Positions 1 to 64,000 of a stretch of DNA of 64,000 bases are shown in pieces. The translations under genes were made by a program, and so were the position numbers. Origin of the DNA: an uncultured SAR86 cluster bacterium (GTDB lineage Bacteria > Pseudomonadota > Gammaproteobacteria > Magnimaribacterales > D2472); assembly GCA_902628085.1 (NCBI GenBank), contig CACOLO010000005.1, positions 35,368 through 99,367 of the forward strand, in the 5' to 3' direction. The notes below the pieces were generated by a model that did not search any database, was not told the origin of the DNA, and saw nothing but the letters and a program-made list of their open reading frames with translations. Every line of letters starts with the position of its first letter. The first letter of the stretch is position 1.

Positions 1-257
1 ATGTTGGTATCAAAAAAGAGCTTGTATCTAAGGGTGAAGATAGAAATTATTTATATCATATAAATCAAAACTCAAAAAATGTTTGGTCAATCGTTTTGGG
101 TAAATTTACTTTGGCTTTTAGTATGGCACCGGAATTTTATAGACGTATTTATAAAAAAAATCCCTCAAGCTTGATTAAACATTTTAAAATAGAGAAAAAA
201 AATAATCTTTTGTCTAGAACCACATGGAAAGAGATTATTAAATCAAAAAGGAATTAA
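1..257 (+). CDS. 3' end of an unidentified CDS entering from upstream of the window (hypothetical protein, last ~84 aa)
   Basis: Frame 3 is open from base 3 to the TAA at 255-257 (...VGIKKELVSKGEDRNYLYHINQ...TWKEIIKSKRN*). The stop lies 2 nt before the next start. No motif recognised. Confidence 0.35.
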   Translation, partial: VGIKKELVSKGEDRNYLYHINQNSKNVWSIVLGKFTLAFSMAPEFYRRIYKKNPSSLIKHFKIEKKNNLLSRTTWKEIIKSKRN

Positions 258-259
258 AT

Positions 260-1306
260 ATGGGAATGATAAAAATACCATCAAAATCTAAAGAATTCTT
301 TGATGAGAATTTAAGTGATATTTTTAAGACTGGTAATCTGGCAGAAGGTGAATGGAACTCTAAAGTTGCAGATTGGACTATTAATTATACTGGATGTGAA
401 AGTGCGCTTGCTGTAAATTCAAATGGAGCGGGTCTTCATGCACTATTAAGAATTCTTAAAGAATTTCATGGCAAAAAAAGAATATTTATACAATCAAATA
501 CTATGTATGGTGTTAAAACAATTGCAATATCATCAGGGCTTGAATTATGTGGTTATGTTAATTGTACACTTGATTATCTAATGCCAACTGCAGAACAAGT
601 TCTTGATTTCGTTGAACAGCTTGAAAATCCTGATGAGTGTGTTTTTATGATAACGCATATTGGTGGATGGATTAATCCTGATATTGAAAAAATTGCAGAA
701 ATATGCAAACAAAACGATATATCTCTTATTGAAGATTGTGCTCATAGTCTGGGTAGCACATTAGATGGTAATCATTCTGGTTTATATGGAGATGCGGGAG
801 TTTACTCACTATATGCAACCAAAGCTGTACCTGTAGGTGAGGGTGGAATAGTTGTATCAAATCACTCAGAACTGTCTCATCAAGTTCAGAAGTTTTCTAT
901 GTATGACAGGTTTGATCAAAAGCTTGATCTTGGAGTAAATATAAGAATGTCAGAGGTGAACGCTTTATTAACGTATTCTGTATTAAATGAAATTGATGAG
1001 ATAATAAGTAATAAATATACTATTGCAGACAAATTTATGGATGCTTGTGAAAAGAAAAACCTTAGATATATTCATCCAACAGAAAAGGGACAAAGATCTA
1101 ATTTCTATAAATTCACATTATTGGCTAAAACAGATAATCCAATCAAAGAATTTGAAAAAATAACTCAAAGAACATCACCTGTATATGATTATGCTCTTGG
1201 TGAAGATCTTCAAAAAATTGCTCAGAAACATATATGTTTGCCTATTTGGTACAAACTAGAAGATGAAAAAATTGAAAACGTTATCGAAGAAATAGATAAT
1301 TTGTAA
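260..1306 (+). CDS. DegT/DnrJ/EryC1/StrS-family PLP-dependent sugar aminotransferase
   Basis: 348-aa ORF. It has IEDCAHSLGS and SLYATKAVPVGEGG (PLP-lysine region), typical of the family, and sits in a glycan-cluster context. Confidence 0.8.
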   Translation: MGMIKIPSKSKEFFDENLSDIFKTGNLAEGEWNSKVADWTINYTGCESALAVNSNGAGLHALLRILKEFHGKKRIFIQSNTMYGVKTIAISSGLELCGYVNCTLDYLMPTAEQVLDFVEQLENPDECVFMITHIGGWINPDIEKIAEICKQNDISLIEDCAHSLGSTLDGNHSGLYGDAGVYSLYATKAVPVGEGGIVVSNHSELSHQVQKFSMYDRFDQKLDLGVNIRMSEVNALLTYSVLNEIDEIISNKYTIADKFMDACEKKNLRYIHPTEKGQRSNFYKFTLLAKTDNPIKEFEKITQRTSPVYDYALGEDLQKIAQKHICLPIWYKLEDEKIENVIEEIDNL

Positions 1307-1313
1307 TTTTAGA

Positions 1314-2483
1314 TTGAAAATTTTATATATAGGTAACTCTTCTGATTTTCATATTGATCTTTGGGTTCAATATTTTACTCAAAATCATGATGTTTTTTTA
1401 TTTTCTGAGAGAGAGGATTACCTTAGTACAAAACAATTCAGAGATGTAGAGATTATTTATTCGGAGGGTCTTTTTGGCTATGTATTAAATTTATTCAACT
1501 CATCGTCTCATAAGCTCTTTCAAATAAATAAACTTTTATCCACCATTATATATGCTAGAAAGATTGATAAGATTATTAAAGAAAAAAATATAGACATTGT
1601 TCATGCACATAATCTGTATCAAGGCTTCATATGTTCATATTTAAAATCAAATATACCTGTTGTTTTCACTCCAATGGGATCTGATATTATAATTCATTCA
1701 CAAAGCAATTATATATACAAATATATGGCACAAAACGCTTTTAAAAAAGCAGATGTTGTCACAGGTGACTCAATTTTAATTCAAAAAAAGGGATATTTAG
1801 TTGGAGCTAAAAGTAGCAAAAATTATATTATACAAAATGGTGTTGACAGCAAAAAGTTTTATCCAAAAATTTCTAAAATAAGAAACGCTTTAAACATAGA
1901 TGAGAACGAATTTTTAATTTTCAGTCCAAGAGGACTTGATGAAATTTACAATATAAAAAATATCCTTGGAGTAATAAAATTATTAGTAGAAGAAAATTTG
2001 AAAGTAAAATGTATGATCTCTTATGGATTTGGTGAAAGTAACTTAAGTTCTTTAAAGGAATATATTAAATATTTAGAAATTGAAGATTCGATAATATGGA
2101 TAGGCAATCTGGAGTACGATGACATGCCAGATTACTACAATGCTTCAGACTTGGTAATTTCAATTCCAAATTCAGACAGCTCCCCAAAAACAGTATATGA
2201 GGCAATGTTTTGTGAAAAGGTTGTAATTGTTTCAGACTTAGATTGGGTTTACGAAACTTTGGATGGTAAGGATTGCATTATCAAAGTCGATCAAAATAAT
2301 TTAGAAAATATTAAAGAAGCTATCATAAAAATTATTAGAGATAAGAATTCGAGAAAAAGAATATCTGAAAATGCACGAGAGGTAGCAAGACTTTTTTTTG
2401 ATTATTATATTAATATGAAAAAGATGGAATCAATTATGATTTCTGAAATCAAAAATTATGGAAGTAAGAAATTTAACTATTGA
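1314..2483 (+). CDS. Glycosyltransferase, family 4 (GT-B fold)
   Basis: 389-aa ORF with a TTG start. The C-terminal half has the GT4 pattern (SDLVISIPNSDSSPKTVYEAMFCEKVVIVSD). Confidence 0.7.
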   Translation: MKILYIGNSSDFHIDLWVQYFTQNHDVFLFSEREDYLSTKQFRDVEIIYSEGLFGYVLNLFNSSSHKLFQINKLLSTIIYARKIDKIIKEKNIDIVHAHNLYQGFICSYLKSNIPVVFTPMGSDIIIHSQSNYIYKYMAQNAFKKADVVTGDSILIQKKGYLVGAKSSKNYIIQNGVDSKKFYPKISKIRNALNIDENEFLIFSPRGLDEIYNIKNILGVIKLLVEENLKVKCMISYGFGESNLSSLKEYIKYLEIEDSIIWIGNLEYDDMPDYYNASDLVISIPNSDSSPKTVYEAMFCEKVVIVSDLDWVYETLDGKDCIIKVDQNNLENIKEAIIKIIRDKNSRKRISENAREVARLFFDYYINMKKMESIMISEIKNYGSKKFNY

Positions 2484-2587
2484 TTTGATTCTGTTCATAA
2501 CATATTTCCATTTTTACGTGTCTACAGCAGAAATTAAAAAATTTTAGAATACTTGAAATTACAAGAAATATAAATGAATAAAGAGTT

Positions 2588-2619
2588 AAGCATAAATTCA
2601 GGATGCTTGCTTTTTTTTA
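2588..2619 (+). terminator. Weak rho-independent terminator candidate after the first glycan sub-operon
   Basis: aagcat (2588-2593) pairs with atgctt (2603-2608), followed by gc and a T8 run. It lies in the only sizeable gap (2484-2653) of the glycan block. Confidence 0.35.
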
Positions 2620-2653
2620 TCAAAGTATAATAAGTTTCATAGGGATATAAATA

Positions 2654-3787
2654 ATGAATGATTATAAGATTTGTTCAAGATGTGTTATGGATACATCTGA
2701 TGCAAAAATAAAATTTGACAAAGATGGAGTATGTGATCATTGTTTAGCATTCGATAAAAATATTCTGCCAGTTTGGAATTTTGGCCAGGGAAGAGAAAAA
2801 CAGCTTAAAGAAATTATTAGCAAAATTAAGCAATCTTCAAAAGGTAAAGATTTTGACTGTATCTTGGGTATGAGTGGGGGAATTGATAGCTCATACCTGC
2901 TCTACTTGGTAACAAAGAAACTTGACCTAAAGCCCCTTGTTTTTCATGTTGATGCTGGTTGGAATAGCCAGATAGCAGTTAATAATATAGAAAAGCTTGT
3001 TGATGGATTGGGATTAGATTTATATACAGAAGTTATAGATTGGGAGGAAATGAAGGATCTTCAGAGATCTTTTTTTAAGAGTGGAGTACCTCATGTTGAT
3101 ACTCCTCAAGATCATGCCTTTTTTGCAACAATGTATAAATTTGCATCAAATTACAATATCAAAAACATAATAACAGGTGGTAATTTCTCTACGGAATGTA
3201 CAAGAAATCCAAAAGATTGGATGTATTATCAATCAGACTCAACGCAGTTAAAGGATATACATAAAAAGTTTGGTAAAAAACCTTTAAAAAACTTTCCTTT
3301 AACCAGTGCAGTATGGCACAGGCTCTACCTCCCTTTCGTAAGAGGCATCAAACTGTACAGAATTTTAGATTACATGAAATACAATAAAGAAGATGCAACA
3401 AAGTTTTTAGTTAATAATTACGGATATCAAGAGTATCCTCAGAAGCATTTTGAATCGAGATTTACAAGATTTTATGAGAGTTACTGGTTGCCAAAGAGAT
3501 TTGGATTTGACACAAGGCGAGTTCAATTTTCAAGTCTAATCTTAACAAATCAAATGTCTAGAGATGAGGCTATTGAGATACTTAAACAGCCTTCATATGA
3601 TAAAGAAAACATCAAACATGAATTTGAATACATTTCATCCAAGTTAGATATGTCTGTTGATGAGTTACAAGATTGTATGAATATGCCATTAAGAACATAT
3701 AAAGACTTCAAGTCTCAGGATTATATATATAAGATTGGCGCAACTGTATCCAGGATCTTGTCATTAGAGGCGGGCGGCAAACGATGA
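2654..3787 (+). CDS. N-acetyl sugar amidotransferase (WbpG/WbuX/PseA-like, PP-loop ATP pyrophosphatase)
   Basis: 377 aa with an N-terminal Cys cluster (CSRCVMD...CDHC) and the PP-loop SGGIDSS. It is followed directly by hisH/hisF paralogues. Confidence 0.85.
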   Translation: MNDYKICSRCVMDTSDAKIKFDKDGVCDHCLAFDKNILPVWNFGQGREKQLKEIISKIKQSSKGKDFDCILGMSGGIDSSYLLYLVTKKLDLKPLVFHVDAGWNSQIAVNNIEKLVDGLGLDLYTEVIDWEEMKDLQRSFFKSGVPHVDTPQDHAFFATMYKFASNYNIKNIITGGNFSTECTRNPKDWMYYQSDSTQLKDIHKKFGKKPLKNFPLTSAVWHRLYLPFVRGIKLYRILDYMKYNKEDATKFLVNNYGYQEYPQKHFESRFTRFYESYWLPKRFGFDTRRVQFSSLILTNQMSRDEAIEILKQPSYDKENIKHEFEYISSKLDMSVDELQDCMNMPLRTYKDFKSQDYIYKIGATVSRILSLEAGGKR

Positions 3788-4398
3788 TATCTATTATCAA
3801 TTATGGCTTGGGCAATGTTTTAGCATTTTATAATATTTATAAAAAATTAAATATTGAATCTCAAGTAGTCTCGAGCTCATCTGAATTAGAATCTGCAACA
3901 AAAATAATTTTACCTGGAGTAGGTTCATTTGATTGGGCAATGGATAAATTAAACAAATCTGGAATGCGTGAAACACTGGACCATCTTGTACTTGAAAAAA
4001 ACATACCAGTTATGGGCATATGTGTAGGAATGCAAATGATGGCAAATTCAAGTGAGGAGGGTCAAAAAGAGGGATTAGGATGGTTCGATGCCAAGGTCAA
4101 GAAAATCAAGTCTGACAAAAAAATTGATCTACCACATATGGGATGGAATGAAATAAATATTAAAAATGACAATACTCTTTTTCAAGGCCTTCAAAATAAT
4201 GCAAGATTTTATTTTCTTCATTCTTATTACTTCGAAACAAATGAAGATGAATGCATTCTTTGTGAGACTAATTATGGTGGACTTTTCACATCAGCTGCAA
4301 AAAAAAATAATATCTTTGCAATTCAATTTCATCCTGAAAAGAGTCATCAATGGGGAGAATGTATATTAAAAAACTTCTCAAAACTCAATAATGCTTAG
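3784..4398 (+). CDS. hisH: Imidazole glycerol phosphate synthase HisH-like glutamine amidotransferase (glycan-cluster paralogue, WbuY/HisH2 type)
   Basis: 204 aa with GVGSFD, GICVGMQ (catalytic Cys) and QFHPEKS motifs. There is a 4-nt overlap with the upstream amidotransferase. Confidence 0.85.
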   Translation: MISIINYGLGNVLAFYNIYKKLNIESQVVSSSSELESATKIILPGVGSFDWAMDKLNKSGMRETLDHLVLEKNIPVMGICVGMQMMANSSEEGQKEGLGWFDAKVKKIKSDKKIDLPHMGWNEINIKNDNTLFQGLQNNARFYFLHSYYFETNEDECILCETNYGGLFTSAAKKNNIFAIQFHPEKSHQWGECILKNFSKLNNA

Positions 4399-5155
4399 AT
4401 CTAGAATAATTCCCTGTCTTCTTATACATAATGGTGGCTTGGTAAAAACTATAAATTTTAAAGATCACAAATATGTAGGTGATCCATTAAATGCGGTAAA
4501 AATTTTCAATGAGAAAAATGCCGATGAGCTTGTTGTTTTAGATATTGATGCATCAGTTTCTCACAGAGAACCAAATTACGAATTAATAAAAAAACTTGCA
4601 AATGAATGCAGAATGCCCCTTTGTTATGGAGGAGGTGTTAAATCAGTTGAACACTTTGAAAAGATAATAGAACTTGGTGTTGAAAAAATTGCAATTAGCT
4701 CATCTGCAATTCAAAATCCTGCATTAATTAAAGATGCATCCTCTATTGTGGGAAATCAAAGTGTAGTAGTGATCTTAGATCTTAAAAAAAGACCTTTTAG
4801 AGATAAGTATGATGTTTATATTCACAATGCAAAAGAAAAAATAAACAAAGATGCTCTAAGCTTAATAAAGGAGTTTGAGTCTTTAGGAGCTGGAGAGATA
4901 GTAATAAATTCAATTGACAATGATGGAAAAATGCAAGGCTATAATATTGATCTGATAAAAAAAATTAAAAATCAAATACATACTCCGTTAACCGTACTTG
5001 GAGGAGCTGGATCGTTGGAAGATTTTTCTGACATTATTAAATCCATTGGAATCATTGGTTGCGCAGCAGGTAGTCTTTTTGTTTTTAAAGGTAGGTATAG
5101 GGCGGTATTAATAAACTATCCTAGTCCTGAAGAAAAAGATAAAATTACGCTATGA
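4391..5155 (+). CDS. hisF: HisF-like cyclase subunit (glycan-cluster paralogue, WbuZ/HisF2 type)
   Basis: 254 aa. RIIPCLLIHNGGLVKT...ADELVVLDIDAS matches the HisF TIM-barrel N-terminus. It overlaps hisH by 8 nt. Confidence 0.85.
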   Translation: MLRSRIIPCLLIHNGGLVKTINFKDHKYVGDPLNAVKIFNEKNADELVVLDIDASVSHREPNYELIKKLANECRMPLCYGGGVKSVEHFEKIIELGVEKIAISSSAIQNPALIKDASSIVGNQSVVVILDLKKRPFRDKYDVYIHNAKEKINKDALSLIKEFESLGAGEIVINSIDNDGKMQGYNIDLIKKIKNQIHTPLTVLGGAGSLEDFSDIIKSIGIIGCAAGSLFVFKGRYRAVLINYPSPEEKDKITL

Positions 5156-7272
5156 AGCAGTTATTACAACACTTAAAGACTGGAAAAATTGATATTGTTG
5201 ATGTGCCAGTTCCTCAACTAAAAGATGAGTCATTACTAATATCATCTAATTTTTCTCTTGTTTCAAAAGGAACAGAGAAAATGCTCATAGATTTTGGTAA
5301 ATCAAATTATTTAAAAAAAGCTCAACAACAACCTGATAAAGTAAAACAAGTTCTTACAAAGATAAAAACAGACGGAATATACAAAACTTATGATGCTGTT
5401 AAATCAAAGCTTGATCAGCCCATACCACTTGGTTACTGCAATGTTGGAAGAGTAATTGAGTCTTCAACACAACTATTTTCAGTTGGTGATAGAGTTGTCT
5501 CAAATGGATATCATGCAGAGAATGTGTGTGTACCAAAAAATCTTTGTGCAAAAATTCCAGAAAACGTTGATGATCAATCTGCAGCATTTACTGTTTTGGG
5601 AAGTATTGGTCTTCAGGGAATAAGACTATTAAAACCTGAAATTGGAGAAACCATAGTAGTTATAGGCTTAGGATTAATCGGCCTAATTTCAGTGCAAATT
5701 CTTAAAGCGAATGGATGTAGAGTCATAGGTATCGATAAAGACTTATCAAAGTGTGAGCTTGCTGAGAAATATGGTGCACAATCTATTTGCTTGCAAAAAG
5801 ATATTGATCCAGTTAAAAATGTTTTAGAGATCTCCAACGAAACAGGTGCTGATGGTGTTTTAATAACAGCATCAACAAAATCAAACGACGTCATAAGTCA
5901 AGCGGCAAATATGTCAAGAATTCGTGGAAGAATTGTTTTGGTTGGAGTTATTGGCTTAGATATCTCAAGAGATGACTTTTATAAAAAAGAATTAACTTTT
6001 CAAGTCTCTTCATCATATGGACCTGGGCGCTATGATTCTAATTATGAGGATAAGGGAATTGATTACCCAGAAGGGTTTGTAAGATGGACAGCTAAAAGAA
6101 ATTTTGAAGCAATATTAAATTTAATGAATGAAGGTCACATTAATACTGAGTTATTGATTTCTAAGGTTCATGATTTTGATAATGCTGAACATGTTTATGA
6201 AAATTTAGATGACGATCAAACTCTTGGCATACTTCTCAAATATAATGACTCAGAAATACTAAATCATTCAAAAAATAACTTAATAAACTTAAGTCCATCA
6301 AAAAATAAGAAAAGTAATTCTTCGATTAATATTGGATTCATTGGTGCTGGTAACTATGCCTCAAGAATCTTGATTCCATGTTTTAAAAAAAATAATATCA
6401 ATCTTCATACCATCGTTAGCAGTGGAGGTTTTAATAGTAAATTTTTTGGAAATAAGTTTGGTTTTTCTAAGGCATCGTCTGAGACAAGTGATATATTTTC
6501 AAATAAGGAAATCGATACAGTAGTTATTGCATCTAGGCATGACTCTCATGCAAATTATATTATGGAATCATTAACTTCAAATAAAAATATATTCGTCGAA
6601 AAGCCACTAGCTATAAATGAAGATGAAATCAAGAATATAGAAAATTTCCTAACTAATAAAGATAATGAATCAAGATTAATGATTGGTTTTAATAGGCGAT
6701 TTGCAAAGCACAGCATTATTGCAAAAAAATTACTTCAAAAAACCGTAAATCCAAAATCATTTATTATGACAGTCAATGCTGGTCAGATACCTAAAGATAA
6801 CTGGGTTCATGATAAAAAAATTGGTGGAGGTAGAATTATTGGTGAAGCATGTCACTTTGTTGATTTGATGAGATTCTTTGTAGGGGAGCCTATAAAATCA
6901 TTTCAAGTTATGAATATTGGTAATGATGGACAAATGGTTGTCAATGACAAGGTTGCAATCACCCTTTCTTTTCAAGATGGATCATTTGGGACAATAAACT
7001 ACTTAGCTAATGGCGGCTCATCCTTTCCAAAAGAGAGAATAGAAATATTCTGTGATAATTCAGTATTGCAAATAGACAATTGGATAAAAATGAGAGGATA
7101 TAACTGGCCAGGATTTAAGAAATCAAATCTATGGTCACAAGACAAAGGTCAAAACCTTTGCGTGAAAAAATTTGTTGATTCAATTAATTCAGGAGATGGG
7201 TCTCCAATTCCGCTAGATGAGATTCTTGAAGTAAGCAAAACAATTATTAAAATAGACAGCCTAATCAATTGA
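5152..7272 (+). CDS. Bi-domain oxidoreductase (N-terminal MDR/zinc-alcohol-dehydrogenase-like domain plus C-terminal Gfo/Idh/MocA domain)
   Basis: 706 aa. It has the Rossmann motif VVIGLGLIGL in the N-terminal half and a second motif, IGFIGAGNYA, at about residue 395, followed by EKPLA, which is typical of Gfo/Idh/MocA. Confidence 0.75.
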   Translation: MKQLLQHLKTGKIDIVDVPVPQLKDESLLISSNFSLVSKGTEKMLIDFGKSNYLKKAQQQPDKVKQVLTKIKTDGIYKTYDAVKSKLDQPIPLGYCNVGRVIESSTQLFSVGDRVVSNGYHAENVCVPKNLCAKIPENVDDQSAAFTVLGSIGLQGIRLLKPEIGETIVVIGLGLIGLISVQILKANGCRVIGIDKDLSKCELAEKYGAQSICLQKDIDPVKNVLEISNETGADGVLITASTKSNDVISQAANMSRIRGRIVLVGVIGLDISRDDFYKKELTFQVSSSYGPGRYDSNYEDKGIDYPEGFVRWTAKRNFEAILNLMNEGHINTELLISKVHDFDNAEHVYENLDDDQTLGILLKYNDSEILNHSKNNLINLSPSKNKKSNSSINIGFIGAGNYASRILIPCFKKNNINLHTIVSSGGFNSKFFGNKFGFSKASSETSDIFSNKEIDTVVIASRHDSHANYIMESLTSNKNIFVEKPLAINEDEIKNIENFLTNKDNESRLMIGFNRRFAKHSIIAKKLLQKTVNPKSFIMTVNAGQIPKDNWVHDKKIGGGRIIGEACHFVDLMRFFVGEPIKSFQVMNIGNDGQMVVNDKVAITLSFQDGSFGTINYLANGGSSFPKERIEIFCDNSVLQIDNWIKMRGYNWPGFKKSNLWSQDKGQNLCVKKFVDSINSGDGSPIPLDEILEVSKTIIKIDSLIN

Positions 7273-8918
7273 TTTTATTTAAAAAGTTAAGTCGATTTTT
7301 AATAACAATAAAACATTTAAAATATATTCAAATATATTATCGATTATATTTTCATATATATAGACCACTTTTCCTTTCCATTTCAAATTTACAACTAAAT
7401 AAAATTGATTGGAAAATTAAATTCCCTAATAACAAATATAGCAAATTTAATAATGATCTTGAATTTGATTTTATGAACCTTAAACATTCTGTAAAAAAGG
7501 ACGGTTGGGATAATAAAGATATGCCATTACTTTGGAGATATAACCTTCACTACTTTGATGACTTAAATTCCAATAATGTTAATAATAATACTAGACTATA
7601 CAATTATCTTCTCGATGATTGGATTGAAAATAATACAGATAGATCATCCGTTGCATGGAATTCATATTCCACATCCCTAAGAATTATTAATATTATTAAA
7701 TGGGCTATAAATGGAAATAAAATCAATGAAAATATAATCATAAGCTTAAAAACTCAAATCATTTGGCTTTCAAAAAGGATAGAGTGGCATCTCTTGGGGA
7801 ATCATCTTTTTACAAATGCAAAAGCATTATTATTCGGCTCTTTATTTTTTTTAGAAAAAGATGAAATGATATTTAAAAAATCTATTAGGATTATTAATGA
7901 TCAAATTAAAGAACAAGTTCTCAATGATGGAGCTCATTTTGAGCTAAGTACAATGTATCACTCAATATTTTTAGAAGACATATTAGATATTATAAATATT
8001 TCTCATCAATTCCCAGAGAAATTCAAAAAGCATGATATAAATTTATGGAAAGAGACTGCGTCTAAAATGATGTTTTGGTTGAAAAATTTTACTCACTCGG
8101 ATGGAGACATAGCTTTTTTTAATGATTCTGCTTTTTCTATCGCATCAAAAACTGATGATCTTTATAAATATACGGCAAGTCTTAATATCAATGATATTGT
8201 TAACAAACAATCCGAAATTAAATTAAATACTTTTGAGGACTCAGGATATATATCCATTAAATCTCATAACATAGATTTATTTATTGATGTTGCAAAAATA
8301 GGCCCAGATTATTTACCAGCGCATGCTCACGCAGATACATTGTCATTTGAACTTTCTTATCAAAACTATAGAGTATTTGTAAATAGTGGAACGTCATCAT
8401 ATGAAAATCAGTCTCAAAAAAGGGATGCACAAAGAAGTACTGCTTTTCATAATACTTTAAGTATAGATAATCAAAATTCTAGTGATGTATGGGCATCCTT
8501 TAGGGTTGGCAGAAGAGCAAAACCTAAAAATTTAAAGATTTGTGAGGATGAAGAAAGTATAAATATATCATGTTCTCATGATGGTTACTCATATCTAAAG
8601 TTCAAACCAATACATACACGAACATGGCGATTTGAGAATAATATATTAAACATCAGTGACCATGTTTCATCTAATTTTTACGACTGTCACGCAAACTATA
8701 TTTTGCATCCAGATATAATGATCGATGATGTATCTAGCGATAGGCTGAAGATAATTTTACCTAATGATACAATCTTGTCATTAATTTTTATTGGGGCAAA
8801 AATTGAAGTTAATGATCATAATTATGCACATAAATTTGGAGATGAAATTAAGACGAAATCTATCAAAGTTATAAATGCGCATAATTACACATGTAAAATT
8901 TTGAACTTATATCCATGA
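7269..8918 (+). CDS. Heparinase II/III-like (alginate-lyase superfamily) protein
   Basis: 549 aa with a TTG start overlapping the upstream stop. YLPAHAHADTLSFEL is the characteristic heparinase II/III C-terminal-domain motif. Confidence 0.7.
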   Translation: MILFKKLSRFLITIKHLKYIQIYYRLYFHIYRPLFLSISNLQLNKIDWKIKFPNNKYSKFNNDLEFDFMNLKHSVKKDGWDNKDMPLLWRYNLHYFDDLNSNNVNNNTRLYNYLLDDWIENNTDRSSVAWNSYSTSLRIINIIKWAINGNKINENIIISLKTQIIWLSKRIEWHLLGNHLFTNAKALLFGSLFFLEKDEMIFKKSIRIINDQIKEQVLNDGAHFELSTMYHSIFLEDILDIINISHQFPEKFKKHDINLWKETASKMMFWLKNFTHSDGDIAFFNDSAFSIASKTDDLYKYTASLNINDIVNKQSEIKLNTFEDSGYISIKSHNIDLFIDVAKIGPDYLPAHAHADTLSFELSYQNYRVFVNSGTSSYENQSQKRDAQRSTAFHNTLSIDNQNSSDVWASFRVGRRAKPKNLKICEDEESINISCSHDGYSYLKFKPIHTRTWRFENNILNISDHVSSNFYDCHANYILHPDIMIDDVSSDRLKIILPNDTILSLIFIGAKIEVNDHNYAHKFGDEIKTKSIKVINAHNYTCKILNLYP

Positions 8919-10066
8919 ATGAACTAAAGAAAATATTAATGGTTTTTGGTACTAGACCGGAAGCAATAAAAATGGCTCCTCTTTTTCATGAGTTAAATAA
9001 GCACAAATCTAATTTTAAGGTAAGTGTTTGTGTGACTGGTCAACACAAAGAGATGCTTGATCAAGTATTGAGTTCATTTCAAATTATTCCTGACTTTAAT
9101 CTGAATTTAATGAAAGATAGTCAAGACCTTTTTGATCTTTCTTCTTCGACGCTACTTGCTATGCGAGATGTCATAAAAAAAGAAAATCCAACATTGATTT
9201 TAGTTCACGGAGATACTACTACTTCTAATATTGCAGCAACTTCTTCGTTTTATCTAGATATCCCAATAGGACACGTTGAGGCCGGCTTGAGAACTTGTGA
9301 TCTAAAATCTCCATTTCCTGAGGAATTTAATAGACAGTTGATAAGCATGATTGCAGATTTTCATTTTGCGCCTACTGAAAAAAGTCGCAGTAATCTTGAG
9401 AAAGAAGGCGTCAAAGCAAATTCAATATTTGTAACAGGTAATACAGTCATAGATGCTTTATTTTGGATCCTAAACAAAATTTCAAATGATAAAAAACTTG
9501 AACAAGACATAATAAATAATATAAATAAATATTTAAATTTTGATTGGCTCGATGATAACTTTATATTAATTACTGGACATAGAAGAGAGAGTTTTGGAGA
9601 GGGTTTTGAAAATATTTGTAAGGCAATAAAAGAATTATCTGAAAAATATAAAAATATTAAGTTTGTTTATCCTGTTCACCTTAATCCAAATGTTCAAAAA
9701 CCTGTTAAAAAAATATTATCTAATTTAGATAATGTTTATTTAATTGATCCACTTGAATATGAATCTTTTGTATATTTAATGAAAGCATCGTATCTAATTT
9801 TGACTGATAGTGGTGGCATTCAAGAGGAAGCACCAAGCCTTGGCAAGCCTGTGATAGTCATGAGAAATAGCACTGAAAGGCCAGAGGCTGTTGAAGCTGG
9901 AACAGTAAAATTGGCTGGAAATAAAAAAGAGACTATCGTTGAGTCTATTTCTAATCTAATTGATAATGCTGAAGAGTATAACAAGATGGCAAAATCATAT
10001 AATCCATACGGAGACGGCAAATCTTCTCAAAATATCTCTGAAATTTTAAAGAGAATTGAGTTATGA
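8915..10066 (+). CDS. wecB: UDP-N-acetylglucosamine 2-epimerase (non-hydrolysing)
   Basis: 383 aa. It carries FGTRPEAIKMAP, HVEAGLRT and DSGGIQEEAPSLGKPV, which are family signatures. Confidence 0.9.
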   Translation: MNELKKILMVFGTRPEAIKMAPLFHELNKHKSNFKVSVCVTGQHKEMLDQVLSSFQIIPDFNLNLMKDSQDLFDLSSSTLLAMRDVIKKENPTLILVHGDTTTSNIAATSSFYLDIPIGHVEAGLRTCDLKSPFPEEFNRQLISMIADFHFAPTEKSRSNLEKEGVKANSIFVTGNTVIDALFWILNKISNDKKLEQDIINNINKYLNFDWLDDNFILITGHRRESFGEGFENICKAIKELSEKYKNIKFVYPVHLNPNVQKPVKKILSNLDNVYLIDPLEYESFVYLMKASYLILTDSGGIQEEAPSLGKPVIVMRNSTERPEAVEAGTVKLAGNKKETIVESISNLIDNAEEYNKMAKSYNPYGDGKSSQNISEILKRIEL

Positions 10067-11262
10067 AAAAGGTAGTTTCAGTAATAGGGCTTGGTTATAT
10101 AGGCCTGCCTACTGCCTCATTACTTGCCAATAATGGATACTTAGTTAAAGGTTGTGACAAAAATCCTGATATAGTAAATTCGGTCAATGAAGGAAAATGT
10201 CATATCGTTGAACCTGATCTTGATGATAATGTCAGCAAAGCTGTTCATTCTGGAAATCTGATAGCATATGAAAATCCTCAAGCAGCTGATGTGCATGTTA
10301 TTTGTGTTCCAACTCCTTTTGATGATTCTTCAGAAATACCGTCCCCAAACATAGAATATGTACTGAGCGCTGCAAAAAGTATTATTAATCTTATTAAAAA
10401 AGATGATTGCATAATTCTCGAATCAACATCGCCTGTAGGAACAACAAATAAGATCAAAATTTTATTTGAAGGAGCTGGACTAGATGTTAATTCAATCAAT
10501 ATCGCCTATTGTCCTGAAAGAGTTCTACCAGGAAACATAATGAATGAATTAGTAGATAACGATAGAATTATTGGTGGTATTGATGATAAATCGTCAAAAG
10601 TTATATCTGCATTTTATAGTAGTTTCGTTAAGGGCGATATTTACACAACTGATGATAAGACTGCAGAAATGTGTAAATTAACTGAAAATAGTTTTCGTGA
10701 TGTTAACATTGCTTTTGCAAATCAATTATCAATCATTTGTGATAAAGAAAACATAGATGTTAATGAATTGATTAATTTAGCAAATAAACATCCAAGAGTT
10801 GATATCTTGAATCCAGGTATAGGAGTTGGTGGGCATTGTATACCTGTTGATCCGTGGTTTATTGTTTCAAAAGATCCTAAAAATAGTCAGCTTCTAAGGG
10901 TTTCTAGGCAGATAAATATGAGCAAAACTAATTGGGTATTTAATAAAATAATAGATGAAATCAATCAATTTAAGCTTAAAAATTCATTTATCCCCAAAAT
11001 CGCTTGTTTAGGATTAGCCTATAAACCCAATATTGATGACTTAAGATGTTCTCCTGCTTTAGAAATTGTAGATTTACTTTTTAAGGAGGGTATCGATCCT
11101 ATCTTAGTGGAACCAAATATCAGTGTTCATGAAAAATATAAAATTCATTCATTGAAGGACGCGGCTGAAATTGCAGATTTATTTTTTATTTTAGTAGGTC
11201 ATGATGAATTTTCTATGATGAATGAAGAAAATACTTTTGACTTTTCAGGACTTAAAAAATAA
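10063..11262 (+). CDS. wecC: UDP-N-acetyl-D-mannosamine dehydrogenase
   Basis: 399 aa. It has an N-terminal VIGLGYIGLP Rossmann motif and the catalytic region GVGGHCIPVDP. It is translationally coupled to wecB. Confidence 0.85.
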   Translation: MKKVVSVIGLGYIGLPTASLLANNGYLVKGCDKNPDIVNSVNEGKCHIVEPDLDDNVSKAVHSGNLIAYENPQAADVHVICVPTPFDDSSEIPSPNIEYVLSAAKSIINLIKKDDCIILESTSPVGTTNKIKILFEGAGLDVNSINIAYCPERVLPGNIMNELVDNDRIIGGIDDKSSKVISAFYSSFVKGDIYTTDDKTAEMCKLTENSFRDVNIAFANQLSIICDKENIDVNELINLANKHPRVDILNPGIGVGGHCIPVDPWFIVSKDPKNSQLLRVSRQINMSKTNWVFNKIIDEINQFKLKNSFIPKIACLGLAYKPNIDDLRCSPALEIVDLLFKEGIDPILVEPNISVHEKYKIHSLKDAAEIADLFFILVGHDEFSMMNEENTFDFSGLKK

Positions 11263-11272
11263 TTTTTCTTAG

Positions 11273-12442
11273 ATGAAAATCTTGGTATTAAGTTTTTATT
11301 TTCCACCAGATCTAAGTGCAGGATCTTATAGAATGAGTGGCTTGGTAGATGAGTTATTAAGTACCAGCAATGATATTGAAATTGATATTTTCACAACAAA
11401 ACCAAATAGATATAAATCATATAAACCTCAAATAAATGATAAATATAATCACAGAATAAATATTCATAGATTTGATACATATAATCATAATAATAATTTC
11501 ATTGGTCAGGTTTTTGCTTTCATATTATTTGCATTTAAGGTTTTGAACAGCATTAAAAGAAAAAAGTGGGATATTGTATTTGCAACTTCATCAAGATTAA
11601 TGACGGCATACTTAGGTTCATTAATTTCCAAGAAAATTAATGCTCCTTTATATTTGGATATTAGAGATTTATTTGTTGATACTATAAAAGATTTACATTC
11701 AAGACTTTTAGGATTACCTCTTGGCATGTTTTTGAAATTTATTGAGCGAAAGACTTATCATCAGGCTAAAAAAATTAATTTAGTTAGCGAGGGTTTTAAT
11801 GATTATGTCAAAAATATTACACCAAACGCCAACATATCAAATTATACAAATGGCATTGACTTAGAATTCTTGATTTATGATTTTCAAAATAGAAATGAAT
11901 TTAAAAGTTTCATTCAAATTACTTATGCAGGTAATATTGGATCTGGACAAGGACTTGAAAAAATTATTCCAAACATAGCATCTATTGGCAGCAAGAACCT
12001 AAATTTTAAGATTATTGGAGACGGTTCAACAAAAGATTTACTTGTCAAAAAGTTACAAGAAAAAAATATTAGCAATGTTGAAATATTAAACCCAATATCA
12101 AGAGAAGAATTATTAGAAATATATAATGAAGCTGATATATTGTTTTTACACCTAAATGATGTAAAAGCTTTTGAAAAAGTTCTACCTTCAAAATTATTTG
12201 AGTATGCGGCTACAAAAAAACCAATTATTGCTGGTGTATCTGGATATTCAAAAAGCTTTATAGACGATAATATTAATGGAGCCTATACCTTTGAACCATG
12301 TAATGAAAACGAAATGCATAATCTGATTGAAAAAATTATTGAACAAAAAACTTTTTCATTCAAAAGAGAAGATTTTTGCAAAAGATTTGCAAGAAATGAA
12401 ATAATGATGAAAATGTCTAAAGACATTATTAATATAAAATAA
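11273..12442 (+). CDS. Glycosyltransferase family 4, WbuB-like
   Basis: 389 aa. It has the N-terminus MKILVLSFYFPPDLSAGSYRM and the C-terminal region LPSKLFEYAATKKPIIAG. Confidence 0.75.
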   Translation: MKILVLSFYFPPDLSAGSYRMSGLVDELLSTSNDIEIDIFTTKPNRYKSYKPQINDKYNHRINIHRFDTYNHNNNFIGQVFAFILFAFKVLNSIKRKKWDIVFATSSRLMTAYLGSLISKKINAPLYLDIRDLFVDTIKDLHSRLLGLPLGMFLKFIERKTYHQAKKINLVSEGFNDYVKNITPNANISNYTNGIDLEFLIYDFQNRNEFKSFIQITYAGNIGSGQGLEKIIPNIASIGSKNLNFKIIGDGSTKDLLVKKLQEKNISNVEILNPISREELLEIYNEADILFLHLNDVKAFEKVLPSKLFEYAATKKPIIAGVSGYSKSFIDDNINGAYTFEPCNENEMHNLIEKIIEQKTFSFKREDFCKRFARNEIMMKMSKDIINIK

Positions 12443-12443
12443 G

Positions 12444-13247
12444 ATGAAAATAAATAATATTGCACTGGTTACTGGTGGCTTTGATCCCCTTCATGAAGGA
12501 CATATTAAGTATTTTTCAGAAGCAAAAGAAGACATTGGATATTTAGTAGTTGGTTTAAATTCAGATACATGGCTAGAGAGAAAAAAGGGATTTAACTTCA
12601 TGAGCTGGAGTGAAAGAGCAGAAATTATAAGTAATTTAAAAATGGTCGATGAAGTTATTTATTTTGATGATAATGACGACACAGCAACTGATGCAATAAA
12701 TAAATGCTTAAAAAAATATAAAAATGTCACTTTTATGAACGGTGGTGATAGAAATCAAAAGAATATTCCTGAATTAAAATATTTTCTTGAGGCCAATGTA
12801 AAATTTAAATTTGGAGTTGGAGGTAATAACAAGTTAAACAGCAGTTCTGATATTTTAAGTAAATTTTATAAAAACTATACTAAGACTGATAAAACTACTC
12901 ATCCTAAAATAGATGCTCCTTGGGGCAATCACCAAGTCATTTATGATCCTAAAAATAATTATAAAATTAAAAGAATCGTCGTCCATCCTGAAGCAATGTT
13001 AAGTTTGCAATATCATAATCATCGCTCAGAACACTGGATAATAGTATCAGGTGAATGTGAAGCTGAAATTGATTCAAAGAAATTAAAATTAAGGTGCGGA
13101 GATCATATATATATCCCTAAATTATCGATTCATCGAATTAAAAATATATCTAAAAATGATGATTTAGTTTTTGTTGAAATTAATATAGGAGACTATATTG
13201 AAGAGGACGACATTACAAGGATATCTGATATATACGGTAGAGCTTAA
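12444..13247 (+). CDS. Fusion protein: cytidylyltransferase-like (HxGH) nucleotidyltransferase domain plus type-II phosphomannose-isomerase-like cupin domain
   Basis: 267 aa. The N-terminus has GGFDPLHEGH (RfaE-II/TagD type). The C-terminus has SLQYHNHRSEHWIIVSGE, the ManC C-terminal cupin signature. Confidence 0.65.
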   Translation: MKINNIALVTGGFDPLHEGHIKYFSEAKEDIGYLVVGLNSDTWLERKKGFNFMSWSERAEIISNLKMVDEVIYFDDNDDTATDAINKCLKKYKNVTFMNGGDRNQKNIPELKYFLEANVKFKFGVGGNNKLNSSSDILSKFYKNYTKTDKTTHPKIDAPWGNHQVIYDPKNNYKIKRIVVHPEAMLSLQYHNHRSEHWIIVSGECEAEIDSKKLKLRCGDHIYIPKLSIHRIKNISKNDDLVFVEINIGDYIEEDDITRISDIYGRA

Positions 13248-13252
13248 AAATA

Positions 13253-14446
13253 ATGAAGTCAATAAATATTTTAGTTGTAGGAGCTGGATATGTTGGTATG
13301 TCTGTAGCGGCAATGCTGGTGCCAAAATACTTCGTCAAAGTTCTTGAAAAAGATAATCTAAAAATAGATAAAATTAATAATGGAATATCAACTCTTAATG
13401 ATGATGAAATTTCAAATTTATTAGCTTCAAACTTAGAAAATATATCTGCTTATGCAGCAAGTGATAACGTATACGATGGAATAGATATCATATTTATCTG
13501 TGTTCCTACCGACTACAATAATGAAATTAATGCATTCGATACCTCTCTAGTTGAAGATGCTATTAAAAAATCAAGAGAGAAGAATAGTGATTCTTTGATA
13601 GTCATTAAGTCTACATTGCCAATTAAATTTTTAGATAATTTTATTAAACAGCATTCAATAAAAAATGTAATTTATAATCCAGAGTTTTTACGAGAGGGCA
13701 GTGAGCTTTATGACAGCCTCAATCCATCAAGAATCATACTAGGCTATGAAGAAAAAAATGTTTCAAAGGAAAAAATTGAATTATTATGTGAAATTTATGC
13801 AGAAACAATTAAAAATAAAGATACTAAATATTTACATATGAGTTCAACAGAAGCAGAAGCAGTAAAACTAAATTCAAATGCATACTTGGCTATGAGAGTA
13901 GCCTTTTTTAATGAAATTGATAATTTTTGTTTAGATAACAACTTATCTACAAAAAAAATCGTCACTGGTATGTCTCTAGATCCAAGAATTGGAGATTATT
14001 ATAATAATCCCTCTTTTGGTTATGGGGGATATTGTCTACCAAAAGATACAAAGCAGCTTATAGAATCGTTTAAAGGCTTACCGAATAGTTTAATTAAATC
14101 GATTGATGAATCAAATAAAAATAGAAAGCTCTTTATTTCAAAGAAAATTTTTGATAAAAAAATAAAAAAAATAGGTATCTATAGAATAGTATCAAAATCT
14201 GGTTCAGATAATTTTAGAGAATCTTCAATTATTGATATTATTGATAATTTAAAAGCTTATTCATATGATTTAGCTATATATGAACCAAATATAAATGAAG
14301 ATTTTTTTCTCAACATTAAAGTTGAAAAGAGCCTTCAACATTTTAAACAAAATAGTCAAATGATTCTTGCAAACAGAATCGATAAAGAAATATATGATGT
14401 TGAAGATAAAATATTTTCGAGGGATATATTTAATACAGATTTATGA
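13253..14446 (+). CDS. ugd: UDP-glucose 6-dehydrogenase family protein
   Basis: 397 aa with VVGAGYVGMS, NPEFLREG and GYGGYCLPKD (catalytic Cys). Confidence 0.8.
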   Translation: MKSINILVVGAGYVGMSVAAMLVPKYFVKVLEKDNLKIDKINNGISTLNDDEISNLLASNLENISAYAASDNVYDGIDIIFICVPTDYNNEINAFDTSLVEDAIKKSREKNSDSLIVIKSTLPIKFLDNFIKQHSIKNVIYNPEFLREGSELYDSLNPSRIILGYEEKNVSKEKIELLCEIYAETIKNKDTKYLHMSSTEAEAVKLNSNAYLAMRVAFFNEIDNFCLDNNLSTKKIVTGMSLDPRIGDYYNNPSFGYGGYCLPKDTKQLIESFKGLPNSLIKSIDESNKNRKLFISKKIFDKKIKKIGIYRIVSKSGSDNFRESSIIDIIDNLKAYSYDLAIYEPNINEDFFLNIKVEKSLQHFKQNSQMILANRIDKEIYDVEDKIFSRDIFNTDL

Positions 14447-15045
14447 TAAATTTTATCAATATCGAAAAATCTGAGCCATATAATAAATTTGTCAGTTTTT
14501 ATGATCGAGCATCTTCAGAAAATCAAATAAATATTCAAGCCATGTGCATAAGTTCATATTCAACTGAAGAAAGTTTTGTAGATTCAAGATTTGTAAATCT
14601 AAAATATATAGATAGAAATAAGTGGACTTTTTTTTCAAATTATAATGGTCCAAAATCTAAACAATTTTTGTCACATGAGCAAATTTCAATTTTATTTTAT
14701 TGGAATTCTATCGATGTTCAGGTGAGAATGAGGGCTAATATAGAAAAAACTAGCAGCGAACTATCAGATGATCACTTTCTAAATAGATCTAATCTTAAAA
14801 ATGCTCTTGCAATATCTTCATTACAATCAAATAAAATTTCAAGTTACGAAGAGGTCCAAAAGCAGTATAAAGATGTATTAGATGATCCTGTTAAGTTATC
14901 AAAAAGACCAAACTATTGGGGTGGGTACAGTTTTACACCTTACTATATTGAGTTCTGGCAAGGCCATGAATCAAGAATTAATAAGCGTGAGGTTTTTGAG
15001 CATGTTAATAATGGAGATTGGAATTCTTACTTCTTGCAACCGTAG
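14443..15045 (+). CDS. pdxH: Pyridoxamine/pyridoxine 5'-phosphate oxidase
   Basis: 200 aa. The C-terminal PNYWGGY...IEFWQG...R and terminal ..LQP match PdxH. Confidence 0.8.
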   Translation: MINFINIEKSEPYNKFVSFYDRASSENQINIQAMCISSYSTEESFVDSRFVNLKYIDRNKWTFFSNYNGPKSKQFLSHEQISILFYWNSIDVQVRMRANIEKTSSELSDDHFLNRSNLKNALAISSLQSNKISSYEEVQKQYKDVLDDPVKLSKRPNYWGGYSFTPYYIEFWQGHESRINKREVFEHVNNGDWNSYFLQP

Positions 15046-15141
15046 AATATTTTATTTTTATGATATAAAATTACGCTAATGATTATTCAATCAATCTCAA
15101 TAATTAGTTTGTAAAACTATATATCCGTGTAGGTAAGCAAA

Positions 15142-15675
15142 ATAGTAACGTCATCCAAAAAAAGAAGCTCACCAATTAATGAAACTATATCTGCTGATAA
15201 AGTCTTATTGATAGATGCAGATGGAAATAAACAAGGATTAAAGCCAATTGATGAAGCTTTAAGAATTGCAAAAGATGCCTCACTTGATCTCGTTCAAGTA
15301 TCTTCTTCAGAATCTGAGCCCGTAGTTTGTAAAATACTTGATTACGGAAAACTTGTCTTTGAAAAGAAAAAAAATATATCAAATTCAAAAGCTAAAAAAA
15401 AGAAGACGACTGTCAAAGAGATTAAATTTAGACCTACTACTGATACAAATGACTATAATATAAAATTAAAAAAGATTAAAAGCTTTATTCTTGATGGAGA
15501 TAAGACTAAAATAAGCGTCCGTTTTAGAGGAAGAGAAATTTTAAATAGTGATATGGGAATTATTATTTTACAGAGATTAGAGAATGACTTGAAAGATATT
15601 GCTCAGGTTGATCAAATGCCTTCATTAGAAGGTAGACAACTTCTAATGGTGCTTTCACCACAAAAGAGAAAATAG
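15142..15675 (+). CDS. infC: Translation initiation factor IF-3; true start probably a non-canonical ATA at 15142
   Basis: The track ORF starts at an internal TTG (15208). The frame is open from 15133, and the upstream residues ..[23 protein letters not shown] match the conserved IF-3 N-terminus. AGG at 15131-15133 precedes the ATA at 15142. Confidence 0.85.
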
Positions 15676-15676
15676 C

Positions 15677-15868
15677 ATGGGTTATAAAATTAAAACACAT
15701 TCTGGAGCTGCTAAAAGATTTAAAAAATCAGGTTCTTCTATAAAATCAAGGAGTGCAAATAGAAATCATATTTTAACTAAACAGAGTACTAAGAGAAAAA
15801 GGCATAACAGAGGACTTAACAAAATGTCTGGAACTGTACTAAAAATGGCATCAAAGTTGGTAAAATAA
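15677..15868 (+). CDS. rpmI: 50S ribosomal protein L35
   Basis: 63 aa, [17 protein letters not shown]... It lies between infC and rplT. Confidence 0.95.
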
Positions 15869-15870
15869 TT

Positions 15871-16218
15871 ATGGCAAGAGTAACAAAGGCATTAACAGCA
15901 AAATCTAAACACAAGAAAGTTTTATCAAAAACAAAAGGCCATTATGGCGCTAGAAGTAGACTTTATAAAACTGCAAAACAGTCAAATATAAAATCTTTAC
16001 AGTATGCCTTTAGAGATAGAAAAAATAAGAAGAGAGTATTCAGAAATCTCTGGATTTCAAGAATTAATGCTGGAGCAAAGACTTTGGATACCAACTATTC
16101 AGTTTTAATGTCAAAATTAAAGAATAAAAATATAGTAATCAATCGTAAGATGCTCTCAGATCTTGTTGTTAATGATCAAAAAGCATTTGAAAAAGTTGTA
16201 AAACTAGCACTTGACTGA
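15871..16218 (+). CDS. rplT: 50S ribosomal protein L20
   Basis: 115 aa, MARVTKA...HKKVL..TKG..GARSRLYK... Confidence 0.95.
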   Translation: MARVTKALTAKSKHKKVLSKTKGHYGARSRLYKTAKQSNIKSLQYAFRDRKNKKRVFRNLWISRINAGAKTLDTNYSVLMSKLKNKNIVINRKMLSDLVVNDQKAFEKVVKLALD

Positions 16219-16232
16219 TCACATATTGCTTT

Positions 16233-16958
16233 ATGTCAAAGCATGCTGAATTAAAGCCCCCTACAATCAATCACGATAAAGGTGCTCAGCATCCAATTAC
16301 CACTACTAAATATTTTATTCTTGATTTTTTGGAGGAGCTTGGTTTTCAAGTAATTGACGGACCTGAAGTTGAGACAGAAAAGTATAATTTTGATTTGCTT
16401 AATATAAAAAAACATCACCCTGCAAGACAAATGCATGACACTTTTTATTTGGATAATAAAACAAGTTTACTTAGAACTCATACATCACCAGTTCAAATTA
16501 GAGGATTGCTATCCAACAAACCACCAGTTGCTTTTGCCTCAGGTGGAAAGGTTTACAGAAAAGATGATGATGCAACACATCTACCCATGTTTCACCAAAT
16601 TGAGGGGCTTTTAGTAGATGAAGATGTTAATTTTTCTAATCTGAAAGACCTTATATATATGATTATAAATAAAATTTTTGGTGATGATGTAAAGATACAG
16701 TTCAGGCCTTCGTATTTTCCATTTACTGAACCCTCAGCTGAAGTTGATATTTTGTCATCCGATGGAAAATGGCTTGAAATTCTAGGCTGCGGCATTATTA
16801 ATCCAATTGTTTTAGAAAATTGCAACATCAATTCATCAAAATATAGTGGACTAGCATTTGGCCTAGGAATTGAAAGAATTGCTATGTTAAAGCATGAAAT
16901 CTATGACATTAGAGAGTTTTATAAATCTAATTTAGACTTTCTCAAACAATTTAAATGA
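16233..16958 (+). CDS. pheS: Phenylalanine--tRNA ligase alpha subunit, short form lacking the N-terminal coiled-coil
   Basis: 241 aa with HPITTT...GPEVETEKYNFDLLNIKKHHPARQMHDTFY, FRPSYFPFTEPSAEVD and GLGIERIAML. Only 14 nt separate it from the rplT stop. Confidence 0.9.
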   Translation: MSKHAELKPPTINHDKGAQHPITTTKYFILDFLEELGFQVIDGPEVETEKYNFDLLNIKKHHPARQMHDTFYLDNKTSLLRTHTSPVQIRGLLSNKPPVAFASGGKVYRKDDDATHLPMFHQIEGLLVDEDVNFSNLKDLIYMIINKIFGDDVKIQFRPSYFPFTEPSAEVDILSSDGKWLEILGCGIINPIVLENCNINSSKYSGLAFGLGIERIAMLKHEIYDIREFYKSNLDFLKQFK

Positions 16959-18862
16959 AATTATTAAAACAAGACATACATAAAAGAGTAAAAAAAATTT
17001 CGCATTTTGATGATATATCAAAAATGCTCTTGCAACTTGGACATGAGAACAATTTAGAGGACAGTCTTGTAGACTTAGAACTTACACCTAATAGGGGTGA
17101 TTGTTTTTCATTACTTGGTATTCTTAGAGATTTAAGTTGTTTGACAGAAACAAATTTAGAGTTTCCAATTTATGATGGAGAAATTGAAGAACTAGAACTT
17201 GCCTTCGAGAATTCAATACCCGAATTCTGTCCTCAAATTACATTTGCCTTGATTGAAATTGAAAATGACATTAAAAATTATAGAGACTATTTAGAAAACT
17301 TTTTCGCGATTCAACAAAAAAGTAAAATAAATTTTTTTACTGATATATCCAATTATCTATCCTATGAAATTGGACAACCAACTCACTGTTATGATTTTGA
17401 TAAGCTCAATACCTCCATTAAGCTTGAGCAGATTTCAAATAAATCAAAATTTGAAACATTAATAGGGCAAAATATTAGCCTTTATGGAGAAAATTATGTT
17501 TTTACTTCAAACGATGAAATAATTAATTTAGCTGGTGTAATGGGAGGAAAATCGACCTCATGTTCTAAAGAGACAAAAAAGATTCTTTTAGAATGTGCAT
17601 ATTTTGAACCAGAAAAAATAATTGGTACAAATTTAAAGTATGACTTAAATTCTGAAGCGGCTCATAAATTTGAAAGGGGCGTAGATCCTCAAGCACATGA
17701 TTTTGCTTTGAGAAGATTTTTACGTATTGTAAGTGATCATGTTGAAATTAGCTCTGTTAAGAGTAAAACTTTTGTTTCAAAAAAAATAAAATCAAAAAAA
17801 ATAGATTATGACTTAAATAAAATAAATAAAATTCTTGGAACAAATATTTCAGACAAATTCTACAAAGATAAATTAACAAAAATAGGATTTGATTTTTGTG
17901 ACAGCTCAATAATAGTTCCATCTCATAGGCATGATGTAGAGAGAATTAATGATCTTTCAGAGGAGATAGCAAGGATAATTGGCTATGATAGCATTTCAAA
18001 TAAAAAAATTAGCTTACCAAAACTTATTCAAAAACAAAATTTATATATAAAAAAACTGAAACAGTTTCTAGTAGATTTAGGCTTTTTTGAGGTAATTAAT
18101 TTCCCATTTGTAGATCATGAAAATAATAACAGTTTAAAGATTGATAATTCACTTGATTCTAATAAAAATTTTCTAAGAACTGACTTAAAAAGTTCGCTTA
18201 TAAACAATTTAGCATTTAATGAACGAAGACAGCATGATTCAATAAAATTTTTTGAAGTTTCTAATATCTATCATAACAACTACGAAACTAAGAATTGTAA
18301 AATTGGAATAATAGTTAGTGGAAGGCTTGGTCACAATTTTAATGATTTTTCAAAAAAAATTGATGAGAATTATCTTAAAGAGATAGTGGATGCCCTGAAT
18401 CCAACCAAGAAAATTGACATACTTGAAATTAAAAGAAGTTCAGTTGATTCAAAATCAAAGTATCCTATTTTTTATACTGAATTTGAACTGAATGACGAAT
18501 CAGAGAAAATTCAAAATTATGAGATTTTAAAAAAATTGGATTACGATCAGTTTGTTAAGTACTCAGAAATTTCTGGATATCCCTCTACTACAAGAGATCT
18601 TTCATTCGCTATAAGCACAAAAAGAGCATATGAAAAAATATTAGAATTACTATCTGAATATGAATCTCCCATTTTTAAAGAAGGTTTTGTTTTTGATTTC
18701 TATGAGAATAAAAATGATAAGACAATTAAAGTTGGTTACAGATTTGTAATTCAATCAAAAGATAAGACCCTTAATGAAAGTGAAATTAACGAATTTATGG
18801 GTGATATAATAAAGAAATGCTTAGATATAGGTGATGTAGAAATTCCTGGATTGAAATTATGA
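16955..18862 (+). CDS. pheT: Phenylalanine--tRNA ligase beta subunit, short form lacking the OB-fold tRNA-binding (B2) domain
   Basis: 635 aa. LTPNRGDCFSLLGILRDL appears at about residue 43, against about residue 170 in E. coli PheT. The B3/4, B5 and C-terminal domains are recognisable. Confidence 0.9.
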   Translation: MKLLKQDIHKRVKKISHFDDISKMLLQLGHENNLEDSLVDLELTPNRGDCFSLLGILRDLSCLTETNLEFPIYDGEIEELELAFENSIPEFCPQITFALIEIENDIKNYRDYLENFFAIQQKSKINFFTDISNYLSYEIGQPTHCYDFDKLNTSIKLEQISNKSKFETLIGQNISLYGENYVFTSNDEIINLAGVMGGKSTSCSKETKKILLECAYFEPEKIIGTNLKYDLNSEAAHKFERGVDPQAHDFALRRFLRIVSDHVEISSVKSKTFVSKKIKSKKIDYDLNKINKILGTNISDKFYKDKLTKIGFDFCDSSIIVPSHRHDVERINDLSEEIARIIGYDSISNKKISLPKLIQKQNLYIKKLKQFLVDLGFFEVINFPFVDHENNNSLKIDNSLDSNKNFLRTDLKSSLINNLAFNERRQHDSIKFFEVSNIYHNNYETKNCKIGIIVSGRLGHNFNDFSKKIDENYLKEIVDALNPTKKIDILEIKRSSVDSKSKYPIFYTEFELNDESEKIQNYEILKKLDYDQFVKYSEISGYPSTTRDLSFAISTKRAYEKILELLSEYESPIFKEGFVFDFYENKNDKTIKVGYRFVIQSKDKTLNESEINEFMGDIIKKCLDIGDVEIPGLKL

Positions 18863-19137
18863 ATATTACAAAAAAAGATTTATCTAGGAATATTTCTTCT
18901 AAACTAGGCTTAAAATATAAAAATGCAAATTTATTTATCAATTATTTTATAAATACTATCAAAATGAACTTGATAAAAAATAAAAATGTTAAAATTTCGG
19001 GTTTTGGATCATATACAATTAAAAGCACTCAAAAAAGAATTGGAAGAAACCCAAAAACTAAAGAATCATATATAATTAGCCCAAGAAAAGTGGTTAAGTT
19101 TAATGCATCAAAAAAAATTAGGGAGAATTTAAATTGA
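18859..19137 (+). CDS. ihfA: Integration host factor alpha subunit (HU/IHF family)
   Basis: 92 aa with SGFGSY...RIGRNPKTKE....PRKVVKF. It has the canonical position after pheT. Confidence 0.8.
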   Translation: MNITKKDLSRNISSKLGLKYKNANLFINYFINTIKMNLIKNKNVKISGFGSYTIKSTQKRIGRNPKTKESYIISPRKVVKFNASKKIRENLN

Positions 19138-20960
19138 AACTTATAAAGGGTAGATATTTAATATTAGTATATTGTCTTTTTTCTTTTAGCCTGATTTATT
19201 CACAAGAGAATGTCGCTAATATGGGCTTAGATAAAGAGTTTTTAGAAAGCTTACCTGATAATGTTAGAAGTGACGTTCTAAACGAGTTTAAAAATTCACA
19301 GAAGTTAGAAAATGAGAAAAAATATACAAATATTCCTTCGACGGCCCTTGAGAAGTCTGAGACATTGAGAAAATGGAATCAATTCCTAATTGAAAACGAA
19401 AATATTGAAAATAAATCAGATATTTTTGGAATCGATTTTTTTAGAAATTTTCAATCAACTTTTAGTCCGACTAATGTTCCAAATTTTGATGACAGCTATG
19501 TAATAGATTATGGTGACAAAATTCAACTCCAGATCATAGGTCAGATCAATTTTGATGAAGAAGTTGAAGTTTTGCGTGATGGGACCGTTATGATACCGAG
19601 GGTTGGAAATTTAAGTGTCGCTGGCTTACCCATTTCAGAAGTTAATAAACTACTTAAAAATGAAATTGCAAATAAATACATTGGCTCAGATGTTTTTGTT
19701 TCATTATCCTCTGTTAGAGATATTCAAGTTTCACTATCTGGCCGTGCATTCAGCCCAGGCATATATACATTGAGTGGTAATTCAAACCTTATTCATTTAC
19801 TTAACGTATCTGGAGGCATAAAAGATAATGGTAGTTTGAGAGAAATTCTGATTATAAGAAATGGTCAAATATTTCAGAAAGTAGATTTATATGATTTTTT
19901 CGTAGATGGAAATCCTCAGCTTGTTAAACAGCTTAGATCAGGAGACAGCGTTGTAATTCAACCAGCAAAAACAATGATAAGAATTTCTGGTGGAGTTGAA
20001 AGACCTGCTGTTTATGAATTGAAGGATGATGAAAATTTAGAAGATATACTTTATTTTGCTCAAGGATTTACTAATTTTGCAGACGAAGAAAATATAGTTT
20101 TAGAAGCAATTAAAAATAATAAAATTGTTTCATCAAAAATTTCAAGTTCATCTTTATCCTCAATAGAAGCAACTCATAAAATGGGAATTTATGTAAATGA
20201 ATTTAATTTATGGCAAGTTATTATTACCGGAGCTGTAAAAAATCCTGGCACATACTCAATAGTTGAAGGCGACAAGTTATCCGATCTAATCTCAAGAGCA
20301 GGCGGATACTTAGACAATGCCTATCCAGTCGGTGGTATGATTTTCAATGAAAATGCAAAGAAAATTCAAGTAGAAAATAATGAAAGAGCCTATTCTCGAA
20401 TAATTAAAGATATTGTTAATAACTTGTCATCTATTGCTCAACCTGCATCTGGTGGAAATTCCAGTATTGATAAGGTAATTGCAATACTGTTATCCGATTT
20501 AAAAAATAATAAACCTGACGGAAGAATAATTGCTGAATTTGATCTTTTGACTCTTGAAGAGAATCCTTCGAAAGATACCATTTTAAATCATAAGGATAAA
20601 ATTCACATACCACGCTACACTCAACAAGTATATGTATTTGGCGATGTTGGTTTGCCTGGAGCAGCAAGGTTTGATCCAGGGAGTAAATACGATGACTACA
20701 TTGAACAAAGAGGAGGCGCATTAAGCACAGCTTATAATCAAATTTTTATTGTTGATCCAAGTGGCAATGCTTCTGTTCATAACCTTTCCTCTGGAAGTAG
20801 GTGGTTGAGAGATTCTTCATCAGAAATATTACCTGGCTCCGTGATATATGTTCCTAGTGATGTTGGGGCTATATCTGGTTTGCCAGCGTTATCTGTAGTG
20901 GCTCCGATATTTAGTAGCTTTGCACTTACTCTTGCATCTTTAGCTAATCTCAACAATTAA
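19134..20960 (+). CDS. Outer-membrane polysaccharide export (OPX, Wza-like) protein with a Poly_export domain and multiple SLBB domains
   Basis: 608 aa. The TTG start gives the signal peptide MKLIKGRYLILVYCLFSFSLIYSQ. The PES motif is YVIDYGDKIQLQI...DGTVMIPRVGNLSVAGL. SLBB-like units repeat, and the C-terminus is a hydrophobic helix like Wza D4. Confidence 0.75.
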   Translation: MKLIKGRYLILVYCLFSFSLIYSQENVANMGLDKEFLESLPDNVRSDVLNEFKNSQKLENEKKYTNIPSTALEKSETLRKWNQFLIENENIENKSDIFGIDFFRNFQSTFSPTNVPNFDDSYVIDYGDKIQLQIIGQINFDEEVEVLRDGTVMIPRVGNLSVAGLPISEVNKLLKNEIANKYIGSDVFVSLSSVRDIQVSLSGRAFSPGIYTLSGNSNLIHLLNVSGGIKDNGSLREILIIRNGQIFQKVDLYDFFVDGNPQLVKQLRSGDSVVIQPAKTMIRISGGVERPAVYELKDDENLEDILYFAQGFTNFADEENIVLEAIKNNKIVSSKISSSSLSSIEATHKMGIYVNEFNLWQVIITGAVKNPGTYSIVEGDKLSDLISRAGGYLDNAYPVGGMIFNENAKKIQVENNERAYSRIIKDIVNNLSSIAQPASGGNSSIDKVIAILLSDLKNNKPDGRIIAEFDLLTLEENPSKDTILNHKDKIHIPRYTQQVYVFGDVGLPGAARFDPGSKYDDYIEQRGGALSTAYNQIFIVDPSGNASVHNLSSGSRWLRDSSSEILPGSVIYVPSDVGAISGLPALSVVAPIFSSFALTLASLANLNN

Positions 20961-23086
20961 ATGAGAATTTTTTTTTCTTAATTTTTTGTACATCATATAT
21001 ATTTGCTGATTACACCGATTACATTTATAAAGATAGAACTTCTTCATATAATTCTTTTGGGCAAACTGGATTAATACAAATTCCATCAGCAGAAACAAAT
21101 GATGAGGGTAGTGTTTTCTTGTCATATAATCAAAATAATGTCTATAAAATGACTACTCTAACCGTATCACCATTAGATTGGATGGAAGCAAGCTATTTTT
21201 ACTATAGACCATCAGATTTAATTTGGGGCACAAAAAGAGGTCAATATTTAGACAAAGGATTTAACGTTAAATTTTCACTTAAACCAAAAAATAAATACCT
21301 TCCTGTTATTGCTGTTGGAATAGATGATCTAGGTGGTACAGGATATTTCTCAAAAGAATACATTAGCTCAACTTATATTACAGACTTTTTTAAGATAACT
21401 GCTGGTATTGGCTGGGGTAAATTCTCAAGCCTTCAAAATAAAAAAAATCCTTTAACTTTTTTAGATGGTTTATTTGAAGAACGGTATCCAGAAGACAATG
21501 GTGCCTCTGAATCTGTATATATGGGAGGGACTTTCGCATATGATAGTTGGTTTAGAGGTAATGTAGGATATTTTGGTGGAGTAGAATGGTTTATTCCATA
21601 TGCAAAAGGCACAAAATTAAAAGTTGAATATGACCCATTTGATTATAATGACTTTACGGCAAATTATAGACCAGATGCAATAAATAGACTTAGAAAGAAA
21701 GATTCAAATTTTAACTATGGTTTAAGTTACAAAATTAATGACAATTTAACAGTTGATGTTTCATATATAAAAGGAAATACCTTTAATTTTAGTATCTCAG
21801 CTGGAATAAAAACTAATAAACCTAAGAAAAAAATTTATGGAAAGTCAAAATTAAATATTAGTAAATCAAAAACAAAGAATTCATTTTACTTAGACCTTTT
21901 AAATAATCTAAATTCAAACGCATCTTATCTTCAAACAGCAGATTTAAACGACAATTCCCTTGAAATAGCTGTTATGAATGACAGGTTTAAAAATCAAGTA
22001 AGATCATCCATTTATGCTGCAGAAATCTCAAAAGATATCTTAAAGGCTCATAATTTGAAACCCAAAAACATCACAGTTACTTCAATAAATGCAGGCCTTG
22101 AAATGAATAAAATTAAATTTAGATATGAGGATATATATCAGTCTAAAGATAAATTATTTCTTACAAAAAGAAACACACAACTTCTGCCAGGAGAGAATAA
22201 GAACTTTTTAGATGATGAGTTCAGACCAATAGTTAGATATCCTAAAGTATTTTCAACATATATTCCTAAACTAGTTACTCATGTGGGTACACCAAATATG
22301 CCAATATTGAAAGGTGTTGAAATTTCAGCTCAACATGAGTTTCAATTTCACAGGCAGCTAAGTATATATTCAGATGTAAGACTATCCGTTGCAAATGATT
22401 TTGATGATAAAATTTCAAGACCTGGTTCTTCACTGCCCCATGTAAGAACGGATATTGTGAGGTATCTTCAAGATGGTGATTTTTATATTAAAAATTTTCA
22501 ATTAGATTATTTTTGGTCACTTAAAAAAAATTTATATGGAAAATTTAGTGCAGGAATACTTGAGTCAATGTATGGTGGGGCTGGATTTGAAATCACATAT
22601 AAACCATTTTATGAAAATTTTTATGTAACACTTGATGCTTATGAAGTTAAAAAAAGAGATTTTGATCAAAGATTTAATTTTCTAGATTATAAAACATCTA
22701 CGAGTCACTTAGATTTCACATATCATTTTAAACCGCTGAACATATATGCAAGTATTAGTTATGGGAGATACCTTGCAAAAGATGATGGATTTACTTACGA
22801 CTTTTCTAGAAGAACAAGTTCAGGATTCAGAGCAGGGTTTTTCTTTACAAGAACTGATGTTCCTTTTGAAATTTTTGGTGAAGGAAGTTTTGATAAGGGT
22901 TTTTATTTTGAAGTTCCACTTAGTATCTTTTCTTCTAAACCCTCATTGGATAATGCATCATTCGGATTAAGGCCACTCACAAGAGACGGAGGAGCAAAAT
23001 TAGAATTAAATCGTACTGTAAAAAGTATTCTCTCAAACACGAACTATTACGAAATAATGGAAAATTGGGATGAACTACTTAACTAA
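20961..23086 (+). CDS. YjbH/GfcD-family outer-membrane exopolysaccharide protein; the 5' end is interrupted by a frameshift at a T9 tract or uses an unresolved start
   Basis: The track ORF (21119..23086, 655 aa) starts at an internal TTG. The same frame is open back to 20948 and encodes conserved YjbH N-terminal sequence (NSFGQTGLIQIPSAE). The ATG at 20961 directly abuts the upstream stop but is out of frame by 1 nt across T9 (20968-20976). Confidence 0.7.
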
Positions 23087-23612
23087 ATTTTTATTAGCGT
23101 TTCTAATAGCAAGTTGCTCATTTTTTGAAAATTTTCAAAACTCTAATAAATCACTGCTTGAGGGCAATTATATAAATAAATCAAAGTTTAATTTATCAAG
23201 TATTAATAATTATAGACGCTGGGAAAATGATGAAGGACAAGTTTATCTCATTGATAATGGCAAAGTATTTAGAACATATGGATTAGATAATAATTTTGAG
23301 ATTCTTAACTTTAAATCTTTTGATTTCAATGATCTTTTAATAACACCCTTAATTAACAAGAATTATTTAATAAAATTTTCAAATCCTTCTACAACATATA
23401 TTGATATAAAATATTCTTATAGAATTATTAATTATGATGACACTAAATTACATGGAGAAATAGATTTTATTGTTGAAGAGAAATATAACATACCTTTGAT
23501 ACGGTGGGTTGGCAAAAATTATTATTGGGTAAAAGGAAATAAAGTTATAAGATCCCAACAAAAACTGACTCCATTTTCAAAACCTGTTCATATATATACT
23601 TCAAAAAAATAG
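23070..23612 (+). CDS. Lipoprotein, possibly the GfcB/YjbF-family capsule lipoprotein
   Basis: 180 aa with the lipobox LIAS-C in MNYLTKFLLAFLIASCSF. It overlaps the yjbH-like gene by 17 nt. The family call rests on synteny and size only. Confidence 0.45.
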   Translation: MNYLTKFLLAFLIASCSFFENFQNSNKSLLEGNYINKSKFNLSSINNYRRWENDEGQVYLIDNGKVFRTYGLDNNFEILNFKSFDFNDLLITPLINKNYLIKFSNPSTTYIDIKYSYRIINYDDTKLHGEIDFIVEEKYNIPLIRWVGKNYYWVKGNKVIRSQQKLTPFSKPVHIYTSKK

Positions 23613-23633
23613 CGGCATATAGCCGCTATTTTG
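23606..23633. terminator. Bidirectional rho-independent terminator between convergent genes
   Basis: aaatagcggc (23607-23616) pairs with gccgctattt (23622-23631) across an atata loop. A-run and T-run flanks lie on either side. Confidence 0.6.
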
Positions 23634-23646
23634 AAAATACTATAAT

Positions 23647-24204
23647 TTAACCAGAACTAGACGAACTTGTTGTTGTAGTTGTTGTTGTCGTAGTAGTTGT
23701 TGGCGTAGTAGTTGTTTCCGGAGTAGTTGTTGTTTCCGTAGTAGTTTCCGGAGTAGTTGTTGTTTCCGTAGTAGTTTCCGGAGTTGTAGTTTCAGTAGTT
23801 GTCTCCGGAGTAGTTGTTGTAGTTGTAGTAGTAGGTGCCGGTGTAGGCGCTGGAGTCGGAGCCGGTGTAGGCGCTGGTGTAGGCGCTGGAGTCGGAGCCG
23901 GTGTAGGCGCTGGAGTCGGAGCCGGTGTAGGCGCTGGTGTAGGAGCTGGTGGCGGAACTGGAGTAGGTGCAGGAGCAGGAGCTTCAGCACCATCACCATC
24001 GTCACTAGCTGCAAGTAATGCAGCTGCAGCAGCTACCGCAGCAGCAATAGCACCAGTATCTAAATTAGTGTTTGAATCTTGTTCTGCTTCTTCTCCTGAA
24101 TCAGAATCTTCTTGAGCAATCACATTGTTAGGTATAAAACCATAAAGAAATGCAAAGATTGTACCCCATAAAACTTTGAACTTTGATTTAATAAATTTTG
24201 CCAT
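23647..24204 (-). CDS. Secreted/membrane Thr- and Pro-rich low-complexity protein, GfcA/YjbE-like
   Basis: The ATG at 24204 is preceded by AAGAGGA. MAKFIKSKFKVLWGTIFAFLYGFIPNNVIAQE is a signal peptide. It is followed by an acidic stretch, an Ala-rich hydrophobic segment, (APTP)n, (TTETTTPE)n, poly-T and SSSSSG*. The longer track ORF (to 24306) has no RBS. Confidence 0.6.
   Translation of the reverse strand: MAKFIKSKFKVLWGTIFAFLYGFIPNNVIAQEDSDSGEEAEQDSNTNLDTGAIAAAVAAAAALLAASDDGDGAEAPAPAPTPVPPPAPTPAPTPAPTPAPTPAPTPAPTPAPTPAPTPAPTPAPTTTTTTTTPETTTETTTPETTTETTTTPETTTETTTTPETTTTPTTTTTTTTTTTSSSSSG
23650..23982 (-). repeat. In-frame coding tandem repeats (12/24-nt APTP units and a 30-nt T/E/P unit), GC-rich relative to the background
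   Basis: ggtgtaggcgct and ggagtcggagcc alternate over about 23836-23950. tccggagtagttgttgtttccgtagtagtt is duplicated at about 23718-23780. Confidence 0.8.
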
Positions 24205-24394
24205 ATTTTCCTCTTTACCCTCACATGGATCTATTAGAATCATATTAGAACACATTTCTAGTATAATATTCAAGAAATATGATAAATATGTTTCAAAAAG
24301 AAACATTACATATATACAGTTCTAATTATATTGTTTTTACAAAAAATTGAAACAAATAATATCCTTATTTTTTTTACAATATAATACTTGAATT

Positions 24395-24471
24395 TGGTCG
24401 GGATGGCCGGATTTGAACCGACGACCACTACACCCCCAGTGTAGTGCGCTACCAGACTGCGCTACATCCCG
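24395..24471 (-). tRNA. tRNA-Pro (anticodon GGG), CCA encoded
   Basis: The reverse complement reads CGGGATGTAGCGCAGTCTGGTAGCGCACTACACTGGGGGTGTAGTGGTCGTCGGTTCAAATCCGGCCATCCCGACCA. The acceptor stem is CGGGATG/CATCCCG. The anticodon stem is CTACA/TGTAG with loop CTGGGGG. The T-loop is GGTTCAAATCC. Confidence 0.9.
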
Positions 24472-24517
24472 AAATAATATATAATAAGCTGATTCGCATT
24501 TTTTTATAATTTTTTTA

Positions 24518-26308
24518 ATGATCGTTCGTATATTACTTTTTTTAAGTTTTGTAACGCCTACCTTTCTGTTGGCCTCTAATGATATATCTATTGGTACAAC
24601 AAGCGGATTGGTTTATGCAAAAAAAACAAAAAATGTTTTAGTTTTTGAAGATATACCTTATGCCCAACCTCCAATTGGAAATCTAAGATGGAAGGCGCCA
24701 AAAGAAATCATTGAACAGGTACAGATATCTCCAAAAGATAACAACTATTGCATTCAAAGACCCTCAAACTTAGGAGGCGCAGATGGAGACGGTTTTTATG
24801 TTGGTACAGAAGACTGTTTATATTTAGATATATTTGTGCCAAAAAAAAACATTAAAGATAAAAAGCTGCCTGTTATGTTTTGGATTCACGGTGGTGGAAA
24901 TACTTCAGGGTTGAAAGATTTATACGATTTTTCAAAAATGGTGTCTAAACACAATGTTATTATTGTAAGAATAAACTATAGATTGGGACCTTTTGGTTGG
25001 TTTACTCATCCCTCTATCCAAGATTACCAATATGGTGACGATAAAACTTCTAATTTTGGAACTTTGGATATTGTAATGGCCCTAAAATGGGTTAAAAATA
25101 ACATCAATAAGTTTGGAGGCGACTCTAATAATGTGACAATATTTGGAGAATCTGCAGGAGGCCATAACGTTCTTTCATTATTAGTATCAAAAAAAGCCAA
25201 AGGCCTTTTTCACAAAGCTATATCTATGTCAGGATATACGACATCAATTTCAACAATTGATGCATTCTCTCCGTCTGAAAAATCTTCTACATCTAAATTT
25301 TCAAGTAAAAATGTAGTGAATGAACTCATAAAAAGAAAATATAAAGAGCAGAATCAAATCAAAAATGACAATCAAAAAATAAGAAAAATGCTTTTGAGTT
25401 CTTCGGCAGAAGAATTTTTTCAAATCTATGCTGAAAGAGAATCATATGAAGAAATACCTCTCTTAACAGCTGATGGAGAAGTTATTCCTAAAATTGGCCT
25501 AAAAAAATCCTTATCGGATAGCTCTCATGTAAATATTGTTCCAACAATTGCTGGCTCAAATCGTGATGAGGTAAAGCTATGGCTTGGTACAGCAAGATAT
25601 TTCGTAGATTTAGATTATTCTTTAATTGGTTCAGTTTTGAGCATACCAAAGGTAAAACTCAAAAATGAAAACTCCTTTGAGGCTTTCAACTATTACAGAA
25701 GCGCTGCATGGAAAATACGTGGCGTTGATTTTCCTTTAAAATCATTAGCCTCTGCTGGTAACAAAAATTTATATGCTTACAGGTATGATTGGGACGACCA
25801 TAGAAGGCTTGTTGTAGCGGACTTTAAGAAACTAATTGGAGCAGCACATGCAACTGAAATACCTTTACTTGCTGGAAACACAGACTTAGTAGGAGGTTAT
25901 CCGTTGTCTGATCTGATATATCCTCCGAGTTTTTCGAAGAGATTTACATCAAAGAATATGATGAAATTTTGGACAAATTTCGCAAAGACTGGAATTCCAG
26001 GAACTTCATCAAATTCAATTGAATGGAAACAATATCCTGCAAGTTCATATCAATCAGAATATATTATTTTAGATAAGAGAAAAAATCTTAAGATGGCATC
26101 AGATAATATTTCATTTAAATCACTCACAAACGAATTACAAAATGATAATAGATTGAGTGATTTAGAAAAATGTGTTGTTCTTCTTCAGATTTTTACTTTT
26201 GTTGGAGATGATGTATATGATCAAAATATGATGAATTATTCAGGTAAATGTTCAAGAGAGGAATCTACAAATTTTTTAATTGATAACGCAAGTTATGTTG
26301 AATACTAA
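24518..26308 (+). CDS. Secreted type-B carboxylesterase/lipase family protein
   Basis: 596 aa with the signal peptide MIVRILLFLSFVTPTFLLAS, the oxyanion region WIHGGG and the nucleophile elbow FGESAGG. Confidence 0.85.
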   Translation: MIVRILLFLSFVTPTFLLASNDISIGTTSGLVYAKKTKNVLVFEDIPYAQPPIGNLRWKAPKEIIEQVQISPKDNNYCIQRPSNLGGADGDGFYVGTEDCLYLDIFVPKKNIKDKKLPVMFWIHGGGNTSGLKDLYDFSKMVSKHNVIIVRINYRLGPFGWFTHPSIQDYQYGDDKTSNFGTLDIVMALKWVKNNINKFGGDSNNVTIFGESAGGHNVLSLLVSKKAKGLFHKAISMSGYTTSISTIDAFSPSEKSSTSKFSSKNVVNELIKRKYKEQNQIKNDNQKIRKMLLSSSAEEFFQIYAERESYEEIPLLTADGEVIPKIGLKKSLSDSSHVNIVPTIAGSNRDEVKLWLGTARYFVDLDYSLIGSVLSIPKVKLKNENSFEAFNYYRSAAWKIRGVDFPLKSLASAGNKNLYAYRYDWDDHRRLVVADFKKLIGAAHATEIPLLAGNTDLVGGYPLSDLIYPPSFSKRFTSKNMMKFWTNFAKTGIPGTSSNSIEWKQYPASSYQSEYIILDKRKNLKMASDNISFKSLTNELQNDNRLSDLEKCVVLLQIFTFVGDDVYDQNMMNYSGKCSREESTNFLIDNASYVEY

Positions 26309-26739
26309 TTTTTAAACTGATCTTTAAGTTTCAAAACATCTAAATCTTTAATCATTATTAGGTCAGCAAGTCTTCTTATTAACCTTTCCTCATCTACCTC
26401 TAATTTTCCGTCTGCATATGCAATTTTCCACATAAAACCTATTAAACTAAGCTTTTCATCTTTAGAGTAATTTTTGTTTATATCTTCAATAAATTCATAA
26501 AATGAAACACTATCGACTGAATATGTCTCTATAATTTTAATTATCTCGGATTCCGCTTTATTAACTTTTTTTGTAATTTTTTTAATTTCTTCCATCAAGA
26601 CATCTAATTCATCATCAGAAATTATTCCATCAATTCTAGCGATTTCATATGCCAGCACAGAAGCAGTTAGCTCAATTTCAAAACTAGCTTCAGCATCATT
26701 TTGAATTGTATTTTTATTTTTTTTAAAAAAATTAAACAT
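26305..26739 (-). CDS. TerB-family (tellurite-resistance-like) protein
   Basis: It has the TerB-like pattern ARIDGIISDDELDVL...IAYADGKLEVDEERLIRRLADL. I prefer the ATG at 26739, 1 nt after the upstream TAA, over the track TTG at 26757. Confidence 0.6.
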   Translation of the reverse strand: MFNFFKKNKNTIQNDAEASFEIELTASVLAYEIARIDGIISDDELDVLMEEIKKITKKVNKAESEIIKIIETYSVDSVSFYEFIEDINKNYSKDEKLSLIGFMWKIAYADGKLEVDEERLIRRLADLIMIKDLDVLKLKDQFKN

Positions 26740-26740
26740 C

Positions 26741-27334
26741 TTAGTTTTTAGATTCAATTAATTTTATTTCATTTTTGAGTTCGTCACGAATTTTTGTCTT
26801 CATGATATTGAAAAAAGTAGCAAAGAATATCATGATATCCAATCTTATAGACTTCTTATCAATATATAGTTTATCAATGTCAGATAATAATTTTGGATTA
26901 CTCATATCGTAACCCATAATTTGAGCAAGACCAGTTATACCTGGTTTAATTTGAAATATTTTTTTTTCTTTTCGAACTCTCAAAAGTTCTATTTGTGATG
27001 GCATTCCAGGCCTGGGACCAATTAAATTTAAATCTCCAAAAATATAGTTAATGACTTGTGGTAATTCATCGATTTTTAATCTTCTCAATAGGTTACCAAA
27101 CCTTAAAAGGTCATTTTTTGAAATATTATGTGTTCCAGTAATTGGTGCATTTTTAATCATAGTTCTTATTTTGAACAACTTAAATGTTTTTTCATTTTTT
27201 CCAATTCTATCTTGAACAAAAAATACAGGTATTCCATCTTCAAAAATAATTAATATACATGAAATTAAAATGACTGGGCTAAGAAGAATTAGCCCAATTA
27301 AAGCAAAGGCTTTAAGAAAAATACTCATAGTCAT
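26741..27334 (-). CDS. Initiating sugar phosphotransferase (small monotopic 'bacterial sugar transferase', PglC/WbaP C-terminal type)
   Basis: It has LILLSPV...FKLFKIRTM, DELPQ, LIGPRP and KPGITGLAQ motifs. I chose the ATG at 27334 because the 27388 start would overlap the divergent gene. Confidence 0.85.
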   Translation of the reverse strand: MTMSIFLKAFALIGLILLSPVILISCILIIFEDGIPVFFVQDRIGKNEKTFKLFKIRTMIKNAPITGTHNISKNDLLRFGNLLRRLKIDELPQVINYIFGDLNLIGPRPGMPSQIELLRVRKEKKIFQIKPGITGLAQIMGYDMSNPKLLSDIDKLYIDKKSIRLDIMIFFATFFNIMKTKIRDELKNEIKLIESKN

Positions 27335-27372
27335 TATTATATAGATATTAATTTTTAAAGTAGAATAGGCGC

Positions 27373-29271
27373 ATGCGAGATTTTTCATACTGGCTTAGAA
27401 ATTTATCTAGAAGAAACAAAATAGTAACTTTAGTACTTGCAGATTGCTTAATTGCTTTCCTGTGCTGGGTAGTTTTTGGCCCACCTTTTTCGTTATTGAT
27501 CGCCACTGATTTTAAAAGAACACTTTTTGATTTAATTTCATCTAACATAATCAGTTTTTTAATTCCCTTTATATTAACTTTTGTATATTTTTACCTTTCT
27601 GGATTCTACAGATCATTAATGAAATTTTTTGACTCAAAAGATTCAATATTTAGAGCAATGATAGGATCATTTATATTTGGATTTACATGGGGATTAATAT
27701 ACTTGTCACAGTATGAAGTTATTAGAACGAGCTATTTAACAACAGTAATGCTTCAATCCTTATTGTTATCGTCTGTATTCTATGCTTTTTTACAAATTTC
27801 AAGAGATATAGCCAGATTACTAATTTATCCCTCAAGGGATAAATTAGATGCAAAACCGATCCTAATTTATGGTGCAGGAACAGCAGGAAATGAGCTTTAT
27901 CAATCTATTCAACAAAATCCAAATATTAAGGTGGTGGGGTTTTTTGATAATTCTTTCAAATTAAAGGGTGCTTCCATAAATAACATCAAGATTTATGGTA
28001 AACAAAAACACATTAAGAATTTATCAGAAGAATACCCTGGTCTGGAAATATATTTAGCAATTCCAAGTCTAAGCATTAGCGAGAGAAGAAAAATAATAAG
28101 CAGTCTCGAAAAATATAAAATTGCAGTAAGAAGTATCCCAGCACTTCATGAAATTGTCGCAAACGAAAAGAAAATGGCAGAAATTCAGGATTTATCAATA
28201 GATGATATTTTACCAAGGCCAAGAGTAAAAAAACCCGAAATAGATTTTGGTGATACTTCTATAATGATTACTGGAGCTGGAGGCTCGATAGGATCTGAGA
28301 TAGTTAGACAAGTTATTGAAGGGAGACCAAAAAAAATTGTTCTTTATGAAATTTCTGAAATTAATTTATATTCAATAGAATCAGAAGTTAATGCAATTAA
28401 ACAAAGTATGGATGTTTCAACACAAATTGTTGGCATTCTTGGTGATGTTAAAAATCAAAATAGAATGGAAAATATTATTAAAGCACACCAAGTAGACCTC
28501 ATTTATCATGCTGCAGCATACAAACACGTGCCTATTGTTGAATATCATGAAAATATTTCTGAAGGTATTAAAAATAACATTTTTGGGACCCAGTCTGTGT
28601 GCCAGGCATCATTAAATTGTAACGTAAAAAAACTTGTTGTTATTTCTACTGATAAAGCAGTTCGTCCAACAAACATTATGGGCGCATCAAAAAGATTTGC
28701 TGAAATGTTAGTTCAATCAGAAAACGAGTCAAAAAAAGATACTATTTTTTGCATGGTAAGATTCGGCAATGTAATTAATTCATCAGGTTCTGCAATACCT
28801 TTATTTCGTAAGCAAATTTCTAGTGGCGGTCCGGTAACAATTACACATAAAGATGTCACAAGATTTTTTATGACAATTTCTGAAGCATCTAGTCTTGTAA
28901 TTCAAGCTGGCGAGTTTGCAGAGGGAGGTGAAGTTTTTATTCTTGATATGGGCGAACAGGTTAAGATTATTGATTTAGCAAAAAGACTTATTTATTTATC
29001 AGGAAGAAACGTTAGTTACTCGAGCAATAGTGAAGGGATAGAAATTAAAGAAATTGGATTAAGACCAGGAGAAAAATTATATGAAGAATTATTAATCTCT
29101 GGTGAGGAATTAAGCACTCCAAATAACAAAATTTTTAAATCAAATGAAAAATTCCCATCAAAAAATGATTTAATTAAAGCAATAGATTCCTTAAAGGTTG
29201 CAGTTAGCAATGATGACACTAAATCTATAAAATTAATATTAAAAGAATACGTTGAAGGATTTCAAGGATAA
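27373..29271 (+). CDS. Membrane-bound nucleotide-sugar 4,6-dehydratase (CapD/WbpM/PglF family)
   Basis: 632 aa with four N-terminal TM helices, then ITGAGGSIGSE and a YKHV...STDKAV...GASKR SDR catalytic region. Confidence 0.85.
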   Translation: MRDFSYWLRNLSRRNKIVTLVLADCLIAFLCWVVFGPPFSLLIATDFKRTLFDLISSNIISFLIPFILTFVYFYLSGFYRSLMKFFDSKDSIFRAMIGSFIFGFTWGLIYLSQYEVIRTSYLTTVMLQSLLLSSVFYAFLQISRDIARLLIYPSRDKLDAKPILIYGAGTAGNELYQSIQQNPNIKVVGFFDNSFKLKGASINNIKIYGKQKHIKNLSEEYPGLEIYLAIPSLSISERRKIISSLEKYKIAVRSIPALHEIVANEKKMAEIQDLSIDDILPRPRVKKPEIDFGDTSIMITGAGGSIGSEIVRQVIEGRPKKIVLYEISEINLYSIESEVNAIKQSMDVSTQIVGILGDVKNQNRMENIIKAHQVDLIYHAAAYKHVPIVEYHENISEGIKNNIFGTQSVCQASLNCNVKKLVVISTDKAVRPTNIMGASKRFAEMLVQSENESKKDTIFCMVRFGNVINSSGSAIPLFRKQISSGGPVTITHKDVTRFFMTISEASSLVIQAGEFAEGGEVFILDMGEQVKIIDLAKRLIYLSGRNVSYSSNSEGIEIKEIGLRPGEKLYEELLISGEELSTPNNKIFKSNEKFPSKNDLIKAIDSLKVAVSNDDTKSIKLILKEYVEGFQG

Positions 29272-29275
29272 TAAT

Positions 29276-30403
29276 ATGAAAATAAAGAAAACTATCAAAC
29301 TTATAATTTTTATTTTTTGCTCAGTTCCATTAATGTCTAGCGATAAATTAAATGACCTAGTTCTACCTAATGGATTTAAAGCATCTATCTTTGCTAAAGA
29401 TTTGGATTCACCTCGACAGATAACCGAAACGAAAGCTGGCCATATCATTGTCGGATCAAAAAAAGGTAATGAAATTGTCGCTTTATTGGATATTGATAAA
29501 GATGGTAGTTATGAAGAGAAAGTGATTGTCTCAAATAATTTACAAAATCCAACTGGAGTAGCATATAAAGATGGTGCACTTTTTTTTGCTGAAATAGATA
29601 CTGTATGGAGAATTGATAATATTGATCTGTGGTTGAATTCAGATCGTAAGTACCCACCAAAAAAATCTATATATTTAAGCGATTTACCGTCTGAAACATG
29701 GCATGGATTTAAATATATTGATTTTGGTCCTGATGGACACTTGTACATCCCAATTGGGGTTCCTTGTAATATTTGCATAGAACCACAAACTAAAGATCCA
29801 AGATTTGCTGCAATACACAGATATGAAAATGGTGAACTAATTACTGTTGCTGATGGTGTTAGAAATAGTGTAGGCTTTGATTGGCATCCGACAACAAAAA
29901 AGATGTATTTTTCTGATAATGGGAGAGATTGGTTGGGTGATGATTCTCCTTCATGTGAATTAAATGTTATTGAAAAAGATGGTAGTTTTTATGGTTATCC
30001 ATATAAACACGCTAAAGATGTTATTGATCCAGAGTTTGGACATTTAATACCAACACTTGAAAAAAAAATTATCGATCCAATTGCTGAACTTGGTCCTCAT
30101 GTGGCCCCCTTAGGAATTGCTTTTTATGATGGCAATATATTTCCAGAAAAGTATCAAAATAGTGTTTTTGTGGCACTGCATGGCTCATGGAATAAATATA
30201 ATGGTAAGTCCGGTTACAAAGTGATTTTCGTCAAATTAGATGAAGAAGGAAATTATATTAGTCAGGAAGATTTCATCACGGGTTGGCTTCAAGACGAGAA
30301 TGCATGGGGGAGGCCTGTATCACCTTTTATAATGAGTGATGGCTCAATGCTAGTTTCTGATGATAAATTTAATGTTATTTATAAAATAACATACGAAGGT
30401 TGA
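29276..30403 (+). CDS. PQQ-dependent sugar (sorbosone/aldose) dehydrogenase family protein, secreted
   Basis: RNSVGFDWHP...DNGRDWLGDD.P.CEL matches the family. The ATG at 29276 is preceded by AAGGA and gives the signal peptide MKIKKTIKLIIFIFCSVPLMSS. Confidence 0.7.
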   Translation: MKIKKTIKLIIFIFCSVPLMSSDKLNDLVLPNGFKASIFAKDLDSPRQITETKAGHIIVGSKKGNEIVALLDIDKDGSYEEKVIVSNNLQNPTGVAYKDGALFFAEIDTVWRIDNIDLWLNSDRKYPPKKSIYLSDLPSETWHGFKYIDFGPDGHLYIPIGVPCNICIEPQTKDPRFAAIHRYENGELITVADGVRNSVGFDWHPTTKKMYFSDNGRDWLGDDSPSCELNVIEKDGSFYGYPYKHAKDVIDPEFGHLIPTLEKKIIDPIAELGPHVAPLGIAFYDGNIFPEKYQNSVFVALHGSWNKYNGKSGYKVIFVKLDEEGNYISQEDFITGWLQDENAWGRPVSPFIMSDGSMLVSDDKFNVIYKITYEG

Positions 30404-31159
30404 ATGCCTAAATTAGATATATCAAAAGAAATAAACGTAGCCATTAAAGCTGCACTATTATCTGGAAAACATCTTATAGAAAATAAGACGGAGCTAAATA
30501 AAACCTCATTAAGTGATCAAAGAGACACCAAGCTAAAAGCAGACGTGGCTTCAGAAAATATAATAAAAGAAATTATTAACGAAAGTTCAGATTTTGAGAT
30601 TTTGGCTGAAGAAAGCGGACAATCTTCAGATGATTTAGGAAATACTTTTTGGGTTGTAGATCCTCTTGACGGTACTGCAAACTATAACCGTAATATACCA
30701 ATTTGTTGTATCTCTATTGGCATCATAAAAGACATGAAACCGTTGTTTGGTGTGATTTATGATTTTAATAGTGATGAAATTTATTGTGGTGATTGTGTTA
30801 ACAAAGTAGCGACACTAAACAATACTCCTATTCAAGTGTCAAACATCACCAATAAGAAGGATGGTGTGCTAATAACTGGATTACCTTTCAATACTGATTA
30901 TTCAGACAAATCTTTGAGTAACTTGGTGAAAGATATGCAATCATGGAAAAAAACAAGAATGATTGGATCTGCAGCAATGGCATCATGTTATATAGCCTCA
31001 GGAAAAGCTGAAATTTACAAAGAAAAGGGAATATATCTCTGGGATATATCAGCTGGCGCTGCAATTGTAGAAGCAGCTGGTGGATTGGCTGAAATAAAAA
31101 ACATCAGAGAAAACTATCAAGTTGACGTAATTTTCTCAAATTCAAAAATTAAAGTTTAA
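30404..31159 (+). CDS. Inositol monophosphatase family protein (SuhB/CysQ-like)
   Basis: 251 aa with the WVVDPLDGTANY and WDISAGAAIVEAAGG motifs. Confidence 0.8.
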   Translation: MPKLDISKEINVAIKAALLSGKHLIENKTELNKTSLSDQRDTKLKADVASENIIKEIINESSDFEILAEESGQSSDDLGNTFWVVDPLDGTANYNRNIPICCISIGIIKDMKPLFGVIYDFNSDEIYCGDCVNKVATLNNTPIQVSNITNKKDGVLITGLPFNTDYSDKSLSNLVKDMQSWKKTRMIGSAAMASCYIASGKAEIYKEKGIYLWDISAGAAIVEAAGGLAEIKNIRENYQVDVIFSNSKIKV

Positions 31160-31162
31160 TAT

Positions 31163-32581
31163 ATGAAAAGTTTGGTATGGTTCAGAAATGATCTTAGAAT
31201 GGATGATAATCCTGCCCTGAGAGAAGCATGCAAATTGTCTGAAGAGGTTCATTCAATATATATTTACTCACAAAATCAAAACAAAGAACATAATGAGGCA
31301 AATTGTAAAATAGATTTTTTTATAGAAAATCTTAAGGATCTCGAAGAATCTTTATCAAAAGTAAACATACCTTTAACAATTATTAATTCTGATGGTTTTG
31401 ATGATAACCCAAGAATTATTAACAAATATATTGAAAATAATTCAATTGAAATGGTTTTTTGGAATAATCAGTTTGGTGCAGATGAAATAGATCGTGATGA
31501 ATCTGTAAAAGATTTCTTACAAAACAAAAGTATTGAGATAAAAACATTTGATGAGCAAGTTGTTTTTGAACCAGGATCAATATTAACTGGAGAGGGAAGA
31601 CCTTACTCAGTTTTTACGCCATTTAAAAGAAAATGGATTGAAAAATTCACTTTAGATTTACTCGATATTGAATTCAAATACACAGAAAAAAAATTAACAA
31701 AAATTAAATCAAATATTAATGATTTTAATTTTGATTTCCAAAAAACTCATTCAGTAGATATGTCACTTTGGCCCATTGGAGAACGCGAAGCTCAAATGAG
31801 ACTTCACTCATATCTAGATAAGAATATTTTTAAATATGCACAAGATAGGAATGATCCAATAATTGATGGAACTAGCAGACTGTCCGCATACCTAGCCTCA
31901 GGCATCATTTCACCAAAAAGATGCATATTAGAAGCACTAAAGTTAAATAATTTTGAACTAGATTCTGGTGAAAAAGGAATTGTTAAGTGGATTGATGAGA
32001 TTATTTGGAGGGAATTTTATAAAAATATAATGTTTTCTTTTCCAAAAGTTAGCAGAGGCCAACCATTTCAAGAATATACTAAAAAAATTAAATGGAGATT
32101 CGATGAAGAGGAATTGAACACGTGGAAATCAGGCAACACAGGATTTCCTATTATTGATGCAGCTATGAAACAACTAACTAGAGAGGGATGGATGCATAAT
32201 AGACTCAGAATGGTTGTTGCTATGTTCTTTACCAAAAATATGCTGCATGATTGGAGGCTAGGAGAGGAATTTTTTATGCAAAATTTAATTGATGGAGACT
32301 TTTCCTCAAATAATGGTGGATGGCAATGGAGTAGCTCAACAGGAACTGATGCTGCCCCTTATTTTAGGATTTTTAATCCATTAACCCAATCTAAAAACTT
32401 TGACTCTAATGGACTCTTTATTAAGAAATACATAAATGAATTAAAAGATCTTGATAATAAAGATATCCATGATCCTGATGAAAGTATCAGAAATCATCTC
32501 AAGTATCCGTCTCAAATGCTTGATCTTAAGCAATCAAGATTGAGAGCAATTGATGCTTTTAATGAGGCAAAAAATACTTAA
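31163..32581 (+). CDS. phrB: Deoxyribodipyrimidine photolyase (class I CPD)
   Basis: 472 aa with WFRNDLRMDDNPAL, GWMHNRLRMVVA and DGDFSSNNGGWQW. Confidence 0.9.
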   Translation: MKSLVWFRNDLRMDDNPALREACKLSEEVHSIYIYSQNQNKEHNEANCKIDFFIENLKDLEESLSKVNIPLTIINSDGFDDNPRIINKYIENNSIEMVFWNNQFGADEIDRDESVKDFLQNKSIEIKTFDEQVVFEPGSILTGEGRPYSVFTPFKRKWIEKFTLDLLDIEFKYTEKKLTKIKSNINDFNFDFQKTHSVDMSLWPIGEREAQMRLHSYLDKNIFKYAQDRNDPIIDGTSRLSAYLASGIISPKRCILEALKLNNFELDSGEKGIVKWIDEIIWREFYKNIMFSFPKVSRGQPFQEYTKKIKWRFDEEELNTWKSGNTGFPIIDAAMKQLTREGWMHNRLRMVVAMFFTKNMLHDWRLGEEFFMQNLIDGDFSSNNGGWQWSSSTGTDAAPYFRIFNPLTQSKNFDSNGLFIKKYINELKDLDNKDIHDPDESIRNHLKYPSQMLDLKQSRLRAIDAFNEAKNT

Positions 32582-32646
32582 TTTTTTCTAGTTATCAATA
32601 TTTCTCTTCTGTATACTGAAAGCTCAAAAAGAGGGGCGTATTTATA

Positions 32647-34326
32647 ATGAGTAGTTATCCAAGTGACTTAGAGATTGCAAGTGCTGCTAATAAAATTTCA
32701 ATTGACAAAGTTGCTGCAACCATTGACATAACTGATAAGGATTTAATTAAATTTGGAGACGATAAAGCTAAAATTTCTTCATCATTGATTGAAAAACTCA
32801 AAAAAAATGAAGATGGGAAGCTAATATTAGTTACTGCAATATCTCCAACACCAGCAGGTGAGGGTAAAACTACTACAAGTGTAGGGTTGGTAGACGGCCT
32901 ATGTCACATTGGAAAAAAAGCAATGATATGTTTGAGAGAGCCTAGCTTGGGCCCATGTTTTGGAATGAAAGGAGGAGCAGCAGGCGGTGGTTATGCTCAA
33001 GTAATTCCTATGACAGATATAAATCTTCATTTCACAGGTGATTTTCACGCGATAGGTGCTGCTCATAATCTTCTATCTGCTTTAATAGATAACCATATTC
33101 ATTGGGATAATCAATTAAACATTGATCCAAGAAGAATCACATGGAAAAGGGTCGTTGATATGAATGATAGATCTCTTAGAGATATCACATGTGGGTTAGG
33201 TGGAACTGGAAATGGCATACCAAGACAAAGTGGTTTTGATATTACGGTTGCTTCTGAAATTATGGCCGTTTTTTGTCTTGCCTCTGATATTAATGACTTA
33301 CAGAAAAGAATTGGAAATATTGTTATTGGTTATACAAAAGATAATGAGCCTGTAAAAGCTAAGCAACTTAAAGCGGATGGAGCAATAACTGCTCTTTTGA
33401 AAGATGCATTTAAACCAAATCTTGTACAAACTTTAGAAAATAATCCTGCATTTATGCATGGTGGTCCATTTGCAAATATTGCACATGGATGTAATTCTGT
33501 TGTCTCTACTAAGACTGCTCTCAAGCTTGCAGATTATGTTGTTACTGAAGCTGGATTTGGCGCTGATCTTGGAGCAGAAAAGTTTTTTGATATTAAATGT
33601 AGAAAATCTGCTTTAAAACCAGATGCTGTTGTTTTAGTTGCTACGACAAAGGCTCTTAAAATGCATGGGGGCGTAAAAAAAGAAGAATTGAATAATGAAA
33701 ATATTCAAGCAGTAGTTAAAGGCTGTGATAATCTTGGGAGGCACATTGAAAATATCGGTAAGTTTGGTGTGCCAGTCATTGTCGCAATCAATGATTACGT
33801 TACTGATACAGCAGACGAACATAAACAAATAATTAATTTTTGTAAGAATGTTGGTGTGCAATGCAAAATTTCCTCTCATTGGAAAAAAGGTGGCGAAGGA
33901 GCAGCTGATTTAGCAAATGAAGTAGCAAAAATTGCTGATTCAAACTCTGCTGAATTTAAAACTCTCTATCCAGATAATATGAGTCTGTGGGACAAAACCG
34001 AACATATTGCAAAAAATATTTACGGAGCTGCTGAAATAATTGCTGATAAAAAAGTAAGAAATCAATTTTTAAAACTCGAAAAAGATGGCTTTGGTGACTA
34101 TCCAGTTTGTATGGCAAAAACACAATATAGTTTTTCCACTGATCCTTTATTAATGGGAGCACCAAAAGGACATGAAGTTCCTATACGAGAAGTAAGATTA
34201 TCTGCAGGTGCTGAATTTATTGTGGTAGTTTGTGGAGAAATAATGACTATGCCAGGATTGCCGAGAGTGCCTTCAGCTGAAGCAATTGGTTTAGATGAGA
34301 ATAACGAAATAAAAGGACTATTCTAA
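32647..34326 (+). CDS. fhs: Formate--tetrahydrofolate ligase
   Basis: 559 aa with [28 protein letters not shown] and a terminal ..GLF. Confidence 0.95.
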
Positions 34327-34390
34327 TAAATACTATCTAGTTCATTTATTAGTATTTAGTTATAATTTTATTCTATTTTTGGAGATTAAT

Positions 34391-35809
34391 ATGAACAATG
34401 ATTTAAAGTTCTATATCAATGGTGAGTGGGTAAAGTCAGAATCAAATGAATTAATTGACGTCATAAATCCAGCAACTGAAGAAGTTATTGGACAAGTTAC
34501 CGCTGGCACGAAAGAAGATATTGATAAAGCTGTATCAGCCGCATTAGAAGCTTTTTCTACTTTTCAACAAACTACAAAAGAACAAAGAATAGAACTTCTC
34601 AATAACATAATTAGTGAGTATGAAAATAGATATGATGATTTTGTTCAAATTATCACAAAAGAAATGGGTGCTCCAATATGGTTATCTGAAGCTGCTCAGG
34701 CCAAAACAGGAATAAAAAATATTCATGAAACTTTAGATGCGCTGAGAGATTATGAATTTGAAAGGCCTGAAGGTGACTATACTTTAATTAAAGAACCTAT
34801 TGGTGTAATAGGCATGATAACTCCATGGAACTGGCCTATGAACCAAATAACAACTAAAGTGTCTGCAGCTTTAGCAGCAGGTTGCACGATGGTTTTAAAG
34901 CCGAGTGAGATATCACCTTATTGTGCAATGCTTTTAGCAGAAGTGTTTGACAAGGCTGGTGTGCCAAATGGAGTATTCAATGTTGTAAATGGATATGGTC
35001 CTACTGTTGGTGCAGCGCTTTCCGAACATCCAGATGTGGCTATGATGTCATTTACTGGTTCAACCAGAGCGGGAATTGCTGTAGCCCAAGCTTCTGCAGT
35101 TTCAGTAAAGCGTGTTCATCAGGAATTAGGTGGAAAATCATCGAATATAATTCTTGATGATGTTGCTGACATAGAAAAATCTGTTAAAGGTGGAGCAGGA
35201 CATTGTTTTTTAAATTCAGGTCAATCTTGTAATGCTCCAACAAAAATGTTGGTATCTGCTAAGAATTACGATAAAGCAGTAGAGATTGCAGTTGCTACTG
35301 CAAACAATACAACCGTTGGAGATCCTAATGGTGAATTTAGAATTGGACCAATTGCAAATAAAACTCAGTACGAAAAGATTATTAAATTGATCGAAATAGG
35401 TATTGAAGAGGGTGCAACGCTAGTTGCAGGAGGAGTTGAAAAGCCTGAAGGATGTGAGAAAGGTTATTACGTGAGACCAACAGTTTTTGCAAATGTAACA
35501 AATGATATGACGATAGCTAAAGAAGAAATATTTGGTCCTGTTTTGGTAATGATTAAATATGAAAGTGAAGATGAAGCAATTTCTGTTGCGAATGATACGG
35601 AATATGGTCTTGCAGGTTACGTTCAAGGAGAGCCTAAGCATGCAAGGGAAGTTGCAGGAAAAATTCGAGCTGGTCAAGTAATCATAAATGGTGGCGCAAG
35701 AGGAACAGGAGCTCCTTTTGGTGGCTACAAAGCTTCAGGAAATGGAAGAGAGCATGGCATTCATGGTCTAGAAGAATGCTTAGAAACAAAGGCTATTATC
35801 GCTCCTTAG
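34391..35809 (+). CDS. NAD(P)-dependent aldehyde dehydrogenase
   Basis: It has FTGST, ELGGKS and the catalytic GQSCNA. The ATG at 34391 is preceded by GGAG; the track start at 34379 is a TTG inside that RBS. Confidence 0.9.
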   Translation: MNNDLKFYINGEWVKSESNELIDVINPATEEVIGQVTAGTKEDIDKAVSAALEAFSTFQQTTKEQRIELLNNIISEYENRYDDFVQIITKEMGAPIWLSEAAQAKTGIKNIHETLDALRDYEFERPEGDYTLIKEPIGVIGMITPWNWPMNQITTKVSAALAAGCTMVLKPSEISPYCAMLLAEVFDKAGVPNGVFNVVNGYGPTVGAALSEHPDVAMMSFTGSTRAGIAVAQASAVSVKRVHQELGGKSSNIILDDVADIEKSVKGGAGHCFLNSGQSCNAPTKMLVSAKNYDKAVEIAVATANNTTVGDPNGEFRIGPIANKTQYEKIIKLIEIGIEEGATLVAGGVEKPEGCEKGYYVRPTVFANVTNDMTIAKEEIFGPVLVMIKYESEDEAISVANDTEYGLAGYVQGEPKHAREVAGKIRAGQVIINGGARGTGAPFGGYKASGNGREHGIHGLEECLETKAIIAP

Positions 35810-35810
35810 A

Positions 35811-36620
35811 TTAATCTAATAAATCTGGTTGCATTTTTATAATCTTATCAAAGGCAGGTTGGTAACTTGCCCATGCAGCAATATCATTTGCTATAAATTC
35901 TCTTGTTTTAATGGCTGTTTCGTGAGGAATAACTACTGGTTTACCAGCTGCCTCAGCCATTAATTGTGCTTGGCAACATCTTTCCATTGACATATAAAAC
36001 CAAAGAGCAATGTCGACAGAGGGACCAGTTGTTAATATTCCATGATTCTGAAGAATAGCTACTTTTTTTTCTCCTAAAGCTTTCGCAATTTCATCACCTT
36101 CATCTACTTCTTCGACCACACCTGAGAAATCTTTATAGATACCCTGATTTTCGTAAAAAGCACAAGCATCTTGTGAAATAGGATCAAGGAGTTTCCCAAG
36201 TGTTGAAAAAGTTCTTCCGTAAATAGAATGAGAATGTGCTGCAGCATTAACATCTGGCCTTGCTTTGTGTAACCTAGAATGTATAGCAAATGCTGCTACG
36301 TTTACATCACGATCGCCTTGGACAACTTTACCGTCATGATTCACAAGCAAGAGATCTGAAACAGATATCTGCGAAAAATGAACACCTAGAGGATTAACCC
36401 AAAAATGATCTTGGAATTCAGGATCTCTATACGTTATATGACCAGCTACTCCCTCATTAAATCCAAAATAATCAAATAGTCGAAATCCAGCTGCTAACTT
36501 TTCAAGTTGATTTCTTCTTTCTTCTGCAGGATTAGCAAATTCTTGAAAAACTAAACCTTTATCTTTAATAGGAAGTCTTCCGTCAGTTGTATCTATTTTA
36601 ATTGGCGCAACATTTGACAT
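35811..36620 (-). CDS. Class II aldolase/adducin-family protein
   Basis: It has GHITYRDP and a metal-binding AAHSHS region. The ATG at 36620 is preceded by GGAG; the longer track N-terminus has no support. Confidence 0.8.
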   Translation of the reverse strand: MSNVAPIKIDTTDGRLPIKDKGLVFQEFANPAEERRNQLEKLAAGFRLFDYFGFNEGVAGHITYRDPEFQDHFWVNPLGVHFSQISVSDLLLVNHDGKVVQGDRDVNVAAFAIHSRLHKARPDVNAAAHSHSIYGRTFSTLGKLLDPISQDACAFYENQGIYKDFSGVVEEVDEGDEIAKALGEKKVAILQNHGILTTGPSVDIALWFYMSMERCCQAQLMAEAAGKPVVIPHETAIKTREFIANDIAAWASYQPAFDKIIKMQPDLLD

Positions 36621-36679
36621 AGTTTTTATTCTCCAAAGCTCTTTAGTGTTAAAATAGCTTATCAAATTAAGAAACAAAT

Positions 36680-38071
36680 ATGAAATTTAGAACTGAAAAA
36701 GATAGCCTTGGAGAAGTTAAGGTTCCAGCAAAAGCTTTATGGGGTGCTCAAACTCAAAGAGCTGTAAATAACTTTCCAATCAGTGGCATAAAAATGGATT
36801 TTCCTTTCACGAAATCTTTTGTATCTTCTCTTGGTCTTATTAAAGATGCAGCTGCTAGAGCAAATTTGAGACTTAAACTAATTTCTACAAAAAAATCTAA
36901 AGCTATTTCTAGAGCAGCAAAAGAAGTATGGAAAGAAAAGCATCATAAAGAATTTCCAATTGATGTCTTTCAAACAGGTTCTGGAACAAGTTCTAACATG
37001 AATGCAAATGAAGTAATTGCAAATTTAGCATCAAGATATTCAAAGTTAGATATTAATCCAAACGACGATGTAAATATGTCACAAAGCAGTAACGATGTAA
37101 TACCCACAGCAATTAAATTAAGTGCAATCATGGATCTTGATGGAAAGTTGTTCCCTGCTTTAGATGAGTTGATTGATAGTATTGAAAAAAAGGCTAAATC
37201 ACTTGAAGGAGTTATAAAAACAGGAAGAACTCACTTAATGGATGCTATGCCAATTGATTTTTCTGAAGAACTTGGAGCTTGGGCCAGTCAATTAAGTGCT
37301 TCAAAAGAAATGCTTAGGACTATTGAAAAAAGATTTTTTGAATTGCCCCAAGGAGGAACTGCTGTAGGCAGTGGAATTAATGCTCATAAAAACTTTTCTA
37401 AATATTTTGCTCAAGAGTTATCTAAACTTTGTAATAGTAAAAAGAGATTTTCGCCGAGTAAGAACTTTTATCACGAATTAAGTGCACAAGATTGCTCGGT
37501 TCAGCTTTCTGGCGAACTTAAAAATCTAGCAATAGTTTTAATGAAAATATCCAACGATTTAAGATGGATGAATAGCGGGCCACTGGCTGGTATGTCTGAG
37601 ATAGAATTAAAGGCACTTCAACCAGGTAGCAGCATAATGCCGGGAAAAGTTAATCCAGTAATTCCGGAAGCAGTCGCAATGGCTTCAGCAGATGTGATTG
37701 GTAATGATGTTTCTATTACAGTGGCAGCACAATCAGGAAGTTTTCAGTTAAATGTTATGTTGCCTGTAATTGCTTACAATCTCCTTAAAAGTATTAATCT
37801 CATTGCGGGTTCAATGAAAGCACTTTCAAAAAATGCTATCAAAAATTTTAAAGTTAATGAAAAGAATTTGGTATCATCACTATCTAAAAATCCAATTCTT
37901 GTCACTGCATTAAATCCTATTATCGGATATGAAAAAGCTGCAGAGATTGCAAAAAAAGCTTATAAAGAAAATCGACCTATTATTGAAGTTGCTGCACAAG
38001 AAACGGACCTATCTAAAGCAAAGTTATTAAAATTACTTGATCCTAAAAAACTTGCTAAGGGCGGAATTTAA
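36680..38071 (+). CDS. fumC: Class II fumarate hydratase
   Basis: 463 aa with EKDSLGEVKVPAKALWGAQTQR, QTGSGTSSNMNANEV and the signature GSSIMPGKVNP. Confidence 0.85.
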   Translation: MKFRTEKDSLGEVKVPAKALWGAQTQRAVNNFPISGIKMDFPFTKSFVSSLGLIKDAAARANLRLKLISTKKSKAISRAAKEVWKEKHHKEFPIDVFQTGSGTSSNMNANEVIANLASRYSKLDINPNDDVNMSQSSNDVIPTAIKLSAIMDLDGKLFPALDELIDSIEKKAKSLEGVIKTGRTHLMDAMPIDFSEELGAWASQLSASKEMLRTIEKRFFELPQGGTAVGSGINAHKNFSKYFAQELSKLCNSKKRFSPSKNFYHELSAQDCSVQLSGELKNLAIVLMKISNDLRWMNSGPLAGMSEIELKALQPGSSIMPGKVNPVIPEAVAMASADVIGNDVSITVAAQSGSFQLNVMLPVIAYNLLKSINLIAGSMKALSKNAIKNFKVNEKNLVSSLSKNPILVTALNPIIGYEKAAEIAKKAYKENRPIIEVAAQETDLSKAKLLKLLDPKKLAKGGI

Positions 38072-38073
38072 AA

Positions 38074-38412
38074 TTGGAAAATGATCTTACTAAAAATCGC
38101 TGTGAGGCATGTAGGATAGACGCTCCAGTTTTAACTGATAAAGAAATTGAACAATTGCTCCCTCAAATACCATCATGGATTGTTTCTGAACAAGATGGGA
38201 TAAAGAAATTAATTTGTTCATATGCTTTTTTAAATTATGAAGATTCAGTTAAATTTACAAATGAAGTTGCAAATCTAGCCGAACAAGAAGATCATCATCC
38301 TGAAATCATACTTGAATGGGGTAAAGTTACAGTTGTATGGTGGTCTCATAAGATAATGGGATTACATAAAAATGACTTTATTTGTGCTGCGAAAACAGAT
38401 TCAATTCTTTAA
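38074..38412 (+). CDS. phhB: 4a-hydroxytetrahydrobiopterin (pterin-4a-carbinolamine) dehydratase
   Basis: 112 aa with a TTG start and the motif EDHHPEIILEWGKVTVVWWSH. Confidence 0.85.
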   Translation: MENDLTKNRCEACRIDAPVLTDKEIEQLLPQIPSWIVSEQDGIKKLICSYAFLNYEDSVKFTNEVANLAEQEDHHPEIILEWGKVTVVWWSHKIMGLHKNDFICAAKTDSIL

Positions 38413-38433
38413 TACTACTTTGAAAACTTAAAG

Positions 38434-38661
38434 ATGGAACAAAATGAAAAGCCGTTTCAATTTTTAGCATGGATAGCAACATTCATTCTTATTTTAGCTG
38501 CTATTCTTGCTAGTTTTGTTCCTGCCCTTGAATATCATCATTGGGCATTTATATTGGCAAATTCATTATGGGTTCTAGTCGGATTTCTGTGGAAGGAGAT
38601 GTCGCTAATAGTTCTAAATGCAGGCCTAACGATAATATATATTTTTGGACTTATTTTATAA
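38434..38661 (+). CDS. Small hydrophobic membrane protein (2-3 TM helices), unknown function
   Basis: 75-aa ORF made almost entirely of TM segments. No family recognised. Its 3' end overlaps the convergent permease by 6 nt. Confidence 0.4.
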   Translation: MEQNEKPFQFLAWIATFILILAAILASFVPALEYHHWAFILANSLWVLVGFLWKEMSLIVLNAGLTIIYIFGLIL

Positions 38662-39954
38662 AAATATAAATTTCGAAATAAAAATTAAGGTTAAGAACCA
38701 TGCGCCAGATGAAATATTTCTAATCTGGCCTGTTGCTAACTTTAAAGATACATATGTAAGAAAACCTAACGCAATTCCGTCTGCGATTGAAAAAGATAAA
38801 GGAATCATGACAATAATTACCAACGCTGGAAGTAACTCAACAGTTGATGACCAATTTAACTTTTCCATGCCTCCAAGCATTAGTATAGCCACATATATTA
38901 GTGCACCAGAAGTAGCATATGTAGGAATTATTGCTGCAAGTGGTGATAAGAACATTGCAAAGATGAATAATGCTCCAACTACAATAGCTGTTAATCCAGT
39001 TCTCCCTCCAGCTTCTACACCTGCTGAGCTTTCGACATAACTTGTTACAGGGGAACAACCAAAAAATGTGCCGAATATGCTTGCACTGCTATCAGCCTTG
39101 AGGGCGTTATCAAGACCTTTTGATTCAGCATTATCATCAATTAAATTTGCTCTTGTAGCAACTCCTACAAGCGTCCCGGTAGTGTCAAAAAGGTTAACAA
39201 ATAAAAATGACATGATTACAGTAAGCATGCCAATATTTAATGCTCCAAATATATCTAATTTTAAAAAAACAGGAGATATATTAGGAGGGTATGATAACAA
39301 ACCATTAAATTGAACAAGCCCCAATGACATTGCTAAAAGAGTTGTAATTAATATACCAATTATGATAGCGCCAGGTATTTTTCTCACTGAGAAAATCGAT
39401 ATTATTAAAAAACCTACTGCAGCCAGAAGTGTTTCCATTTGTTTAAAATTACCCAAAGATAATATTGTTGCTTCATTGCTTATAATAATCCCGCCATTTT
39501 TAAGTCCAATGAGGCCAATAAATAATCCTACTCCAGCACCCATGGCAATCCTTAAATTTAGAGGGATACTTGTAATCATCCAACCTCTTAGTCGAGTAAT
39601 GCTCATAATAAAAAAAAGTATTCCTGCTATAAAAACTGCACCAAGTGCAATTTCCCATGAATAGCCCATTTCCCCAACAACTGTATAGGTAAAAAATGCA
39701 TTCAAACCCATGCCTGGGGCTAGCCCAATTGGCCAGTTCGCAATTAAACCCATAACAAAGCATGCAATTGCGGCTGCAAGACAAGTTCCTACAAATATTG
39801 CACCTTGATCCATTCCTGTAGAAGACATAATTTGTGGATTTACAAATATGATGTATGCCATGGTTATAAATGTTGTGAAACCGGCTAATAATTCTTTTTT
39901 AATAGTGGTATGATGTTCTCTTATTTTAAAAATCTGCTCTAAAGTTTTTTTCAT
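38656..39954 (-). CDS. NCS2-family nucleobase permease (AzgA/adenine-guanine-hypoxanthine type)
   Basis: 432 aa and polytopic. It has the N-terminus HHTTIKKELLAGFTTFITMAYIIFVNP and the internal motif YVESSAGVEAGGRTGLT. Confidence 0.85.
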   Translation of the reverse strand: MKKTLEQIFKIREHHTTIKKELLAGFTTFITMAYIIFVNPQIMSSTGMDQGAIFVGTCLAAAIACFVMGLIANWPIGLAPGMGLNAFFTYTVVGEMGYSWEIALGAVFIAGILFFIMSITRLRGWMITSIPLNLRIAMGAGVGLFIGLIGLKNGGIIISNEATILSLGNFKQMETLLAAVGFLIISIFSVRKIPGAIIIGILITTLLAMSLGLVQFNGLLSYPPNISPVFLKLDIFGALNIGMLTVIMSFLFVNLFDTTGTLVGVATRANLIDDNAESKGLDNALKADSSASIFGTFFGCSPVTSYVESSAGVEAGGRTGLTAIVVGALFIFAMFLSPLAAIIPTYATSGALIYVAILMLGGMEKLNWSSTVELLPALVIIVMIPLSFSIADGIALGFLTYVSLKLATGQIRNISSGAWFLTLIFISKFIFL

Positions 39955-39999
39955 AAAAATTTCGAAATTTGGCTTTTCAAGATTTTAAAAGTATACATT

Positions 40000-40024
40000 T
40001 ATTTAACTTATATATAGTTAAATA
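40000..40024. promoter_or_regulatory. Perfect 25-bp palindrome, a candidate operator in the divergent permease/TBDR intergenic region
   Basis: The sequence is tatttaact-tatatat-agttaaata; the arms are exact reverse complements. Confidence 0.3.
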
Positions 40025-40118
40025 TTTTTAGAATAAATACATTATTGAATTTATTTTTTTGGCATGTAATTTGCATGTTTTTATATTAATATTATTTATT
40101 TTAGATGGGGATCTAAAC

Positions 40119-42446
40119 ATGACTTTTAAAAAACTAAACTTTATTAAGCTCAGTTTATTAGCACTTGTTTTTTTATTGAACATCAATGATGTGCAATCTC
40201 AAGAGCAAACTATCGAGGATGTGATTGTTAGTGCTGAAAAAAGAGATGAAAGCCTTCAGACTGTATCGCAAGCAGTTACTGCAATTACTGATTCAGAACT
40301 TGAAGCAAAAAATATTACTTCTTTTGTAGATTTAACCGCCATCGTACCAGGTGTAACGGTTGCAAAAAACGAAGGCTATAAAACGGTTATATCAATAAGA
40401 GGTATTGGTAATGAAACTAATCAGAACGCCATAGCTGCACCTTCAGTTGCATATCATATGGATGGAATTTTTATTGCATCTCCATTTTCGCTTCAAACAG
40501 ATTTTATTGACATCCAAAGAATTGAAATTTTAAGAGGCCCTCAAGGGACTCTATTTGGTCAAAACTCAACAGGTGGTGCTATTAATGTTATCAGCAATAA
40601 GCCAACTTCAGAAGAAGCTTTTTCAAAAGCTGACATTACAATTGGTGATTACGGTTTAACAAAGATAAGAGGCACTTCAAACATACCTCTGTCTGAAACA
40701 GTAAGTACAAAATTCTCTTTTGCTACTACTGACAGAGATGGATTCTCTGAAAATATATTCACCGGACAAGATCTTGATGATGCTTCAAATGTGAGTATCA
40801 GATCAGATTGGATGTTTGAGCTTAGTGATGCAACAAGTTTAAGAATCTTTGGTCAATATTTTGATGTAGACAGAAACGGTGCTGCCATTAGAGGTATTGA
40901 TGACCAATCTTCAAACATGAGGAAACTCTCACAAAATACAATTTCTAATCAGGAACTAACTTCTTCAGTTTTTGCGGTGATTTATGAGTCTGATCTCGGC
41001 TATGCAAATTTAAAAATTTTAGCTAGTACTCAAGAAGATGATATCTCTGTAACTAGGGACAATGATCGACATAATTTTGGAGATCCTGTTCTCTCAATCC
41101 CTGGACTAGGAGCTGGAGCAACTTACCAGCAAGCTGAGTTTCGTCCTGAAACTTCTCTAGTTGAGACCAAAACTTTTGAAATCAATCTTATTTCAAATGA
41201 GCCATTAATGGATGGCAAGCTTGATTGGACACTTGGAGCTTTCTATATGGAGCATGAAATAGAAAATGTCATTAGAGGCTATAGAGATGATGATTTAGAC
41301 GGTGTATTTAAGTATGTTTGTGATGAGCCATTTGCTGATCCGAGTTACTGTTACACTCATGATTTTGGTATCCCAGGAAGATTTGACATCTTTGGACCAA
41401 GTGCAGATGTAGACTTTTTCACAGATGCATTCCCATATAGAGAATCATTATCTGTTTATGCACAAACAACATATAGTTTTAGCGATACTTTTAGATTGGT
41501 TTCAGGTTTAAGATATTCTGAAGATACTTTTGGTACAGATGTTGCTAACTTCTTCAATGCAGGTGATCAATTCCAAGAAGAAGGCACTACAGACGAAGTT
41601 ACAAGCAGAATTACTGGAGAATATGATCTTGGTGACGCAACAATGGCATATCTAACTCTTTCAAAAGGTTTTAAGCCTGGTGGAAGTAACCTAACTTTTG
41701 GTTTTGATGGTGATAATGCTCCACCAATGGTTTTTCCAACTTTTGAAGCTGAAACCGTTGATTCTACTGAAGTTGGTTTAAAAACTGATTTATTTGATGG
41801 TCAAGCGAGAGCAAACGTTGCAGTATTCTTCTATGACTATGAGAATCTTCAATTTCAAGCGACCGATCCAGATCCTTATAGAGGTGGCGTTGCGAATATT
41901 CCAGAATCTGAGATGTCTGGAGTAGAGATTGAATTTACCGGATTGATTTCAGATTCATTAACATTTGATATGAATTTAGCATTTTTAGACTCTGAAGTAA
42001 CTTCAGATTATGAAGTATTAGACAATGTTGATGCATATCAATATTTCTTTGGTGAAGAAGATCTTCGTTATGGTCTTAGAGAAAACATTAGAGGCAACAA
42101 GCTTGCTAAAAGTCCTGAGTTTACAGCTGATCTCAGTGTAGTATATGAGACTGATCTAGCATCTGGTAATAGCCTTACAGCAATTATGCAGTATGTAAAA
42201 AGAGGTGAGTTCGAACAAAGGGTTTCAAATAATCCTATAGTAGACTCCATACCAGCTTACGACATATTTAACATAACTGTTGGCATTGATTTTATGAATA
42301 GTGTAAGTGTAGACTTCATGCTTCTAAATGCCACTGATGAAGACGGTATTAATTCAAGTATGACAGATGTATTTGGTGTTGCAGCATCAGGCCTAGAACT
42401 TATACCACCAAGACAAATAATGACTAGAATAAGTTACGATTTCTGA
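40119..42446 (+). CDS. TonB-dependent outer-membrane receptor
   Basis: The ATG at 40119 gives the signal peptide MTFKKLNFIKLSLLALVFLLNINDVQSQ. Next come a TonB-box-like IEDVIVSA and the plug motifs (IEILRGPQGTLFGQNSTGGAINV). The terminal residue is aromatic (...SYDF). Confidence 0.85.
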   Translation: MTFKKLNFIKLSLLALVFLLNINDVQSQEQTIEDVIVSAEKRDESLQTVSQAVTAITDSELEAKNITSFVDLTAIVPGVTVAKNEGYKTVISIRGIGNETNQNAIAAPSVAYHMDGIFIASPFSLQTDFIDIQRIEILRGPQGTLFGQNSTGGAINVISNKPTSEEAFSKADITIGDYGLTKIRGTSNIPLSETVSTKFSFATTDRDGFSENIFTGQDLDDASNVSIRSDWMFELSDATSLRIFGQYFDVDRNGAAIRGIDDQSSNMRKLSQNTISNQELTSSVFAVIYESDLGYANLKILASTQEDDISVTRDNDRHNFGDPVLSIPGLGAGATYQQAEFRPETSLVETKTFEINLISNEPLMDGKLDWTLGAFYMEHEIENVIRGYRDDDLDGVFKYVCDEPFADPSYCYTHDFGIPGRFDIFGPSADVDFFTDAFPYRESLSVYAQTTYSFSDTFRLVSGLRYSEDTFGTDVANFFNAGDQFQEEGTTDEVTSRITGEYDLGDATMAYLTLSKGFKPGGSNLTFGFDGDNAPPMVFPTFEAETVDSTEVGLKTDLFDGQARANVAVFFYDYENLQFQATDPDPYRGGVANIPESEMSGVEIEFTGLISDSLTFDMNLAFLDSEVTSDYEVLDNVDAYQYFFGEEDLRYGLRENIRGNKLAKSPEFTADLSVVYETDLASGNSLTAIMQYVKRGEFEQRVSNNPIVDSIPAYDIFNITVGIDFMNSVSVDFMLLNATDEDGINSSMTDVFGVAASGLELIPPRQIMTRISYDF

Positions 42447-42497
42447 TAAAAATCTAATATAGAGCTATAATCTTTGTTTTAAATATCTCAATTTAAC

Positions 42498-43061
42498 ATG
42501 GAAAAGCTCTATATAAGGTCCGAGGACCTGCTTAAAGACTCATTTCAATTAGCTTGGAATGTTTATGAAAGTGGTTTTAAACCCAATTATATTGTTGGTG
42601 TTTGGAGAGGTGGAGCACCAATTGGTATTGCAGTGCAAGAATTTTTAAGTGTACTAGGAGTAAAGTCTGATCATGTCGCCATCAGAACTTCATATTACAC
42701 CGGTATAGACGCCAAAAAAGACAGTGTTCAAGTATATGGCTTGAATTATGTAATAAGAAAGCTTGAATCAGAAGACAGACTTCTCATTGTTGATGATGTG
42801 CATGATACAGGTAACTCAATTTCTCAAATAATTACAGACCTAAAGAAAGCATGTAAAAAAAATACTCCTGAAATTAAAATTGCAACACCATATTACAAAC
42901 CAAATAAAAACGAATCAGAATATAAGCCAGATTATTACTTACATGAAACTGATCAATGGCTAGTTTTTCCTCATGAGCTTGAAGGATTATCATTGGAAGA
43001 AATTCAAAAAAATAAGCCTGAACTCCAATATTTAATGGACAAAATTAAAGAATATCTTTAA
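42498..43061 (+). CDS. Purine phosphoribosyltransferase-family protein (HPRT/XGPRT-like)
   Basis: 187 aa with the PRPP-binding motif LLIVDDVHDTGNS. It sits in a purine context. Confidence 0.75.
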   Translation: MEKLYIRSEDLLKDSFQLAWNVYESGFKPNYIVGVWRGGAPIGIAVQEFLSVLGVKSDHVAIRTSYYTGIDAKKDSVQVYGLNYVIRKLESEDRLLIVDDVHDTGNSISQIITDLKKACKKNTPEIKIATPYYKPNKNESEYKPDYYLHETDQWLVFPHELEGLSLEEIQKNKPELQYLMDKIKEYL

Positions 43062-43127
43062 TTAGATATTGTTCTTAGCTAGATTTAATACTCTTTTTTT
43101 TCCATTTTTCTTTGGTTATAATCTGAC

Positions 43128-44591
43128 ATGGAAAAATTAAAACAAAAAGCGTTAACATTCGATGACGTATTACTTTTACCAAGTTATAGTGACTTTCTGC
43201 CCAGTGATGCAAATACTGAATCAAAACTTTCTAAAAACATCTCATTAAAAATACCTTTGATTTCAGCAGCCATGGATACTGTTACAGAATCAAGTATGGC
43301 TATTGCACTTGCAGAGGCAGGAGGTATTGGAATTATTCACAAAAATAATTCAATTAAAGAGCAGGCTAATCTTGTGAGGTCTGTAAAAAAATATGAAAGT
43401 GGTATTGTACGGGACCCAGTCACAATAAGTTCAAAGAAATCAATTGGAGAGTTAAAACAACTTACATCTGAATTAAGCATTTCAGGAATGCCGGTTGTTG
43501 ATGACGGTGAATTAAAGGGAATCGTTACAAGTAGAGATTTTCGTTATGCGGAAAATATGGAATCAGATGTTTCTACTATTATGACGCCGCTAGAAAAGCT
43601 GGTAACAGTAAAAGAGGGAGTTTCTCAAACAGAAGTAATGCAATTAATGTATAAAAATAGAATTGAAAAAGTTCTTGTTCTTGATGATGAGGATAAGTTA
43701 TCAGGCCTTGTAACAATGAGAGACATTGAAAATACTGCTAAAAATCCTGATGCCACCAAAGATGATTTTGGTAGATTAATAGTAGGAGCAGCTTTGGGAA
43801 CTGATAAAGATACTATTGATAGAGCCGGAGCGTTATTTAATGAAGGAGTAGATGTTTTAGTAATAGATAGCGCGCATGGGCACTCTAAAAATGTCATCGA
43901 AACCATTAAAACCATTAAACAAAAATTTCCAAGTGTTGATGTTGTCGGAGGTAACATTGCCACTGCAGAAGCAGCTATGGAGTTAGTCAAAGCAGGAGCT
44001 GATGCAGTAAAGGTTGGAATGGGCCCTGGCTCAATTTGTACTACAAGAATTATCGCAGGCATCGGTGTGCCACAAATTTCAGCAATATTTGATGTCAGTA
44101 CAGCACTAAAAAATACTGAGGTAGCTGTTATAGCAGACGGTGGAATTAGATTTTCGGGAGACATTGCTAAGGCAATTGCTGCAGGGGCTGACTCAGTAAT
44201 GTTAGGAAGTCTGTTTGCTGGAACTGAGGAGGCTCCAGGAAAAGTTGAGTTATTTCAAGGCAGAAGCTTTAAAACATATCGTGGTATGGGTTCAATTGGT
44301 GCAATGACAGAACGTGAGGATGCAAACAGATATATGCAGGAAGACGTCGCTGCAGATAAACTTGTACCTGAAGGAATCGAAGGTAGAGTTCCTTATAAAG
44401 GTCTAGTATTAAATGTTGTAAACCAACTTATTGGAGGTTTACGACAAAGCATGGGTTACATTGGATGTAAAAATATTTCTGAAATGCACAAAAAAAGTAA
44501 GTTCGTTGAAATTACAAATGCTGGCATGACAGAGAGTCATGTTCATGATGTTATGATTACTAAAGAGGCTCCTAACTATCAGAGAAGTTAG
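43128..44591 (+). CDS. guaB: IMP dehydrogenase
   Basis: 487 aa with [10 protein letters not shown], a CBS pair, the catalytic [11 protein letters not shown]-type loop ([11 protein letters not shown]) and GGIRFSGD. Confidence 0.95.
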
Positions 44592-44598
44592 TTAGCAA

Positions 44599-46164
44599 AT
44601 GAATAAACTATCAGTTAACAATAAAGCTATTGATACCATTTTAGTTCTTGATTTTGGATCACAATATACTCAATTAATTGCCAGAAGAGTAAGAGAAAGT
44701 AACGTTTATTCAGAAATTCTTCCATGGGACATTAATGAAGAAAAAATAAGGGAGCTTAATCCAAAAGGTGTTATTTTATCAGGAGGCCCAAACTCAGTTA
44801 CTGAAAGTTTTACACCAAGAGTTCCACAAGTTATTTTTGATCTAACAGTTCCATTACTAGGGATTTGCTATGGTATGCAAACTCTAGCTGAACAAATGGG
44901 AGGACACGTTGTGTCTGTTGATCAAAAGGAGTTTGGTCATTCATCTCTTGATGTTGTCTCAAATTCAAAAATATTTGAAGGCATTAATAAAAAATTAAAT
45001 GTTTGGATGAGTCATGGTGATCAAGTACAAGATTTACCTGATAATTTTAAGCTTATAGCATCAACCTCAACCGCTCCAATAGCTGTTATGGAACACGAAT
45101 CTTTGCCAATGTTTGGAATTCAATTTCATCCAGAGGTAACTCATACTGAGCAGGGTAAAAAAATATTGGATAATTTTATTTTGAATATATGTCATGCTAA
45201 AACTGAATGGAACATTGATGACGTAATTTCACAAAGAATTCACGATATAAAAGAAAAAGTCAAAAATGATAAGGTTCTTCTTGGTTTATCTGGTGGAGTT
45301 GATTCTTCTGTAACAGCAACATTACTTCATAAAGCAATAGGTAAGAATCTAACTTGTGTTTTTGTAGATAATGGACTATTAAGAAAAGGTGAAGCAGATG
45401 ACGTAATGCAAACCTTCAAAGAAAATATGAGTCTAAATGTTATTAAATCAGATAGTGAGGAGATTTTTCTCAGGCATCTAAAAAATATCGAAGATCCTGA
45501 ACAAAAAAGAAAAATTATTGGCAGAACTTTCGTAGATGTTTTTGACGCAGAAGCTATAAAATTGAAAGATATCAAATTTCTTGCTCAAGGAACAATTTAT
45601 CCAGATGTAATTGAATCATCTGGAAGCGAATCAAAAGAAGCGCGAACCATAAAATCACATCATAATGTTGGAGGCCTTCCAGATGAAATGAAGCTAGATT
45701 TAGTTGAGCCCTTAAGAGATCTCTTTAAAGACGAGGTAAGAAAAATGGGTAAAGAGCTTGGATTGCCTCAAGAAATGTTAGACAGACATCCGTTTCCTGG
45801 TCCTGGTCTGGGAGTAAGAATAATTGGTGAAATAACAAAAGAAAAAACAAAAATCCTAAAAGAGGCAGACCATATTTTCATACAAGAGCTTATTAAGGCT
45901 GATTTGTATGATCAAGTCTCTCAAGCTTTTGCAGTTCTTTTGCCAGTGAAATCTGTTGGAGTTGTTGGTGATGAGAGGCGATATGCAGAAGTAATTGGTT
46001 TAAGGGCCGTTGAAACTGTAGATTTCATGACTGCTAAGTGGGCGCATTTACCTTATGATTTTCTTGAACTTGTATCAAATAGAATAGTTAATGAGATAGA
46101 AGATGTCAGTAGAGTGGTTTATGACATATCAAGCAAACCTCCTGCTACCATAGAATGGGAATGA
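44599..46164 (+). CDS. guaA: GMP synthase (glutamine-hydrolysing)
   Basis: 521 aa with GICYGMQ, the PP-loop SGGVDSS and the C-terminus KPPATIEWE*. Confidence 0.95.
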
Positions 46165-46562
46165 AGAAAAGAAAAGTTTTTCAACATAACCAATTTAAAT
46201 GTGTTGTTGCATTTTGGAAAGGTAAATATCAGGGAGTAGCAAGACTCTCAAATGAAGTTGTTTTTAAACTTATAGGTATTGATCTTGAAGATGTGGAGAT
46301 TAAACTCAAAGACCAAATAGAAAAAAATGGACAAGAAATTGTTTATGATCACTTAAAAAAGGTTCATCAAGAACTTCTAAAATCAAACAATGTTAAGAAT
46401 TATCAAGATATTGAAATAACTTTATCTAAGAAAAATCACAGAACAGCACATTGTTTTAGATGCAGAGGCCAACTAGACAATCATTATAATCACGAATGTA
46501 ATGCATGTGGATGGATTCTTTGTGTTTGTGGTGCGTGTGGTTGTAGTTATATGAAATTTTAA
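46161..46562 (+). CDS. Hypothetical protein with a C-terminal Cys-rich zinc-ribbon-like module
   Basis: About 133 aa. The ATG at 46161 overlaps the guaA TGA (ATGA); the track start is 46155. The C-terminus is [32 protein letters not shown]. No family recognised. Confidence 0.5.
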
Positions 46563-47998
46563 TGAAAACTACTGATTGGATTTTAAAAAAATGTAAAGAA
46601 GAGTTCTTTGAAATTGAGAATAGAACTGACTTAACAGATGATCAAAAAATATCTCAATTAATAACAGTAACTTCTAGTATTTGTGCAGGAGTAGCAGTTC
46701 AACCTATCCCATTTGGTGATATATTTATTCTCACACCGATTCAGGCATATCTAGGAACTAGAATAGCAAATGTAAGAGGTATTCCAATTTCTCAGAATAC
46801 TGCTTTTCAAACTGTAAAAGAGATATCGGGGATGATAGGACTTGGACTATTAGCACAACAGTTAGTAATAGGTGCCTATAAATTCATTCCTTATTGGGGA
46901 AGTATCACCTCAATACCTGTAGTTTTTGGAATGTCACTGGCGATTGGAAAAGTCTTGGATATATATTTCACAAAAAAATCTCTTGGTCAGCATATCGATC
47001 CTGAATATCTTAAGAGTGTGTTCAACAAAGCAAAAGAAGAAGGTAAAAGAAGAGCAAAAGAAAGTGATGCTCAAGAAACTTTTAAAAAATATTCAGAAGA
47101 GTTTAGTAATAAAGATTTACCAAATAAAGGAATTGAATTTTTAAGAACAAATTTTGATGATCTTATTATTATTGCCTCCCTTCAAAATATACAGAAAGGT
47201 CTTAATCTCAATCAAAATGATGAAATAGTTCTCAGTGCATTCAGTAGGTATTCTGGAAGAACTTTTGATCTAGATAGCACAAGAGAATATTTAAATTCAA
47301 TGAGTGATGATCAAATAGTTGGTGTTGTATCGAATGTGAAGGGCATTCTGCATGAAATGGAATTTGTAAGAATTGAAAATTCAGATGGAGATCAAATATC
47401 AGCAGCACTTTTCCCCGAAACAAATCATAAAGGATTTGATGTATTGATGACAGATAAAGAACTTGGAACAAGTTGGGAGATACAACTAAAAACAACTGAA
47501 AATTCAGAATATGTTAGGGAATGGATTCAAAAATATCCTGACGGTGAAATTTTAGTATCAGAAGAAATTGCAAATGAAATGGGTCTTAATTCTTCTGGTT
47601 TAAGCAATGAAGATTTAACATTAAAGGTTGAGTCTTTTGTAGATAAGTTATTAAATGAGAAAAATAACACAGATTTTTTATATTTGATTCCAACACTGTC
47701 TTTATTATCAATATCTATCTGCATTATTGAATTATTCAAAAGATATAAGACTAATGAAATTAGTTATGAAGAATTTAAAGAACTATCAATGAGAGTCTCA
47801 GGAATAAAAGTAGGTAAATTTGCGATATTAATTACGGTACTAAGCATACCTGTGATAAATGTAGTTGTAGGTTCGGCGTTGGTTGCAAGAGTTATATATT
47901 CACTAATTACCATCTCTTCAGAAAGAAGTTTTAAAGATAGTGAAATGTCTGAAAATATATATTCAACTAGTTTAAGAATGATTAGAGATAAAAGATAA
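46562..47998 (+). CDS. Hypothetical membrane protein: DUF697-like N-terminal domain, Mrr-cat/PD-(D/E)xK-like central domain, two C-terminal TM helices
   Basis: 478 aa with a TAATG overlap onto the upstream gene. VQPIPFGDIFILTPIQAYLGTRIANVRG is DUF697-like. GILHEMEF...HKGFDVLMTD...WEIQLKT follows the E..D..QxK nuclease-fold pattern. The TM helices are FLYLIPTLSLLSISICIIELF and FAILITVLSIPVINVVVGSALV. Confidence 0.55.
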   Translation: MKTTDWILKKCKEEFFEIENRTDLTDDQKISQLITVTSSICAGVAVQPIPFGDIFILTPIQAYLGTRIANVRGIPISQNTAFQTVKEISGMIGLGLLAQQLVIGAYKFIPYWGSITSIPVVFGMSLAIGKVLDIYFTKKSLGQHIDPEYLKSVFNKAKEEGKRRAKESDAQETFKKYSEEFSNKDLPNKGIEFLRTNFDDLIIIASLQNIQKGLNLNQNDEIVLSAFSRYSGRTFDLDSTREYLNSMSDDQIVGVVSNVKGILHEMEFVRIENSDGDQISAALFPETNHKGFDVLMTDKELGTSWEIQLKTTENSEYVREWIQKYPDGEILVSEEIANEMGLNSSGLSNEDLTLKVESFVDKLLNEKNNTDFLYLIPTLSLLSISICIIELFKRYKTNEISYEEFKELSMRVSGIKVGKFAILITVLSIPVINVVVGSALVARVIYSLITISSERSFKDSEMSENIYSTSLRMIRDKR

Positions 47999-48003
47999 TT
48001 AGT

Positions 48004-48108
48004 ATGCAAAGTTTGACAAAGTGGCAAAACACAAAAAAGACACTCGGAAACACAGTCATAGCAGGGGTTTCAGAGGTGGTGTTTTGTGCAACTATTGAGT
48101 GGGAATAA
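48004..48108 (+). pseudogene. Degraded duplicate of the guaA 3' end (integration-scar-like remnant)
   Basis: The translation is MQSLTKWQNTKKTLGNTVIAGVSEVVFCATIEWE*. The genuine GuaA tail is ..[48 protein letters not shown] is locally higher than the surroundings. Confidence 0.55.
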
Positions 48109-48116
48109 ATATTAAA

Positions 48117-49373
48117 ATGAAGTTTATTGGTTGGAGAATGGTATTTACTGGTCTGACCCTTGAATTTACTGTAGTTGGTTTTCTTTTTTATAGCTTTCCT
48201 GTTATCTGGCCTTACCTAATATCAGAATTAGGCATGACCGAAAGTCAACTTGGAATGGTTTCTGCATTTTATTTTATTCCTGTGGCTGTTTTGGCAATTA
48301 TTGTAGGCCGTGCTCTTGATAAGTATTCTGTTAAAAACTTTATGATGATTGGAGCCGTAATTTATGCTGTTGGACTTTTCTCTCTAAGTTTCATAAATTC
48401 TTATTGGTCGCTCCTCACGATTTATCTTACTATTCTTGCCTTGGGATCAATTATGATGGGAAATTTAGCTGTATCTAAATTAATCGCAAATTGGTTTGAT
48501 AAAAATGCCGGCAAAGCACTTGGCATTGCTGCAATTGGTATTTCCTTTTCGGGAGTTATTCTTCCTTTAATTGTTGATCCTCTTCTTGAATTAGTTGGTT
48601 GGAGAAATGTTTATGTAATCTTTGCAAGTATAGTATTTTTCATTATTTTGCCTCTTGTTTTTTTTACTGTTATTGATGATCCAAAAACTATTAATCAAGT
48701 CAAAGATGGAGAAGAAAAAGATGATAAAGAAGAATCTGTACCTGAGGAAATGACTGCGAAGGATCTTTTATCTAAAAAAGTTTTTTGGATAATATCTTTA
48801 GCATTTGCCTTTCAATTTCTTTCCATGATGGGTGTACTCGCATTCTTACCAATTCATGCAAGCAAAATGGGATTAGATGAAACTTGGGATTTCTTGAGTT
48901 TACCTATCAAACAATACGTTTTTGCATATTCTTTAGCTGCATTTGGCGGGGTCCTAGGAAAAATAATATTTGGATATTTAATGGACATGATGAAAGTTGC
49001 ACATCCCCCAATGATTGCAATGTTGTTTCAAGCAATCGGAATTTTTGGAATTACATATTTCTATGAACCAAGTATATTTCTTTTAAGTACATTCATATTT
49101 GGTTTGGGTTTTGGTGCTGCAACGCCTCTTATGACTGCATGTTACTTAAGAATTTTTGGAGCACATAATCTTGGAAAAGCCAGAGGTATGTCATCTCCCA
49201 TCATTTCACCGCTTCAACCAATTGGCATTCTTATAACAAGCATCCTAATAGGTTTTCAAGATACCTACTTCGCAGCTTTTAATATTATGGGATGCTTTGC
49301 TTTACTTGCAGTAATTGTGGCAAGCCAAATTCAAGAACCTGAAAAATTTGATCTATCTACCTTGAAGCTATGA
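48117..49373 (+). CDS. MFS transporter
   Basis: About 418 aa with 12 predicted TM segments and a central charged loop (KDGEEKDDKEE). I prefer the ATG at 48117 to the track GTG at 48099, which lies inside the guaA remnant. Confidence 0.8.
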   Translation: MKFIGWRMVFTGLTLEFTVVGFLFYSFPVIWPYLISELGMTESQLGMVSAFYFIPVAVLAIIVGRALDKYSVKNFMMIGAVIYAVGLFSLSFINSYWSLLTIYLTILALGSIMMGNLAVSKLIANWFDKNAGKALGIAAIGISFSGVILPLIVDPLLELVGWRNVYVIFASIVFFIILPLVFFTVIDDPKTINQVKDGEEKDDKEESVPEEMTAKDLLSKKVFWIISLAFAFQFLSMMGVLAFLPIHASKMGLDETWDFLSLPIKQYVFAYSLAAFGGVLGKIIFGYLMDMMKVAHPPMIAMLFQAIGIFGITYFYEPSIFLLSTFIFGLGFGAATPLMTACYLRIFGAHNLGKARGMSSPIISPLQPIGILITSILIGFQDTYFAAFNIMGCFALLAVIVASQIQEPEKFDLSTLKL

Positions 49374-49567
49374 CATCCTATTAAGGTTAGTTTAAAAAAG
49401 AAACCAATTTTATATGTTTAAATGATATATTGAGAAAAATAAAATTTAATTGTTTTGATATATAAATTATATCTTGTGACATAAATTTGTCGCATCATTT
49501 TGAGAAGATCGTATCAAACGAATCTCAAAAATGTTCTATTATTGAATGGGAACAGTTTTAAAAAATC

Positions 49568-50428
49568 ATGAATAAAAAAATATTGATTACAGGAGCAAGT
49601 GGCTTAATTGGAAAAAAAATCTTTCTAAACCTAATAGCTCAAGGACATGAAGTTACCGCACTGTCAAAAAATATTTATAAAGAAGATAATTTTGTAAGTA
49701 TTGACTTATTGAATCTTAACAATTTAAAAAAATACTTTAATGGAAAAGAATATGATATTTTAATTCATTGTGCAGCTGTGATTGAGCCTAGTAAGTTAAT
49801 AGGTGAATCTATTGTTTCAGCCCAAAACTCTTTAATTACAAAGAATTTATTTCAAGCATCACTTTCCTTAAAAAAATCACCATCTTGGATATTTTTAAGT
49901 TCAGTTTCAGTTTACGGTAACATCGATCATGAAGAATGTATCGAAATTAATGATACACCAACACCGATCAGTGATTACGGTAAAGGAAAGTTACATGACG
50001 AAAAGTATCTCATTAAAAATTGTAATGAACTTCATATTTTAAGATTAGCTCCAGTATTTGATGATGAACATCTTTCTAATATAAAAAAAAGAGTTTACTT
50101 ACCAGGAACAAATTTTAAGTTAAAAATCTCACCATCTCCAAGATACACTTTATGCAGTATTAAAACTATAATCTCAAAAATTACAAATATCATTGATTGT
50201 TCAGAGGGAAAGTATCTTTATCATGTTGGAGATCAATCACCATATAAAAAAAATGAAATCGCTAAAAATTTTCCTGGTATCAATTTAAATATTAAGAGAG
50301 AATTTTTTGAGTACTTTATCAATATGATTCCAATTAAATATAAAATATTTAAAAATCTTAAGTGGCTAATTCAAAAATTAGCATTTTCAAATGTGTACAT
50401 TATTGGAAGAAAAAAAATTGAAAGCTAG
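49568..50428 (+). CDS. NAD-dependent epimerase/dehydratase (extended SDR) family protein
   Basis: 286 aa with ILITGASGLIGKKI and a YGKGK catalytic Y-x3-K. Confidence 0.7.
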   Translation: MNKKILITGASGLIGKKIFLNLIAQGHEVTALSKNIYKEDNFVSIDLLNLNNLKKYFNGKEYDILIHCAAVIEPSKLIGESIVSAQNSLITKNLFQASLSLKKSPSWIFLSSVSVYGNIDHEECIEINDTPTPISDYGKGKLHDEKYLIKNCNELHILRLAPVFDDEHLSNIKKRVYLPGTNFKLKISPSPRYTLCSIKTIISKITNIIDCSEGKYLYHVGDQSPYKKNEIAKNFPGINLNIKREFFEYFINMIPIKYKIFKNLKWLIQKLAFSNVYIIGRKKIES

Positions 50429-51719
50429 CAAAAACTACCGCAATTTTGTCTTGGTATTATTAACCGTTGTTTATGGATTTAACTTTATAGATAGACAAAT
50501 AATGGGCATTCTTGCTCCATTTATTCAAAAAGATTTAGGACTGACAAATACTGAACTTGGCCTTTTAATTGGATTAGCTTTTGCTGTTTTTTATACTTTT
50601 GTTGCTATTCCGATTGCTTGGTTAGCTGATAGGTATAACAGAGTAAATATATTGTCAATCGCATTGGCAACTTGGAGTGGTTTCACAGCTCTTACAGGCC
50701 TGGCAAATAATTTTATTCAAATTGGTCTTGCTAGAATGGGTGTAGGTATAGGAGAAGCTGGTGGAAGTCCGCCCTCTCACTCAATAATCTCAGATTTATT
50801 TCCCAAAGAGGAAAGGGCAAGCGCTCTAGGTGTTTATTCAATGGGTATTCCAATTGGGATTATGGCTGCATATTTTGTTACAGCATCTTTAATGGGTTCT
50901 GGAGATGATGTTGATTGGAGAAGAATTTTCATTGTTTTAGGTCTTACAGGTATAGGATTAGCAGTCATAGTAAAACTTGTCTTGAAAGAGCCTGTTCGAG
51001 GAGCCATGGAACTTAATCAGGGCACAGAAATTAAAAAACCACCTTTTAAAGAATCTCTAAAGGAGCTAATAAAAATTCCAGCTTGGTGGGCCATGTGTTT
51101 TGGTATTGCGTTTGGTTCCTTTGTATCATATGCAAAGTCAGCATTTCAAACTAAATATCTTGTTACTTTAGATCCAAGTTTTGACTTTCAAACTTTAGTA
51201 ATCATATTAGGCATTATGAACGGAACTACTTATGCAGCTGGAGCTTTTTTTGGTGCGCGTTTAGCAGACAAATGGGGAAAAAGAGATGTTAGAGCTTATG
51301 GATGGCTTCCTGCAATTTCAATTGGATTAGCTCTACCTGTAGCATTAATTACGTGGTGGGTCCCATCAATAGAAGTACATTTAGTTTTTGCAACTTTATT
51401 TCTGTTGTTGATTGGTATTTATCTTGGGCCAAGTTTTGCTATTGCTCAAACCTTGGCACCAATTCACATGAGAGCTATGTCAACAGCATTATTTTTCTTT
51501 ATATTGAATATGATAGCTCTAGGTGGAGGTCCAACATTTGCAGGTTGGATCATGGATCTATTTAAAGAGAGTTATAATGAACTTGAATCGGTAAGATATG
51601 CGATGACAGTTACCTCAATATTTTTTATTCCATCTGTTATAAGTTTTTTACTTGTAGCAAAAGTTCTTCCAAGAGACTGGAAAGCTGCTGAAGAAAGAAA
51701 CCTTAAATTGGCAAATTAA
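50391..51719 (+). CDS. MFS transporter (Spinster-like subgroup)
   Basis: 442 aa with FIDRQIMGILAPFIQKDLGLTNTELGLL and WLADRYNR (MFS motif A region). Confidence 0.8.
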   Translation: MCTLLEEKKLKASKNYRNFVLVLLTVVYGFNFIDRQIMGILAPFIQKDLGLTNTELGLLIGLAFAVFYTFVAIPIAWLADRYNRVNILSIALATWSGFTALTGLANNFIQIGLARMGVGIGEAGGSPPSHSIISDLFPKEERASALGVYSMGIPIGIMAAYFVTASLMGSGDDVDWRRIFIVLGLTGIGLAVIVKLVLKEPVRGAMELNQGTEIKKPPFKESLKELIKIPAWWAMCFGIAFGSFVSYAKSAFQTKYLVTLDPSFDFQTLVIILGIMNGTTYAAGAFFGARLADKWGKRDVRAYGWLPAISIGLALPVALITWWVPSIEVHLVFATLFLLLIGIYLGPSFAIAQTLAPIHMRAMSTALFFFILNMIALGGGPTFAGWIMDLFKESYNELESVRYAMTVTSIFFIPSVISFLLVAKVLPRDWKAAEERNLKLAN

Positions 51720-51724
51720 TTGTT

Positions 51725-52333
51725 ATGAAGAAGATTTGCCTAATTTTTGGTCACCACAACACGAAAAATTCCTTTAATGCTGCTATTAGAGATACATTCA
51801 TAGATGAGGCAACAAAACTAGGCCATAAAATTGATTTAATTAATCTTTTTGATGAAGTTGAACAACTACCTTTTTATAGAAGTGATATTAATCCTCCACC
51901 TGATTTAGTTTTAAGGTATAGAAAAAGACTTGAAGATGCAGATGTGATGTTTCTCATGAGCGCTTGTCATAACTTAAGAATGAATGGAATTTTAGAAAAC
52001 TGGATAGATTGGGTACTTCATCCAACTTGGTTTTTTTCATATAGATCAATCTTACCCGATAGCAAATTTTTAGGTAATTATGGTTATCCAGTTGCTGGAG
52101 CAATGAAAAATAAAATTGGAATTGTTTCAATGACTTACGGTGGGCCAATGGTAAGTTATTTTAATTTCTCATTGTTTGATAATATCCCATTCAGAAGACT
52201 AAAAAAGTCTGTTTTTCAGTTAGGAGGATTAAAAACTAAATATTTAAGATTTTATTCCGTTTTACCAAATATGGATAAGAAAACATTTGATAAAAATATG
52301 AATAAGGTCAGAGTTTTTGCAAGAAAACTTTAA
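51725..52333 (+). CDS. Flavodoxin-like fold NAD(P)H dehydrogenase (quinone) family protein
   Basis: 202 aa. The N-terminus MKKICLIFGHHNTKNSFN is typical of the Flavodoxin_2 family. Confidence 0.6.
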   Translation: MKKICLIFGHHNTKNSFNAAIRDTFIDEATKLGHKIDLINLFDEVEQLPFYRSDINPPPDLVLRYRKRLEDADVMFLMSACHNLRMNGILENWIDWVLHPTWFFSYRSILPDSKFLGNYGYPVAGAMKNKIGIVSMTYGGPMVSYFNFSLFDNIPFRRLKKSVFQLGGLKTKYLRFYSVLPNMDKKTFDKNMNKVRVFARKL

Positions 52334-52339
52334 TTTTAA

Positions 52340-52741
52340 ATGACACAAAAACCAATTGATATTTTAAAAAAGGTAAGATCAATTGCTATAGTTGGTATAA
52401 GTAAAAATGCAGAAAAAGATAGCTATGTAGTGATGCAGTTTTTGCTAGAGAATGGTTACGATGTCTTTCCGGTAAATCCAAATTATAAAAACGAATTAAT
52501 TCTTGGAAGAAAGTGCTCTGCATATCTAAAAGATATCGATGAAAATATTGATATGGTGGATATCTTTCGCAAAAAAGAGCTTGTATACAACATAACAAAA
52601 GAGGCGATTGATATAAACGCTAAAGTTTTATGGACTCAATTGGATATTATTTGCATTGATTCTATGAATTTAGCAACTAATGCAGGATTAGATGTAGTAA
52701 TGAATAAATGCCCTAAAATAGAATTAATAAATAATTCATAG
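52340..52741 (+). CDS. CoA-binding domain protein (YccU-like)
   Basis: 133 aa with SIAIVGISKN..KDSY.V...L...GYDVFPVNP. Confidence 0.75.
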   Translation: MTQKPIDILKKVRSIAIVGISKNAEKDSYVVMQFLLENGYDVFPVNPNYKNELILGRKCSAYLKDIDENIDMVDIFRKKELVYNITKEAIDINAKVLWTQLDIICIDSMNLATNAGLDVVMNKCPKIELINNS

Positions 52742-52772
52742 ACTTATCTAGAGATTTGGATTTAAATAAATT

Positions 52773-53561
52773 ATGCAAGATATTTTAAAAGTTGAAAAAA
52801 ATACTGATTCAATAGTTAGTTTAATTTTGAATGATGAAAAATCTGGTAACTCTTTGTCAGATGAGATGATTTCATTAATGTCCTCAAGATTAGAGGAAAT
52901 ATCAAACAATGAGGATATAAAAGTAGTTATCATTGCTTCTACAGGAAAAATATTCTGTGCTGGTCATAATTTAAAGGAGATGACTGAGGCTAGACAAAAT
53001 AATGATGAAGGCAAGAGCTACTTTACTAATTTATTTCAATCTTGTTCAGATATGATGCAATCTATAGTTAATTGTCCAAAACCAGTAATTGCAGAAATAG
53101 ATGGTATTGCAACTGCTGCAGGTTGTCAGCTTGTTGCAAGTTGTGACTTAGCAATTGCTTCTGATACTTCATCTTTCGCTACTCCAGGAGTTAATTTAGG
53201 TTTGTTTTGCTCCACACCAATGGTTGCGCTATCAAGAAATGTTAAAAAGAAAGATGCGATGAAGATGTTATTAACCGGTGAAATGATTGATGCAGAAGAA
53301 GCAAAAAGAATTTCATTGATTAATGATTATGTCGTAAGTGAAAAACTTTCAGTTGAAGTTATGAATTTAGCAAAGAAAATTGCAAGTAAATCTATGAGAA
53401 CTGTAAATATAGGAAAATCAGCTTTTTATAAGCAAGCAGAGTTAAGTTTATCTGATGCATATAGATATACTTCAGAAGTTATGGCGAAAAATATCATGAA
53501 TGATGACGCTAAAGAAGGGATCGCTTCGTTCATTGAAAAGCGAGATCCTAATTGGGATTAA
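52773..53561 (+). CDS. Enoyl-CoA hydratase/isomerase (crotonase) family protein
   Basis: 262 aa with FCAGHNLKEM and AEIDGIATAAGCQLVASCDLAIAS. Confidence 0.85.
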   Translation: MQDILKVEKNTDSIVSLILNDEKSGNSLSDEMISLMSSRLEEISNNEDIKVVIIASTGKIFCAGHNLKEMTEARQNNDEGKSYFTNLFQSCSDMMQSIVNCPKPVIAEIDGIATAAGCQLVASCDLAIASDTSSFATPGVNLGLFCSTPMVALSRNVKKKDAMKMLLTGEMIDAEEAKRISLINDYVVSEKLSVEVMNLAKKIASKSMRTVNIGKSAFYKQAELSLSDAYRYTSEVMAKNIMNDDAKEGIASFIEKRDPNWD

Positions 53562-53567
53562 TTTCGA

Positions 53568-54110
53568 ATGTGCGACAGATTAGACTTAAAGAAATACATT
53601 AGAACCGTTAAAGATTTCCCAATTGATGGTATTGTTTTTAGAGACATTACAAGTTTAATTGAAACACCTGAAGCCTTCATAAAAACATGTGATGAACTAA
53701 CCAGAATAACGAAAGAATTTGAGGCAGACATAGTTGCAAGTATTGAAAGCAGAGGCTTTATTTTCGCAGGTACAATTGCTAGAGATCTTGAGTTACCTTT
53801 TGTTCTTGCGAGAAAACCTGGAAAACTTCCAAATCAAACTTATAAAAAAAGCTTTGATCTTGAATACGGTAGCACCTCTATAGAGATACAACAAAATACT
53901 AATGTAAATAAAGATCAAAAAATCGTAATAGTAGATGATTTGGTTGCAACCGGAGGAACTGCCATTGCTTGTGCTGAATTATTTACTGAAAACTTTAATA
54001 TCAATGCCTCAGATATTCTTATTTTAACTGTTATAGATCTACCAGATTTGGGAGGTAGTGATTTAATAAAAAATCAAGGGTATCACATTGAAACAATAGT
54101 TGATTATTAA
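53568..54110 (+). CDS. apt: Adenine phosphoribosyltransferase
   Basis: 180 aa with FRDITSL, ESRGFIF and VIVDDLVATGGTA. Confidence 0.9.
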   Translation: MCDRLDLKKYIRTVKDFPIDGIVFRDITSLIETPEAFIKTCDELTRITKEFEADIVASIESRGFIFAGTIARDLELPFVLARKPGKLPNQTYKKSFDLEYGSTSIEIQQNTNVNKDQKIVIVDDLVATGGTAIACAELFTENFNINASDILILTVIDLPDLGGSDLIKNQGYHIETIVDY

Positions 54111-54859
54111 CTTTTTTTAGTTAGGTTTCGCCAGGCTCTCATTGCTGGCTTAAAGTTAAGAAATGGCTTTACAAGCTTATAGACAGAACCTGGTATTATT
54201 TCAGACTTACCTCTAAGCGAGGCTTTTTCGGTTTCTTTTACAACTTGTTCTGGATTAACCCACATCCAATTAGGAACTTTTTTTTCAAGATGATTCAATC
54301 CCGCTCTTTTGTGTGCATTTGTTCTTACATATCCAGGTAAACTTACTGTTACAGAGATTTTTTTATTTTTTAGTTCAGATGATATAGACCTGCCATATGC
54401 ATGAATACCTGCTTTAATCGAAGAATAAAGGGAAGACTTAGGCATTGCTGTGGTTGCTCCAATACTTGAGATAATAACTATTCTTCCTGATTCTTTTTTA
54501 ATCATTTCAGGAACATAGCCCTCAATTAAATCTATAACTCCTCCACACATTAAGTAGTAATAATATTCTTTTTCATCTGGATTGAGTTCACCAATGACAC
54601 CATTAATCGCTATACCTGCATTAGCCACTATAAGATCTGGAGCATCTATAGTATTGATTATTGAATTAATAGACTCTTTAAGGCCTAAGTCATAAACATG
54701 AAAATTTGCTTTTTCATATGATAAATTTTCTTCAGAATTTTTAGATCTTTTTTGATCTTGAGAAATCAAATCTAAATACCAACCTTGTTTAGACAAATAT
54801 TTTGCATATTGATATCCGATACCACTTGAAGATCCAGTAATTATTGCTTTCTTACACAT
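54107..54859 (-). CDS. Short-chain dehydrogenase/reductase (SDR)
   Basis: It has ITGSSSGIGY and a YSSIKAG (YxxxK) motif. The ATG at 54859 gives the normal distance to the Rossmann motif. Confidence 0.8.
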   Translation of the reverse strand: MCKKAIITGSSSGIGYQYAKYLSKQGWYLDLISQDQKRSKNSEENLSYEKANFHVYDLGLKESINSIINTIDAPDLIVANAGIAINGVIGELNPDEKEYYYYLMCGGVIDLIEGYVPEMIKKESGRIVIISSIGATTAMPKSSLYSSIKAGIHAYGRSISSELKNKKISVTVSLPGYVRTNAHKRAGLNHLEKKVPNWMWVNPEQVVKETEKASLRGKSEIIPGSVYKLVKPFLNFKPAMRAWRNLTKKS

Positions 54860-54909
54860 AGCTTTACCTAATAATAACCTCAATCATTTTTCTTTGATAT
54901 GATTTAATT

Positions 54910-55920
54910 ATGAAAGATATGTATGGTCGAATAATGATTGATGTTGAGGGGACTTCTCTGTCTCAACAGGATAGAGAATTAATTTCAAATGGAAATGTAG
55001 GTGGAATTATTTTATTTTCTAAAAACTTTAATTCATTTGAGCAAATATCTGACCTAGTAAATGAAATCCATGCAATAAAAGAAAACATTTTACTTGCTGT
55101 CGATCAAGAGGGTGGAAGAGTACAGAGGTTTTCTAAAGATTTCACACAACTTCCTTCTTTGCAAGATTTAGCTAAATATTCAGAGATTAATAATGATCCA
55201 GATATATGCAAAGAAGTTGCATGGTTAACTTCTTCAGAACTTATCGCTGCTGGAATTGATTTAAATTTTGCACCTGTTCTAGATATAGATGAAAGTGATT
55301 CAGCAATTATTGGTGACAGATCGTTTTCTTCAAAAACTGACAAAGTAATTAAGTATGCTGAAAAATATATTGAGGGAATGCATGAGGCGGGTATGCAGGC
55401 AACTGCAAAACACTTTCCTGGACACGGGGGTGTATCAGAAGATAGTCATGTTATTTTGCCTGAAGATAAAAGATCATTAGAGCTCTTGATGAGATCTGAT
55501 ATTCAACCCTATATTAAATTAAATAAAAAAATCGATGCGATAATGTGTGCTCACATTTTATATTCATTAATTGATGACAAAATACCAAGCTACTCAAAAT
55601 TTTGGATTAGAGACATTATTCGAAAAGAATTAAATTTTGAAGGTGTAATTTTCAGTGATGATCTATCAATGGCGGGTGCTGGAGAAGAGTCTTGTAGAGT
55701 GAAAGCCGCTAAATCAATTGAGGCTGGTTGCGATATGGTTTTAATTTGCAATAACAGAAAGGATGCTATCTCAACAATTAATTATTTTGATGAATTGGGA
55801 ATTAAGCCAAGTAAAAAGATATCAAATTTGAAGAAAACTACCAATATAGATTGGGATGAATTAACCAATTTTGAAAGAACCGTTAATATTAAACACACAT
55901 TAAAAAATATGAGGAGCTAA
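54910..55920 (+). CDS. nagZ: Beta-N-acetylhexosaminidase (peptidoglycan recycling)
   Basis: 336 aa with IMIDVEGTSL, VDQEGGRVQRF and KHFPGHGGV..DSH. Confidence 0.85.
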   Translation: MKDMYGRIMIDVEGTSLSQQDRELISNGNVGGIILFSKNFNSFEQISDLVNEIHAIKENILLAVDQEGGRVQRFSKDFTQLPSLQDLAKYSEINNDPDICKEVAWLTSSELIAAGIDLNFAPVLDIDESDSAIIGDRSFSSKTDKVIKYAEKYIEGMHEAGMQATAKHFPGHGGVSEDSHVILPEDKRSLELLMRSDIQPYIKLNKKIDAIMCAHILYSLIDDKIPSYSKFWIRDIIRKELNFEGVIFSDDLSMAGAGEESCRVKAAKSIEAGCDMVLICNNRKDAISTINYFDELGIKPSKKISNLKKTTNIDWDELTNFERTVNIKHTLKNMRS

Positions 55921-55921
55921 G

Positions 55922-56443
55922 ATGAGAAGGATTGTTACCGGGCATAATGAAGAAGGAAAATCAGTTATTACAATTGATGGACCACCTGCAAGATCAATTG
56001 GAGAGGACGTTGGAGGCTTGTTTGAATTATGGAATACAGACGGTCAGGATATTATATCGTCAGATGTTATAGATCGTGCTGATGAAGAAATTATTCTTTC
56101 GCCTCCTAAAGGAGGCACAAAATTTAGATATTTTCAGATAAATCCAATACCTGAGGGTATTCCTGAAAACGTAATGCAAGATATGGCAGCTGATGCTTTT
56201 GAAAAAATAGGTGCTGGTCACCATAGAATTGATACATCTAAACATCCTGCAATGCATAAGACTGAAACAATTGATTACATTATTTTATTGAAAGGGGATG
56301 TAACTCTTATCTTGGATGAAGAAGAAATAGACATGAAACCTTTTGATGTTGTTGTTCAAAGAGGCACTAATCATGCTTGGGTAAATAATGGTAAAGAACC
56401 TGCATTACTTATTGCAGTGTTAATAGATAGTAAAATTATTTAA
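55922..56443 (+). CDS. Cupin-domain protein
   Basis: 173 aa. The C-terminal HKTETIDYIILLKGDVTLILDE...VVVQRGTNHAW fits a cupin beta-barrel pattern. Confidence 0.5.
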   Translation: MRRIVTGHNEEGKSVITIDGPPARSIGEDVGGLFELWNTDGQDIISSDVIDRADEEIILSPPKGGTKFRYFQINPIPEGIPENVMQDMAADAFEKIGAGHHRIDTSKHPAMHKTETIDYIILLKGDVTLILDEEEIDMKPFDVVVQRGTNHAWVNNGKEPALLIAVLIDSKII

Positions 56444-56444
56444 T

Positions 56445-58253
56445 TTAAAAGCCTGCTGAGCCGCTCATGATAACTTCATAAAAGTTACTTTCCAGAGGAA
56501 CATAACTTTTTTCACCAGGCTTTTTAATGAATATCTGATCTTGACCTACTTTTTCTAGGTGAAATGCCTCTTCTCTAAGATCATTTTTCTTTAATTTAAA
56601 AGTTCCTGTAGTTTCAAGCTCTTCAATTATTCTTACAAACACAGGCTGAGCATAACTTGGAAGTTTCTCAGAAACAAAATCTGAGAATTCATTCCAATTA
56701 AATTCATCAATTGCACAATTGAATGCAACCATTCCAGCTCTACCCTCACTCTGAGGGACTTTTACACCAAAAACATTTGCCATATTTACTTGTTCAAATG
56801 TATTAAGTATCTCTGCAACTTCATTAGTTGAAACGTTTTCAGATTTCCATCTAAATGTATCTCCAACCCTATCAACAAATTGATAATGCTTTCTTCCAAG
56901 GGAGAAACCAACATCCATAGTTTTAATTAGATCTCCAGTATTAAACCACCTGTCACCTTCTTCAAAAACATTTGTAATGACTTTTTCTTCGCTAGCTTTT
57001 TTATCGGTGTAACCGTTATAAACTGCATTGGGACCAATCTTTACGAGAGCTAGTCCAGGCTGATGTTCTTGAACTTCGATATATTTGCCATTTTCATCTA
57101 CTTTTAATTTATCTTCGGCAACGTCATATTCAAGTAAAGCTAAATCAACATTTGTCATGCCTATTGTTTGATCTTTATTTAATAAATTCATAAACATTCC
57201 GTTACCTTCACTAGCTCCATAAATCTCGCAAATTCTCTCAACTTTAAATCTATTCCTGAAGCAGTCCCACAGATCAGGCCTTAGACCATTTCCAACCATT
57301 TTTGAAATAGGATTATTTTTCTCTTCTTCGCATTCTTTTTGAAAACTAAGATATCTGCAAAGCTCACCAACATAAACAAATGCAGTTGTATTAAATTTTT
57401 GTGCCTCTTTCCAAAACGCTGAAGCTGAAAATTTCCTTCTAATGAAAGTGGATGCTCCAACATGGATGCATGCACATAATCCAAGCATTAGACCAGTTGA
57501 ATGATAAAGAGGTAAACAATTGTATAAGCAGTCTTCATTGTTCATTCTATAACCTGCTTTGGTAATATTTGTTGAAGCAGCAACTATTTTTGTATTTGGA
57601 AACAAAGCAGCTTTAGGCACTCCAGTAGTTCCAGAGGTAAAGATATAAAAAGCTGTGTCCTTCGCTGTGACGTTTCCTAACTCTTTTGGAGTTTGTTTTT
57701 CTGATTCATCTAATAATGTATCAAGATCAGAAGCCCAGCTTGGGCATGAATAATTTTCTCCATCTTTAACCCAATATATATTTGATTTATCTGTTACATT
57801 TATTTCATTAAGCACTTCCTCAAGCGGAGCAGCTAATTCAGCACCAATAATACATTTTTTTGAATCTGAGGAGTTTATGCAATGAACGAGAGGAGCCCCA
57901 GTTAGACTTGTATTAATTAATACACCGATAGCACCAATTTTGTTCAATGCCAATATTGAAATAATATACTCAGGCCTATTCTCCATAAATAAAACCACTC
58001 TGTCGCTGTGAGTTACTCCATCTTTGATGAGTCTATTAGCTAAAATATTAGCAGCCTCATTGGTTTGTGAATATGTCAATATCTGATCTTCAAAATATAT
58101 AAAGTTTTGATTCCCATATTTATCGACACTATCTTGAAAAGTATGTGCTAAAGAAGCATTATCATCTGGATTAGGCCACTTATACTTTAGAAGTGGAATT
58201 ATGAAACGCAGCTCACTGATAACCCTGAAAAATTCTAAGATATTCTTAATCAT
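56445..58253 (-). CDS. Long-chain/very-long-chain acyl-CoA synthetase (FATP-like AMP-binding enzyme)
   Basis: 602 aa with the AMP-binding motif YIFTSGTTGVPKAA. WFNTGDL and FVDRVGDTFRWKSENVST are typical of the FATP subgroup. Confidence 0.8.
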   Translation of the reverse strand: MIKNILEFFRVISELRFIIPLLKYKWPNPDDNASLAHTFQDSVDKYGNQNFIYFEDQILTYSQTNEAANILANRLIKDGVTHSDRVVLFMENRPEYIISILALNKIGAIGVLINTSLTGAPLVHCINSSDSKKCIIGAELAAPLEEVLNEINVTDKSNIYWVKDGENYSCPSWASDLDTLLDESEKQTPKELGNVTAKDTAFYIFTSGTTGVPKAALFPNTKIVAASTNITKAGYRMNNEDCLYNCLPLYHSTGLMLGLCACIHVGASTFIRRKFSASAFWKEAQKFNTTAFVYVGELCRYLSFQKECEEEKNNPISKMVGNGLRPDLWDCFRNRFKVERICEIYGASEGNGMFMNLLNKDQTIGMTNVDLALLEYDVAEDKLKVDENGKYIEVQEHQPGLALVKIGPNAVYNGYTDKKASEEKVITNVFEEGDRWFNTGDLIKTMDVGFSLGRKHYQFVDRVGDTFRWKSENVSTNEVAEILNTFEQVNMANVFGVKVPQSEGRAGMVAFNCAIDEFNWNEFSDFVSEKLPSYAQPVFVRIIEELETTGTFKLKKNDLREEAFHLEKVGQDQIFIKKPGEKSYVPLESNFYEVIMSGSAGF

Positions 58254-58327
58254 CTATTAAATTAATGTATATAGTTTTTTTATATTATAATCCTCTCACA
58301 CTTTTAAATATATAGGGCTTAAATATT

Positions 58328-59500
58328 ATGAATGTTGAGAATAAATTTGATTTTATTATCTATGGTGCTTCGGGATTTACTGGAAAACTAGTTGTTGAAT
58401 ATGCATTAGAAAAATATACGGATGATAAATCTGTTTCATGGGCGATTGCTGGCCGAAATGAAACAAAACTTCATCACCTTAAAGATGAAATGAACATACC
58501 TGATGATGTTGGCGTTTTTATCGTTGAAAGCGACGATCAAAATTCCATTGAAGAAATGTTAGCTCAAACAAAATGTGTATTAACTACGGTTGGACCATAT
58601 CAATTATATGGGGAAAAATTAATTAGATCCTGTATTGCATCTGGAACGGACTATGTTGATTTATGTGGAGAACCTGGTTTTATGCATAAAATAATATCTG
58701 AGTGCTCAGCTGAGGCAAAACAGAATGGATCACGGGTAATATTTTCATGCGGTTTTGACAGTATTCCTTTTGATTTGGGTGTTTTTCTTGTCCAAGAGGA
58801 GGTCATGTCAAAAATTGGCAAATATGCGTCATCTGTCAGGGGCAGGGTCAGGGCTATGAACGGTGAATTTTCAGGAGGAACTGCTGCATCAATGAAAGCA
58901 ACAATGTCATCTCTGAAGACGAATCCTGAATTGATTAATGTCTTAATAAATCCTCATGGATTATGTGAAGGCATAAATGGTGCCCAGCAAGAAGATGATA
59001 CAAAGCCAAAATATGATGAAGAACTTGATGTATGGGTTGCACCTTTCTTCATGGCTCCCATTAATACAAAAAATATCCATAGATCTAATAAACTTATGAA
59101 TCACATCTATGGAAAAGATTTCCTTTATAACGAAATGTGGATTACAGGACCAGGCGAACAGGGTAAAGCTGCTGCAGAGATGTTAGCAGGAAACAATCCA
59201 ATTGCTGGCGATGATGTTCCTGCTCCAGGGGAGGGTCCATCAAGAGAAAAAAGAGAAAACGGGAACTATGATATTCTTTTTTGTGCTGATGTCGACGGAA
59301 AAGTTTTTAAAGCATCTGTTTCGGGTGACATGGATCCTGGATACGGCTCTACCTCGAAAATGATAACTGAAAGCGCTATTTGCTTAGTAAAAGACGCAAA
59401 AGAACTCGAAGGAGGAATTTACACTCCAGCAGCTGCTCTGGGTAACAAGTTAATTTCTAGACTGGAAGCTAATGCAGGATTAACTTTTATTATCGAGTAG
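58328..59500 (+). CDS. Saccharopine dehydrogenase-like NAD(P)-binding oxidoreductase
   Basis: 390 aa with the N-terminus FDFIIYGASGFTGKLVVEY and the motif VGPYQLYGE. Confidence 0.7.
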   Translation: MNVENKFDFIIYGASGFTGKLVVEYALEKYTDDKSVSWAIAGRNETKLHHLKDEMNIPDDVGVFIVESDDQNSIEEMLAQTKCVLTTVGPYQLYGEKLIRSCIASGTDYVDLCGEPGFMHKIISECSAEAKQNGSRVIFSCGFDSIPFDLGVFLVQEEVMSKIGKYASSVRGRVRAMNGEFSGGTAASMKATMSSLKTNPELINVLINPHGLCEGINGAQQEDDTKPKYDEELDVWVAPFFMAPINTKNIHRSNKLMNHIYGKDFLYNEMWITGPGEQGKAAAEMLAGNNPIAGDDVPAPGEGPSREKRENGNYDILFCADVDGKVFKASVSGDMDPGYGSTSKMITESAICLVKDAKELEGGIYTPAAALGNKLISRLEANAGLTFIIE

Positions 59501-59890
59501 TCAAAGTTCTCCTTCTTCCCTAAGTTTTGCTCTTATTTCAGTTGCACTTATAGAAGATATTTCCTCCTCAAATATTTCTTCTTCAAACGTGTAACCGACC
59601 CCTCTGCCGTAGGTTATATTTGTGATATTTGGAACCAACATTATTTCGAAATGAACTCCTCTTTGGAAACCATCTGATTCAAGATTCTCTTCAATATTTT
59701 TACAAATTTCTTCCCAGCCAAAGGGATTATCATCTTGACCTATTCCTCCAGATACCCCTTCAACATCTCTTACTTGAATAACAACTTGACCAGTTTTTTT
59801 AATACATCTCTTAAAAAGCTCTTGATGTCCTCTGTGCCAAGGCTGCCATCTTCCTAACATCTGAACAGTTGGTTTTTTCCAGTCAAACAT
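59501..59890 (-). CDS. Minimal (129 aa) cytidylyltransferase-superfamily nucleotidyltransferase (NMNAT-like motifs)
   Basis: GRWQPWHRGH is an HxGH motif of the archaeal NMNAT type. The C-terminal ISSISATEIR matches the ISxTxxR motif. It overlaps the upstream kinase gene by 8 nt. Confidence 0.65.
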   Translation of the reverse strand: MFDWKKPTVQMLGRWQPWHRGHQELFKRCIKKTGQVVIQVRDVEGVSGGIGQDDNPFGWEEICKNIEENLESDGFQRGVHFEIMLVPNITNITYGRGVGYTFEEEIFEEEISSISATEIRAKLREEGEL

Positions 59891-60293
59891 TTTTTAATAT
59901 TTCCTTTGCAATAAATTCATGATTTTTATCATTCATCTTAGTAATTCTGAAATTAACATCCTTAGGTTCTTCAAACATTTTATTTGTATCTTCAAACCTA
60001 CCAGCCTTTATAGTATTCATCCAAACAGTTATATCAGGATCAAAATTTTTTTTAGTTTCCCTTGTTGGGCATACAAAATCACATATAACTATTCGACCAT
60101 GATTTTTTTCAAAATCTGCAAGATTTTTCATTCTTAGACTTTGTCTTATTCTTCCCTCTGGAGAGAAATCCCAGTCATTAGCCATTTCTCTTACTATATC
60201 TGCGTTATACCATGCAGCCTTCAAAAGTGGCTGCAATCTTTTAGCAAGATAAGTTTTGCCACTTCCAGGTAAACCCATGATCAAAATTTTCAT
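59883..60293 (-). CDS. P-loop kinase, adenylylsulfate (APS) kinase-like
   Basis: The ATG at 60293 sits in a TAATG overlap with the upstream gene. It has the Walker A motif GLPGSGKT. YNADIVRE...WDFSPEGRIRQ...GRIVICDFVCP parallels the CysC pattern LDGDNVR..LGFS..DR..N.RR. Confidence 0.6.
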   Translation of the reverse strand: MKILIMGLPGSGKTYLAKRLQPLLKAAWYNADIVREMANDWDFSPEGRIRQSLRMKNLADFEKNHGRIVICDFVCPTRETKKNFDPDITVWMNTIKAGRFEDTNKMFEEPKDVNFRITKMNDKNHEFIAKEILKNV

Positions 60294-61396
60294 TATCTTA
60301 TTTTTGAAACACAAAAAATTTCATTTTTAAATTGTATATATTTTTCTGATCCAATTTTTTTTAATACTCTATTGTATAGATTTTTGTTCTTTTCTAAATT
60401 TTGAATTTCTTTTTCGGGTATTTGACCAACATATAAGATGTTTGCCCATTTCGCTTCAGTATCGTGTCCAAATAACTCTGTAACAGTTTGGTCAGGAGTT
60501 TTTTTAAAATCAAATGAGTAACTTTTAGGGTTAGCATAACTAAAAATACTATTTTCACCTATTGGGTTATCTTTCAGATATTCGATAATATTTTTTGCAG
60601 AATTTGGAAAAGCTTCTTTATCTTTAAACGCAAGCTTTAAAATTTTTTGTATTGATGGACCACCCACTGAGTGAGTCACTAAAAGTTTTCCAGATCTATT
60701 TAATAATCTCATTAATGGCCCAATAACATTTTTAACTTTCATCTCTACAGATGATGCTGCCCTGTATGCTTGAGATGCAATGATGAGATCATAATTATTG
60801 TTTTTGTAATCATTTTTAAGAAAATGTACTAGGTGCCTTTTATTATCTTCCCTATAAATTCTTATCAAACATGGATTCGAATATGAAGTACTTCCTTTAC
60901 TATCAATTTCAATCCCCCAGTTTTTTTTTATAAAATTGCCTAACTTGCTCCCAGCAATTTGAGAATTAAATTCAAAAGAGTTATTACTTTTTAAGACTAA
61001 ATTGAATTCTTTTACTTTTTTATTTTTAATTTTTGAAGAATTCTCAACCATTCCTAACTCAGAAAATTTTACATTTGTCATAGTCACTAATAAATTAGGG
61101 TGCTCAACAAAACGATCTGGCATCTTCTCTAAAGTATTTTTGAGATCTTCATAGCTGATTTCCTTTCCAGTAATTAAAAGCGTGGTATATGCATGATATC
61201 TGTGAAAGCTTTTTATAACATTTGAAATTATTGTTCCGTCACCGGTGCCTGCGTCAAGAATTCTTAGATAAGATTTATTTTGAGAAAGCCTTGCAATGTG
61301 TGGATATATTTCAGTTGAAATTATCTTTTTTTCACTAGTATTTTGTATAAATGAGAGGTACTTTAATCTGTCATCAAAAAATCTTTTTTTCCCCAT
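60293..61396 (-). CDS. Class I SAM-dependent methyltransferase-like protein, unknown substrate
   Basis: 367 aa with motif I, LRILDAGTGDGT. The post-I and later regions are separated by a long insertion (YDLIIASQAYR...GKLLVTHS). No closer family recognised. Confidence 0.5.
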   Translation of the reverse strand: MGKKRFFDDRLKYLSFIQNTSEKKIISTEIYPHIARLSQNKSYLRILDAGTGDGTIISNVIKSFHRYHAYTTLLITGKEISYEDLKNTLEKMPDRFVEHPNLLVTMTNVKFSELGMVENSSKIKNKKVKEFNLVLKSNNSFEFNSQIAGSKLGNFIKKNWGIEIDSKGSTSYSNPCLIRIYREDNKRHLVHFLKNDYKNNNYDLIIASQAYRAASSVEMKVKNVIGPLMRLLNRSGKLLVTHSVGGPSIQKILKLAFKDKEAFPNSAKNIIEYLKDNPIGENSIFSYANPKSYSFDFKKTPDQTVTELFGHDTEAKWANILYVGQIPEKEIQNLEKNKNLYNRVLKKIGSEKYIQFKNEIFCVSKIR

Positions 61397-61503
61397 AAAA
61401 TATCCAAAAATTAGACCTATAAATGATAATCGAAATAAAGAAATAATGCATTTACTCTCGGGATATTTTGAGATTAAAATAGCATTAAAATTAGGGGGAA
61501 TTC

Positions 61504-62655
61504 ATGTCAGAATCAAAATTACCACTGCTTATAGGAATTGGCACAAGAATAAGAAAATCTCCATATTATGAATCAAATCTTAAGTATGGCGTAACTGGAT
61601 TTACGGTATACAACAAGATGTATTTGCCAACTGGATTTTCTTGCCCTGAAAAAGAATATGAAAGCTTAATCAACGATGTTACTTTTGGAGATTTTGCAGC
61701 TGAGCGTCAGATTGAAATTAATGGAAAGGATGCATACAAATTTGTCAGATATATACAACCCAGAAACTTAGAAAAATGTGAAATAGGTTTTTGTAAATAC
61801 ATAATTCTTACCGATATGGATGGCGGTATAGTTAATGATGCATGTCTTTTGAGGCTTGAAGAAAATAAATTCTGGATATCTCCGGGTGATGGTGACGTTA
61901 TTTTATGGCTTCAAGGAATTGCGATAAATTCAGGTATGGATGTTTCCATACATGAACCAGATGTATCACCCCTTCAAATTAGTGGACCCAAGTCTGGCAA
62001 ATTAATTCAAAAGCTTTTTAATGGTGAGCATGACGATTTGGGATACTACAAGGCAAGACAAACTCAACTAGATGATATTCCAATGGTTATCGCGAGAACT
62101 GGATGGAGCGGTGAATTAAGCTATGAACTTTATCTTCAAGATAGAAAATTAGGAAATAAACTTTTCGAATTAGTTTATGAAGCGGCTGAAGAATTTAATG
62201 GTCGAGTTATAGCACCTAATACAATTAGAACAATTGAAGGCGGAATTTTGTCATACGGAAGTGATTTTGGAAGAGAACATAATCCGTACACAATAGGATT
62301 TGATAGGCTGGTAGATGTAGACCAAGAAATAGATTTTATTGGTAAAGAGGCATTGAAAAAGATTAAAAATAATGGAACTCAAGAGAAATTAGTTGGCTTA
62401 GAGTTAGAAGGTGATCCATTAACAAAAGCACCTGAAAACTTTTGGCCTGTAAATAATAAGAATAAAAAAGTTGGTAGAGTCTCTAGAGCATACTACTCAC
62501 CAAGGGTTGGGAAGAACATTGCTCTTGCGATTGTTGATATTGAATATGCTGATGAAGGCACAATTGTCTCTGTTGAAAGTCCATATGGTGACTTGGAGTC
62601 AAAAGTAGTAAATATCCCGTGGTTTCAAGCAGACAAAGATACTCATCTCGACTAA
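61504..62655 (+). CDS. dmdA: GcvT-family aminomethyltransferase, DMSP demethylase (DmdA)-like
   Basis: 383 aa. RIRKSPYY...GFTVYNKMYLPTGF...ERQIEINGKDA...GGIVNDACLLRL..NKFWISPGDGD tracks the DmdA N-terminal pattern I recall from Ruegeria and Pelagibacter DmdA. The RBS is AGGGGGA. Confidence 0.65.
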   Translation: MSESKLPLLIGIGTRIRKSPYYESNLKYGVTGFTVYNKMYLPTGFSCPEKEYESLINDVTFGDFAAERQIEINGKDAYKFVRYIQPRNLEKCEIGFCKYIILTDMDGGIVNDACLLRLEENKFWISPGDGDVILWLQGIAINSGMDVSIHEPDVSPLQISGPKSGKLIQKLFNGEHDDLGYYKARQTQLDDIPMVIARTGWSGELSYELYLQDRKLGNKLFELVYEAAEEFNGRVIAPNTIRTIEGGILSYGSDFGREHNPYTIGFDRLVDVDQEIDFIGKEALKKIKNNGTQEKLVGLELEGDPLTKAPENFWPVNNKNKKVGRVSRAYYSPRVGKNIALAIVDIEYADEGTIVSVESPYGDLESKVVNIPWFQADKDTHLD

Positions 62656-62657
62656 CA

Positions 62658-63182
62658 GTGTTTAAAAGTATTTTTATCTTGTTTTCAGTTTTCTCAGTTA
62701 ATGTGTCATCTATGGTAATTGATAATTTAAATGATGTTAGAGCTAATTGGTCAGCAATATCTGATCAAGTCATGGGTGGAATATCTGAGGTAAATTTTTA
62801 TGAGATGGAAGAAGATGGTCAAAAATTCTATAGACTTGAGGGAAACGTTAGTACCGAAAACAATGGCGGATTTATTCAATCAAGAGTAGGGTTGAGCATA
62901 AAGGCAAAAGACTTTAATGGAATTAGAATCAAGGTGAGAGGAAATAATAATGAATACTTTGTTCACCTAAGAGTTCCAAGAATGTTGCCGTGGAACTACT
63001 ATTATGCTGAGTTTTATGCAACAAGTGATTGGGAAATTATTGATATACCATTGTCTAGTTTTAAATACTCTAGAAATCAAAATGATAATCTGAATTCAAG
63101 AGTAATAAGGTCAATTGGTATCGTAGCTTATGGAAAAGATTTTTCAGCACAACTAGATTTAGCAAATATAGAGCTATATTAG
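62658..63182 (+). CDS. CIA30-domain (complex I intermediate-associated protein 30-like) protein, secreted
   Basis: W.AISDQVMGGISE is the CIA30 signature. The GTG at 62658 gives the signal peptide MFKSIFILFSVFSVNVSS and avoids a 37-nt overlap with the dmdA-like gene. Confidence 0.65.
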   Translation: MFKSIFILFSVFSVNVSSMVIDNLNDVRANWSAISDQVMGGISEVNFYEMEEDGQKFYRLEGNVSTENNGGFIQSRVGLSIKAKDFNGIRIKVRGNNNEYFVHLRVPRMLPWNYYYAEFYATSDWEIIDIPLSSFKYSRNQNDNLNSRVIRSIGIVAYGKDFSAQLDLANIELY

Positions 63183-63183
63183 A

Positions 63184-63642
63184 GTGCATTTTTCAGACCA
63201 AGAAAAATTCTTTATGAAAACTGCGATGCAATTAGCACAAGAATCTTATAATCTTGGCGAAGTTCCTGTTGGAGCTATAGTGGTAAAGAATAATGAGATT
63301 ATTGGAAGAGGCAGGAATACGGTAATCTCTGATAATGATGTGACTGCTCATGCTGAAATCAATGCTATGAGAGAGGCATCAAAAATGATTGGAAATTATA
63401 GGCTAGTTGACTGTAATATGTTTGTTACACTTGAGCCATGTCATATGTGCGCAAAAGCAATTGTTGATGCAAGATTTAATTCAATTATCTTTGCAGCAAA
63501 AGAACCAAGAACTGGCAGTATTTTATCAATTGATAACTTTTTTGAAAAAAAAGTTTTAAATCATAAAGTTAATTACAAATTTGGATTATTTGAGAAGGAC
63601 AGCTCAAAACTACTTAAAGATTTTTTCAAACAAAGAAGATAA
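63184..63642 (+). CDS. tadA: tRNA-specific adenosine deaminase
   Basis: 152 aa with the HAEINAM and LEPCHMCAKA zinc-binding motifs. The start is either the GTG at 63184 or the ATG at 63214. Confidence 0.85.
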   Translation: MHFSDQEKFFMKTAMQLAQESYNLGEVPVGAIVVKNNEIIGRGRNTVISDNDVTAHAEINAMREASKMIGNYRLVDCNMFVTLEPCHMCAKAIVDARFNSIIFAAKEPRTGSILSIDNFFEKKVLNHKVNYKFGLFEKDSSKLLKDFFKQRR

Positions 63643-64000
63643 TCAGAGTTCTTTCATCATTGTTGTATGAGGAATATTTGTATCTGAGCCATAAAATTTT
63701 CTAACAACTTTATAGCCTGATTTCTCATAAAATTTAATCACATGATCTCTAGCATTTAATACAATTTTTTTTGCATCTTGTTCTAAAGCATATTTTTCTA
63801 AATGCTCTATGATCTTTCTACCAATTCCCATTCCTTGCAAATTATTATTGACGGCCATATATCTTATTTGTGCTTCAAAGTCTGTATTAAAGTGCAGTCT
63901 ACCGCATGCTATTACTTCGTTTTCAGACACACCAATTAGATGATAGCTGGAGTTTTCATATTCATCTTTTAACGAGTCAATTGATTTTCCAATCGGCTTT
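63643..64000 (-). CDS. GNAT-family N-acetyltransferase (5' end beyond the window)
   Basis: The frame stays open to base 64000. It has the motif A sequence LQGMGIGRKII. The track 'M' at 63930 is an internal GTG. Confidence 0.7.
   Translation of the reverse strand, partial: KPIGKSIDSLKDEYENSSYHLIGVSENEVIACGRLHFNTDFEAQIRYMAVNNNLQGMGIGRKIIEHLEKYALEQDAKKIVLNARDHVIKFYEKSGYKVVRKFYGSDTNIPHTTMMKEL

Follow-up and report, generated by a model that had tools for sequence, protein, structure and literature searches.

Few uncultured bacteria of the surface ocean are as abundant as those of the SAR86 cluster. Gene gain and gene swapping in their streamlined genomes are poorly understood, and a defined docking site would provide a testable flexible region. 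In the genome of an uncultured SAR86 cluster bacterium, a stretch of 64,000 nucleotides (the window) carries a 1.9-kb insert between guaA, which encodes GMP synthase, and an MFS transporter gene, and the last 105 nt of this insert close in the same residues as GuaA. What these 105 nt represent is the question raised by the locus. A sequence-only reading had taken them for the native 3′ end of guaA, displaced by an end that an integrating island had supplied and now decaying. In our analysis, the 105-nt stretch is very probably the attR of a small integrative cassette, composed of a P arm of family F1 and a 14-nt core.

Organisation of the guaA locus

The anchor gene guaA occupies 44599..46164 on the + strand and encodes a protein of 521 aa (Pfam GATase 1.9e-48, GMP_synt_C 7.6e-43), which is 97% identical to that of SAR86A JH611156 over residues 1-495. 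Its codons T-I-E-W-E form the left (attL) core, ACCATAGAATGGGA (46147..46160, + strand), which agrees with the consensus at 11 of 14 positions; one of the three mismatches lies within GAGTGGGA (7/8 there), and this is the most divergent terminal core among the scanned SAR86 guaA genes. The cassette follows at 46161..48108 (+ strand), with boundaries marked by the cores, and comprises cargo, right arm and core, without an integrase and without a left P′ arm. The same left junction, GGGA followed by ATGAAGAAAAG, was found in contig L122, there after a canonical core.

Two cargo genes are carried on the + strand, namely, gene 1 at 46161..46562 (133 aa from the ATG, 135 aa from 46155, with a Cys-rich C-terminus) and gene 2 at 46562..47998 (478 aa). 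The F1 P arm (48008..48090, + strand) is 85-92.5% identical to arms that end cassettes with other cargo, and contains the repeat TTTGACAAAG (48012..48021) and two conserved blocks, ACACTCGGAAACACAGTCA and GGGGTTTCAGAGGTGGTGTTTTGTGCA. The right (attR) core, ACTATTGAGTGGGA (48091..48104, + strand), matches the consensus perfectly and contains GAGTGGGA, and the ATAA behind it (48105..48108) is downstream-side sequence.

The MFS transporter gene (48117..49373, + strand; Pfam MFS_1 1.9e-46), also present in L001, L006 and L025, is probably itself an older cassette. Behind it lies a degraded F2-type arm (49470..49551, + strand; TGTGACATAAATTTGTCGCA...) ending in a degenerate core, ATTATTGAATGGGA (49538..49551); the likeness to F2 arms (TATGACACAAATGTGACACAC...GTTCTACTATTGAGTGGGA) was judged by eye alone, and a blastn arm scan of the window reported no match at this position. 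The next gene is of the NAD-dependent epimerase family (49568..50428, + strand; Pfam Epimerase 2.1e-20) and is missing in the close relative L001, where only a short core relic separates MFS from MFS2 behind it; the epimerase gene is possibly, and tentatively, a further old cassette. The sole tRNA of the window lies at 24395..24471, and a promoter and terminator scan of the interval from guaA to MFS found sites no commoner than in shuffles.

Comparison of the insert end with guaA

The frame 48004..48108 translates, as the sequence-only reading had stated, to MQSLTKWQNTKKTLGNTVIAGVSEVVFCATIEWE and a stop codon; GuaA closes in ...PPATIEWE, so that both stretches finish in ATIEWE and a stop, and the 105-nt stretch is indeed GC-richer than its neighbours (G+C 0.41 vs 0.24-0.27). 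The gapped similarities proposed further upstream (LTKW/MTAKW, NTVI/NRIV and GVSEVVF/DVSRVVY) proved to be at chance level once the core was removed: the DNA local alignment without cores scored 15 against 15.6 +/- 2.5 in shuffles, a fraction of 0.61 of which reached 15, and the protein alignment with GuaA without ATIEWE gave p ~0.11. A comparison with GuaA proteins was the suggested check, and BLASTP did return a match (E = 0.006), with an alignment resting largely on ATIEWE; a Pfam search with the 34-aa peptide gave no match. The statement that nucleotide identity was low apart from TGGGAAT holds for the upstream part, but the limit was drawn too narrowly, since the right site is a full 14-mer that the guaA end matches at 11/14.

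The 14-nt core ACTATTGAGTGGGA (codons T-I-E-W-E) is all that the 105-nt stretch and guaA have in common. Its perfect form occurs once in the window, and at up to two mismatches four matches were found vs 0.6 expected, a count reached in 0 of 100 shuffles. The remaining ~85 nt constitute the conserved P arm of family F1, which at least 10 other SAR86 species share at 85-92% identity. The opening ATG of the 34-aa frame is specific to the window, and related copies lack the ATG or contain in-frame stops; this frame is therefore not a gene.

Architecture of the attachment sites

The F1 arm ends cassettes with different cargo at nine loci (L008, L011, L013, L016, L023, L026, L029, L043 and L048), and its identity of 85-92.5% is maintained across species whose GuaA identity is only ~80-85%. 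A P arm consists of two family-specific tandem repeats phased by 11 bp, a short inverted repeat and the core, and several arm families were distinguished, each with its own 11-bp tandem repeats. Many cassettes also open with a P′ arm of the same repeat type, the motif standing in two pairs in many of these P′ arms. In two-armed cassettes, the repeat type is matched within the cassette and not across the junction, with a mean of 3.5 8-mers shared by a cassette's own P and P′ arms vs 0.57 across the junction.

At many junctions, the sequence ACTATT-GAGTGGG-AATAGT is present, in which inverted core-type sites surround an overlap region; it was also recorded at 120 or more metagenome loci, in a search whose pattern selected for it. 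The 4 nt past GGGA track the downstream neighbour and not the upstream arm, and therefore crossover would fall inside the core. The guaA core is unusually uniform at its synonymous sites.

Cassette arrays across SAR86

In 28 of 45 SAR86 loci, one to four cassettes stand behind guaA; they are 0.14-2.5 kb long, share the strand of guaA without exception and close in an arm and a core. Extra ...TIEWE* ends were found behind guaA at ~30 of 48 SAR86 loci. Other Gammaproteobacteria have the TIEWE end of guaA itself only, except that one of their loci, L060, yielded no match whatsoever. At up to one mismatch, 31 extra core copies were found in 22 of 43 loci, all on the + strand and downstream of guaA; none occurred upstream of guaA (375 kb) or on the minus strand. 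In total, 45 cassettes of 139-2501 bp were counted, with ORFs mostly in the direction of guaA. Arrays reach four cassettes, and L341 holds six cores.

Empty sites, as predicted, exist: in L006 and L025 the MFS gene comes straight after the guaA core, in L003, L004 and L019 a flavodoxin-like gene does so, and the junction coincides with the core. At the level of sequence comparison, the array, the arm families, the matching of arms within a cassette and the empty sites are all evident. The proposal that a foreign 1.9-kb insert was integrated site-specifically into the last guaA codons is sustained; what had been read as the scar of a lone decayed or minimal island is instead one unit of a widespread cassette array. 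The insert holds no integrase, as noted before, nor does the whole 64-kb window, and neither a tyrosine-recombinase integrase nor a remnant of one was found in the 48 SAR86 loci up to 8 kb from guaA.

Integrases and an apparently circular form in metagenome contigs

In metagenome contigs, tyrosine integrases of 400-460 aa are encoded directly behind such arms. The first recombinase motif scan (H.LRH[ST]) missed this family, which has Y.LRH and emerged only when all array ORFs were clustered. The integrase gene lies ~130-240 nt past the core in L331, L259, L269, L262, L276, L353, L335, L281 and L323, and in L261 another ORF stands between core and integrase. Family matches were obtained with Pfam Phage_integrase (48.5 bits) and the PHROG integrase family phrog_1 (2e-27); these arm-linked integrases have a SAM-like domain and are located inside the elements. 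In L331, the order is F1 arm, core, P′ arm with three copies of TTTGACAAA, and integrase, and L335 holds a complete 5.5-kb element between two cores. Shortened integrase genes (220 and 145 aa), followed by cargo, are present in L274 and L356. The linkage of integrases to arms can be read directly from the contig sequences.

The contig L259 (4.2 kb) carries a P arm, core and P′ arm and appears to be a circular form, since its ends are identical over 99 nt, as is usual for circular assemblies. Its circularity is taken from the assembly overlap only, and a tandem duplication would assemble alike.

Viral contigs gave no match to the F1 arm, and scans with the F3 and F4 repeats gave matches only where no core was nearby. 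The bare 14-mer mostly produced chance matches inside phage genes there, together with a few integrase-bearing regions adjoining guaA in other hosts. A 152-aa DUF6538 protein behind some P′ arms was considered as an integrase fragment and rejected; its family is large and made up of small stand-alone proteins, only two of the loci have it, and it shows no significant similarity to the integrases.

Cargo of the window's cassette

The ATG of cargo gene 1 overlaps the guaA stop codon as ATGA. Seven homologues of 88-191 aa were found. By the gene calls, the homologue and a 478-aa gene share 4 nt in L117 and in L118; in L119 an overlap, again of 4 nt, joins it to a downstream ORF truncated at the contig end, and in L122 an end-cut ORF follows it directly. 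No Pfam, PADLOC or PHROG match was obtained for gene 1.

The 478-aa protein has 328 homologues and matches the PADLOC candidate defence protein PDC-M72B (3.5e-19, residues 240-366). Its layout comprises a weak DUF697-like N-terminus (Pfam DUF697 at 1e-3, below the family cut-off), a central PDC-M72B-like domain and a helical C-terminal region. An exact look-up of this protein returned no record. The AlphaFold model (mean pLDDT 64.5; central domain mostly <60, with long stretches <50) was useless for a fold search because its quality was too poor. Neither gene matched PHROG, and the insert holds these two genes only. The cargo is a conserved gene pair, one member of which has a candidate phage-defence domain.

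A 94% identical copy of the 478-aa gene stands in L116 behind another guaA, with an F1-type P′ arm before the gene. The guaA of L116 is of the ...DISGKPP... type, known from more distant SAR86 clades and other taxa, and the copy behind this distant type of guaA is counted as a sign of movement. Past the 478-aa gene, the window and L116 switch partner exactly at a shared TTTGACAAA motif.

Proposed mechanism

Tandem cassette arrays with the last five guaA codons as their anchor are found in SAR86 genomes and in contigs of other G+C. A full element runs from core through P′ arm, tyrosine integrase and cargo to P arm, and we propose that its circle, bearing P arm, core and P′ arm (attP), would recombine with the guaA core or with any core of the array. 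Crossover would take place within ACTATTGAGTGGGA, and cassettes would stack by repeated integration. The element would therefore give no more than the last base of the closing Glu codon together with the stop, which is all that is left of the replacement end that the sequence-only reading had ascribed to it. The arm repeats are presumed binding sites for the N-terminal domain of the integrase. In some cassettes, the integrase gene is reduced to its N-terminal part, so that most cassettes seem to derive from elements that once had an integrase, and a matching integrase could move them in trans. Part of the shuffling of cassettes could also be due to homologous recombination between arrays at conserved arms.

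The window's cassette is probably fixed in place, since integrase and P′ arm are both missing and the left and right cores differ at 3 of 14 positions, one of them in the overlap. With its P′ arm absent and its left core divergent, it may never move again, and no excised circle of it was seen; the perfect distal core would stay open to new insertions. The ATGA overlap would allow coupled translation and expression of the cargo from the guaA transcript.

Alternative explanations

That the 105-nt stretch is a native guaA 3′ end, pushed aside by an island-borne end and decaying, is very unlikely. The shared ATIEWE and stop and the BLASTP match speak for it, and genuine duplicated guaA ends are known in the lineage (L033 and L024), but the true duplicate in L033 is identical at 96 of 119 nt, unlike the F1 arm, whose similarity to guaA falls to chance when the core is removed. 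At least 10 species also retain the stretch, at 85-92% identity, after cargo that is unrelated, and such conservation across species led us to reject a decaying pseudo-end; sister arm families have the same layout and no visible GuaA likeness upstream of the core. The probability that we see here regulatory DNA or a small RNA, acting as leader or terminator for MFS and ending in ATIEWE by coincidence, is close to negligible. It would suit the position directly upstream of the MFS start and the slightly better folding of the plus strand than of shuffles (z = -2.2), but in other genomes many unrelated sequences follow this arm, no terminator-like site is present, and the chance expectation of a perfect 14-nt core is near zero. 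An Rfam search of three related SAR86 loci with F1 arms gave only a chance miRNA match.

An integron, in which IntI captures cassettes through folded single-stranded attC hairpins, would produce similarly co-oriented small cassettes, mostly of one to three genes, with diverse cargo and lineage-specific sites. This explanation is highly improbable: the arms do not fold in an attC-like manner (DNA folding z -2.2 to +1.5 for three arm families on both strands) and form no long paired stem, and the sites are tandem direct repeats with an inverted-repeat core around GAGTGGG, served by SAM-like integrases inside the elements. The motif scan, which covered the window and 8 kb around guaA in the 48 SAR86 loci, revealed no tyrosine-recombinase motif and hence no intI candidate. 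We also consider it unlikely that cassettes vary mainly by homologous recombination at their flanks, the cores being passive relics devoid of present activity. In its favour, the arms have the length and conservation that homologous exchange needs, the window and L116 change partner precisely at the shared TTTGACAAA, and the integrase is missing from the loci of all 48 SAR86 species. Against these points stand the integrase-bearing elements of the metagenomes with matching arms, including an apparently circular one, the breakpoints that are precise at the core, the 4-nt downstream linkage that fits site-specific crossover and the unusually uniform synonymous sites of the guaA core.

Implications

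Beyond the attR assignment, we entertain, at somewhat short of even chances, that the guaA platform of SAR86, and probably of other marine lineages in view of the wide G+C range spanned by the metagenome contigs, works like an integron with lambda-type sites. Many integrase-less cassettes with complete arm-core sites of several specificity families would form the array, and the integrases to match would reside on rare mini-elements (4-6 kb, one or more of them apparently circular), which could reshuffle cassettes in trans. The uniformity of the guaA end at synonymous positions would reflect a docking site that stays intact. A literature search found no paper linking SAR86 with integration at guaA and no description of this platform.

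If true, streamlined ocean bacteria would have a second general way of capturing gene cassettes, at a docking site defined by its 14-nt core, by arm families that can be recognised and by candidate integrases that match them. The cores could serve as anchors for surveying cassette diversity in metagenomes, including defence cargo such as the window's pair, and pairs of integrases and arms are candidates for orthogonal recombination tools. A practical warning also arises: a short protein-level echo of a gene end may be an attachment core joined to element DNA and not a gene copy in decay.

Comparison with known systems

The sequence-only reading had named guaA as a known attachment target, which the literature confirms for GIsul2, with an experimentally defined core 5′-GAGTGGGA-3′ at the guaA 3′ end (PMC9376610), and for the SaPIs of Staphylococcus, whose integration site lies downstream of guaA (PMC11217367). 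The sites described here have the features of a lambda-type attP, with arm repeats on both sides of the core, one specificity per element and inverted core-type sites flanking an overlap of 6-8 bp. The SaPIs share the guaA anchor and a tyrosine integrase, and the SaPIbov1 core would cover the same IEWE-stop codons. They belong to a different phylum, and the window's insert, with two genes only and no PHROG match, lacks a recognised phage-satellite gene set.

Chromosomal integrons are similar in their co-oriented array with diverse cargo and lineage-specific sites and in the placement of new cassettes next to the anchor. The SAR86 sites differ in being lambda-attP-like (arm repeats and an inverted-repeat core); neither an intI candidate next to the array nor attC hairpins were found, and integrases ride on some SAR86-type elements.

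With tycheposons and the additive islands of Prochlorococcus (bioRxiv 10.1101/2020.12.28.424599), the SAR86 arrays share streamlined marine hosts, repeated integration at one site that pushes older elements inward, partial attachment-site copies between units, fragmented integrases, degenerate remnants, and niche and defence genes as cargo. Tandem units are seen here as multi-core arrays, and degenerate integrases in L274 and L356. The seed, however, is the protein-coding end of guaA and not a tRNA or tmRNA, and the SAR86 units are mostly of 0.3-2.5 kb and without integrases.

GIsul2 uses the same target gene and the same 8-nt core, GAGTGGGA in the last guaA codons being repeated at the far end of the insert, so that direct core repeats flank the insert in both systems. 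Its integrase also moves an integrase-less unit between att sites, CR2-sul2, in trans (PMC9376610). A GIsul2-family integrase was found neither in the window nor in the 48 SAR86 loci, and an arm-linked integrase searched against a plasmid collection, where the literature places copies of GIsul2, had no GIsul2-type match at E <= 1e-5. The arm-linked integrase is also without Arm-DNA-bind_3 and Phage_int_M, which are both present in the guaA-adjacent integrase of L078. GIsul2 is one 15-kb resistance island, whereas the SAR86-type system consists of many small tandem cassettes with arms of ~90-130 nt and several specificities.

Attachment site at the guaA locus of the window

The 105-nt stretch at 48004..48108 is the attR site (right junction) of a cassette that lacks an integrase and belongs to an array of small integrative elements anchored at guaA; it consists of an F1 P arm and a core. 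The core is the 14-nt sequence covering the last guaA codons (T-I-E-W-E), a cassette is the unit between successive cores, the P arm ends a cassette 5' of the core, the P' arm starts an element 3' of the core, and F1-F6 are arm families. The guaA gene (44599..46164; protein end ...KPPATIEWE*), whose product has its nearest match in the GuaA of SAR86A (97% identity, residues 1-495) and thereby assigns the window to a SAR86 gammaproteobacterium, is followed by an ORF of 133/135 aa with one candidate ATG at 46161, a 478-aa ORF (46562..47998), the 105-nt stretch and an MFS transporter gene starting at 48117. The guaA (left) core ACCATAGAATGGGA is located at 46147..46160 and the right core ACTATTGAGTGGGA at 48091..48104; the left core departs from the right one at three of 14 positions, one of the changes being GAA in place of GAG within the overlap. 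The exact 14-nt core occurs once in 64 kb, and four matches with at most two mismatches were detected in the window against 0.6 expected.

The sequence-only reading regarded the stretch as a decayed second guaA 3' end. A 34-aa frame ending in ATIEWE* is present in translation, and the stretch is more GC-rich than its neighbours (G+C of 0.41 vs 0.24–0.27 in both flanks), as that reading stated. However, the additional peptide similarities to the guaA end that it listed were at chance level once the cores (DNA) or ATIEWE (peptide) were removed: the DNA local alignment score was 15 compared with 15.6 ± 2.5 for shuffles, and approximately 11% of shuffles scored as well as the remaining peptide against the GuaA end. 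The 14-nt core is what the stretch has in common with the guaA end. A Pfam search of the 34-aa peptide returned no match, and the frame was rejected as a gene because its opening ATG was found in this window alone.

The observation was thus confirmed in part, and the integration scenario was partly supported. Its key prediction, namely empty sites in relatives, was borne out by two loci (L006 and L025) in which guaA is directly followed by the MFS gene, whereas the view of the MFS gene as native flank probably does not hold. A degraded F2-type arm ending in the core ATTATTGAATGGGA was identified by eye 3' of the MFS gene (49470..49551; the blastn arm scan of the window reported no match at this position), and the epimerase gene after it (49568-50428) is absent from SAR86A. 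On these grounds, the MFS gene is probably an older cassette, and the array probably extends past the region flagged initially.

Cargo of the window cassette

The gene order in other loci identifies the window cargo as a conserved gene pair. In L117 and L118, the gene called for a homologue of the small Cys-rich cargo protein shares 4 nt with a 478-aa gene; in L119 and L122, an ORF cut by the contig end comes after the homologue. The cassette start is also the same in L122, where GGGA followed by ATGAAGAAAAG occurs after a canonical core behind another guaA. In L116, a 478-aa gene with 94% identity lies behind an F1-type P' arm, with the small gene absent, and the guaA of this locus is of the ...DISGKPP... 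type, known from more distantly related SAR86 clades and from other taxa, which indicates that the module was transferred between lineages and came to lie at the same core. In its central domain, the 478-aa protein resembles the candidate defence protein PDC-M72B (3.5e-19), and its N-terminus is weakly DUF697-like. The family is widespread, and its neighbourhoods are varied and often mobile or defence-like. The AlphaFold model was poor (mean pLDDT of 64.5). Residues H264, E265 and K260 of the central domain are invariant, D293, Q308, L309 and K310 are nearly invariant, and these residues may mark a catalytic site.

Given that the window cassette is without a P' arm and its left core is divergent, we infer that excision is no longer efficient. 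The candidate ATG at 46161 overlaps the guaA stop as ATGA, and a promoter and terminator scan of the cassette region revealed no signal above background, which together suggest expression of the cargo from the guaA transcript.

Cassette arrays in related genomes

A scan of guaA loci, restricted to a single genome for each species, recovered 48 loci from SAR86. Approximately 30 of them carried, downstream of guaA, one to four extra '...TIEWE*' ends, which were absent from all 32 non-SAR86 loci. The DNA of all these extra sites comprised the same core on the guaA strand. With at most one mismatch allowed, 31 extra cores were found in 22 of 43 loci, and none was found on the minus strand or in 375 kb upstream of guaA in these 43 loci. 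The cores delimited 45 cassettes of 139–2501 bp with 0–4 ORFs each, mostly in the guaA direction. Cargo was highly varied and seldom common to several genomes; it included, by Pfam, an HTH protein, a GIY-YIG-like protein, a DUF3800 protein and a bacterial PH-domain protein, and, by sequence appearance, membrane proteins, methyltransferases, dehydrogenases and an acyltransferase. Empty sites with a flavodoxin-like gene directly 3' of guaA were found in L003, L004 and L019.

Several loci showed individual peculiarities. 'Empty' cassettes of arm and core without an ORF (139–221 bp) were observed in L040 (10878-11016) and L289 (107-485), and a decayed F1 arm lies immediately 3' of guaA in L034. 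In SAR86A (JH611156; L001, 9470-9590), guaA is shortened to 495 aa (end ...LELAEQK*) and fused to an F4 arm and core, with the MFS gene directly 3' of the core; the loss of the last 30 codons is either a real deletion disabling GMP synthase or a chimeric join in the 2012 metagenome assembly. The last 390 nt of guaA are tandemly duplicated in L024 (9540-9955), which may be real or an assembly error; the first copy ends in ...PPATID* with the mutated core ACTATTGATTAGGC, and the second is a 129-aa ORF with a normal ATIEWE* end. The cassette of L033 (9555-10898), with a 330-aa gene resembling GMP reductase or IMP dehydrogenase by eye, is closed by a true guaA 3'-end duplicate (96/119 nt identical) and not by an arm, and this is the appearance of a genuine second guaA end.

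The last five codons were compared among 44 SAR86 guaA genes (the window and L002-L048). The first Glu codon of the core was GAG in 42 genes (34% in the rest of the gene), the Ile codon was ATT in 40 (58% elsewhere) and the Thr codon was ACT in 33 (44% elsewhere); the window guaA was an outlier (ACC ATA GAA). The synonymous positions of this docking site thus appear unusually uniform, which is suggestive only because the genomes are related by descent, and the causes may be selection or repeated recombination.

Anatomy of arms and junctions

The arm closing a cassette spans approximately 90 nt and comprises two 11-bp-phased tandem repeats, a short inverted repeat (for example, CCCTT-N7-AAGGG), a spacer of approximately 15 nt and the core. 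The repeats are TTTGACAAAG in F1, TGACACA in F2, AGTTACAAA in F3, AGTTACACG in F4, ACTTGTAAA in F5 and ATGACAAAC in F6. The F1 arm of the window showed 85–92.5% identity to arms from at least 10 further SAR86 species, where they close cassettes whose cargo is unrelated; the GuaA proteins of these species were only ~80–85% identical to that of the window. Many cassettes also open, after the core, with an arm of approximately 130 nt; this arm contains an inverted repeat, and the family-specific repeat recurs there in two pairs. Arms shared a mean of 3.5 8-mers within a cassette vs 0.57 across a junction. Since the repeat type matches within the cassette and not across the junction, the cassette behaves as a unit, and joining its ends in a circle would yield a complete attP (P arm, core and P' arm). 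The 4 nt 3' of GGGA, including the guaA stop codon, track the downstream partner and not the upstream arm, so the crossover must lie within the core. At many junctions the sequence is ACTATT-GAGTGGG-AATAGT, in which inverted half-sites flank a 7-bp overlap, as is usual in the cores of tyrosine recombinases. No attC-like hairpin folding was found for arms of three families, and no Rfam family matched the arms in three SAR86 loci with F1 arms.

A conserved pseudo-core, ACTATTGAAAGTCATAAGTTCA (variants including ACTATTGCGA), which repeats the left half of the core, closes class (i) P' arms of several families approximately 120 nt after the core (for example, L011, L013, L026, L116 and L117). After F1-type P' arms, L043 (11067-11525) and L046 (9723-10181) encode a 152-aa protein that combines a DUF6538 domain at the N-terminus with a hydrophobic tail and comes from a very large metagenome family of 146–152 aa proteins (1205 clusters); it showed no significant similarity to the integrases described below.

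Recombinases associated with the core

No integrase or integrase remnant was detected in the window or, within 8 kb of guaA, in the 48 SAR86 loci. When metagenomes were scanned for the core with RTAGT directly after it, at least 120 loci were recovered, with G+C of 0.26 to 0.65, many with arrays of up to 6 cores (L341). Clustering of all array ORFs revealed a tyrosine recombinase family of 400–458 aa with a Y-x-L-R-H box, matching Pfam Phage_integrase (48.5 bits) with a SAM-like domain and PHROG phrog_1 (2e-27). The gene lies ~130–240 nt after the core, directly behind the P' arm, in L331, L259, L269, L262, L276, L353, L335, L281 and L323; an additional ORF separates core and integrase in L261. 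The order in L331 (F1 arm, core, P' arm with three copies of TTTGACAAA, integrase) provides a direct link of F1 arms to an integrase at the level of gene arrangement. Arm repeats differ between elements, and pairwise identity among the integrases is just 24–37%, which fits co-evolving specificities.

A complete 5.5-kb element lies between two cores behind a guaA gene in L335. The first and last 99 nt of the 4,305-nt contig MDTE01043232.1 (L259) are identical, which is the usual sign of circular assembly, and this contig probably represents a 4.2-kb circle. In addition to P arm, core and P' arm, it contains the integrase, a weak Rep-like ORF, a DUF6626 protein also present in L335, and a 189-aa recombinase consisting of the catalytic domain alone. 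Such catalytic-domain-only tyrosine recombinases of 189–190 aa (Pfam Phage_integrase, up to 119 bits) were observed near a full-length or truncated large integrase in L281, L323, L269, L262, L259 and L316, with a serine resolvase in their place in L335. In two SAR86-like contigs, the integrase gene is shortened to its first 220 (L274) or 145 codons (L356) and followed by methyltransferase cargo, which shows a route by which integrase-less cassettes can arise from integrase-bearing elements.

Comparison with known systems

The guaA 3' end is also used by other elements. The experimentally defined core of GIsul2 at this site is GAGTGGGA, and the GIsul2 integrase also acts on CR2-sul2, a unit without its own integrase, which it moves between such sites (PMC9376610). 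A tblastn search with the SAR86-type integrase against a plasmid collection, where the literature reports GIsul2 copies, returned no GIsul2-type match, which indicates that the SAR86-type integrase is not a close relative. The integrase adjoining guaA in the non-SAR86 locus L078 also differs from the SAR86-type in its domain set, which includes Arm-DNA-bind_3. SaPIs likewise have their integration site downstream of guaA (PMC11217367). Integrases or prophage-like regions occur at the same core in other hosts (L165, L170, L188, L189 and L213). Three IMG/VR contigs with G+C of 0.28 (L114, L115 and L165), in which guaA comes from a very A+T-rich host, carry regions with phage-like structural genes at this core behind guaA; these genes were judged by eye from one locus (L115), and a tyrosine integrase lies ~2.7 kb from the core in L165.

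No paper linking SAR86 to guaA integration was found in the literature searched. By analogy, the closest concept to the SAR86 guaA array is the tycheposon or additive-island model of Prochlorococcus, in which successive integrations at a tRNA displace older elements inward, with partial attachment sites and broken integrases remaining (bioRxiv 10.1101/2020.12.28.424599).

Follow-up and report, generated by a model that had tools for sequence, protein, structure and literature searches.

Behind the guaA gene of an uncultured SAR86 cluster bacterium lies a small island of two genes closed by a repeat of about 100 nt. The features are listed below with their positions in the window, which here means the whole 64,000-nt stretch of DNA that was analysed:

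44599..46164, + strand: guaA (GMP synthase), a 521-aa open reading frame; the target gene, with its last codons as attachment site
46147..46164, + strand: left junction, the guaA end ACCATAGAATGGGAATGA (repeat family D5), read from the sequence; it holds the guaA stop and the ORF1 start (ATGA)
46153-46160, + strand: att-core-like GAATGGGA within the left junction, one mismatch from the GIsul2 att core GAGTGGGA
46161..46562, + strand: ORF1, 133 aa, with a C-terminal eight-Cys module; elsewhere a stand-alone single-gene cassette
46562..47998, + strand: ORF2, a 478-aa putative membrane protein in which the two genes of a widespread module are fused
46562..47056, + strand: ORF2 aa 1-165, DUF697-like, probably membrane-associated domain; a separate gene of about 180 aa in most relatives
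47267..47605, + strand: ORF2 aa 236-348, conserved, predicted cytoplasmic domain, recognized from a PADLOC PDC-M72B match, invariant residues and an AF2 model
47669..47920, + strand: ORF2 aa 370-453, a pair of strongly hydrophobic stretches near the C-terminus, interpreted as a transmembrane hairpin
48008..48107, + strand: right junction, a cassette-end repeat of about 100 nt, AAGTTTGACAAAGTG...GTGTTTTGTGCAACTATTGAGTGGGAATAA, identified from the sequence and from copies on related contigs
48097-48104, + strand: exact GIsul2-type core GAGTGGGA within the right-junction repeat (core as published in PMC9376610)
48117..49373, + strand: MFS-type transporter gene, a label that is a reading of the translation alone
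49539..49552, + strand: third, degenerate att-core-like site TTATTGAATGGGAA, intergenic, after the transporter gene

The genes upstream of the island are guaB and guaA. The guaA product has relatives named GMP synthase, with the Pfam domains GATase, NAD_synthase and GMP_synt_C, and the gene is 83-84% identical to guaA of MAGs labelled uncultured marine Gammaproteobacteria; a look-up for an identical guaA protein gave no match, and GC and gene content would suit SAR86. At 46161 the guaA TGA stop overlaps the ORF1 ATG (ATGA), and ORF1 and ORF2 overlap likewise at 46562, TAA with ATG (TAATG); the original prediction had described these overlaps, the coordinates and both protein lengths as they stand in the sequence. 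It had also recognized a guaA remnant downstream of ORF2, and the copy is real: TGCAACTATTGAGTGGGAATAA at 48087-48108 encodes ATIEWE*, resembling the guaA end, and a 26-nt probe of it found zero chance matches in the shuffled window. The prediction had missed, however, that this remnant is the 3' part of the conserved repeat at 48008-48107. ORF1 and ORF2, which together span 1.84 kb, are the sole genes between the guaA end and its copy.

Related marine genomes have arrays of cassettes that begin at guaA, and there every cassette, with one to three genes, ends in the same repeat. Its 14 distinct copies have a mean column identity of 91%, are all on the + strand and each sit at the 3' end of a cassette. 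The attachment core at the guaA end (...IEWE-stop) reads GA(A/G)TGGGA, and the 3' end of the repeat carries the same core. Every copy has the cassette boundary within the same few bases, ...GAGTGGGAAT(A/G)A, regardless of the next gene. That next gene differs among contigs: L077 has guaA, three restriction-modification/helicase-like genes, the repeat, ORF1, the repeat and a further gene, and L078 has ORF1, the repeat, a methyltransferase gene, the repeat and a gene for a DUF4116 protein. GIsul2 islands are known to integrate at the 3' end of guaA, with GAGTGGGA as their published att core, and an integrase-less unit at guaA, CR2-sul2, has been shown experimentally to move in trans (PMC9376610). 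The earlier idea of an integrated fragment was right, and the fragment can now be linked to att sites of the GIsul2 type. In length the repeat far exceeds the GIsul2 att site of 19 bp, a comparison that leaves some 80 nt without explanation. The third att-core-like site, likewise absent from the original prediction, differs by one mismatch from CTATTGARTGGGAA, with a chance expectation of 0.09 such matches per window. Since the gene after the repeat varies among contigs and an att-core-like site lies behind the transporter gene, this gene is possibly an older second cassette.

One may argue that homologous recombination or local duplication, acting in a hypervariable region, produced both the arrays and the copy of the guaA end, with no dedicated site-specific recombinase and with the repeat serving, for example, as a terminator or regulatory element. 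Flexible islands driven by recombination are known in streamlined marine genomes, and a crude motif scan found no tyrosine-recombinase box I/II in the island, the 64-kb window or loci L065-L097; moreover, the repeat contains an imperfect hairpin and a TTGACA-containing motif. However, the hairpin is of modest stability as DNA (z-score -2.75) and shows no covariation in any of its 17 predicted base pairs. In addition, the boundaries are fixed to the same few bases whichever gene comes next, the core is equal to the experimentally defined GIsul2 att core, and the ORF2-plus-repeat unit also sits behind guaA genes only 58-79% identical to that of the window, to which flanking homology would not readily bring it. 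We regard recombination or duplication as an unlikely origin. As for the repeat itself, the TTGACA motif was rejected by eye as a promoter -35 box for want of a convincing -10 box at the right spacing, and an integron attC site or structured RNA was rejected for the lack of core sites and of covariation. An Rfam search across the junction gave sub-threshold chance hits only, and viral contigs yielded no copy of the repeat. The cassettes, we infer, owe their movement to a guaA-targeting tyrosine integrase of the GIsul2 family that is encoded elsewhere and acts in trans, for which CR2-sul2 is the precedent.

ORF1 and ORF2 are unrelated cargo genes, apparently mobile independently of each other, and not one module. 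The original prediction had joined them into a candidate two-gene defence, abortive-infection or toxin-type module. In such a module the effector would be the membrane protein, and the zinc-ribbon protein might be its sensor or antidote. The overlap of the ORF1 stop with the ORF2 start, as well as an intact and nearly identical pair on seven marine contigs (L065-L069, L071 and the window), would agree with this view. Nevertheless, in sister lineages either gene stands at this guaA site without the other. On at least 10 marine contigs ORF1 (92-100% identity) is followed directly by the repeat, without ORF2 (L070, L076, L077, L078, L081, L083-L087), and on 10 others (L088-L097) a 92% identical ORF2 stands directly behind guaA, without ORF1, the guaA genes there being 58-79% identical to that of the window. 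The two do not co-occur outside this lineage: relatives of ORF1 were absent from all 64 loci that carry relatives of ORF2, and the conserved partner of the C-terminal half of ORF2 is a DUF697-like protein rather than the Cys-rich one. Overlapping stops and starts also join guaA to ORF1 and, in L073, connect an amine oxidase gene with the relative of ORF1 before it (66% identical), and thus reflect compaction and not partnership. Co-occurrence has already largely refuted the module, to which we assign very little probability, and a false lead is thereby removed, for the zinc-ribbon protein and the membrane protein are not to be studied as a pair. The cassette model does not account for one feature of the pair, namely that ORF2 begins right at the stop codon of ORF1 with no repeat in between.

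ORF1 ends in C-x2-C-x11-C-x2-C-x4-C-x-C-x2-C-x-C (C98-x2-C101, C113-x2-C116, then C121, C123, C126 and C128). This eight-Cys module, described correctly before, is conserved in 31 relatives, with seven invariant cysteines and C123 kept in at least 90%. ORF1 is a member of a large unannotated eight-Cys family, and with paired CxxC knuckles of zinc-binding potential the eight cysteines presumably bind zinc. No curated zinc-ribbon family was assigned: the best Pfam match was Cript (E 0.05), and NCBIfam, PADLOC and PHROGs gave no relevant match. In tblastn searches ORF1 had zero matches in phage records and matched one hypothetical gene on plasmids. Since its start codon lies within the ATGA at the att core, ORF1 would be translationally coupled to whichever gene precedes it.

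ORF2 is the fused version of a widespread gene pair. In the split form, a DUF697-like membrane protein of about 180 aa is encoded next to a protein of about 285 aa with two C-terminal hydrophobic segments, and aa 1-165 of ORF2 are 45-55% identical to the products of separate upstream genes in L007 and L005. The family, for which 328 homologues were scored, was followed at 53 genome loci and is spread patchily over many phyla (Proteobacteria, Cyanobacteria, Bacteroidota, Bacillota, Deinococcota and others), with cultured carriers including Halopseudomonas pachastrellae, Algibacter lectus and Planococcus salinus. When all ORFs within 5 kb were clustered at 58 family loci, no conserved neighbour emerged except the split partner. 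Neither ORF1 nor ORF2 has an above-threshold match in Pfam, NCBIfam or PHROGs. The resemblance to DUF697 noted before is weak for ORF2 itself, which matches Pfam DUF697 (PF05128) over aa 17-97 with E 0.001 and 19.3 bits against a gathering cut-off of 27.7 bits, but 30 of 80 relatives match the domain (E up to 0.1, best 5.2e-8) and several carry a precomputed PF05128 hit. Like DUF697/YcjF-type proteins (PF05128), the N-terminal 165 aa contain a QPIPF(A/G)D...TPIQ signature region with weak to moderate HMM matches, and moderately hydrophobic stretches lie at aa 33-58, 88-109 and 113-136. In contrast to YcjF, the DUF697-like domain of ORF2 scores under the Pfam cut-off and is fused to, or in the split form adjoins, a domain and membrane anchor that YcjF lacks. 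YcjF is paired with the GTPase YcjX, and nothing similar to a YcjX-like GTPase is present at the ORF2 locus. The two C-terminal transmembrane helices of the original prediction correspond to strongly hydrophobic segments at aa 370-393 and 411-453 (Kyte-Doolittle maxima 2.02 and 2.34), where the AF2 model has helices 372-396 and 402-455. The real conserved unit is thus a DUF697-like membrane protein plus a domain with twelve invariant residues and a two-helix anchor, in fused or adjacent genes, and across the phyla it carries no assigned function.

The central domain was predicted to have a nuclease fold on the strength of an HE...D...QxK pattern, which is indeed present and invariant. Twelve mostly charged residues (K260, G261, H264, E265, E272, N273, D275, D277, D293, Q308, K310 and E335) are invariant, and these columns persist in other architectures (30 sequences), which suggests enzymatic activity and not just a structural role in the membrane. 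E265, D293, Q308 and K310, unchanged in these 30 sequences from several architectures, fit the PD-(D/E)xK catalytic motif. As in PD-(D/E)xK nucleases of the Mrr/Hjc type, the predicted secondary structure is alpha-beta-beta-beta-alpha-beta, and the AF2 models place E265 in the first helix, D293, 28 residues on, at the start of strand 2 and Q308-x-K310, a further 15 residues on, in strand 3, all at the expected places. Unlike these nucleases, the domain is seemingly membrane-anchored, has the extra invariant residues K260, H264, E272, N273, D275, D277 and E335 outside the classical motif, and gave no significant profile or structural match. Pfam and NCBIfam contain no significant nuclease-family match for ORF2, Mrr_cat_2 was matched by one of 80 relatives (E 0.028), and a PDB sequence-profile search with full-length and domain-only alignments returned nothing relevant. 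Foldseek gave zero hits at E <= 0.001 for the full-length model against the PDB and for the central-domain model against the PDB and BFVD; its weak hits to HindIII (E 0.12, TM-score 0.23), YaeQ (probability 0.25) and 'PD-(D/E)XK endonuclease-like' entries, from models with pLDDT 71-75, were discounted as evidence. Thus, motif and modelled secondary structure agree and fit a nuclease fold, and the profile and fold searches, with HindIII as their best match, gave no confirmation.

ORF2 as a candidate conflict or defence gene, which the original prediction suggested for the pair, has partial support. The sole family match of the central domain is PADLOC PDC-M72B over aa 240-366 (PDLC04784, E 3.5e-19; PDLC04785, E 4.9e-17), a model which ORF2 covers only partly (positions 26-152 of 193). 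PDC-M72 is itself only a candidate defence system, on which no paper was found, and its other component, PDC-M72A, had no PADLOC match in ORF1, the ORF2 N-terminus or the split partners L005:5490-6035 and L007:169-696. BREX, CARF, restriction-modification or transposase genes adjoin some family loci, but most neighbours are ordinary and heterogeneous. The central domain also occurs in other architectures, including fusions to PDC-M09A-like candidate-defence segments, and on Roseobacter-group plasmids adjoining DUF262 and GIY-YIG genes. In tblastn searches ORF2 found nothing in phage records and matches to separate domains only on plasmids, and viral contigs hold just two loci of the family; this near-absence from viral and phage sequences fits a cellular gene and establishes no phage link. 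A literature search on DUF697 and phage found nothing relevant.

An alternative is that ORF2 is an accessory DUF697/YcjF-type protein of membrane homeostasis or stress, that is, ordinary niche-adaptive cargo and no conflict gene. Its DUF697-like N-terminus, which in tblastn finds DUF697-bearing GTPase genes, the mostly non-defence neighbours and the lack of any match to a validated defence family are all compatible with such a role, as are the many other guaA cassettes with metabolic cargo (amine oxidase, sulfatase-like proteins, methyltransferases). Against it, the lone family match of the central domain is a phage-defence candidate model, the domain recurs with PDC-M09A-like segments and near DUF262/GIY-YIG genes on plasmids, and the twelve invariant residues point to an enzyme. 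Moreover, the patchy phyletic spread, together with an ORF2 that is 92% identical between hosts whose guaA genes are 58-79% identical, indicates frequent horizontal transfer. An accessory role of this kind is possible, though we consider it the less likely reading. As a conflict or defence effector, which we infer ORF2 to be, it would hold a metal-dependent nuclease, possibly of the PD-(D/E)xK type, or a nucleic-acid sensor at the inner membrane, and might cut invading DNA there or trigger membrane damage via its membrane domains.

Taken together, the reading we consider probable is that site-specific recombination built a small island without an integrase at the last codons of guaA, in which two unrelated cargo genes are stacked, and that ORF2 is a putative conflict or defence effector. 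A bolder extension, which we offer as speculation and judge rather improbable as a whole, is that the guaA end is an integron-like gene-capture platform in streamlined marine Gammaproteobacteria, in which integrase-less cassettes of one to three genes, each with a recombination site of about 100 nt that ends in the GIsul2-type core, would be inserted at the guaA stop codon by a guaA-targeting integrase acting in trans, couple the translation of their first gene to guaA and shuttle between hosts whose guaA proteins differ by 20-40%; ORF2 would then be a new single-protein, membrane-anchored, nuclease-type anti-phage effector, with a two-gene version in most other phyla. The arrays themselves, of tiny integrase-less cassettes bounded by repeats with a GIsul2 core, lie behind guaA in abundant uncultured marine bacteria.

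Among known mobile systems, GIsul2 and CR2-sul2 (PMC9376610) resemble the island in their insertion at the last codons of guaA, in the core, which is exact at the right junction and has one mismatch at the guaA end, and in integrase-less units that are flanked by att cores and stand in tandem at one site. Unlike GIsul2, the island carries no integrase, conjugation or resistance genes, its cassettes go down to a single gene, its distal site is the repeat of about 100 nt and not a 19-bp site, and the hosts of its putatively mobile cassettes are uncultured low-GC marine Gammaproteobacteria. Integron arrays, including integrase-less attC clusters, also consist of co-oriented, often single-gene cassettes that each end in a recombination-site-like repeat, stack from one fixed entry point and have their first gene expressed from upstream signals. 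In contrast to integrons, the guaA array has no adjacent intI/attI, with no recombinase motifs found and guaB and guaA upstream, its cassettes stack from the end of a housekeeping gene, and its repeat consensus shows by inspection no RYYYAAC or GTTRRRY cores, in addition to the lack of covarying pairs. Tycheposons and the flexible islands of Prochlorococcus that are linked to tRNA genes have been described (bioRxiv 10.1101/2020.12.28.424599); tycheposons insert at seven tRNA genes and bring a tyrosine recombinase of their own, often together with genes for replication, whereas the target here is guaA and the units have neither hallmark genes nor a recombinase. Nevertheless, both belong to streamlined marine genomes, both carry a mix of defence and niche genes, and in both repeated integration at one site would displace older cargo inward, with pieces of the target gene's end remaining between the blocks. 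If the cassettes are mobile in trans, they would give streamlined ocean genomes a means of gene exchange similar to that provided by tycheposons and integrons.

The segment between the guaA stop codon and a downstream copy of the guaA end is very probably an integrase-less island that carries two independent cargo genes and is bounded by att cores of the GIsul2 type. GIsul2 integrates at the guaA 3' end through 19-bp att sites with the common core GAGTGGGA (PMC9376610). This core is found exactly at 48097-48104 in the window, and the guaA stop carries GAATGGGA. In the window sequence, guaB, guaA and the two cargo genes, ORF1 and ORF2, all lie on one strand, as follows.

Features of the guaA locus (window coordinates)
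43128-44591, + strand: guaB, from ORF reading of the window
44599-46164, + strand: guaA, from ORF reading of the window
46161-46562, + strand: ORF1, 133 aa; its ATG overlaps the guaA stop (ATGA)
46562-47998, + strand: ORF2, 478 aa; its ATG overlaps the ORF1 stop (TAATG)
48008-48107, + strand: repeat, conserved among 14 distinct copies
48087-48108, + strand: guaA-end copy TGCAACTATTGAGTGGGAATAA, encoding ATIEWE-stop as the true guaA end does
48117-49373, + strand: MFS-type transporter gene, the next gene after the repeat
49539-49552, + strand: degenerate third att-core-like site TTATTGAATGGGAA, intergenic, 3' of the transporter gene

Both start-stop overlaps and the eight-Cys ending of ORF1, as originally described, are confirmed in the sequence. 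The proposed guaA remnant is likewise real, since a 26-nt probe of it found zero chance matches in shuffled sequence. With a GC content of about 0.27-0.34, the insert lies slightly under its flanks. The host is an uncultured marine gammaproteobacterium, as the window guaA is 83-84% identical to guaA of MAGs so named. An upstream in-frame ATG lies within guaA at 46155-46160, two codons before the ORF1 start (MGMKKRK…); gene calls on most contigs start ORF1 at 46161, and a 135-aa form appears in a few Tara gene calls.

The conserved repeat, which reads AAGTTTGACAAAGTGGCAAAACACAAAAAAGACACTCGGAAACACAGTCATAGCAGGGGTTTCAGAGGTGGTGTTTTGTGCAACTATTGAGTGGGAATAA in the window, has the guaA-end copy as its final fifth. 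The 14 distinct copies recovered have a mean column identity of 91% and share one orientation, each following directly on the 3' side of a gene or block of genes, and sequences diverge completely straight after ...GAGTGGGAAT(A/G)A at the repeat end. These repeats delimit arrays of cassettes on related contigs: guaA end, leader, three genes (MmeI-type methylase-like, Eco57I-type methylase and T5orf172-ResIII helicase), repeat, ORF1, repeat and next gene on contig L077; ORF1, repeat, 221-aa methyltransferase, repeat and DUF4116 protein on L078; and a 195-aa gene, repeat, ORF1 and repeat on L083. In arrays where ORF1 comes later, the repeat before it provides the ORF1 ATG with its terminal bases (GGGAATGA), as the guaA end does in the window. 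The transporter gene may itself be a cassette that joined the same array earlier, because the core-like site TTATTGAATGGGAA, with a chance expectation of 0.09 matches per window, lies behind it and because the gene 3' of the repeat varies among otherwise near-identical contigs. The repeat contains an imperfect hairpin, for which 0 of 17 predicted pairs covary; an Rfam search of the repeat returned nothing, and integron attC core sites were not seen in it by inspection. In lineages whose first cassette is set back from the guaA stop, a leader of about 120 nt follows guaA (L077:239-340, L088:5860-6000, L089:455-595). It contains a terminator-like hairpin (CCCTGAAACCC...GGGTTTT), a perfect palindrome, TTTGACAAAGTTTGTCAAA, and also AAAACTTTGACAAATTTGTGCGACTATTGAA. 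Because the last resembles both repeat ends fused without the middle, it may be a primary attachment site.

The original prediction treated ORF1 and ORF2 as a two-gene module, and the co-occurrence check that it proposed goes against it: each gene occurs alone on related contigs, and tblastn found ORF1 relatives at none of the 64 loci bearing ORF2 relatives. Among contigs with an exact ORF1 or one that is 92-98% identical, together with one 66%-identical relative, three arrangements are seen. The order guaA-ORF1-ORF2 of the window recurs on L065-L069 and L071; ORF1 is followed directly by the repeat of about 100 nt and then by unrelated genes on L070, L076, L077, L078, L081 and L083-L087; and L073, with the 66%-identical relative, has guaA-ORF1-amine oxidase. 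Ten contigs (L088-L097) show the converse: a gene for a 477-aa protein with 92% identity to ORF2 comes immediately after guaA, ORF1 is missing, and the guaA protein is only 58-79% identical to that of the window. The ORF2-plus-repeat unit is common to hosts with diverged guaA, and the two-gene claim is refuted because ORF2 is found there without ORF1, and ORF1 elsewhere without ORF2.

ORF1 has only five close relatives in a word-indexed search; when 1.84 billion cluster representatives were scanned in full with HMMER, 682 relatives were found at E 0.001 or better, 81 of them at 1e-10 or better. Variable N-termini precede a common C-terminal module with the consensus HR-x-THCY-x-CK-x2-LDN-x2-D-x-EC-x2-CGWIIC-x-CGACGCGY, which none of Pfam, NCBIfam, PADLOC and PHROG covers. 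From its C-terminal pattern, C-x2-C-x11-C-x2-C-x4-C-x-C-x2-C-x-C, ORF1 is read as a small protein with two putative Cys4 zinc sites.

The ORF2 family is broader, with 328 homologues scored in a word-indexed search and 53 loci in a genome scan, in hosts including SAR116, Pelagibacteraceae, Thermodesulfobacteriota, Paracoccaceae, Cyanobacteria, Bacteroidota, Bacillota and Meiothermus. Most relatives are encoded by two adjacent genes instead of one, the first for a protein of about 180 aa (45-55% identical to ORF2 aa 1-165) and the second for one of about 285 aa equivalent to aa ~190-450, and fused forms (~465-478 aa) are found chiefly in marine lineages. Cultured bacteria with split pairs include Halopseudomonas pachastrellae JCM 12285, Algibacter lectus DSM 15365 and Planococcus salinus LCB217. 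Clustering of all ORFs within 5 kb revealed no other conserved neighbour beyond the split partner. The suggested DUF697 resemblance of the N-terminal part holds for the family, with matches in 30 of 80 relatives, but is sub-threshold in ORF2 itself; the C-terminus has two strongly hydrophobic segments. A 474-aa homologue, P0099, keeps the DUF697-like N-terminus and helical linker, and its conserved domain and membrane anchor are replaced by a region with a precomputed match to PF16565, which we take to be MIT_C, a phospholipase-D-like domain; an exchange of effectors of this kind would be in keeping with a conflict system. The closest homologue outside the lineage (61% identical, L072) has upstream of it a 69-aa fragment (L072:210-419) that by eye resembles the 'recombinase' domain of large serine recombinases (…GYRRIATKLNAFGIKTTRDTSWNNAKVYSVLKRN…), which suggests another mobile context.

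The sole family match of the central part of ORF2 (aa 240-366) is to PADLOC's phage-defence-candidate model PDC-M72B (E 3.5e-19). PADLOC did not find the A component of PDC-M72, and ORF2 falls outside the two-component definition of that system. This central domain recurs in other architectures, some fused to a PDC-M09A-like segment, and on Roseobacter-group plasmids adjoining DUF262, GIY-YIG and ArdC-like genes, with 12 invariant positions across all forms (K260, G261, H264, E265, E272, N273, D275, D277, D293, Q308, K310, E335). In AlphaFold2 models (pLDDT 74.9 full length, 71.2 domain), the N-terminal half is helical, and the central domain has the alpha-beta-beta-beta-alpha-beta order and residue layout of PD-(D/E)xK nucleases: the helix bears E265, D293 falls at strand 2, and strand 3 bears Q308-x-K310. 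From these models we infer a nuclease fold, although no significant match came from Foldseek (PDB, BFVD) or from two profile searches of PDB; ORF2 was not confirmed as a member of any nuclease family.

The genomic context of the family is mixed. Two loci adjoin BREX genes, and others have CARF-2OG, mad2 or type IIG restriction-modification genes, or transposases, close by; the genes around many loci are ordinary, and the family is nearly absent from viral contigs and phage records. At the loci of homologue P0054 (37-38% identical; L008:7454-8461, L010:4977-5984), the next gene encodes a DUF3427/NOV_C protein matching PADLOC PDC-S36 (E 1.5e-38) and PD-T4-1, and L008 has SAD_SRA and N6_N4 methylase genes upstream, a defence-island-like context. 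Elsewhere, two homologues 56-59% identical (L003:2926-7886, L074:244-5066) lie divergently beside the same four-gene block, encoding an uncharacterised protein of ~335 aa, an HSP70-like ATPase, a TerB-like protein and an M48 peptidase; the block could be a conflict system of its own or a neighbour specific to the lineage. In a Paracoccaceae MAG (L001:7517-7849, L002:145-507), a homologue follows a small 8xMP (octameric membrane protein) gene (Pfam E 1.2e-17) amid several DDE transposase genes. A defence role for ORF2 is possible, and we propose it tentatively. ORF2 would be a membrane-anchored effector directed against phages or other mobile DNA; its cytoplasmic domain would be a metal-dependent enzyme, possibly a nuclease, which might cut DNA at the membrane or signal to the membrane domains of the protein.

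The compact cassette array behind guaA and the two uncharacterised protein families are all worthwhile leads. No integrase was found in the island, which consists of the two ORFs only, and a motif scan detected no tyrosine-recombinase boxes in the window or related contigs. The GIsul2 integrase acts on an integrase-less unit with such cores at its ends, both excising and integrating it, and units in tandem at guaA are reported (PMC9376610). A tyrosine integrase that targets guaA and is encoded elsewhere could likewise move the cassettes in trans, with successive insertions stacking them and ORF1 presumably expressed via its coupling to guaA. The island has the same cassette logic as integrons and builds up much as tycheposons do, yet falls outside the definitions of both; it is instead a variant of the GIsul2-type guaA-integrating islands and mobilisable units.
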